Source: Burkholderiales bacterium (GTDB taxonomy: Bacteria; Pseudomonadota; Gammaproteobacteria; Burkholderiales; SG8-39). Taken from it: a stretch of 25,250 nt of DNA. Under the pieces are notes generated by a model. That model ran no database searches and was not told where the DNA came from. It saw only the letters and a program-made list of their open reading frames with translations. Location: positions 1-25,250 of the forward strand of contig JBJMWH010000253.1 of the NCBI GenBank assembly GCA_045810245.1, read 5' to 3'. The position numbers and the translations under genes are program-made. Positions 1-25,250 of the stretch are shown piece after piece (positions within the stretch are counted from its first letter, which is position 1; each line of letters starts with the position of its first letter).

Positions 1-801
1 GTCGTGGCGTGCACTGGCGACGGGAGCTTCGTGCGGACCGGCGACGCCGAGGGCTTCACGCTCGACCGTGCGGCAGAGGACGAGCCGCCGGTCGCGCTGC
101 ACTTGGCGCTCGAGGCGGCGCGCGCCGCCGGGCGTCTGCCGCAGCGCCTCCTGCTGCGCGCCGTATCCGGCGCGGCGCTGCCAAACGCGCAGGGCTGGGC
201 CGCCGCCCTGGAGCTGCCGGTGGAGCGCGGTGCGGCCTGGCGCTGGTCCCAGGCGCGGGAGCGCCCGCGCTTCGAGCTCCTGCAGGGCGAATTCGCGCCG
301 CGCGGCACGGGCGGCGCCTGGCGCGAGGCGCTGCGGCGGCCCGCAGTCCTGGCTGCGGCGCTGGTCGCTCTGATGAGCGTGGCCATCGCCGCAGACTGGG
401 CGCTGAAGTCGGCCGAGCGCAACCGGCTGCAGGAAGAGATGCGCGCGCTCTATCGTCAGAGCTTCGGCGAAACCGCCGTGCTGGTCGATCCACCCCTGCA
501 GATGAGCCGGGCGCTCACGGAGCTGCGCGTGGCGGCGGGCCAGGGCAGCGCGTCGGATTTCGTTGCGCTCGTCAACGCCGTGGCGGATTCCATGCCCGAG
601 CCGGGCGCGCAACGCGTCGAGGCGATCGACTACGAGAACGGACGGCTCTCGCTCTCGCTTCGTGCGCGCGAGCCGAGCAAAGCCGCGGCGCTCGCAGCGC
701 AGCTGCGCGCCAGGGCGAGCGCCCCCGGCCTGGAGATTCGCGTCGATGAGGGCGCCGGCGGCGCCCTGCGGCTGATCGCCGCCGTGCCGGGGTCGAGATG
801 A
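1..801 (+). CDS. gspL: Type II secretion system protein L (5'-truncated by the window)
   Basis: Open frame from base 1. Contains an LLQGEFAP motif, then one TM helix (AVLAAALVALMSVAIAADWAL), then a periplasmic region with LYRQSF...DPPLQM. Overlaps the gspM-like ORF (ATGA). Confidence 0.85.
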   Translation, partial: VVACTGDGSFVRTGDAEGFTLDRAAEDEPPVALHLALEAARAAGRLPQRLLLRAVSGAALPNAQGWAAALELPVERGAAWRWSQARERPRFELLQGEFAPRGTGGAWREALRRPAVLAAALVALMSVAIAADWALKSAERNRLQEEMRALYRQSFGETAVLVDPPLQMSRALTELRVAAGQGSASDFVALVNAVADSMPEPGAQRVEAIDYENGRLSLSLRAREPSKAAALAAQLRARASAPGLEIRVDEGAGGALRLIAAVPGSR

Positions 802-1307
802 ATCCGAAGCGCCTGCGCGAATTGTGGAGCGAGCGAGCACCGCGTGAGCGCACGCTGCTCGCCAGCGGCGCCCTCGCCGTCGCGTTAGTGGCGTTGTACG
901 TCTTCTTGTGGCAGCCGGGTCTCGCGGCCAGTCAGCGGCTCGGGGCTACGCTGCCGAAACTGCGGGCCCAGGTGGAGCTCATGCGCGCGCAGCAGTCCGA
1001 GATCGCAGCGCTGCGCAAGAGCACGGGCACTGGCGCGCAGGGCGGCGACTTGAGAATAGTGCTGCAGTCGTCGGTGGCCCGCGCGCCTTTCGGCAAGTCG
1101 GTGCAGCGGATCGATGCCGCTTCGGGCGATCGTGCCACCGTGCTGGTCGCGTCCGCCGACTTCGACGAGTGGCTGCGCTGGGTCGCCGAAGCGCAGCGAG
1201 AAGCCGGTGCGCGCCTGGAAAGGTGCCGCATCAGCGCGCTGGACACGCCGGGCCTCGTGCGCGCCGAGGCGACCTTTGCCGCCCTCGGGGCGGCCGCCAA
1301 GCGATGA
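798..1307 (+). CDS. gspM: Type II secretion system protein M
   Basis: 169 aa. N-terminal W..RAPRER.LL, a single TM helix, LWQP, a coiled coil and a C-terminal FDEWLRWVAE. ATGA overlaps at both ends. Confidence 0.85.
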   Translation: MNPKRLRELWSERAPRERTLLASGALAVALVALYVFLWQPGLAASQRLGATLPKLRAQVELMRAQQSEIAALRKSTGTGAQGGDLRIVLQSSVARAPFGKSVQRIDAASGDRATVLVASADFDEWLRWVAEAQREAGARLERCRISALDTPGLVRAEATFAALGAAAKR

Positions 1308-2059
1308 CCGCTCGCCGGCTCGTTCTGTATGCGGCGTGGGGGTTGATTGCGTACGTCGTCATCTTCCTGGCGCTTGCGCCGGCCGCTTGGCTCGCGCAGA
1401 GCGTCGAGCGGGCATCGCAGCAGCGCGTCGAGCTGCGCGACGCGGCGGGTTCGGCCTGGTCGGGCAGCGGGCGGCTCTATGCGCATTTGCGCGGCGGCGA
1501 ATTCCTGGACCTCGGCTCGGTGCGCTGGAGGAGTGCGCCTGCGGCGCTGCTACGCGGCAAGCTCGCTGCCGACATGACGCTCAACGAGAGCCCGAAGCCG
1601 ATCCGGGTCGAGCTCTCGCCCGGCGCCGTGGCGCTGAAGGACTTCACGCTCGAGGTGCCTGGAAAGGCGCTCGGGACGCTCGCGCCGCCGCTCGAGATCC
1701 TCGGTCCCGGCGGACGCGTGCGCATCCAGTCCGACGATCTGCGCCTGGAGGGCGACGCGGTCCTCGGCCTTGCGACGATCGAGTGGCGCGACATCCGCCT
1801 GGCGCGCGCTTCCGGCGTCGAGCTCGGCTCTCAGGTCGCCCGGCTGCGCGGCGCCGGGAGCCGCGTCGACATCGAGCTCGGCACGCTCGACGGGCCGCTG
1901 CGCGTCGCGGGCGGCGGCACCTGGTCGCCGCGCGGCGGGCTCGTGCTCTCGGGCACCGCCGAGCCGCGGCCCGAAGCCGCCGCAACGCTGGTGCCGTTCC
2001 TGCGCGGGGTGTGCCCCGAGTTCCGCGACCAGCGCTGCATCTTCCAGATCAAGTACTAA
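1304..2059 (+). CDS. gspN: Type II secretion system protein N
   Basis: ATG at 1304 overlaps the gspM stop. 251 aa with an N-terminal TM anchor (LALAPAAWL), a GSAWSGSG motif and a LGSVRW motif. Follows gspL-M. Confidence 0.8.
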   Translation: MTARRLVLYAAWGLIAYVVIFLALAPAAWLAQSVERASQQRVELRDAAGSAWSGSGRLYAHLRGGEFLDLGSVRWRSAPAALLRGKLAADMTLNESPKPIRVELSPGAVALKDFTLEVPGKALGTLAPPLEILGPGGRVRIQSDDLRLEGDAVLGLATIEWRDIRLARASGVELGSQVARLRGAGSRVDIELGTLDGPLRVAGGGTWSPRGGLVLSGTAEPRPEAAATLVPFLRGVCPEFRDQRCIFQIKY

Positions 2060-2092
2060 AAAAATCGGGGCCAGCTTGCGCTGGCCCCGATT
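2058..2092 (-). terminator. Rho-independent terminator for the minus-strand small-protein operon
   Basis: Perfect 13-bp stem (2063-2075 / 2080-2092) with a GCAA tetraloop on the minus strand, followed by a U tract (plus-strand A run at 2058-2064). Confidence 0.85.
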
Positions 2093-2194
2093 GGATAATG
2101 CTCGCCGGCCGGGCTCCCCTAGCCCGAGGAGGAGGAGGAGGCTTCGGATTCGCCCGGACGGCGAGGCAAGCCTTGAGGACGGCGAGCCAAGCCT
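2058..2194 (-). ncRNA. Putative structured 3'-UTR or 3'-derived sRNA with a CCUCCUCCUCCUCCUC loop
   Basis: A 13/14-bp stem encloses an inner AGCC/GGCU stem whose loop is UCCUCCUCCUCCUCG. It lies between the small-ORF stop and the terminator. Confidence 0.4.
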
Positions 2195-2377
2195 TTAAGC
2201 AGCTTGGATTGTTCTGCTGAACGCCCTTCGCGCGCGCGTCAATCCTTTGACGGCTGCATCGATGCGCAGTTCCCAGCGTTCCGCCGCCGCGATGTCAGCG
2301 GCGTAGCGGGAGCGCACGGAAGCCGGCAGTGAAGCGAGGGCACTCTTCCAGAAAGGAGTCATGATTTCGTTACGCAT
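2195..2377 (-). CDS. Small hypothetical protein (60 aa, MRNEIMTPFWKSALASLP...)
   Basis: ATG overlaps the upstream ORF stop (ATGCGTAA). SD-like AAGGTGGT lies 5 nt upstream. Helical, protein-like composition. Alternative start at 2362. Confidence 0.65.
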   Translation of the reverse strand: MRNEIMTPFWKSALASLPASVRSRYAADIAAAERWELRIDAAVKGLTRARRAFSRTIQAA

Positions 2378-2540
2378 GGCGTACCACCTTTGCAATAAGG
2401 GCCGAGCGCACACGCTCATACAGCGAGCTGACGAGCGAGCGGAAAAGCGCCGCGACGTGCATGGAGCGCTCGCGCCGGGCGCGCTTTTCCAGCGCGTACA
2501 ATTCCTCGGCCGTGGGGAGTTGGAACAGGGCCTTTTTCAT
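2370..2540 (-). CDS. Small basic helical protein (56 aa), resembling RSP_7527-type small proteins
   Basis: MKKALFQLPTAEELYALEKRARRERSMHVAALF... The ALExRARxxR...AALF pattern recalls RSP_7527-type proteins (from memory, not searched). Divergent from the LysR, with the ATG 7 nt after a -10 box. Confidence 0.65.
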   Translation of the reverse strand: MKKALFQLPTAEELYALEKRARRERSMHVAALFRSLVSSLYERVRSALIAKVVRHA

Positions 2541-2547
2541 GCACTGG

Positions 2548-2576
2548 AAGATAAGGCCGCCGCCGGCAACAAACAA
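2548..2576 (-). promoter_or_regulatory. Sigma70-type promoter TTGTTT-N17-TATCTT for the small-protein operon
   Basis: Minus strand: TTGTTT (2576-2571), 17-nt spacer, TATCTT (2553-2548), 7 nt, then ATG (2540). No SD sequence. Confidence 0.6.
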
Positions 2577-2598
2577 ACGATCGTTCTTCAACTCAGGC

Positions 2599-2613
2599 AT
2601 AAGAAAAACTCAT
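2599..2613. promoter_or_regulatory. LysR recognition site (T-N11-A), ATAAG-N5-CTCAT
   Basis: Imperfect palindrome containing T2600-N11-A2612, centred about 66 bp upstream of the inferred start at 2540. LTTR recognition sites typically centre near -65. Confidence 0.65.
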
Positions 2614-2620
2614 CCATAGC

Positions 2621-3562
2621 GTGATTTATCGCCTACCGCCCCTGAATGCATTACGCGTGTTCGAGGCCGCCGCGCGCCATCTGTCGTTCAAGGAGGCGGC
2701 GAACGAGCTCTCGATCACGCAGGCGGCGGTGAGCCACCAGATCAAGAGCCTGGAGGAATATCTCGGCGTGGAGTTGTTCCGCCGCGCCGGCCGGCGCGTA
2801 CAGCTGACCGAGGCGGCGCGCGCCTGTCTGCCGCGGCTGCGCGAGGGCTTCGATTCGCTCGCCGCGGCTGTGGAGATGATCCGCGAGCGCGCCGCCGAAG
2901 CCGACCTTCTCATCACCGCGCCGCCGGTGTTCACGGCGCGCTGGCTGATGCCGCGGCTCGCCGCCTTCGCCAAGCGCGAGCCGAAGATCGAGCTGCGCGT
3001 GTTCGCTTCCAGCAAGATGGTCGACGCCGGCGCGCTCGATTCACCGACGCTGGTGAGCGGGCTCGACCTGCGCGAGGACGCTTCGGGTGTCGAGATCCAC
3101 CTCGGCAGCGGCCACTACCCGGGCTATCGCGCCGACCGTCTCTTCGGCGTTTCGATGACCGCAGTGGCCAGCCCGGAGCTGGTGAAGGGCACTCCGCCGC
3201 TGCGCGAGCCCGCCGACCTCGCGCACCACGTTCTCCTGCACGACGACGCCATGGAGCTCGTCGCCGGTGGCAACGCCTGGCAGCGCTGGCTCGAGAACGC
3301 GGGTGTCGGGGAGCGGGTCGACGCGAGCCGCGGGCCGCGCTTTTCCTCCAACATCCTTTCGCTCGAGGCGGCCTCGCAGAAGCTCGGCGTGGCGCTCGCG
3401 CTCAAGCCCCTGGTCGATGCGGACCTCGCGTCAAACAGGCTATGCGCGCCGTTCGGCATCGAAATGAAGCCCCAATCGGCCTATTACCTCGTCTGCCCCG
3501 AGGTCATTGCCGAACGGCCTGCGGTGAGCGCGTTCAGGAAGTGGCTGCTCGAGCAGGTATAA
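2621..3562 (+). CDS. LysR-family transcriptional regulator, GcvA/TrpI/AmpR-like
   Basis: 313 aa. Contains [57 protein letters not shown] and W..WL, typical of the GcvA subgroup. Confidence 0.93.
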
Positions 3563-3642
3563 TCAGGGTCCCCCCGAGGTTCCGGACCCCGAAGTTCAAC
3601 AGCTGCAGTCCAATGCGCTCCCCGGGAGCGCCAGAGGTTATT

Positions 3643-3915
3643 TTGGCCAAGGAAGAAATGCTGGAAATGGACGGCACCGTCCAGGAAGTGCTGCCGAACA
3701 CGCAATTTCGCGTCGAGCTCGAGAACGGCGCGAGCGTGCTCGCCTACGCCGGCGGACGCGTGCGCCAGCATCGCATCCGCATCCTCGCCGGCGATCGCGT
3801 GCGGCTCGAGATCTCGCCTTACGACATCACCCGCGGGCGCATCAACTACCGGCACAAGGACGAGCGTGCGCCGGTGTACAACCCGCAGCGCAAGCCGGTT
3901 TACAGGAAGAGGTAA
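3643..3915 (+). CDS. infA: Translation initiation factor IF-1 paralog with a basic C-terminal tail
   Basis: TTG start with GAGG 5 nt upstream gives [29 protein letters not shown]...[28 protein letters not shown], plus an extra tail (90 aa). Confidence 0.9.
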
Positions 3916-3920
3916 GAAGC

Positions 3921-3940
3921 TCGGGCGCTGACCCGATTTT
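3921..3940. repeat. REP-like palindrome copy (TCGGGCGCTGACCCGATTTT)
   Basis: Matches the dispersed consensus AATCGGGGTCWGACCCCGATT. Lies just after the infA stop. Confidence 0.5.
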
Positions 3941-3991
3941 CCGTTTCAACTGCCATAAACGGCTGAAAACGGGCGTATTTCTTGCGTCGGG

Positions 3992-4020
3992 CTTGATTCC
4001 GCTCCCGACCGCCGCCACTT
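3992..4020 (+). promoter_or_regulatory. Possible RpoH (sigma32)-type promoter of hsp20-lon
   Basis: CTTGAT-N15-CGCCACTT versus the consensus CTTGAA-N13-17-CCCCATNT. Ends 7 nt before the hsp20 GTG. Confidence 0.35.
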
Positions 4021-4027
4021 ACCGCCC

Positions 4028-4441
4028 GTGAGATCCCGAGATTTTTCCAGTTGGATGTGGGGCGAGGCGCTCTCGCTCCTCGAACAGGCCGATCGCCTGC
4101 AGCGCCAGTTCTTCCGCGTCGCCGGAGCGGAATCCGCGCACACATGGGAGCCGCCGGTCGACGTCGTCGAGTCCGCCGATCGGCTCGACGTGCATATCGC
4201 GCTGCCCGGCGTTTCGGCGGAGTCGATCACGATCGCGCTCGAGCCCGGCGCGGTCGTAGTGTCGGCGCTGCGGCCATTCCCGTGCCGCGAGACCGGTTCT
4301 CACATCCACCGCCTCGAGATCCCGTACGGGCGCTTCGAGCGGCGCCTCGCATTGCCTCCTCAGGTCCCGATCGAGCTTGCGGCCAAGCAACTCGCCGACG
4401 GCGTGCTCACCCTCTCGTTCCGCAGGAAGGAAGGCGCATGA
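4028..4441 (+). CDS. Hsp20/alpha-crystallin small heat-shock protein
   Basis: 137 aa with WEPPVDVVE, IALPGV, RLEIPYGRFERRLALP and DGVLTLSF. ATGA overlap with lon. Confidence 0.92.
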   Translation: MRSRDFSSWMWGEALSLLEQADRLQRQFFRVAGAESAHTWEPPVDVVESADRLDVHIALPGVSAESITIALEPGAVVVSALRPFPCRETGSHIHRLEIPYGRFERRLALPPQVPIELAAKQLADGVLTLSFRRKEGA

Positions 4442-6858
4442 ACACCAAAGTGCTCTCCAACGAAAACCAGGACCGGCCGAGCGCCGCGGGCGCGGCGGCC
4501 GGGAGCGCAATGGCGTCGAAGCCTCTGCCTGCGGACGCGCTCATCGTGATTCCGATGCGCAACACCGTGCTCTTTCCGGGCGTGATTACTCCCATTACCG
4601 TCGGGCGCGCGAGCTCGGTCGCGGCCGCGCAGGAGGCGGTGCGCAGCGAACGCAAGGTCGGCTTCGTCCTCCAACGCGACCCGCAGCGCAACGACGTCCG
4701 GCCCGAGGACCTCTACTGGGTGGGCACCGCCGGGCAGGTGGTGCGCTACATCACAGGCGCCGAAGGCACGCACCACCTGGTGGTGCAAGGCCTCTCGCGC
4801 TTCCGCGTGCTCGAATTTCTCGAGGGCTGGCCGTTCATGGTGGCGCGGGTCGAGATGGTCAAGCAGGACGAGAGCACCTCGTCCGAGATCGAGGCGCGCC
4901 TTCTCCAGCTCAAGCAGCAGGCGGTCGAGGCAATCCAGCTCCTGCCGAACGCGCCCGAGGAGCTCGCGGTCGTGGTGCAGCAGGTGAGCTCGCCGGGACT
5001 GCTTTGCGACATGGTCGCGAACCTCCTCGACGTGAAGAACGAGGACAAGCAGGACCTGCTCGAGACCTTCGACCTGAAGCGGCGACTCGACAAGGTGCTC
5101 GAGCTCCTGTCCGAGCGGGTCGGGGTGCTGCGCATCTCCAAGGAGATCGGCGAGAAGACCAAGAAGCAGTTCGACGAGCGGCAAAGGGAGCACGTGCTGC
5201 GCGAGCAGATGCGCCAGATCCAGAAGGAGCTCGGCGAAGGCGACGATACCGCCGCCGAGATCGAGGAGCTGAAGACAGCGATCGACGCCGCCGGCATGCC
5301 GGAGGACGTCCACAAGCACGCCGTCAAGGAGTTGAAGCGCCTGCAGCGCATGGGTGAGGGCAGCGCCGAGGGCTCGATGCTGCGCACCTACCTCGAGTGG
5401 CTTGCGGAATTGCCCTGGAAGAACGAAGAAGCGAAGCCCATCGACATCTCCGAAGCCCGCAAGGTCCTCGATGAAGACCACTTCGGGCTGGATAAGATCA
5501 AGCGCCGCATCCTCGAGCATCTCGCGGTGAGGAAGCTGAACCCCTCGGGCAGAAGCCCGATCCTGTGCTTCGTCGGCCCTCCCGGCGTGGGCAAGACTTC
5601 GCTCGGCCAGTCGATCGCACGCGCGACCGGGCGCAAGTTCCAGCGCATCGCACTCGGCGGCGTGCACGACGAGGCCGAAATCCGCGGGCACCGGCGCACC
5701 TACATCGGCGCGCTGCCAGGCAGCGTGATCCAGGCCATCCGCCGCGCCGAGTCGAAGAACACGGTGTTGATGTTCGACGAGATCGACAAGCTTGGGCAGG
5801 GCGGCTTCCACGGCGACCCCTCCAGCGCCTTGCTCGAAGTACTGGACCCGGAGCAGAACTCGCACTTCCGCGACAATTACCTGGCGGTGGACTTCGACCT
5901 TTCGAAGGTCATGTTCATCACCACCGCAAACGTGCTCGACACCATCCCGGGTCCGCTGCGCGACCGCATGGAAATCATCCAGCTGCCGGGCTACACCGAA
6001 GAGGAAAAGCTCGAGATCGCGAAGCGCTATCTCGTGAGGCGGCAGATTGAGGCCAACGGCCTGAAGAGCGCGGATCCGGCGGTCGAGAACGTGAAGATCA
6101 CGGACCAAGCGCTGCGTTCCATCATCCAGGACTACACGCGCGAGGCGGGTGTGCGCAATCTCGAGCGCGACATCGGCGCCGTGCTCAGGTCCGCAGCCAT
6201 GAAGATGGCAGAAGGTTTTTCAGGCAAGCTGGAAATCCAATCCGAGGATTTGCATGCGGTTCTCGGCCCGCGGCGCTTCGAGAACGAGGTGGCGCAACGC
6301 ACCGCCGTGCCCGGCGTGGCGACCGGACTCGCCTGGACGCCGGTCGGGGGCGACATCCTGTTCATCGAGGCCTCCAAGGTGCCCGGCAGCGGGAAGCTGA
6401 TCCTCACCGGCCAGCTCGGCGAGGTCATGAAGGAGTCGGCGACCGCGGCGCTCACGCTTGTCCGCAATTTCCTGGACGACCCGTTCGACAAGACCGATGT
6501 GCATATCCACGTTCCGGCGGGCGCGACGCCCAAGGACGGTCCGAGCGCCGGCGTGGCGATGTTTCTCGCCCTGGTATCGCTCCTCACCGGCGTCCCCGTG
6601 CGCTCGGACGTGGCGATGACCGGTGAAATCTCGCTCCGCGGCCTCGTGCTTCCGATCGGCGGCGTGAAAGAGAAGACCCTTGCGGCGCTGCGCGCAGGTA
6701 TCCGCACGGTCATGCTGCCCAAGCGCAACGAAAAAGACCTTGAGGATGTGCCGGCGGAGGCGCGCAAGAAGCTCGAGTTCGTGCTCCTCGAGCGCGTCGA
6801 GGACGCCGTAAAAACAGCGATCGGCGAGCTGCCGCGGGTCGAGCGCCGCGCGGCGTAG
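4438..6858 (+). CDS. lon: ATP-dependent protease La (Lon)
   Basis: 806 aa from ATG 4438. N-terminal [10 protein letters not shown], Walker [10 protein letters not shown], Walker B FDEIDK, catalytic Ser in PKDGPSAG and Lys in IGGVKEK. Confidence 0.97.
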
Positions 6859-6899
6859 CCGGGGGCCAGCCCCGGGTTCTTCAGCCGGTTTTCACCGGC
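6859..6899 (+). terminator. Two GC hairpins after lon, a possible weak terminator
   Basis: CCGGGG/CCCCGG stem (6859-6875) followed by GTTCTTC, then a GCCGGT-TTTC-ACCGGC hairpin (6884-6899). Confidence 0.35.
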
Positions 6900-7322
6900 C
6901 GGGTCTGAATCCGATTTTCGACAGTGTCGAGCAGGCGGATGACGGCCCGCTTTCTCGCTTCCCGCGGGGAGAGCAGCCACTGGCCGGCCTGGGAGACATG
7001 GATCCAGAGCGGCGGACTGCGGAAGCCACGGCCATCCAGCGACCGGTCCTTCGAAACCTTGGCCATTCGCAAAGAAGCGTACGCGAACCGCGGCGAGAAA
7101 TCATCTCGCGCCGCGGCATCGATTCAAGTCCTTGCTCCTGCTCGTGTTTCGGCGGCGCCAGCGATGTCAGGCGAGCCCGATGCCTGTCACTCGCCGCGGC
7201 GACGCGGTGTCGACGCCGGTCCGCATTCGATTCCACCGATCGCGACAGGATAAAGGCGCGCTCGGCGATAGTGTCGTGCGCCGTCCCGATCGACAATGCT
7301 GGCGGCGAGAACTTGCAGGTAG

Positions 7323-7357
7323 AAAAAAAGAGGGCACGACCGCTAGTCGTGCCCTCT
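7323..7357 (-). terminator. Rho-independent terminator (minus strand)
   Basis: Perfect 12-bp stem AGAGGGCACGAC / GTCGTGCCCTCT (7329-7340 / 7346-7357) with a 5-nt loop, followed by a U run (plus-strand A run at 7323-7329). Confidence 0.88.
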
Positions 7358-7490
7358 CGTGAAGCTCAAGCGGCGATCAAACTGCGACTACACCTTGTTT
7401 GGCCCTACCGTGGACCGGTCCCTCGGACTGCCTCGTGGATCGGTCTCTCGTGCCGGGGCTGATAACAGCGTGCTGGCCACCCGTTCGTCG
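7323..7490 (-). ncRNA. Putative small RNA or long structured 3'-UTR with repeated short hairpins
   Basis: No convincing ORF. Consecutive short stems have purine-rich loops and recurring CACGAG motifs, ending in a strong terminator. The 5' end is uncertain. Confidence 0.35.
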
Positions 7491-7514
7491 CTGTGTAGAC
7501 TGCGATCTACACAG
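7491..7514. promoter_or_regulatory. Perfect palindrome CTGTGTAGA-N6-TCTACACAG, a candidate response-regulator site
   Basis: 9-bp arms with a 6-nt spacer. The core TGTAGA-N6-TCTACA has the geometry of the GacA box TGTAAG-N6-CTTACA. Confidence 0.45.
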
Positions 7515-7560
7515 GTAGGGATCATGCGTCATTTCGATCCTACACGTCTATAAGCAGGCA

Positions 7561-7576
7561 TAGTCCGGTCGGACTA
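7561..7576. promoter_or_regulatory. Palindrome TAGTCC-N4-GGACTA, a candidate operator
   Basis: Perfect 6-4-6 inverted repeat in intergenic DNA. Confidence 0.35.
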
Positions 7577-7598
7577 GGACGGCGGCGCCGAGCGGCTG

Positions 7599-8009
7599 CT
7601 AGAACGCCATCTTGATGCCGAGCGAGCGGTTTTGCTGGACCACCCCGAGCTCCACCGTCAACACGCCGGCGAGGAACATCTGGCGCCAATCGCTCGGCAA
7701 CGCATGCGCCAACGCGACCGTGCCGACGATGGCGCCGACGAAGTAGGCGTCGACCTTTCCGACGGCGGGCGAAGGCCCGAGGATCGGATTCTGCTCGGAG
7801 AAGCGGTTCGGGTTCTTCGCGATGTGACGCGTCTGGCCCCAGTCGACGGCGAGGGCGGCCACGGCCGCGCCGGCGAGCGCGTAATCGGTTTTTTCCCATG
7901 GGCCGCCGGCGTGGCAGAGCGAGGGGAACAGGACAAAAACCAGAAGCAGAAGCGCGGCTCGCGCGGTGCCGGGCCGCCGACGGGTCGCTGCGACAGGGTG
8001 GTTGTCCAT
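7599..8009 (-). CDS. Secreted/membrane hypothetical protein with a DWGQT...ExNPILG motif
   Basis: 136 aa. Signal-peptide-like LLLLVFVLFPSLCHA, hydrophobic helices, DWGQTRHIAKNP..FSEQNPILG and a C-terminal Phe. The start is uncertain. Confidence 0.75.
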   Translation of the reverse strand: MDNHPVAATRRRPGTARAALLLLVFVLFPSLCHAGGPWEKTDYALAGAAVAALAVDWGQTRHIAKNPNRFSEQNPILGPSPAVGKVDAYFVGAIVGTVALAHALPSDWRQMFLAGVLTVELGVVQQNRSLGIKMAF

Positions 8010-8137
8010 GGCGAGCGATTGGACCGCATCGGCGCCGCGCGCGGGGTTAGGATCTGTGAGGCTGCCGAGTCAAAGTGGTCGTCTGCCCGCCAAAGCCGAC
8101 CCGCACTAAAACTCTTTGACGCGCGCGGGGTCGCTCG

Positions 8138-10123
8138 TCAATCCCTGTCAGGGACCTCGGCGAGGTTTTCCAGCCAGGCGGTGGCGTTGCCGTCCGACGG
8201 CGCGCGCCAGTCGCCGCGCGGCGAGAGCGAGCCTCCGGATCCGACCTTCGGCGAATTCGGCACGGCGCTGCGCTTGAACTGGCTCGTTTCCAGGAAGCGC
8301 TTCAAGAAGACGCCCAGCCACTTCTTGACTTCGCGCAGCTTGTACTTGCCGCGCCAGGCGTGCCAGGCGAGGAAGGCGATCTTGGTCGGCGCATAACCGA
8401 AGCGCAGTACATAGTAGAGGTTGAAGTCCTGCAGCTCGTAGGGGCCGACCACGCTCTCGGTCGCCTGATTGCCTGGAACAAGCTCGGGACTGATCTCGGT
8501 CTCGAGCACCCGCCGCAGCGCACGCTTGACGTCGGGGCCCAACTCGTCGGATTCGGCCACCCAGGCGACCAGAAATTTGATCAACGTCTTCGGTACGCTG
8601 CCGTTCGGATTGTAGTGCGACATATGGTCGCCGACCCCGTAGGTGGACCAGCCGAGCGCGAGCTCGGAGAGGTCGCCCGTGCCGACCACCATGCCGCCGT
8701 GCTGGTTGGCGAGGCGGAAAAGATGGCTGGTGCGCTCCCCCGCCTGCACGTTCTCGAACGCGATGTCGTAGACCTTGCGGCCCTTCGCGTAGGGATGGCC
8801 GATGTCCTTCAGCATCTGCATGCACGAGGGCCGGATGTCGATCTCCTCGGCGCTGCAGCCGATCGCACGCATCAGCTGCCACGCCTGGTTCTTGGTACGG
8901 CTCGAGGTGGCGAAGCCCGGCATGGTGTAGGCCAGGATGTTCTTTCTGGGGAGCTTCAGATGGTCCATCACGCGCGCGCATACGAGAAGTGCGTGCGTCG
9001 AGTCCAGGCCGCCCGATACGCCGATCAGCAGCCTCTTGCCGCCCGTGGCCCGCATGCGGGTGGCGAGCCCGTTCACCTGGATGCGGAACACTTCCTCGCA
9101 GCGCGCGTCGCGCGTCTTCGGGTCGCCGGGAACATAGGGCAGCGGGTCGACCTTGCGAATGAGATTGAGGCGTCCCGCCGGTGCCGGCAGCGAAAATTCG
9201 ATGCTCCGGAAGCGGCGCACGTCCTCGTGGTGGCGCAGCGCCGCGGCGCCGAAGGTGTTCTGGCGCATGCGGTCGGCGGCCAGGCGCCCGAGGTCGATGT
9301 CGGCGGCGGCGAGCTGAGGCGTGTCGGCGAAGCGCTTCGACTCGGCGACCAGCGTGCCGTTCTCGTAGATGAGCGCATGGCCGTCCCAGGCGAGGTCGGT
9401 GGTCGATTCGCCCATGCCGGCCGCGCTGTAGAGGTAGGCGGCGAGGCAGCGCGCCGACTGGTTGCCGACCAGCTGGCGGCGGTAGCCTTCCTTGCCGATC
9501 ACGATATTCGAGGCCGAGAGGTTGGCCACCACCGTCGCGCCTGCGAGCGTGGCGAAGGAGGACGGCGGCGTAGGCACCCACAGGTCCTCGCAGATCTCGA
9601 CGTGCAGAGCGAAGGCGGCCTGTTCGGCGATGCGGAAGATGAGCCCCGTGCCGAACGCGGTCGACTGGCCGGCAAGCCGGATCTCGGCGCACGAGGTGGC
9701 ATCGCCGGGCGTGAAGTAGCGCGCTTCGTAGAACTCGCGGTAATTCGGCAGGTAAATCTTAGGCACCACGCCCACCAGGCGGCCGCGGCACAGGAGCGCC
9801 GCGCAGTTGTAGAGCAGGCCGTTCACCGCCACCGGCAGTCCCACGAGCGCCGCGATCGGCAGCCGGCGCGTGCGTTCGATCAGCCGCCCGAGCGCCTCCT
9901 CGGCTGCGTCGATGAGCGCGCGCTGGTGGAAAAGATCGTCGCAGGTGTACGCGGTGAGGCCGAGCTCCGGGAACACGACCAGCGCGGTTTTCTCGGCGGC
10001 AGCCTGCTCGATCAGCTCGAGCGTCGCTTCGGCGTTGTGCCGTGGATCGCCGATGCGCACGATCGGCGTCGCCACCGCCACGCGCGTGAAACCGTGGCGG
10101 TACAGGTTGAAGAAGTCCTTCAC
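8138..10123 (-). CDS. nadE: Glutamine-dependent NAD+ synthetase
   Basis: 661 aa, GTG start. Nitrilase-type domain (VFPELGL, EICEDLW) and synthetase domain (GVSGGLDST, ENVQAGERT, DLSELALGW, FKRSAVPN). Confidence 0.96.
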   Translation of the reverse strand: MKDFFNLYRHGFTRVAVATPIVRIGDPRHNAEATLELIEQAAAEKTALVVFPELGLTAYTCDDLFHQRALIDAAEEALGRLIERTRRLPIAALVGLPVAVNGLLYNCAALLCRGRLVGVVPKIYLPNYREFYEARYFTPGDATSCAEIRLAGQSTAFGTGLIFRIAEQAAFALHVEICEDLWVPTPPSSFATLAGATVVANLSASNIVIGKEGYRRQLVGNQSARCLAAYLYSAAGMGESTTDLAWDGHALIYENGTLVAESKRFADTPQLAAADIDLGRLAADRMRQNTFGAAALRHHEDVRRFRSIEFSLPAPAGRLNLIRKVDPLPYVPGDPKTRDARCEEVFRIQVNGLATRMRATGGKRLLIGVSGGLDSTHALLVCARVMDHLKLPRKNILAYTMPGFATSSRTKNQAWQLMRAIGCSAEEIDIRPSCMQMLKDIGHPYAKGRKVYDIAFENVQAGERTSHLFRLANQHGGMVVGTGDLSELALGWSTYGVGDHMSHYNPNGSVPKTLIKFLVAWVAESDELGPDVKRALRRVLETEISPELVPGNQATESVVGPYELQDFNLYYVLRFGYAPTKIAFLAWHAWRGKYKLREVKKWLGVFLKRFLETSQFKRSAVPNSPKVGSGGSLSPRGDWRAPSDGNATAWLENLAEVPDRD

Positions 10124-10129
10124 TCGCGC

Positions 10130-10135
10130 ATTCTA
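10130..10135 (-). promoter_or_regulatory. -10 box TAGAAT of nadE, 6 nt before the GTG
   Basis: The minus strand reads GCGC-TAGAAT-GCGCGA-GTG with no SD. Confidence 0.55.
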
Positions 10136-10144
10136 GCGCACCTG

Positions 10145-10169
10145 TTATATGGTACTCTAAACCATATAA
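10145..10169. promoter_or_regulatory. Operator-like perfect inverted repeat TTATATGGT-N7-ACCATATAA
   Basis: 9-bp AT-rich arms (10145-10153 / 10161-10169) in a GC-rich genome. Overlaps TATAAT (10165-10170) and the ATG of the downstream two-gene unit. Confidence 0.75.
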
Positions 10170-10384
10170 TGATCCGCGAGACCGTGCTGATCGCCGACAC
10201 CATCCTGACGATCGAGCTGCATGACGACTCGACTTACATGCTGCGCTACGGCGATCTCGTCGAGTACTCGAACGGCCGCCGGCGCGTGCGCGGCAGGGCC
10301 ATGCCGTACGCGTTCAGGTCGGTCGAGCAGCTGCGCTACGACTTCGAGCAGGACGTGCGCGCCGCGGGAGGCACGCTTGCCTAG
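10169..10384 (+). CDS. Short DUF6516/TumE-like protein (71 aa), putative and possibly degenerate toxin
   Basis: The C-terminus PYAFRSVEQLRYDFEQDV resembles the DUF6516 tail, and the gene precedes an HVO_A0114-like HTH gene. Alternative GTG start at 10184. Confidence 0.6.
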   Translation: MIRETVLIADTILTIELHDDSTYMLRYGDLVEYSNGRRRVRGRAMPYAFRSVEQLRYDFEQDVRAAGGTLA

Positions 10385-10751
10385 GCAGGCCCGCCTGCCC
10401 AGGCAGGTCCTCGAAATCCGCGTCGGCCCGGCCGGCGATGCGCTCGACCGCTTCGAGGCGGCCTGGAACCGCCGCGCGGAGGGGCGGCCGCTGCGGACGC
10501 TGAGCGTGCTCACGCTCCCCAGCCTGCCGCAGCTCGTGCAGGCCCTGTCGCCCGCGCGCTGGGCGCTGCTCGCGGCGTTGCGCGCCTCGGGGCCCCTCTC
10601 GATCTATGAGCTGGCCAAGCGGTCGCGGCGCAACTACAAGAATGTGCATACGGATGTGACGCAGTTGGCCGCCCTGGGCGTCATCGCGCGCACAAGTGAC
10701 AACCGCGTCCTAGTTCCTTGGGAGGTGTTGCGCGCAGAATGGTGCCTCTAG
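10377..10751 (+). CDS. Winged-HTH DNA-binding protein, HVO_A0114-like, putative antitoxin/autorepressor
   Basis: TTG start 5 nt after GGAGG, overlapping the upstream stop. 124 aa containing LSPARWALLAALRASGPLSIYELAKRSRRNYKNVHTDVTQLAALGVI. Confidence 0.8.
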   Translation: MPRQARLPRQVLEIRVGPAGDALDRFEAAWNRRAEGRPLRTLSVLTLPSLPQLVQALSPARWALLAALRASGPLSIYELAKRSRRNYKNVHTDVTQLAALGVIARTSDNRVLVPWEVLRAEWCL

Positions 10752-10780
10752 CTGTCAAAAAGAAAGCGTAGGGTGGCATC

Positions 10781-12118
10781 ATGAACGCACGCGCCGACCT
10801 GCAGGCCATGAGCCCCGTCAACCTTCAGCACTACTGGATGCCCTTCACCGACAACCGGCGATTCAAGGCCAAGCCGCGCCTCATCGCCGCGGCAAAGGAC
10901 ATGTACTTCACGACGCTCGAAGGAAAGCAGGTGCTCGACGGCCTGGCGACCCTTTGGTGCGTCAACGCGGGGCACGGCAGGCCGCGCGTCGTCGAGGCGA
11001 TCAGGCGACAGGCGGGGGAGCTCGACTTTGCGTCGTCGTTCGCGCTCGGCCATCCGCTGCCTTTCCGGCTCGCCGAGCGGATCGCCGCCATCGCGCCGCA
11101 GGGCATGCAGCAGGTTTTCTTCACCAACTCGGGCTCCGAGGCGGTCGACACCGCGCTCAAGATCGCGGTCGCCTACCATCGGCTGCGGGGCCAGGGCACG
11201 CGTACACGCTTCATCGGCCGCGAGCGCTCGTATCACGGCGTCAACATCGGCGGCATGTCGGTCGGCGGCGTGGCGGCGAACCGCAAGGCCTACAGCGGCA
11301 TGCTGATGCCGGGCGTGGACCACATTCGCCACACGCACGATCCTTCCAGGAACGCATTTTCGCGGGGACAACCCGGTCTCGGCGCGGAGCTCGCCGACGA
11401 GCTCGAGAATCGCATCATCCCGCTGCACGACGCCTCGAATATCGCCGCGCTGATCGTCGACCCGGTGGCGGCGTCGGGCGGCGTGCTGGTGCCCCCGAAG
11501 GGCTACCTCGAGCGGCTGCGCGACATCTGCACGCGCCACGGCATCCTGCTCATCTTCGATGAGGTCATCACCGGCTGGGGCCGCCTGGGCGCGACCTTCG
11601 CCGCGCAGCACTTCGGCGTCAAGCCCGATCTCATCACCTTCGCGAAGGGCATCACCTCGGGAGCGGTGCCGCTCGGCGGCGTGCTGGTGCGCGACAGCAT
11701 CTACCAGACCTTCATGGGCTCGCAGAGCGCGGGCATGGAGTTCTTCCACGGCTACACCTACTCCGGGCACCCGCTCGCCTGCGCCGCTGCGCTGGGCGCC
11801 CTCGACACCTACGAGGAAGAGAATCTGTTCCAGGCGCCCCAGGCGAAGTACTTCGAGGACGGCGTGCATTCGCTAAAAGCGCTGCCGAATGTCGTCGACT
11901 GCCGCAACCTCGGCCTCATCGGCGCGGTGGAGCTCGCCCCGCGCCCCGGCGGCGTCGGCGAGCGCGGCTACGAGGTTTTCGAGAAGTGCTGGGACCGCGG
12001 CGTGTTCGTGCGTCCCGTGGGTGACTCGGTCGCCTTCTGCCCGCCGCTCATCGCGCAGAAGAAGCACCTCGACGAGATGTTCGGCACCGTCGCTGAGGTC
12101 CTCAAAACCGTAGCTTAG
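10781..12118 (+). CDS. Class III PLP aminotransferase (omega-amino acid/beta-alanine:pyruvate type)
   Basis: 445 aa with YWMPFT, LWCVNAGH, FTNSGSEAVDTALK, SYHGVN, FDEVITGWGRLG, FAKGIT and HGYTYSGHP. Confidence 0.93.
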   Translation: MNARADLQAMSPVNLQHYWMPFTDNRRFKAKPRLIAAAKDMYFTTLEGKQVLDGLATLWCVNAGHGRPRVVEAIRRQAGELDFASSFALGHPLPFRLAERIAAIAPQGMQQVFFTNSGSEAVDTALKIAVAYHRLRGQGTRTRFIGRERSYHGVNIGGMSVGGVAANRKAYSGMLMPGVDHIRHTHDPSRNAFSRGQPGLGAELADELENRIIPLHDASNIAALIVDPVAASGGVLVPPKGYLERLRDICTRHGILLIFDEVITGWGRLGATFAAQHFGVKPDLITFAKGITSGAVPLGGVLVRDSIYQTFMGSQSAGMEFFHGYTYSGHPLACAAALGALDTYEEENLFQAPQAKYFEDGVHSLKALPNVVDCRNLGLIGAVELAPRPGGVGERGYEVFEKCWDRGVFVRPVGDSVAFCPPLIAQKKHLDEMFGTVAEVLKTVA

Positions 12119-12141
12119 GGATTAGGTGTTCGGCTTATTTT

Positions 12142-13107
12142 TCATAACCAGCCTGCCTTCCGGAAACGGGTGAAGAGGAAGGCGTCGATCCCCGCCATCA
12201 GCGCGATCGAGACGGGATAGCCCAGGGTCCAGTCGAGCTCGGGCATGTGCCTGAAGTTCATGCCGTAGACCCCGGCGATCATGGTCGGAACCGCCACCAG
12301 GGCGCCGTAGGCGGCGAGGCGCTTGGTGATCTCGCCGTGCTGCTGGTTCACCATGGCCAGGGCGACCTGGATCGCGGTATTCACCGTGTCGCGCGCGGCG
12401 TCGATCGACTGGTTGATGCGGACGAGGTGGTCGGAGACGTCACGGAAATATTCCCCGAGGCCCGCGCACACTTGCGGGACGCGGCCGCCGTAGAGCTTCC
12501 CCGTGGTCTCGAGAAGCGGTGCGGCCGCATGCTTCAGGGTGGTCAGCTGCTGCTTGACGTAGTAGAGCGCCTCGATGTTCTCTCGCGGCGAGGCCCCGCC
12601 GAAGAGCCGCTCCTCGATCCTTTCGAGCTGCATCTCGACCGCGTCGAGCACCGGGAAGTAGCGGTCCACCACCGCGTCCATGAGCGCATAGAGCACATAG
12701 CCGGCGCCGTAGCGCAGGAGGTCGGGCTCACGCTCAACGCGCGTGCGCACCTCCTGGAAGCCGCGCTCGGTGCGGCTGCGGACCGAAAGCACGAAGTTAC
12801 GGCCCACGAAGATGTTGACCTCGCCGACGCTGAGCTCATCGCCGCCGACCTCGACGGTGTGCAGGACCACGAAGAGCTGGTCGCCGTACTCGTCGGTCTT
12901 CGGCCGCTGGTGGCCGTGGCGGGCGTCCTCGACCGCGAGGGGGTGCAGGTCGAACTCCTGGCGCATCTGCTCGAGCTCGGCCTCGGTGGCGTCCTTGAGC
13001 GCCACCCAGACGAAGCAGCCCGGCCGCGCGAGGTAGCTGTGGATCTCGCGAAAGTCGATGTCGGCGAGCTTGCGGCCCTCCTGGTAGACGACGCAGTTGA
13101 CGAGCAT
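12142..13107 (-). CDS. corA: CorA-family Mg2+/Co2+ transporter
   Basis: 321 aa with LHPLAVEDA, YALMDAVVDRYFP and C-terminal TM helices carrying the signature YGMNF..MPEL. Confidence 0.93.
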   Translation of the reverse strand: MLVNCVVYQEGRKLADIDFREIHSYLARPGCFVWVALKDATEAELEQMRQEFDLHPLAVEDARHGHQRPKTDEYGDQLFVVLHTVEVGGDELSVGEVNIFVGRNFVLSVRSRTERGFQEVRTRVEREPDLLRYGAGYVLYALMDAVVDRYFPVLDAVEMQLERIEERLFGGASPRENIEALYYVKQQLTTLKHAAAPLLETTGKLYGGRVPQVCAGLGEYFRDVSDHLVRINQSIDAARDTVNTAIQVALAMVNQQHGEITKRLAAYGALVAVPTMIAGVYGMNFRHMPELDWTLGYPVSIALMAGIDAFLFTRFRKAGWL

Positions 13108-13118
13108 GGATGGGCCGG

Positions 13119-13206
13119 ATAAATCGGGTCAGATCAACTTTTCCGCGCCGCATGTTACCCCCGTTACAATCGCGGGCTCCGGAAAAGTTGATCTGACCCC
13201 ATTTAT
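13119..13206. repeat. 27-bp inverted repeat (26/27 identical) filling the corA/aminotransferase intergenic region
   Basis: ATAAATCGGGTCAGATCAACTTTTCCG (13119-13145) and CGGAAAAGTTGATCTGACCCCATTTAT (13180-13206), with a 34-nt spacer containing TACAAT. Confidence 0.85.
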
Positions 13207-14419
13207 GCCCGACATCAGCAAACGCGCCGCCAGCCTCGGAACCGAAAACGCCTTTGTCGTGCTCGCTGAAGTGAACGCGCTCGCGCGCCAAGGCCGCGAC
13301 ATCATCAGCTTCTGCATCGGCCAGCCGGACTTCCCCGCTCCCGAGAACGTCCAGCAGGCGGCGATCCGCGCCGTCAAGGGTGGCAAGCACGGCTATACGC
13401 CCTCGGCCGGCATCGACGAGCTGCGCGAGGCGGCCGCCCGGTACATGGCCGCCCAGCGCGGCGGCCTGCCGATCCGTCCCGAGGACGTGGTGGTCGGCGC
13501 AGGCGCGAAGCCCTTCATCGCTTACGCCATCCTTTCAACCACCGACTACGGCGCCGGCGACGAGGTGATCTACCCGAACCCCGGCTTTCCGATCTACGAG
13601 TCGCAGATCCTGGCGCACGGCGCACGGCCGGTCCCGATCCATCTGCACGAAGCGCGCGGCTTCTCGTTCGATCCGGCCGAGCTCGAGCGGCTCATCACGC
13701 CGCGGACGAGGCTCCTCATCCTCAACTACCCGCATAACCCGACCGGCGGCCTGCTCTCCCGCAAGGAGCTCGAGGAGATCGCCGCCGTTCTGAAGAAGCA
13801 TCCGCAAATCTGGGTGTACGCCGACGAGATCTACTCGCGCCTGGCGTATTCGGGCCAGTTCTTCTCGATCGCGCAGGTTGCGGGGATGTACGAGCGCACG
13901 ATCATCTCCGACGGCGCCTCGAAGACCTGGGCGATGACCGGCTGGCGCATCGGGTTCACCTCCAATCCGGCGCTTGCGCCCGTCTTCACCCGCTGGATCA
14001 CCAACACCGACTCCTGCGCCTCGCAGATCAGCCAGTGGGCGGCGCTCGAGGCGATCAACGGGCCGCAGGATGCCGCCGCGGCCATGAAGAAGAGCTTCGA
14101 GGAGCGGCGCGATCTCATCGTCGGGCTGCTCGACCAGGTGCCGGGCGTGAAGTGCCAGAAGCCCGGCGGGGCGTTCTATGTCTGGCCAAACGTCACCGAG
14201 GCCTGCCGCCTGGTCGGCGCGCAGGACTCGGAGGAGTTCAGGAAGCGCCTGCTGAACGAGGCGGGCGTGGCGCTGCTCGCCGACATCCACTTCGGCTCGC
14301 GCGTCCCGGGCGAAGGCCAGCACGTGCGGTTCTCCTATGCGGCCTCCAGGCAGGCGATCGAGGCCGGTGTCGGCCGGATGGCCGAATTCATTCGGAAAAA
14401 CACGAAGAAAGCCGCATGA
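13205..14419 (+). CDS. Class I/II PLP aminotransferase (aspartate aminotransferase-like)
   Basis: 404 aa from ATG 13205. IGQPDF, YTPSAGIDELR, GAKP, NYPHNPTG, DEIY and the PLP-Lys motif SKTWAMTGWRIG. Confidence 0.93.
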   Translation: MPDISKRAASLGTENAFVVLAEVNALARQGRDIISFCIGQPDFPAPENVQQAAIRAVKGGKHGYTPSAGIDELREAAARYMAAQRGGLPIRPEDVVVGAGAKPFIAYAILSTTDYGAGDEVIYPNPGFPIYESQILAHGARPVPIHLHEARGFSFDPAELERLITPRTRLLILNYPHNPTGGLLSRKELEEIAAVLKKHPQIWVYADEIYSRLAYSGQFFSIAQVAGMYERTIISDGASKTWAMTGWRIGFTSNPALAPVFTRWITNTDSCASQISQWAALEAINGPQDAAAAMKKSFEERRDLIVGLLDQVPGVKCQKPGGAFYVWPNVTEACRLVGAQDSEEFRKRLLNEAGVALLADIHFGSRVPGEGQHVRFSYAASRQAIEAGVGRMAEFIRKNTKKAA

Positions 14420-14865
14420 CCATCTGGAAGCCGTCGGCGACCGTGGCGGCGGTCGTCGAGCACGACGGCCGTTTCCTGCTCGTCGAGGAGCGCGTCGAAG
14501 GCAGGCTGGTGCTGAACCAGCCCGCCGGCCACCTCGATCCGGGCGAGTCGCTGATCGCCGCGTGCCGGCGCGAAGTGCTCGAGGAAACGGCGCACCGGTT
14601 CGAGCCGAGCGCGCTCGTCGGCATCTATCGCTGGCACTATGCGGCGCGGGACGTGACGTTCCTGCGATTCTGCTTTCGCGGGCGCATCGAGGGCGTCGAC
14701 GAGCGGCCGCTCGACCGCGAGATCGTCGCGCTGCACTGGCTCTCGCGCGACGAGCTCCTCGCGCGGCGCGCGCAGCACCGCTCGCCGCTCGTGCAGCGCT
14801 GCGTCGACGACTATCTCGCGGGGCGCAGCTTTCCGCTCGAGACCTTCTCCGCGGAATATGCCTGA
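14416..14865 (+). CDS. nudJ: NUDIX hydrolase, NudJ-like
   Basis: 149 aa. Nudix box in [26 protein letters not shown]. Adjacent to mnmA as in the conserved proteobacterial synteny. Confidence 0.85.
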
Positions 14866-15928
14866 GCGGGTCGTCGTCGGCATGTCGGGCGGCGTTGACT
14901 CCTCGGTCGCCGCGCTGCTTCTCAAGCGCGCCGGCTGGGACGTGGTCGGCCTTTTCATGAAGAACTGGGAAGACGATGACGACGACGAATATTGTTCGAC
15001 CCGGCAGGACCTGATCGACGCGGCCGCCGCCGCCGACGTCATCGGCATCGACCTCGAGGCGGTGAACTTCTCCGCCGAGTACAAGGACCGGGTGTTCGCC
15101 GAGTTCCTCCGCGAGTATTCGGCCGGCCGCACCCCCAATCCGGACGTGCTGTGCAACGCCGAGATCAAGTTCAGGGCCTTCCTCGACCACGCCATGCGCC
15201 TCGGCGCTTCGAAGATGGCCACCGGGCACTACGCCCGAGTGCAAAAAACAAGCGGCAACTTTGAGTTGCTTCGAGGGGTGGATGCGGGCAAAGACCAAAG
15301 CTATTTCCTGCACCGCCTGAGCCAGGAGCAGCTCTCGCGCGTGCTGTTCCCGCTCGGCGAGCTGGAGAAGTCGGAGGTGCGGCACCTGGCGCTCGAGGCG
15401 GGCCTGCCCAACCACGCCAAGAAGGACTCGACCGGCATCTGCTTCATCGGCGAGCGGCCGTTCCGGGAATTCCTGAACCGCTACCTGCCGAAGGCCCCGG
15501 GGCCGATCAAGACCCCGGAAGGCCGGGTGGTCGGCGAGCACATCGGGCTCGCCTTCTACACCATCGGGCAGAGGAAGGGCATCGGCATCGGCGGCATGGC
15601 GAAGCTGAAAGGGGAAGCGTGGTACGTCGCCGACAAGCGGCTCGGGTCGAACGAGCTCATCGTGGTGCAGGGCCACGATCATCCGTTGCTCCTCAAGAAG
15701 CAATTGAAGGCGCAAGACGCGGCCTGGGTGTCCGGCCGAGCGCCGAGTGAAGACAGCCTTTCGGCGAAGACTCGCTACCGCCAGGCCGACGCGGCGTGCC
15801 GGCTCGGGCGGGTGCTGGAGAGCGAGATCCGGGTGGAATTCGATGCGCCGCAGTGGGCCATCACGCCCGGGCAATCCGTGGTGCTCTACGAGGGCGAAGT
15901 GTGCCTGGGCGGCGGCATCATCACCTAG
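14858..15928 (+). CDS. mnmA: tRNA 2-thiouridine(34) synthase
   Basis: [56 protein letters not shown] and TPGQSVV. Confidence 0.97.
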
Positions 15929-15929
15929 C

Positions 15930-16763
15930 ATGCCCAGGACGTTCTTCGACCGGGCGGGCGGGAAGGTTCGCCTTGAAGAGATCTCGGCGGAGCCGCCGAA
16001 GGGAATGACGCGCGAGGGGGCAGAACCTCGCCTGGCGGCGCTCGGCGAGGAGCTCTTCGAGCTGCAGGACGAGATGTTCGCCTCGAAGGCGAGCAGTGCG
16101 CTGGTGGTGCTCCAGGGCCGCGACACCGCGGGCAAGGACGGGACCATCAAGCACGTCGCCGGCTATCTCAATCCGCGCGGACTCAGCGTAGTCTCGTTCG
16201 GCGTGCCGACCGCGGAAGAGCGCGAGCACGATTTCCTGTGGCGCGTGCACCGCCACACGCCGCGCCTGGGCGAGTTCGCCATTTTCAATCGCTCGCATTA
16301 CGAGGACGTGCTGGTCGTGCGCGTCCATGGCCTGGTGCCGAAGGAGCTGTGGAAGGCACGCTACGACCACATCGTCGACTTCGAAGCGCTACTCGCCCAG
16401 CACGACACCCTCGTGCTGAAGTATTTCCTGCACATCACGAAGCATGAGCAGAAGGAGCGGCTGCTCGAGCGCGAAAAGGATCCGGCGAGCGCCTGGAAGC
16501 TCAATCCCAACGATTGGAAGGAGCGCGACTACTGGGACGAGTACACCGAGGCTTATGAGGACGCAATCTCGAAGACCGCCGCGGAGCAGGCGCCGTGGAC
16601 GGTGGTCCCGGCGAACGCCAAGTGGTATCGCAATCTGGTGATCGCCGAATCGATCGTCGGAGCGCTGCGGGCGCACCGCAAGGAGTGGCGCAAAAAGCTG
16701 GAGCAAGTCGCCGCCGAGGCCAAGGCGGCGCTCGCGGCCTATCGGCGGCAGCGCAAGAACTAG
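15930..16763 (+). CDS. ppk2: Polyphosphate kinase 2 family, single domain, class III-like
   Basis: 277 aa from ATG 15930. Walker A QGRDTAGKDG, HDFLWR, FNRSHYEDVLVVRVH and APWTVVPANAKWYRN. Confidence 0.9.
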   Translation: MPRTFFDRAGGKVRLEEISAEPPKGMTREGAEPRLAALGEELFELQDEMFASKASSALVVLQGRDTAGKDGTIKHVAGYLNPRGLSVVSFGVPTAEEREHDFLWRVHRHTPRLGEFAIFNRSHYEDVLVVRVHGLVPKELWKARYDHIVDFEALLAQHDTLVLKYFLHITKHEQKERLLEREKDPASAWKLNPNDWKERDYWDEYTEAYEDAISKTAAEQAPWTVVPANAKWYRNLVIAESIVGALRAHRKEWRKKLEQVAAEAKAALAAYRRQRKN

Positions 16764-16766
16764 ATC

Positions 16767-17345
16767 CTATCCAGGTGAGGTGTCGGCGAAGGCCGGCCGC
16801 TCCAAGAGCTTCTGGTAATGCCGCGCCAGCACCGGATACTCGGCCGGCCAGTCGACGTTGCCCGGCTTGCGGAAGCCGAGCCAGCCGATGCAGCAGCCGA
16901 GCGCGACGTCGGCGAGCGAATAGCGCTCGCCCTGGCACCAGGTCCGGCCTTCCAGATCGGCGGCGAGGCGAGCGGTGGCGCGGCGCATGCGAGCGAGCTG
17001 CTTCTCGACCTGGAACCCATTGCGCACCAGGAGGCCGGCATCGAGCACGCCGTCGGCGAGCGCCTCCCAGCGGCGCACCTGCACGCGCTCGCGGAAATCG
17101 GCCGGGATCAGGCGATTGAGGGGCGAGGCGTGGTCGAGGAACTCGACGATGACACGCGAGTCGTAGAGCGCGGTGCCGTCGTCGAGCACCAGCGCCGGGA
17201 TCTTGCCGAGCGGGTTGTGCGCGTTGACCGGGTTTTCCGCCGGCGCGACATCGACGAGCTCCACGTCGAAGTCGATCTTCTTCTCGGCCAGCACCACGCG
17301 CACCTTGCGCGTGTACGGGCTGGCGAGAGAAGCGAAGAGCTTCAT
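16767..17345 (-). CDS. Glutathione S-transferase family protein
   Basis: 192 aa from ATG 17345. SPYTRKVRV, NPLGKIPALVLDDG..LYDSRVIVEFLD and YSLADVALGC. Confidence 0.92.
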   Translation of the reverse strand: MKLFASLASPYTRKVRVVLAEKKIDFDVELVDVAPAENPVNAHNPLGKIPALVLDDGTALYDSRVIVEFLDHASPLNRLIPADFRERVQVRRWEALADGVLDAGLLVRNGFQVEKQLARMRRATARLAADLEGRTWCQGERYSLADVALGCCIGWLGFRKPGNVDWPAEYPVLARHYQKLLERPAFADTSPG

Positions 17346-17376
17346 CGGGGCGAGGCAAGCATCGGGATTGATACGA

Positions 17377-17967
17377 TTATAGCGGCCCGATGCAGCTCCG
17401 CACCTTCCGCCGCAGCGCCGCAATCACCTCGTCTGCGAACCAGGGGTTCTTCTTCAGCCAGGCCTTGTTGCGCCAGCTCGGATGCGGCAGGACGAAAAAC
17501 TCGGGCAGGTAATCGCGGAACGCGCGCACGGTTTCGCCGACGCTTTTCCTCCTTTTCGCTTTCAGGTAATACGCCTGCGCGTAGCTTCCGACGAGCAACG
17601 TCAACCGGATGTCGGGAAGCGCGGCGCGAAAGCGCGGCTGCCATTGCGGCGCGCATTCGCGGCACGGCGGCAAGTCGGCGCCCTCGACCGTGCCGGGATA
17701 GCAAAGGCCGGCCGGCACGATGGCGATGCGTGAGGTGTCGTAGAAGCGCGCGCGGTCGAGCCCCAGCCACTCGCGTAGCACGTCGCCGGAGGGATCGTTC
17801 CAGGGGATGCCGGTTTCGTGCACCCTGCGGCCGGGCGCCTGGCCGACGATCAGCAAACGCGCGCGGCGTCCGACGAGGAACACCGGCCGAGGCTCGAAGG
17901 GCAGTGAAGCGGCGCACAGTTTGCACGCGCGCGCCTCGGCACTCACCCGGGAAAGCGAAATCGCCAT
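17377..17967 (-). CDS. Uracil-DNA glycosylase superfamily protein (family 4-like, Cys-containing)
   Basis: 196 aa from ATG 17967. CKLC, IVGQAPG, PWNDPSG, LCYPG, LPPCREC and LPHPSWRN. Confidence 0.9.
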   Translation of the reverse strand: MAISLSRVSAEARACKLCAASLPFEPRPVFLVGRRARLLIVGQAPGRRVHETGIPWNDPSGDVLREWLGLDRARFYDTSRIAIVPAGLCYPGTVEGADLPPCRECAPQWQPRFRAALPDIRLTLLVGSYAQAYYLKAKRRKSVGETVRAFRDYLPEFFVLPHPSWRNKAWLKKNPWFADEVIAALRRKVRSCIGPL

Positions 17968-17986
17968 CCCCTTATAATAGAGGCCC
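17968..17986. promoter_or_regulatory. 19-bp bidirectional promoter between divergent udg-like and purB starts
   Basis: Plus strand TATAAT (17973-17978)-N8-ATG; minus strand TATTAT (17979-17974)-N6-ATG. Confidence 0.6.
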
Positions 17987-19351
17987 ATGCCCTCGCCGCT
18001 CGCCGCGCTCTCGCCGCTCGACGGGCGATACGCCAGGACCGCGGACCCGCTGCGCAGCTATTTCAGCGAGCAGGCCCTCATTCGCTACAGGGTGCGCATC
18101 GAGCTCGCCTGGCTCGAGGCGCTCGCCGCCGAGCGCTCGATCAAGGAATTGAAGCCCTTCTCCGCTCAGACCCGGGCCGCGTTCGAAAAGCTGATCGGGG
18201 GCTTCTCCGAGTCGGACGCCGAGAAAATCAAGCAAATCGAGGCCCAGACCAACCACGATGTCAAGGCGATCGAGTACTGGCTGAAGGGGAAGCTGGGCGA
18301 GAACGCCGAGGCGCAGCGCTCGCTCGAGTTCATTCATTTCGCCTGCACCTCCGAGGACATCAACAACCTGGCGTACGCGCTGATGGTGCGGGAGTCGCGC
18401 GACGCGGTCATGCTGCCGCGCCTGGACGAAATCGTCGAGGCGCTGAAGCGCTTGGCGCACCGCCACGCGGGCCTCGCGATGCTTTCTCGCACCCACGGCC
18501 AGGCGGCCACGCCGACCACGCTGGGAAAGGAGATGGCGAACTTCGCCTACCGCCTCGCCCGCGGGCGCAGCCGCATCGCCGAGGTCGGGGTGATGGGCAA
18601 GGCGAACGGCGCCGTGGGTAACTACAACGCCCACCTCATCGCCTATCCCGACTTCGACTGGGAGCGCTTCAGCCGCCGCCTGGTGGAGCGCCTCGGTCTC
18701 GAGTTCAACCCCTACACCACGCAGATCGAGCCGCACGACTGGCTCGCCGAGCTTCTCGACGCTTACGCGCGGGCGAACAGCATCGTGCTCGATCTCGATC
18801 GCGACCTGTGGGGCTACATCTCGCTCGGTTACTTTCGACAGAAGGCCAAAAAAGGCGAAGTGGGCTCCTCGACCATGCCCCACAAGGTGAACCCGATCGA
18901 CTTCGAGAACTCCGAAGGCAATGCCGGCGTCGCCAACGCGCTGCTGCGCCACCTCGCCGACAAGCTGCCGGTGTCGCGCTGGCAGCGCGATCTCTCGGAC
19001 TCCACCGCGCAGCGCAACCTCGGCACGGCGCTGGGACACGGCCTGCTCGCCTATGCTTCATGCCTGCGGGGACTCGCCAGGCTCGAGGCCGATCCGGAGC
19101 GCCTTGCCGGCGACCTGGAGGCCAACTGGGAGGTGCTCGCCGAAGCGGTGCAGCAGGTGATGCGCCGCCACGGCGTGCCCGAGGCCTACGAGAAACTCAA
19201 GGACATGACCCGCGGCCGGCGCCTCGACCGCGCGCAGCTCGCCGCTTTCGTCAGGGCGCTCGCGATTCCGGAGGAGGCGAAGAAGCGCCTCCTCGCCCTG
19301 ACGCCGGCCAAGTACACCGGCCTCGCCGCCGAGCTCGCCAAGCGCGTCTAG
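17987..19351 (+). CDS. purB: Adenylosuccinate lyase
   Basis: LSPLDGRY, TNHDVKAIEY, HFACTSEDINN, SSTMPHKVNPIDFENSEGN and SRWQRDLSDS. Confidence 0.97.
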   Translation: MPSPLAALSPLDGRYARTADPLRSYFSEQALIRYRVRIELAWLEALAAERSIKELKPFSAQTRAAFEKLIGGFSESDAEKIKQIEAQTNHDVKAIEYWLKGKLGENAEAQRSLEFIHFACTSEDINNLAYALMVRESRDAVMLPRLDEIVEALKRLAHRHAGLAMLSRTHGQAATPTTLGKEMANFAYRLARGRSRIAEVGVMGKANGAVGNYNAHLIAYPDFDWERFSRRLVERLGLEFNPYTTQIEPHDWLAELLDAYARANSIVLDLDRDLWGYISLGYFRQKAKKGEVGSSTMPHKVNPIDFENSEGNAGVANALLRHLADKLPVSRWQRDLSDSTAQRNLGTALGHGLLAYASCLRGLARLEADPERLAGDLEANWEVLAEAVQQVMRRHGVPEAYEKLKDMTRGRRLDRAQLAAFVRALAIPEEAKKRLLALTPAKYTGLAAELAKRV

Positions 19352-19373
19352 AGTTTTTCCCGAGAACAGTCGA

Positions 19374-21380
19374 ATGATCTACGCCGCGACGATTTTTTTG
19401 TCCTCGTTTTTGCTTTTTCTGGTGCAGCCCCTGATCGCGAAGCTGATCCTGCCCTGGTTCGGCGGCAGCGCGGCGGTGTGGACGACCTGCATGCTGTTCT
19501 TTCAGGCACTGCTCCTGGCCGGCTACGGCTATGCTCACCTCCTCGAGAAAAAGCTGGGACGGGGCCGGCTCAAGCCGATCATCCATTCGGCGCTTCTCGC
19601 CGCGGCGGTAGCGACGCTGCCGATCTCTCCGTCGGAGGCGTGGAAGCCGGGCGGCGATGAAGAGCCCATCAGCCGCATCCTGTTCCTCCTCGGCATATCG
19701 GTCGGGCTGCCGTACCTCCTCGTCGCCTCCACCAGCCCGTTGCTCCAGGCCTGGTTCGCGCGCGCCCGGCCGGGCGCGAACCCGTACCGGCTGTTCGCCG
19801 TCTCGAACCTCGCCTCCCTCATCGCGCTCGTGGGCTATCCGTTCCTGGTCGAGCCTTTTCTCGCCGCGCATGAGCAGGTGAAGCTCTGGTCGTGGCTCTT
19901 CGTCGCGTTTGCAGTGCTGTGCGCCGTGGTGGCCTGGCGAACGCCGCGCACCCCGGTCGAAGTCGAAACTGCGCCCGTCGCAGCGCCGGTCGCCCACCAG
20001 CAGGTCGGGCTATGGCTCGCGCTTTCGGCCACCGGCTCGGTCCTTCTGCTCGCGACCACCAATCACCTCACGCAGAACGTCGCCTCGATCCCGCTTCTTT
20101 GGCTCGCGCCCCTCACCCTCTATCTCCTCACCTTCATCATCGCCTTCGAGGGACGCAACTGGTACCGGCCGCAGTTCGTATGGCCGTTCGTACTGGCGTG
20201 GCTCGGTGGAATGGCGTGGCTGCTCGTCGATTCGGATTACCACTACAACCTGCCGCTGCAGCTCGGCATGTTCCTTCCGGGACTCTTCCTGGGCTGCCTC
20301 TTCTGCCACGGCGAGATCTACCGGCTGCGGCCCGAGCCGCGGCAGCTCACCAAGTTCTACCTCGTGGTCTCGGCCGGCGGGGCGCTTGGCGGCCTGTTCG
20401 TGGCAGTGGTCGCGCCGCTAGTGTTCGATGCCTATTACGAGCTCGGCATCGGCATGACGGTGCTCGCGCTGCTCGCGGCTACACGCTTCGCCCAGCTCGG
20501 CCGCTTCCAGAGCCTCGCGAGCCTCGCGGTCCTGATGGGCGTCGCGGCCTGCGCCGCTTACGATGCGTTCTCGTACCACCGCGACGTGCGCGTGTCCGAG
20601 CGCGGGTTCTATGGCGTGCTGCGGGTGAAGGAGTATGGCTCCCCCGGCGAGCAGGGACACCTGCGCCGCCTGGTGCACGGCACCATCATGCACGGCGAGC
20701 AGTACCTCGAGCGGCGCCGGTTCATCACCACCTACTATCAGGAGACCTCGGGCATCGGCGTCGCGATCAAGTCGCGCCAGGGGCACGGCGCGATCCGCGT
20801 CGGCGTCATCGGCCTGGGCACCGGAACCATCGCGGCGTACGGCAGGCCCGGCGACGTCTACCGCTTCTACGACATCGACCCGCGCGTGGTGCAGCTCGCG
20901 AGGCGGGAGTTCAGCTTCCTCGCCGACAGCCCGGCGAAGCTCGAGATCGCGCTGGGCGATGCGCGGCTCACGCTCGAGCGAGAGCCGCCGCAGAACTTCG
21001 ACGTGCTCGCGGTCGACGCCTTCTCGAGCGACGCCATCCCGGTGCATCTCATCACCCGCGAGGCGCTCGGCATCTATCTCAAGCACGTGAAGGCCGACGG
21101 TATCGTGGCCTTCCATGTCTCCAACCGCTTCCTCGACCTCATCCCGGTCGTGGCGCGCATCGCCAAGGAGCAGGGCGCGCATGCGGTGCTGGTGAACGAC
21201 GATCCGGACGACGAGGACGAAAGCCTGCGCTCGCGCAGCGACTGGGTGCTGGTGTCGCGCGACCCGGCCGCGCTCGAGCGCGAGCCGATCGTCGAGGGTG
21301 GCGGCCAGCAAGCCGAGGACCAGCCGAGCTGGCGTACCTGGACCGACGACTACTCCAACCTCATTCAAATCCTGAAATAG
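19374..21380 (+). CDS. Multi-TM membrane protein fused to a spermidine-synthase-like SAM-dependent domain
   Basis: 668 aa. Many N-terminal TM helices; the C-terminal domain has VGVIGLGTGT, GDARLTL and VDAFSSDAIPVHL. Confidence 0.88.
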   Translation: MIYAATIFLSSFLLFLVQPLIAKLILPWFGGSAAVWTTCMLFFQALLLAGYGYAHLLEKKLGRGRLKPIIHSALLAAAVATLPISPSEAWKPGGDEEPISRILFLLGISVGLPYLLVASTSPLLQAWFARARPGANPYRLFAVSNLASLIALVGYPFLVEPFLAAHEQVKLWSWLFVAFAVLCAVVAWRTPRTPVEVETAPVAAPVAHQQVGLWLALSATGSVLLLATTNHLTQNVASIPLLWLAPLTLYLLTFIIAFEGRNWYRPQFVWPFVLAWLGGMAWLLVDSDYHYNLPLQLGMFLPGLFLGCLFCHGEIYRLRPEPRQLTKFYLVVSAGGALGGLFVAVVAPLVFDAYYELGIGMTVLALLAATRFAQLGRFQSLASLAVLMGVAACAAYDAFSYHRDVRVSERGFYGVLRVKEYGSPGEQGHLRRLVHGTIMHGEQYLERRRFITTYYQETSGIGVAIKSRQGHGAIRVGVIGLGTGTIAAYGRPGDVYRFYDIDPRVVQLARREFSFLADSPAKLEIALGDARLTLEREPPQNFDVLAVDAFSSDAIPVHLITREALGIYLKHVKADGIVAFHVSNRFLDLIPVVARIAKEQGAHAVLVNDDPDDEDESLRSRSDWVLVSRDPAALEREPIVEGGGQQAEDQPSWRTWTDDYSNLIQILK

Positions 21381-21440
21381 AAAATCGGGGTCTGACCCGA
21401 AAAAAGAAAATGGTGACAGTCACCATTTCTCTCTGACCCG
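21381..21440. repeat. Cluster of REP-like palindromes
   Basis: AATCGGGGTCTGACCCGA (21383-21400), the perfect AAATGGTGAC-A-GTCACCATTT (21408-21428) and the half-site CTCTGACCCG (21431-21440), between convergent stops. Confidence 0.75.
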
Positions 21441-21444
21441 CGAT

Positions 21445-22623
21445 CTAAGATCCCTGGTCGGGATCCTCGTCTTTGCGCGGCGCCCGGATAAAGTGCTCGC
21501 GTCTAACGCCGAGCCACATGAGCAGCGGACTCGCCACTAGCACCGAAGAGTAGATACCGAAGCAGATCCCGATGGTGAGCGCCAGCGCAAAGTAGTGCAG
21601 CGCCGGGCCACCCCAGAAGAGCATCGTGGTCGCCATTAGTTGCGTGCACGCGTGGGTGATGATGGTCCGCGAAATGACTCCGGTAATCGCCGAATCGATC
21701 ACCTCAGGCGTCGAGGCGCGGCGCATCTTCCTGAAGTTTTCGCGCACGCGATCGAACACGACCACCGATTCATTCACGGAATAGCCCAGGATGGCGAGAA
21801 CTGCGGCGAGCACCGGCAGCGAAAACTCCCACTGGAAGAAAGAGAAGCATCCCAGGATGATGACCACGTCGTGCAGGTTGGCGATGATGGCCGAGAGTCC
21901 GAATCTCCACTCGAAGCGCGCCGCGAGATAAGCGACGATGCCAACAGCAGTGGTCGCCAGCGCCAGGGCACCGTACTCCGCCATCTGGCTTCCGATTTGC
22001 GGACCGACGAACTCAGCGCGCCGCAGTTTGCCGTCGTAGTCGTCGATGACGATTGCCTTGGTGAGCCGCTCAGCCACCACTTGTGGGGTCAGCTCGGGGT
22101 TCGGCTGACGAGGTACCTCGACGACGAACGAACGCTGGTCAGGTTCCTGTTTCACGACTGATTTTTCGAGCCCCAATCCTTCGACGATCTCGCGCAGGCG
22201 TTGCAGGTTTCTCGGTGTTGGATATCGGATATTGAGTCTGGTGGCAGCGCCATCGGACTTGTCGTCGACCTTCCCTCGGAACATCGGGAAGGCCAGCTTG
22301 AACATTGCGTCGTCCGCGACGTTGGCGCTCTTCTCGCCTTTCCTTAGCGGAATGCGAATCAGCACATCCGAGGCTGTTCCATAGTTCTGCACTTGATTGT
22401 CCGGATAGCCCGCTTTGGACAGCGTCGAGCGAAGTCCTTCGACGTCAGCCGGCCGGAGATACTGCACCTCCATGGCCGTGCCCCCAGTGAACTCGATCGA
22501 AAAGTGCAGGCCTCTCGTGGCAAGGAAATAGACCGCCGCGATGAACGTCATCAGGGAGATGACGTTGAAGATCAGCGCATACCGCATGAACGGTATGGTT
22601 CGCCGGATCTTGAAGAACTCCAT
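21445..22623 (-). CDS. secF: Protein translocase subunit SecF, second copy with an extended periplasmic region
   Basis: 392 aa with MEFFKIRRTIPFM, SIEFTGG, EFVGPQIG, ANLHDV, GYSVNESVVVFDRVRENF and SRTIIT. 78 aa longer than the upstream copy. Confidence 0.93.
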   Translation of the reverse strand: MEFFKIRRTIPFMRYALIFNVISLMTFIAAVYFLATRGLHFSIEFTGGTAMEVQYLRPADVEGLRSTLSKAGYPDNQVQNYGTASDVLIRIPLRKGEKSANVADDAMFKLAFPMFRGKVDDKSDGAATRLNIRYPTPRNLQRLREIVEGLGLEKSVVKQEPDQRSFVVEVPRQPNPELTPQVVAERLTKAIVIDDYDGKLRRAEFVGPQIGSQMAEYGALALATTAVGIVAYLAARFEWRFGLSAIIANLHDVVIILGCFSFFQWEFSLPVLAAVLAILGYSVNESVVVFDRVRENFRKMRRASTPEVIDSAITGVISRTIITHACTQLMATTMLFWGGPALHYFALALTIGICFGIYSSVLVASPLLMWLGVRREHFIRAPRKDEDPDQGS

Positions 22624-22630
22624 TGAAAGC

Positions 22631-22675
22631 CGGGGTCAGGCCCGAGAAAGAAGCAATCGGGCTCTGACCCCGATT
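22631..22675. repeat. Inverted pair of REP-like elements between the two secF genes
   Basis: CGGGGTCAGGCCCGA (22631-22645) and AATCGGGCTCTGACCCCGATT (22655-22675) are mutually complementary except for one gap. Confidence 0.75.
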
Positions 22676-22694
22676 CTTAGGCTGCGCCCAATTT

Positions 22695-23639
22695 TCAGAC
22701 GACGGCGCCCTCGTGCTCGTCGCGGCCGCGCTCCTTGCGCGCGGCCTTGACGAACTGCTCCCGGCTCGCGCCAAGCCACATGAGGAGCGGGCTCGCCACC
22801 AGCACCGAGGAGTAGATGCCGAAGCAGATGCCGATGGTGAGCGCGAGCGCGAAGTAGTGCAGCGCCGGGCCGCCGAAGAGGAGCATGGTGGTGACCATCA
22901 TCTGGGTGCACAGGTGGGTGATGATGGTCCGCGAGATCACTCCGGTGATGGCCGAATCGATCACCTCGGTGGTCGAGGCCTTGCGCATCTTGCGGAAGTT
23001 CTCCCGCACCCGGTCGAACACCACCACCGACTCGTTCACCGAGTAGCCCAGCACTGCGAGCACCGCGGCGAGCACCGGCAGCGAGAAGTCCCACTGGAAG
23101 AAGGCAAAGCACCCCAGGATGATGACGACGTCGTGCAGGTTGGCGATGATTGCCGACAAGCCGAAGCGCCACTCGAAGCGGATCCACAGGTACAGCACGA
23201 TGAACACCGCGGTGGTCAGCAGCGCGAGCGCGCCGTACTCGACCAGCTCCTTGCCCACCTGCGGGCCGACGAACTCGACCCGCCGCAGCTCAGCGCTCGC
23301 GTCCTGCTCCTTCAGCGCCGCGTGCACCTTCTGCGAGAGATCCGCGCTCGACTGGTTCTTCTCGAGGTGCAGCCGCAGCAGCACGTCGCGCGACGAGCCG
23401 AAGTTCTGCACCTCGGCCTTGTAGCCCGCCTTGTCGAGCGTCTGGCGGATCTTCTCGATCTCCGCCGGCCGGGAGTACGCGACCTCCATCAGTGTGCCGC
23501 CGGTGAACTCGATCGAGAAATTGAGCCCGCGATGCAGCAGGAAAAACACGGCGGCGAGGAACGTGACGAGCGACAGCACGTTGAACACCAGCGCGTGCCG
23601 CATGAACGGGATGGTGCGCCGGATCTTGAAGAATTCCAT
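22695..23639 (-). CDS. secF: Protein translocase subunit SecF, canonical-length copy
   Basis: 314 aa, directly downstream of secD with a GGAG RBS. All SecF motifs are present. Confidence 0.96.
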   Translation of the reverse strand: MEFFKIRRTIPFMRHALVFNVLSLVTFLAAVFFLLHRGLNFSIEFTGGTLMEVAYSRPAEIEKIRQTLDKAGYKAEVQNFGSSRDVLLRLHLEKNQSSADLSQKVHAALKEQDASAELRRVEFVGPQVGKELVEYGALALLTTAVFIVLYLWIRFEWRFGLSAIIANLHDVVIILGCFAFFQWDFSLPVLAAVLAVLGYSVNESVVVFDRVRENFRKMRKASTTEVIDSAITGVISRTIITHLCTQMMVTTMLLFGGPALHYFALALTIGICFGIYSSVLVASPLLMWLGASREQFVKAARKERGRDEHEGAVV

Positions 23640-23669
23640 GCGCTTAGCTCCAGGCGTTTCTTGCCGGTC

Positions 23670-25250
23670 TCATTTCCAGGCCGTGTTGCCGATGGCGAGT
23701 CGGGCGAGCCGGCGCCGGTGGCCGTAGAGCAGGTTCACCATGGCGCGCGACACCATCACGGCCGAGAACATCGAGGTGAGGATGCCGAGGCAGTGCACCA
23801 CGGCGAAGCCGCGCACCGCGCCCGGCACCATGAGCAGCGACAGCCCGACGATGAAGGTGGTGACGTTGGAGTCGAGGATCGTGGCCCAGGCGCGCTCGTA
23901 CCCCGCCGCGATCGCCGCCTGCGGGGTGGCGCCGCCTCGCAGCTCCTCGCGGATGCGCTCGTTGATGAGCACGTTCGCGTCGATCGCCATGCCGAGCGTG
24001 AGCGCGATGGCCGCGATGCCCGGCAGCGTCAGGGTCGCCTGCAGGAGCGAAAGCAGCGCCACCAGCAAGAGCAGGTTCACGCCGAGCGCAACCGAGGAAA
24101 TCAGCCCGAAGAGCACGTAGTAGACCGACATGAACACCACGATGGCGACGAAGCCCCATTTCGTGGCGTTGAACCCCTTCTCGATGTTGTCGCGCCCCAG
24201 GCTCGGCCCGATGGTGCGCTCCTCGATGATTTCCATCGGTGCCGCGAGCGCACCGGCGCGGATGAGGAGCGCGAGGTTGTTGGTCTCCACCGGCGTGAAC
24301 GAGCCCGTGATCTGGAAGCGGCTGCCGAACTCGCCCTGGATCGTGGCGACCGAGATTGCCTCGCCCTTGCCCTTCTCGAACAGCACGATGGCCATCAGGC
24401 GCTTGAGGTTCTCGCGCGTGGTGTTGCGCATGGCGCGGCCGCCCGCCTGGTCGAGCTCGACAGCCACCGCCGGCCGATGGTCCTGGTCGAAGGTGGCCTG
24501 CGCGCCGACGAACTGGTCGCCGGTGACGATGACCTGCTTCTTGGTCGGGACCTGGCCGACGCTGCCGTCGCGGCGGCGCTCCGGGAACACGTCGGTGCCG
24601 ATGGTGTTGCCGCTACTCATCGCCTGCTCGTCCACCAGGCGCACCTCCAGCGTCGCCGTGCGGCCCAGGATCTCCTTGGCGCGCGCGATGTCCTGGACGC
24701 CGGGCAGCTGCACCACGATGCGATCGGCACCCTGCTGCTGGATGACCGGCTCGGCCACGCCGAGCTCGTTGACCCGATTGTGCAGGGTGCTGATGTTCTG
24801 CTGGACCGCCGTCTCCTGGACGCGCTTGAGCACCTCGGGGCGCAGCGTGCCCACGAGCAGCAGGTCCTGGCCGTCGTCGCGCTCGGCGAGCGCGAGGTCG
24901 GGGATGCTCGCGAGGATGGCGCCGCGAGCCGCCTCGCGCGTGGCCGGGTCGCGGAAGCGCACCCGGATCGCCTGCCCTTCGCGCGTCACGCCACCGTGCC
25001 GGATGTTCTTCTCGCGCAACTGGCTGCGCACGTCGGCCGCGAGGTTCTCGATGCGCTTGAGGCTCGCCGCGGGCATGTCGATCTGCAGGAGGAAGTGCAC
25101 GCCGCCGCGCAGGTCGAGGCCCAGGTACATGGGCAGCGCATGGATCGCGGCCAGCCAGTTCGGCGAGGCCGGCAGCAGATTGAGCGAGACGGTGTAGGTC
25201 TTGTCGGACGGATCGGGATTGAGCGCCGTGTCGAGGATGTCTCTCGCCTT
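23670..25250 (-). CDS. secD: Protein translocase subunit SecD (5'-truncated by the window)
   Basis: The frame is open from the window edge. LGLDLRGGVHF, LGVAEPVIQQQGADRIVVQLPG, EERTIGPSLG and GMAIDANVLINERIREE. Confidence 0.97.
   Translation of the reverse strand, partial: KARDILDTALNPDPSDKTYTVSLNLLPASPNWLAAIHALPMYLGLDLRGGVHFLLQIDMPAASLKRIENLAADVRSQLREKNIRHGGVTREGQAIRVRFRDPATREAARGAILASIPDLALAERDDGQDLLLVGTLRPEVLKRVQETAVQQNISTLHNRVNELGVAEPVIQQQGADRIVVQLPGVQDIARAKEILGRTATLEVRLVDEQAMSSGNTIGTDVFPERRRDGSVGQVPTKKQVIVTGDQFVGAQATFDQDHRPAVAVELDQAGGRAMRNTTRENLKRLMAIVLFEKGKGEAISVATIQGEFGSRFQITGSFTPVETNNLALLIRAGALAAPMEIIEERTIGPSLGRDNIEKGFNATKWGFVAIVVFMSVYYVLFGLISSVALGVNLLLLVALLSLLQATLTLPGIAAIALTLGMAIDANVLINERIREELRGGATPQAAIAAGYERAWATILDSNVTTFIVGLSLLMVPGAVRGFAVVHCLGILTSMFSAVMVSRAMVNLLYGHRRRLARLAIGNTAWK

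Follow-up and report, generated by a model that had tools for sequence, protein, structure and literature searches.

In the window, the 25,250-nt stretch of Burkholderiales DNA analysed here, two small open reading frames (ORF1 and ORF2) are followed on the minus strand by a potential RNA hairpin that presents a pure CCU repeat. An earlier note had read this region as a small protein plus anti-Shine-Dalgarno (anti-SD) small RNA (sRNA) system, analogous to the alphaproteobacterial cuckoo/CcsR RNAs and able to pair with GGAGG ribosome-binding sites. Is the hairpin a functional RNA and, if so, from which promoters would it be made and on what would it act? The features of the locus are collected in the table.

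Table. Features of the small-ORF and hairpin locus (positions in the window).
Feature	Position	Strand	Basis
Intrinsic terminator: 13-bp stem, GCAA loop, U tract	2058..2092	-	terminator scan (stem 2092-2063)
Long hairpin, 70 nt: 16-bp outer helix and two 3-bp inner helices	2099..2168	-	fold, covariance model R1
(CCU)5C anti-SD-like sequence, mostly within open apical loop	2126..2141	-	fold
21-nt tandem duplication: stop codon region and hairpin 5' arm	2154..2195	-	sequence
ORF2, 60 aa, helical, new family (FW..A..SLP..VR.RY......AERWEL)	2195..2377	-	no Pfam match in 43 members
Sigma-E-type motif within ORF2: GGAACT (2273-2268), N17, TCAAA (2250-2246)	2246..2273	-	codon constraint
ORF1, 56 aa, RSP_7527-like	2370..2540	-	NCBIfam profile NF046098
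TACAAT hexamer fixing ELYA codons of ORF1	2497..2502	+	codon analysis
Sigma-70-type promoter TTGTTT-N17-TATCTT	2548..2576	-	sequence motif
Conserved LysR-type box (T-N11-A), about 65 nt before inferred start	2599..2613		sequence conservation
GcvA-type LysR regulator, divergent from small-ORF operon	2621..3562	+	NF008352, 308.5 bits, cut-off 288

The reverse complement of 2058-2194 folds at -74.3 kcal/mol (z = -3.89), and none of 200 shuffled sequences was as stable. The 13/14-bp stem, the AGCC/GGCU stem, the (CCU)5 loop and the GNRA terminator described in the earlier note were all recovered in place, and the fold check it had proposed came out in its favour. The minus-strand segments CUCGCCGUCCGGGC and GCCCGGCCGGCGAG form a helix with a single U/C mismatch, UGC/GCA pairs lengthen this outer stem to 2168-2099, and the inner stem encloses UCCUCCUCCUCCUCG, which reads (GAG)5 on the plus strand (2126-2140). 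Bases 4-16 of (CCU)5C are 92-100% unpaired in foldings of 76, 114, 183 and 486 nt. We take the loop to be an anti-SD sequence from general knowledge, the 3' end of the 16S rRNA not having been found in the assembly. Its (CCT)5 run is the sole one in the 3.68-Mb assembly (67% G+C), and the core hairpin is present in a single copy in the genome, where covariance model R1 gives it 91 bits. The terminator shares bases with the stop codon of the convergent gene for T2SS protein N, which ends at 2059, and varies between orthologues, being present in 29/53 loci by a crude test and missing in about 45%. The 21-nt duplication was not seen in the other orthologues inspected; one RNA contig (run X1) has an extra copy. 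Taken alone, the hairpin is less striking than the whole fold (z = -2.08, 6/200 shuffles as stable). Since it is only modestly more stable than shuffled sequences, the case for the element rests on conservation.

This conservation is extensive. The hairpin is kept at 54/56 informative GcvA-orthologue loci, from metagenome-assembled genomes of uncultured Burkholderiales/Betaproteobacteria, and lies mostly 5-30 nt past the ORF2 stop codon, with flanks and terminator that differ among orthologues. Across the 37 distinct hairpin sequences, 97.5% of cells are paired, compared to 35-44% in slid controls. The fold covaries: compensatory and G-U changes are seen, with both-sided changes at three pairs (13 cells). 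Nine of the 16 outer-stem pairs are invariant, and the covariation depends on those three pairs among related genomes. U-G variants are numerous and point to the minus strand as the RNA strand. The earlier note had staked its reading on the presence of the CCU loop at orthologous loci, and CCUCCUCCUC lies in the loop of 37/37 distinct hairpins, with a repeat number of 3 to 5. CUGGC directly follows the loop in 31/37 of them; the present locus has CGGGC. Could the hairpin be a chance microsatellite in a 3' UTR and terminator that are G+C-rich but otherwise ordinary? The z value of the hairpin alone and the unstructured CCT runs in other genomes of the order would suit such an origin, which is refuted by the conservation of position, stem and loop over dozens of genomes in which flanks and terminator vary, and which can practically be dismissed. 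That the conserved RNA element is real is almost certain.

Its distribution is narrow. Within the genus, model R1 matches 8/9 genomes sampled; in a sister genus it matches 5/8, and the family has weaker relatives. A search of 150 genomes of the order with strict filters gave nothing credible, only two marginal hits, which we judged to be due to chance, as neither had a small-ORF context and one lay within a coding sequence. An exact search for (CCT)4C in 200 genomes returned mostly coding microsatellites. The close lineage L003 lacks the hairpin through a deletion that recurs in two more metagenomes (L275, L276), and L010 has lost it too. All four loci retain the 3' arm, and most of the promoter motif within ORF2 is kept in L003 and L010; the L003-type loci have TCAGA instead of TCAAA and a shortened ORF2. 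The deletion in one close lineage, in three assemblies, indicates that the hairpin is dispensable.

ORF1 scores 20.3 bits against NF046098 (E 3.6e-4), below the cut-off of 26, and 29/34 of its orthologues match this profile at E <= 0.01 (best 5.7e-10). It overlaps ORF2 by 8 nt. The ORF2 family comprises 146 representatives at 50% identity, and its structure model consists of one short and one long helix. Both proteins are rich in Arg and Ala and not hydrophobic, and searches of the Protein Atlas and by fold returned hypothetical clusters or generic helices only. ORF1 is fused to ORF2 or lost at several loci (L017, L042, L046; L009, L010, L014, L015, L019), where the promoter and ORF2 remain, and usually the hairpin too. 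DUF1127, the small-protein family invoked in the earlier note, was sought in 34 ORF1 and 43 ORF2 sequences without a match, and none was found in the 72%-complete genome. The parallel with DUF1127 thus fell away, and ORF1 resembles the RSP_7527 family.

Cuckoo RNAs (CcsR1-4/RSs0680, ar14/NfeR1; RF02344) are made of 2-4 hairpins of 24-50 nt with CCUCCUCCC loops; among 2,680 genomes they were found only in alphaproteobacteria, where they are RpoH-dependent (PMC4615179, PMC8034643). The element described here resembles them in its anti-SD CCUCCU hairpin loop, often followed by CUGGC, and in the small-protein gene alongside. However, it consists of one 70-nt hairpin with a (CCU)3-5 loop and a conserved stem sequence, and its small ORFs lack DUF1127, unlike the gene adjacent to the cuckoo RNAs in CIN1 (CcaF1-CcsR). 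The motif CCUCCUCCC was present in 0/37 distinct hairpins, and the ar14 model (RF02344), which the earlier note had suggested searching, matched at 18.9 bits (E 0.35), far below its gathering threshold of 58.8. The single hairpin, the missing CCUCCUCCC, the missing DUF1127 and the sub-threshold ar14 match rule out membership of the cuckoo/CcsR family; what stands of the analogy is a conserved 3' anti-SD hairpin behind small-protein genes in a betaproteobacterium. An Rfam search of the window and 11 related loci at gathering cut-offs assigned no family to the element, and the best weak matches, BjrC68 and BjrC174, reflect the shared terminator CCAGCGCAAGCUGG. We take the element to be an uncatalogued sRNA family within a known class, that of anti-SD and 3'-derived sRNAs; its predicted dual control is unusual.

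The hairpin might instead serve the mRNA that carries it, as a 3' element for stability or processing, or as a protein-binding site, with ORF1, ORF2 or another RNA-binding protein, and not mRNAs, reading the CU loop. The outer stem is indeed conserved in sequence beyond what pairing demands, the hairpin keeps its distance from the stop codon even where no terminator follows, and the CUGGC after the loop is also found in stem-loops of CcsR to which the small protein CcaF1 binds (PMC8034643). However, a stability hairpin needs no invariant CCUCCUCCUC loop, related CCU hairpins occur without an ORF (L119, L120) or in three tandem copies (L115), and the internal promoter described below would make little sense for a cis element. 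We regard this explanation as unlikely, though it deserves to be kept in mind. A type I toxin-antitoxin system, or cis-antisense action on the own operon, was rejected since pairing with the ORF2 start reaches only -5.6 kcal/mol; the probably leaderless ORF1 and the composition of the two proteins also disfavour it. We regard anti-SD action in trans as quite likely.

The first reading did not include a sigma-E-type motif that lies inside ORF2. The codon for Glu36 is GAA in 50/51 ORF2 sequences, compared to a genome background of 0.047 before CTN, and the third base of codon 44 is A wherever it encodes Glu, Lys or Gln (47/47), compared to 0.38 elsewhere in ORF2. As a control for kinship, GAA makes up <= 0.45 of the codons in conserved Glu columns of gcvA, taken from these same genomes. 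The constrained codons spell GGAACT-N17-TCNAA, which has the geometry of the sigma-E consensus of E. coli. The genome encodes RpoE, and GAAC-N18-TC is found upstream of rpoE in 20/21 and upstream of rpoH in 20/21 genus loci. A matrix derived from these sites places the ORF2 site at the top of about 590 positions in 48/54 loci, and genome-wide only 8 sites reach the score of the window's ORF2 site, a ranking that is partly circular because the training sites were picked by the GAAC-N18-TC pattern. The raw genome count of GAACT-N17-TCNAA is not above that of other spacers; only at upstream non-coding sites does the motif pick out rpoE and rpoH. Moreover, three ORF2 paralogues that have no hairpin (L264, L266, L267) also have no sigma-E motif. 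Transcription is predicted to start at about 2240 and to yield, up to 2058, an RNA of about 180 nt. We believe that a working sigma-E promoter inside ORF2 is likely, in which case the RNA would not depend on processing from the operon mRNA.

The constraint on ORF2 could nevertheless mean something else, such as a GGAAC-N5-GGAAC repeat for a transcription factor, the site of another ECF factor or an RNA-level signal, with the anti-SD sRNA arising solely from the operon mRNA. Another GGAAC, kept in 47/54 loci, precedes the -35 element by 10 nt and is not explained by a simple sigma-E promoter; several other sigma-70/ECF genes are present in the genome, and the -10 element in ORF2 is TCRAA where the rpoE and rpoH sites mostly have TCTGT and TCTAA. 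In addition, UdsC, an sRNA found behind RSP_7527, has no internal promoter (PMC8625941). Against this, TCNAA stands at exactly the rpoE/rpoH spacing, its final A is kept through Glu, Lys and Gln codons, and secondary sites with TCAAA and TCGAA exist upstream of rpoH. An origin by processing only appears to us improbable, if anything slightly more so than a role in cis.

Returning to dual control, the second input would be the promoter of the operon itself. The orthologous loci have in common the T-N11-A box, a TTG-type -35 and a TANNTT -10. The ATG of ORF1 is 7 nt past the -10 hexamer, and since orthologues usually have it 6-7 nt past theirs, the ORF1-ORF2 mRNA is probably leaderless. The invariant ELYA codons of ORF1 (window 2493-2504) include TTG in 38/38 sequences, compared to a background of 0.04, and a TA-N3-T hexamer was found in the first ORF of 14/16 loci without the exact motif versus 2/54 control windows. 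TACAAT is a candidate -10 element, read from these codons, of gcvA or of an antisense promoter facing the small-ORF promoter. The stand-alone ORF2 paralogues L264, L266 and L267 have promoters resembling the GcvA box region. Genes for an infA paralogue, an Hsp20 and a Lon-like protease come after gcvA (window 3658-6858, plus strand), and Hsp20/Lon also lie beside the related hairpin locus L107.

In three soil studies, contigs from RNA libraries span the ORFs and the hairpin, one of them covering 2134-2592. Contigs reveal neither transcript ends nor strand nor level, and DNA may be present in RNA libraries; these contigs are compatible with transcription of the small ORFs and the hairpin. Their cover of gcvA is poor, and in two studies contigs end at 2528, neither of which indicates level or start.

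We infer from its sequence that the loop may pair with ribosome-binding sites, as the earlier note had proposed. The best duplexes with leaders of the genome are of the GGAGGAGG type, many of them for periplasmic solute-binding proteins. GGAGGAG or GAGGAGG precedes 14/144 solute-binding-protein genes versus 55/3514 others (p = 3e-7), where the target classes were picked after the top of the duplex list had been seen, class names rest on similarity to seeds recognised by motif, and gene starts were called crudely. The enrichment holds when restricted to GGAG-containing leaders. It points to mRNAs that are vulnerable, which is not to say that these are targets. TctC ribosome sites are similar in genomes with and without a model hit (5/27 vs 2/20, p = 0.6), so that the enrichment is not tied to the RNA, and co-evolution of these sites with the RNA was not seen. 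The assembly holds about 138 TctC/Bug-like genes and its relatives 18-123. A sponge or decoy for a G-rich sRNA, or for a factor recognising the anti-SD sequence of 16S rRNA, would agree with a loop that is a pure repeat of little target specificity and with targets unlinked to the RNA across genomes. However, no candidate partner was found for it, and the characterised alpha- and betaproteobacterial CU-loop sRNAs act on ribosome-binding sites (PMC8844928, PMC5688073, PMC11722255). Such a role seems to us very improbable.

On balance, given the loop, its conservation and the two promoter motifs, we favour a trans-acting anti-SD sRNA with two inputs, namely GcvA-controlled transcription of the operon and the internal sigma-E promoter. 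A mechanism that builds on the observed structure, loop, conservation and promoter motifs, and predicts start sites, processing, regulators, use of Hfq and targets, would run as follows. The stretch would be the 3' domain of the sRNA, supplied either as the 3' end of a leaderless GcvA-controlled mRNA or as the transcript of about 180 nt from the internal promoter. Trimming close to the ORF2 stop codon may shorten either transcript to 115-135 nt. Assisted by Hfq, whose gene was found in the genome, the loop would pair with extended GGAGGAGG-type ribosome-binding sites and block translation. The likeliest target class would be the periplasmic solute-binding proteins (TctC/Bug, LivJ-like, DctP-like). 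The outcome would be a smaller load of exported proteins in envelope stress and a tuning of nutrient uptake via GcvA.

The position opposite gcvA recalls GcvB, which in gammaproteobacteria is divergent from gcvA and represses periplasmic amino-acid-binding proteins. GcvB has a G/U-rich seed and no small ORFs in front. Its Rfam model gave no match in 1950-2700 at E <= 10, and synteny with gcvA is all that the two RNAs have in common. If the favoured reading holds, the locus would also suggest what stands opposite gcvA where GcvB is not found. AbcR1 and AbcR2 of Rhizobiales, like NfeR1, act on transporter mRNAs through anti-SD motifs and involve a neighbouring LysR gene and an alternative sigma factor (PMC8844928). 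The present locus resembles AbcR1/2 in the anti-SD loop, in the LysR neighbour (LsrB/VtlR there), in the alternative sigma factor input and, as far as prediction goes, in targets that are periplasmic transport proteins (PMC8844928). Whereas AbcR1 and AbcR2 are two stand-alone genes with one input each, a single RNA with both inputs is proposed here; the sigma factor would be of sigma-E type and no Rfam model matches. MicL of E. coli also has a sigma-E promoter conserved within an upstream coding sequence, where here only the motif is seen, and a long primary RNA that takes in the 3' UTR, with possible trimming at the stop codon (PMC4102768). Unlike the RNA proposed here, MicL has one target (lpp), pairs in the coding region and has no anti-SD loop, and the sequences are unrelated (PMC4102768).

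The host gene family links the RNA to UdsC of Rhodobacter sphaeroides, a 3' UTR RNA behind a gene of the RSP_7527 family (PMC9779115). UdsC is 67 nt long, arises by processing only from an RpoHII promoter, has no internal promoter and targets rpoHII (PMC9779115, PMC8625941). No CCU loop is reported for it, and the likeness, by description, is that of the host gene family (PMC9779115, PMC8625941). Betaproteobacterial and CU-rich like the present RNA are the Betaproteobacteria toxic sRNA, the double-hairpin RNAs and Bordetella S17; these RNAs, which are double hairpins of 57-92 nt, cover ribosome-binding sites of transporter and metabolic genes (PMC5688073, PMC11722255). The RF02278 model found no match at the locus even at E <= 10; a true RF02278 toxic sRNA is encoded elsewhere in the same genus (L242:1501-1565, G207; 59.7 bits).

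Weaker hits of model R1, with stems that differ from that of the window's hairpin, revealed related loci. At L108, L112 and L114 the LysR gene is of another type; the small genes divergent from it contain RSP_7527-like and/or DUF3563-like parts and are followed by a CCUCCUCCUCC hairpin. At L115 a small ORF that is divergent from a LysR gene is followed by three nearly perfect CCUCCUCCUCC-loop hairpins in tandem (minus strand, about 615-950), which make up a cuckoo-like array in a betaproteobacterium. At L119 and L120 a CCU-loop hairpin is directly divergent from a LysR gene with no ORF present, and L117 has a degenerate one, also without an ORF, behind a copy of the same promoter. That such copies exist without an ORF speaks for the RNA being a product of its own.

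If the favoured reading holds, a widespread, uncultured lineage from soil would draw the sRNA arm of its envelope-stress response from this locus, and an anti-SD loop would take the place of the usual porin seed; a literature search found no sigma-E-dependent sRNA of Betaproteobacteria. An RNA with both inputs would be a betaproteobacterial stand-in for GcvB and for the sigma-E sRNA arm. It would also be one member of a wider module of LysR gene, RSP_7527/DUF3563 small gene and CCU hairpin, paralleling the alphaproteobacterial cuckoo loci and spanning different LysR types, small genes of either family or no ORF, and 1-3 hairpins. This module would give a testable context to RSP_7527 and DUF3563, two families of unknown function. 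The full scheme, in which one RNA joins metabolic (GcvA) and sigma-E stress inputs, its (CCU)n loop shuts down much of a solute-binding-protein repertoire that exceeds 100 TctC/Bug genes in some genomes, it replaces GcvB and the sigma-E arm, and the module parallels cuckoo loci, is tentative and as a whole rather doubtful. Finally, a fluoride riboswitch lies near L108.

Follow-up and report, generated by a model that had tools for sequence, protein, structure and literature searches.

This locus raises the question of what a second, longer SecF is doing directly behind an ordinary one, and where its additional residues come from. The window (the whole stretch of 25,250 nucleotides analysed here) belongs to a 3.68 Mb assembly from an uncultured soil Burkholderiales MAG group. 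On its minus strand, secD (23670-25250, with the 5' end cut at the window edge; Pfam SecD_1st, SecDF_P1_head, and SecD_SecF_C) is followed by secF1 (22695-23639), which encodes an ordinary SecF of 314 aa (TIGR00966 at 304 bits, profile positions 1-279). Then come a 71-nt spacer, secF2 (21445-22623), and an element at 21385-21429 formed by an intrinsic-terminator-like hairpin (21407-21429) and a REP-like palindrome (21385-21400). The open reading frames of the secD-secF1-secF2 row are intact. SecF1 and the SecF encoded in a neighbouring MAG are 97% identical, and the secF2 product, with its 392 aa, is 78 aa longer than SecF1. One copy of secD was found when the genome was searched, the MAG being 72%-complete and split into 602 contigs. 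An earlier note had located the peculiar part of secF2 at 22030-22480, and these coordinates are right: on the minus-strand ORF they cover aa 49-198 out of 392.

In the public annotation, secF2 (P0001) is 306 aa long, begins at an internal GTG at V87 (window 22365), and lacks TM1 and half of P4. Because the N-termini are conserved across all relatives, the real start is the ATG at 22623. Convergent with secF2, on the plus strand (19374-21380), lies a gene for a 668-aa multi-pass membrane protein, which has no Pfam family at E ≤ 0.001 and is conserved 3' of secF in two genomes of close relatives (G018 and G007).

SecF2 clearly belongs to the SecF clade. It reaches 289.6 bits on TIGR00966 (transloc_SecF), against a cut-off of 160, in two stretches that both use profile positions 40-92. 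The Pfam scan found Sec_GG at aa 32-55 (E 1.9e-6) and SecD_SecF_C starting at aa 197, at profile position 12. In the AlphaFold2 (AF2) model, the six transmembrane (TM) helices span aa 12-37, 209-236, 239-263, 269-299, 305-337, and 340-370, and the P4 loop is periplasmic, between TM1 and TM2. TM1, followed by the Sec_GG motif, is encoded at 22513-22590, and the TM2-TM6 core (aa 209-370) at 21514-21999, both on the minus strand. BLASTP of SecF2 against SecF1 returned two HSPs, one joining aa 1-105 of SecF2 to 1-104 of SecF1 (64% identity) and the other aa 91-390 to 10-308 (59% identity). Since the two HSPs overlap, the periplasmic segment of SecF1 aligns to two places in SecF2. Compared to canonical SecF (TIGR00966; E. 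coli 5MG3_F; Thermus SecDF 3AQP/5YHF), SecF2 shares the six TM helices, Sec_GG, the P4 loop, an acid at the esAspX position (E285), esArgXI (R319), and the operon linkage to secD. Conversely, it carries an 81-residue extra domain inside P4, and its gene is a second secF behind the ordinary one, with a lower codon bias.

The essential charged residues of TM10 and TM11 in Thermus SecDF are D637 and R671 (PMC5974789). In the alignment with this protein, D637 (esAspX) corresponds to E285 of SecF2, within an NES motif (codon 21769-21771), and R671 (esArgXI) to R319, within an SRT motif (codon 21667-21669). E285 and R319 are conserved in SecF1, in SecF2, and in nearly all relatives (alignment A2); in all of these, the D637 position is Glu, not Asp, and thus still acidic. 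The earlier note had read the motifs ANLHDV and FDRVRENF as including the Asp and Arg of the ion pathway. Both motifs are present and conserved, but the essential residues map elsewhere: D252 of ANLHDV lies in the helix before, and FDRVRENF is the cytoplasmic end of TM10.

Sequence comparisons support the origin of the extra ~80 aa of SecF2 by duplication of P4. The direct comparison between the two segments is weak taken alone, with 18% identity over 73 aa in BLASTP of segment A against segment B (E 0.008). The 7/30 identities reported earlier between two 30-mers were reproduced by hand count, and that short alignment is indeed free of gaps; the same was claimed for the whole repeat, but the BLASTP alignment of the full segments has 2 gaps over the 73 aa. 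The P4 of SecF1 matches segment A (aa 41-127) with 57% identity (E 2e-24) and segment B (aa 121-210) with 24% identity over 83 aa (E 2e-9), and ordinary 314-aa SecFs from seven other genomes of the genus align to the full-length segment B at 25-29%. Furthermore, an HMM of P4 alone, trained on 34 ordinary SecFs, matches every long SecF twice and co-linearly, the second match having an E-value of 1e-7 to 1e-13; in SecF2 the two matches cover aa 46-107 (E 1.3e-24) and aa 128-209 (E 1.3e-10). The proposal of a SecF paralog with a duplicated P4 is thus borne out by third-party matches and by the double P4-HMM hits. As a control, segment B was rescored without the conserved LRRxEFVGPQ linker and compared with 1,500 shuffles. 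The six family members obtained 7.3-16.6 bits, where the shuffle maximum was 9.2 and the 99th percentile 4.3: 6/6 were above the 99th percentile, 4/6 above the maximum, and 2/6 below it.

How the two repeats are folded was assessed on AF2 models. The full-length model, computed from a 34-sequence alignment, has a mean pLDDT of 89.5 (95-97 across the loop), and the model of the periplasmic region alone, whose alignment contained the six long-family sequences only, has a pLDDT of 90.7 and a pTM of 0.84; across these alignments just 4-6 sequences cover the insert. Both models present two complete beta-alpha-beta-beta-alpha-beta units, the first with strands 48-54, 77-81, 83-92, and 118-121 and helices 61-70 and 99-114, the second with strands 127-133, 156-159, 165-171, and 199-206 and helices 140-149 and 180-195. 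Two P4-like folds had been expected from the sequence, and two full units are predicted, but not side by side. The models indicate a strand-swapped layout, composed of a P4 base (aa 46-114 and 196-206) and a permuted insert (aa 115-195).

The strand swap was deduced from the residue ranges of the AF2 models that align to solved structures. The periplasmic model, in which residue n is SecF2 residue n+39, was searched with VIA-align against 48,161 PDB representatives. The top match was the solved SecDF P4 2RRN (Z 7.8, rmsd 3.0, 77/92 aligned, 23% identity), a Z of ~7-8 being in a range common for small alpha/beta folds. This and other single domains of 75-92 residues align across model residues 5-168, with ~70-77 residues aligned. 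A second set of single ferredoxin-like or ACT-like domains aligns to the contiguous model block 76-156 (Z 7-7.7). The layout is read as strand-swapped because the former targets span 5-168 while the latter fit 76-156. The ACT-like matches reflect a shared fold class only, and the Pfam scan of SecF2 found no ACT family. When the full-length model was superposed on the SecF half of Thermus SecDF (5YHF), 294 residues were aligned (chain 434-735; Z 24.1); this accounts for the TM bundle and the canonical P4, and leaves over ~85-90 residues, including the insert.

In detail, the first part of the base (aa 46-114; 22282-22488, minus strand) would consist of beta1-alpha1-beta2-beta3-alpha2 of repeat A, as delimited by the first P4-HMM match, AF2, and the 2RRN alignment. 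The putative circularly permuted P4-like domain (aa 115-195; 22039-22281, minus strand), delimited by AF2 and the structure matches, would be made of beta4 of repeat A plus beta1-alpha1-beta2-beta3-alpha2 of repeat B, with segment B (aa 128-208) forming most of it. The last base strand (aa 196-206, the KLRRAEFV region; 22006-22038, minus strand) leads into TM2; it is kept in ordinary SecFs, and Pfam SecD_SecF_C covers it from aa 197. Within the insert region, conservation is strongest at L110, A111, P113, F115, and G117, where the chain passes from the base into the insert, and at R144, which in repeat B is the equivalent of the invariant R65. With the insert as query, the ESM Atlas returned weak SecF-fragment clusters at 0.75-0.77, a lead only.

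The repeats could instead form two independent P4-like domains placed side by side, a plain tandem P4 with no strand swap. Indeed, they are complete and co-linear in sequence, the linker from beta4 of A to beta1 of B, 5 residues long, allows both topologies, and the top Foldseek matches are tandem ferredoxin-like pairs; in that search, run with the isolated periplasmic model, the tandem matches had low TM scores and none was found at E ≤ 0.001. We consider this arrangement unlikely, since in the models the single-domain targets aligning over 5-168 and over 76-156 would fit the swapped layout only. Moreover, the first five elements of A and the last strand of B are kept with ordinary SecF and the middle evolves fast, as fits a base plus an insert.

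The base-plus-insert layout has a counterpart in SecD. In the structure search, 74 residues of Thermus P1 (3AQO, chain 42-262) were matched to the discontiguous base (model 9-167) at Z 7.5. In the Pfam matches, the last residue of the P1 head of SecD is aa 337, and SecD_SecF_C takes over at aa 339 with profile position 13; in SecF2, the insert extends to ~aa 195, and aa 197 carries profile position 12. Because the Pfam boundaries and the 3AQO alignment agree, the insert is predicted to occupy a position pseudo-symmetric to the P1 head of SecD, just before the last base strand. SecD P1 and the SecF2 loop are alike in the ferredoxin-like base, in the extra domain looped out directly before its last strand, and in the boundary at the matching SecD_SecF_C profile position. 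They differ in that the SecF2 insert is a permuted P4 copy and not a P1-head homolog, is smaller (81 aa against ~110-140 aa for the head), and is only possibly mobile. The RND porter subdomains (AcrB PN1/PN2 and PC1/PC2) are likewise repeated beta-alpha-beta-beta-alpha-beta modules in periplasmic loops of the same superfamily, and AcrB-type pumps are the next-best structural matches to the SecF2 model; however, their kinship with the insert is seen in fold class only, and SecF2 is of the SecF clade.

The long secF was found in further datasets. A 10.3-kb JGI metagenome contig (L018) carries tgt, secD (611 aa), secF (314 aa), and a long secF (389 aa); the upstream tgt-secD-secF is shared with the window, whereas the downstream gene is different. 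In L018, the long secF and an alpha/beta-hydrolase gene (6902-7771) lie on one strand, and the hydrolase gene overlaps the secF stop. Other members are P0002 (390 aa), P0004 (389 aa), and P0013 (394 aa), together with the fragments P0003 and P0005, from different datasets. In total, the long SecF has at least seven independent sightings, and full-length open frames of 389-394 aa are present in at least four independent sequences. Comparison of the window with L018 gives secF2 a dN/dS of 0.145 overall (dS ~1.3), with 0.20 for the N-terminus, 0.23 for repeat A, 0.35 for repeat B, and 0.05 for the TM core; for comparison, secF1 has 0.27 and secD 0.23. These values support an intact gene under purifying selection, and the dN/dS and artefact checks that the earlier note had put forward are answered by the ratio of 0.145 and by the same gene order in the independent contig.

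A non-functional, decaying duplicate might be suspected from a third-position GC content (GC3) below that of the neighbouring genes, from the absence of secF2 in the closest relatives, and from the internal start picked by the gene caller. Nevertheless, decay is very improbable, given full-length frames in at least four independent sequences, a dN/dS that at dS ~1.3 is 0.145 overall and falls to 0.05 in the TM core, and the retention of the essential residues. Similarly, the fragmentation of the MAG (602 contigs) could lead one to see in the tandem copy an artefact of assembly or binning. The chance of this is negligible: the independent JGI contig has the same order, secF1 and secF2 have only 73% nucleotide identity with a longest exact run of 23 nt, and insert homologs are present in other datasets.

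The long-SecF family is very rare. With aa 88-208 as the query, an exhaustive HMMER search of 1.84 billion representative proteins retrieved 3. The insert was found in 0/70 genomes of other species of the genus, in 0/16 genomes of the same order, and in 0/200 high-quality genomes of the order (117 genera, a tally that includes the unpublished genome G096), where all strong SecF matches span 837-882 nt; with the insert as query against genome contigs, no related loci were found. The survey for long SecFs suggested earlier thus gave a very rare family, with the secD-secF-long secF order recurring in L018. The literature searched contained no SecF-only paralog or P4 insertion. Among the candidates examined, L019 and L020 were rejected as relatives, being 30-aa chance matches inside a DUF4139 protein, and L079 was rejected as a long SecF, being an ordinary secF cut by a contig end.

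Two other cases of doubling were observed. In the 200-genome set, a second copy was found in G112 only, as a fused whole-SecDF paralog: a short SecDF-type 595-aa frame on a separate contig (G112:C13:31410-33149, L128), in a genome with a normal secD-secF beside it. This is of the general Vibrio kind, in which the whole SecDF has a paralog. Within the same genus, G009 has two ordinary-length secF genes on different contigs (G009:C23 and G009:C37), each beside a contig end, which may reflect a mixture of strains in the MAG or a genuine second copy.

The history of the long SecF appears composite. In the tree on the non-insert columns, the long SecFs of the window, L018, and P0002 form a clade (support 100/99) that is sister to all ordinary SecFs of the genus. 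The window's SecF1 and the SecF of G018 and G007 are almost the same sequence; the SecF1 of L018 lies in another subclade. The insert of P0004 (10.7-kb ENA contig) is homologous to that of the window (39% identity, E 2.7e-19), but the non-insert part of P0004 groups with SecFs of other families of the order (77% to that of G030). This grouping and the AU test, which rejects the monophyly of the four long SecFs (p 0.001), do not support one simple origin for the long gene as a whole. The history is mosaic because the inserts are homologous though the non-insert parts are non-monophyletic. On these sequences, P0004 would imply old recombination or conversion, or else that the long gene moved from one family to another. 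Recent conversion of one window copy by the other (secF1 and secF2) was rejected (best 90-nt window 90% identical, longest exact run 23-29 nt). A recent foreign origin of secF2, which its GC3 might suggest, is weakened: the value is ~0.76 in both diverged loci (dS ~1.3), at about the 20th percentile of the genome.

Among close relatives, secF2 is patchy. G018 and G007 lack it, with 93-94% nucleotide identity to the window across secD-secF1 and 87-88% along the aligned stretch from the 3' part of secF into the downstream DNA. The empty site of G007 contains two adjacent REP-like palindromes (CGGGGTCTGACCCCG), and degenerate copies flank secF2 in the window, where REP-like palindromes lie at 21385-21400, 22655-22675, and 13126-13200. 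In the assembly, the palindrome GGGGTC[AT]GACCCC occurs in 24 strict and 109 loose copies, against ~0.5 expected. Because the empty sites of G018 and G007 carry REP-like palindromes and the element is dispersed, secF2 was probably gained or lost among these relatives by recombination at the flanking REP-like palindromes.

Palindromes of this kind also lie before the start of secF2. Two degenerate REP-like palindromes form an RNA hairpin of ~16 bp at 22630-22673 (minus strand; the pair is homologous to that of the G007 empty site), with a folding energy of -39.1 kcal/mol and a z of -3.0, which ends ~7 nt before the secF2 ATG. No clear Shine-Dalgarno was detected in the 71-nt spacer. GC3 is ~0.76 for secF2 in both loci (0.755 in the window), 0.96 for secF1, and 0.93-0.95 for secD. 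The low codon bias, together with a stable hairpin and no clear Shine-Dalgarno ahead of the start, suggests from sequence that the expression of secF2 is lower than that of secF1, or conditional. The suggestion is soft because the GC3 of secF2, crudely estimated, stands only at the ~20th percentile of the genome's long frames.

The earlier note had drawn a parallel with Vibrio, where whole secD-secF pairs with different ion coupling (SecDF1 and SecDF2) are swapped under the control of the monitoring leader peptide VemP (PMC11470409, PMC5449182). The parallel is loose. The two systems share more than one version of SecDF motor subunits per genome, with a presumed conditional use. However, here only secF is doubled, a single secD having been found in the genome and likewise in L018, SecF1 and SecF2 do not differ in their ion-pathway residues, and the secF1-secF2 spacer is filled by the hairpin and holds no ORF for a leader or arrest peptide.

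On the whole, we favour, with a probability of roughly 0.55, the reading that secF2 is a functional second SecF subunit gene, i.e., a P4-duplicated secF copy with a strand-swapped base plus insert, whose product is an isoform sharing SecD. A copy of secF would have undergone tandem duplication of its P4-coding segment, giving secF2. As modelled, the repeats would then exchange their last strand, so that the first five elements of A and the last strand of B rebuild a normal P4 base where P4 sits in the solved SecDF, and the 81 residues between (aa 115-195) would form a separate, circularly permuted ferredoxin-like domain. SecF2 would take the place of SecF1 beside the single SecD in a fraction of the complexes. 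Such a pairing as an alternative subunit is plausible from the genomic linkage to the single secD. The base would retain the sheet between the P1 base and P4, and the insert would project beside the P1 head. This would yield a SecDF isoform, driven by protons, that has a second projection into the periplasm; the projection may either offer a binding surface for substrates or chaperones or modulate the swing of the P1 head.

A different role would be that of a modulatory or dominant-negative subunit, whose insert, placed beside the P1 head, restrains or gates the F/I swing and thereby tunes SecDF or shuts it conditionally. The models, in which the insert would emerge at the site pseudo-symmetric to the P1 head, and the signals of low expression are in line with it, and the fully conserved TM core implies that SecF2 should compete for SecD. 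The purifying selection on the insert (dN/dS 0.23-0.35), however, fits a binding role equally, and we regard a purely regulatory SecF2 as quite unlikely. Returning to the SecD-sharing isoform, the periplasmic domains of SecDF have been implicated in SurA recruitment (PMC9987972). A more specific version, which we advance tentatively as a possibility, is that the single SecD with either SecF makes two export-motor isoforms, the long one having a "P4 head", possibly mobile and made by duplication and strand swap opposite the P1 head of SecD, that would recruit particular substrates, SurA-like chaperones, or the outer-membrane machinery.

SecF2 is a rare natural variant of the protein-export motor, and the long-SecF family to which it belongs is tiny and known from uncultured soil bacteria only. 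How the periplasmic domains of SecDF couple proton flow to the pulling of preproteins is only partly understood, and P4 has so far been seen as a passive companion of the P1 base. Maintained by selection and encoded beside an ordinary SecF with the same SecD, SecF2 amounts to a natural experiment on P4 geometry. The internal tandem duplication with its predicted strand swap would be one concrete route by which RND-type loops gain modules and, if the proposed reading is true, SecF2 would offer a natural example of RND-superfamily periplasmic loops growing by duplication of their own ferredoxin-like module.
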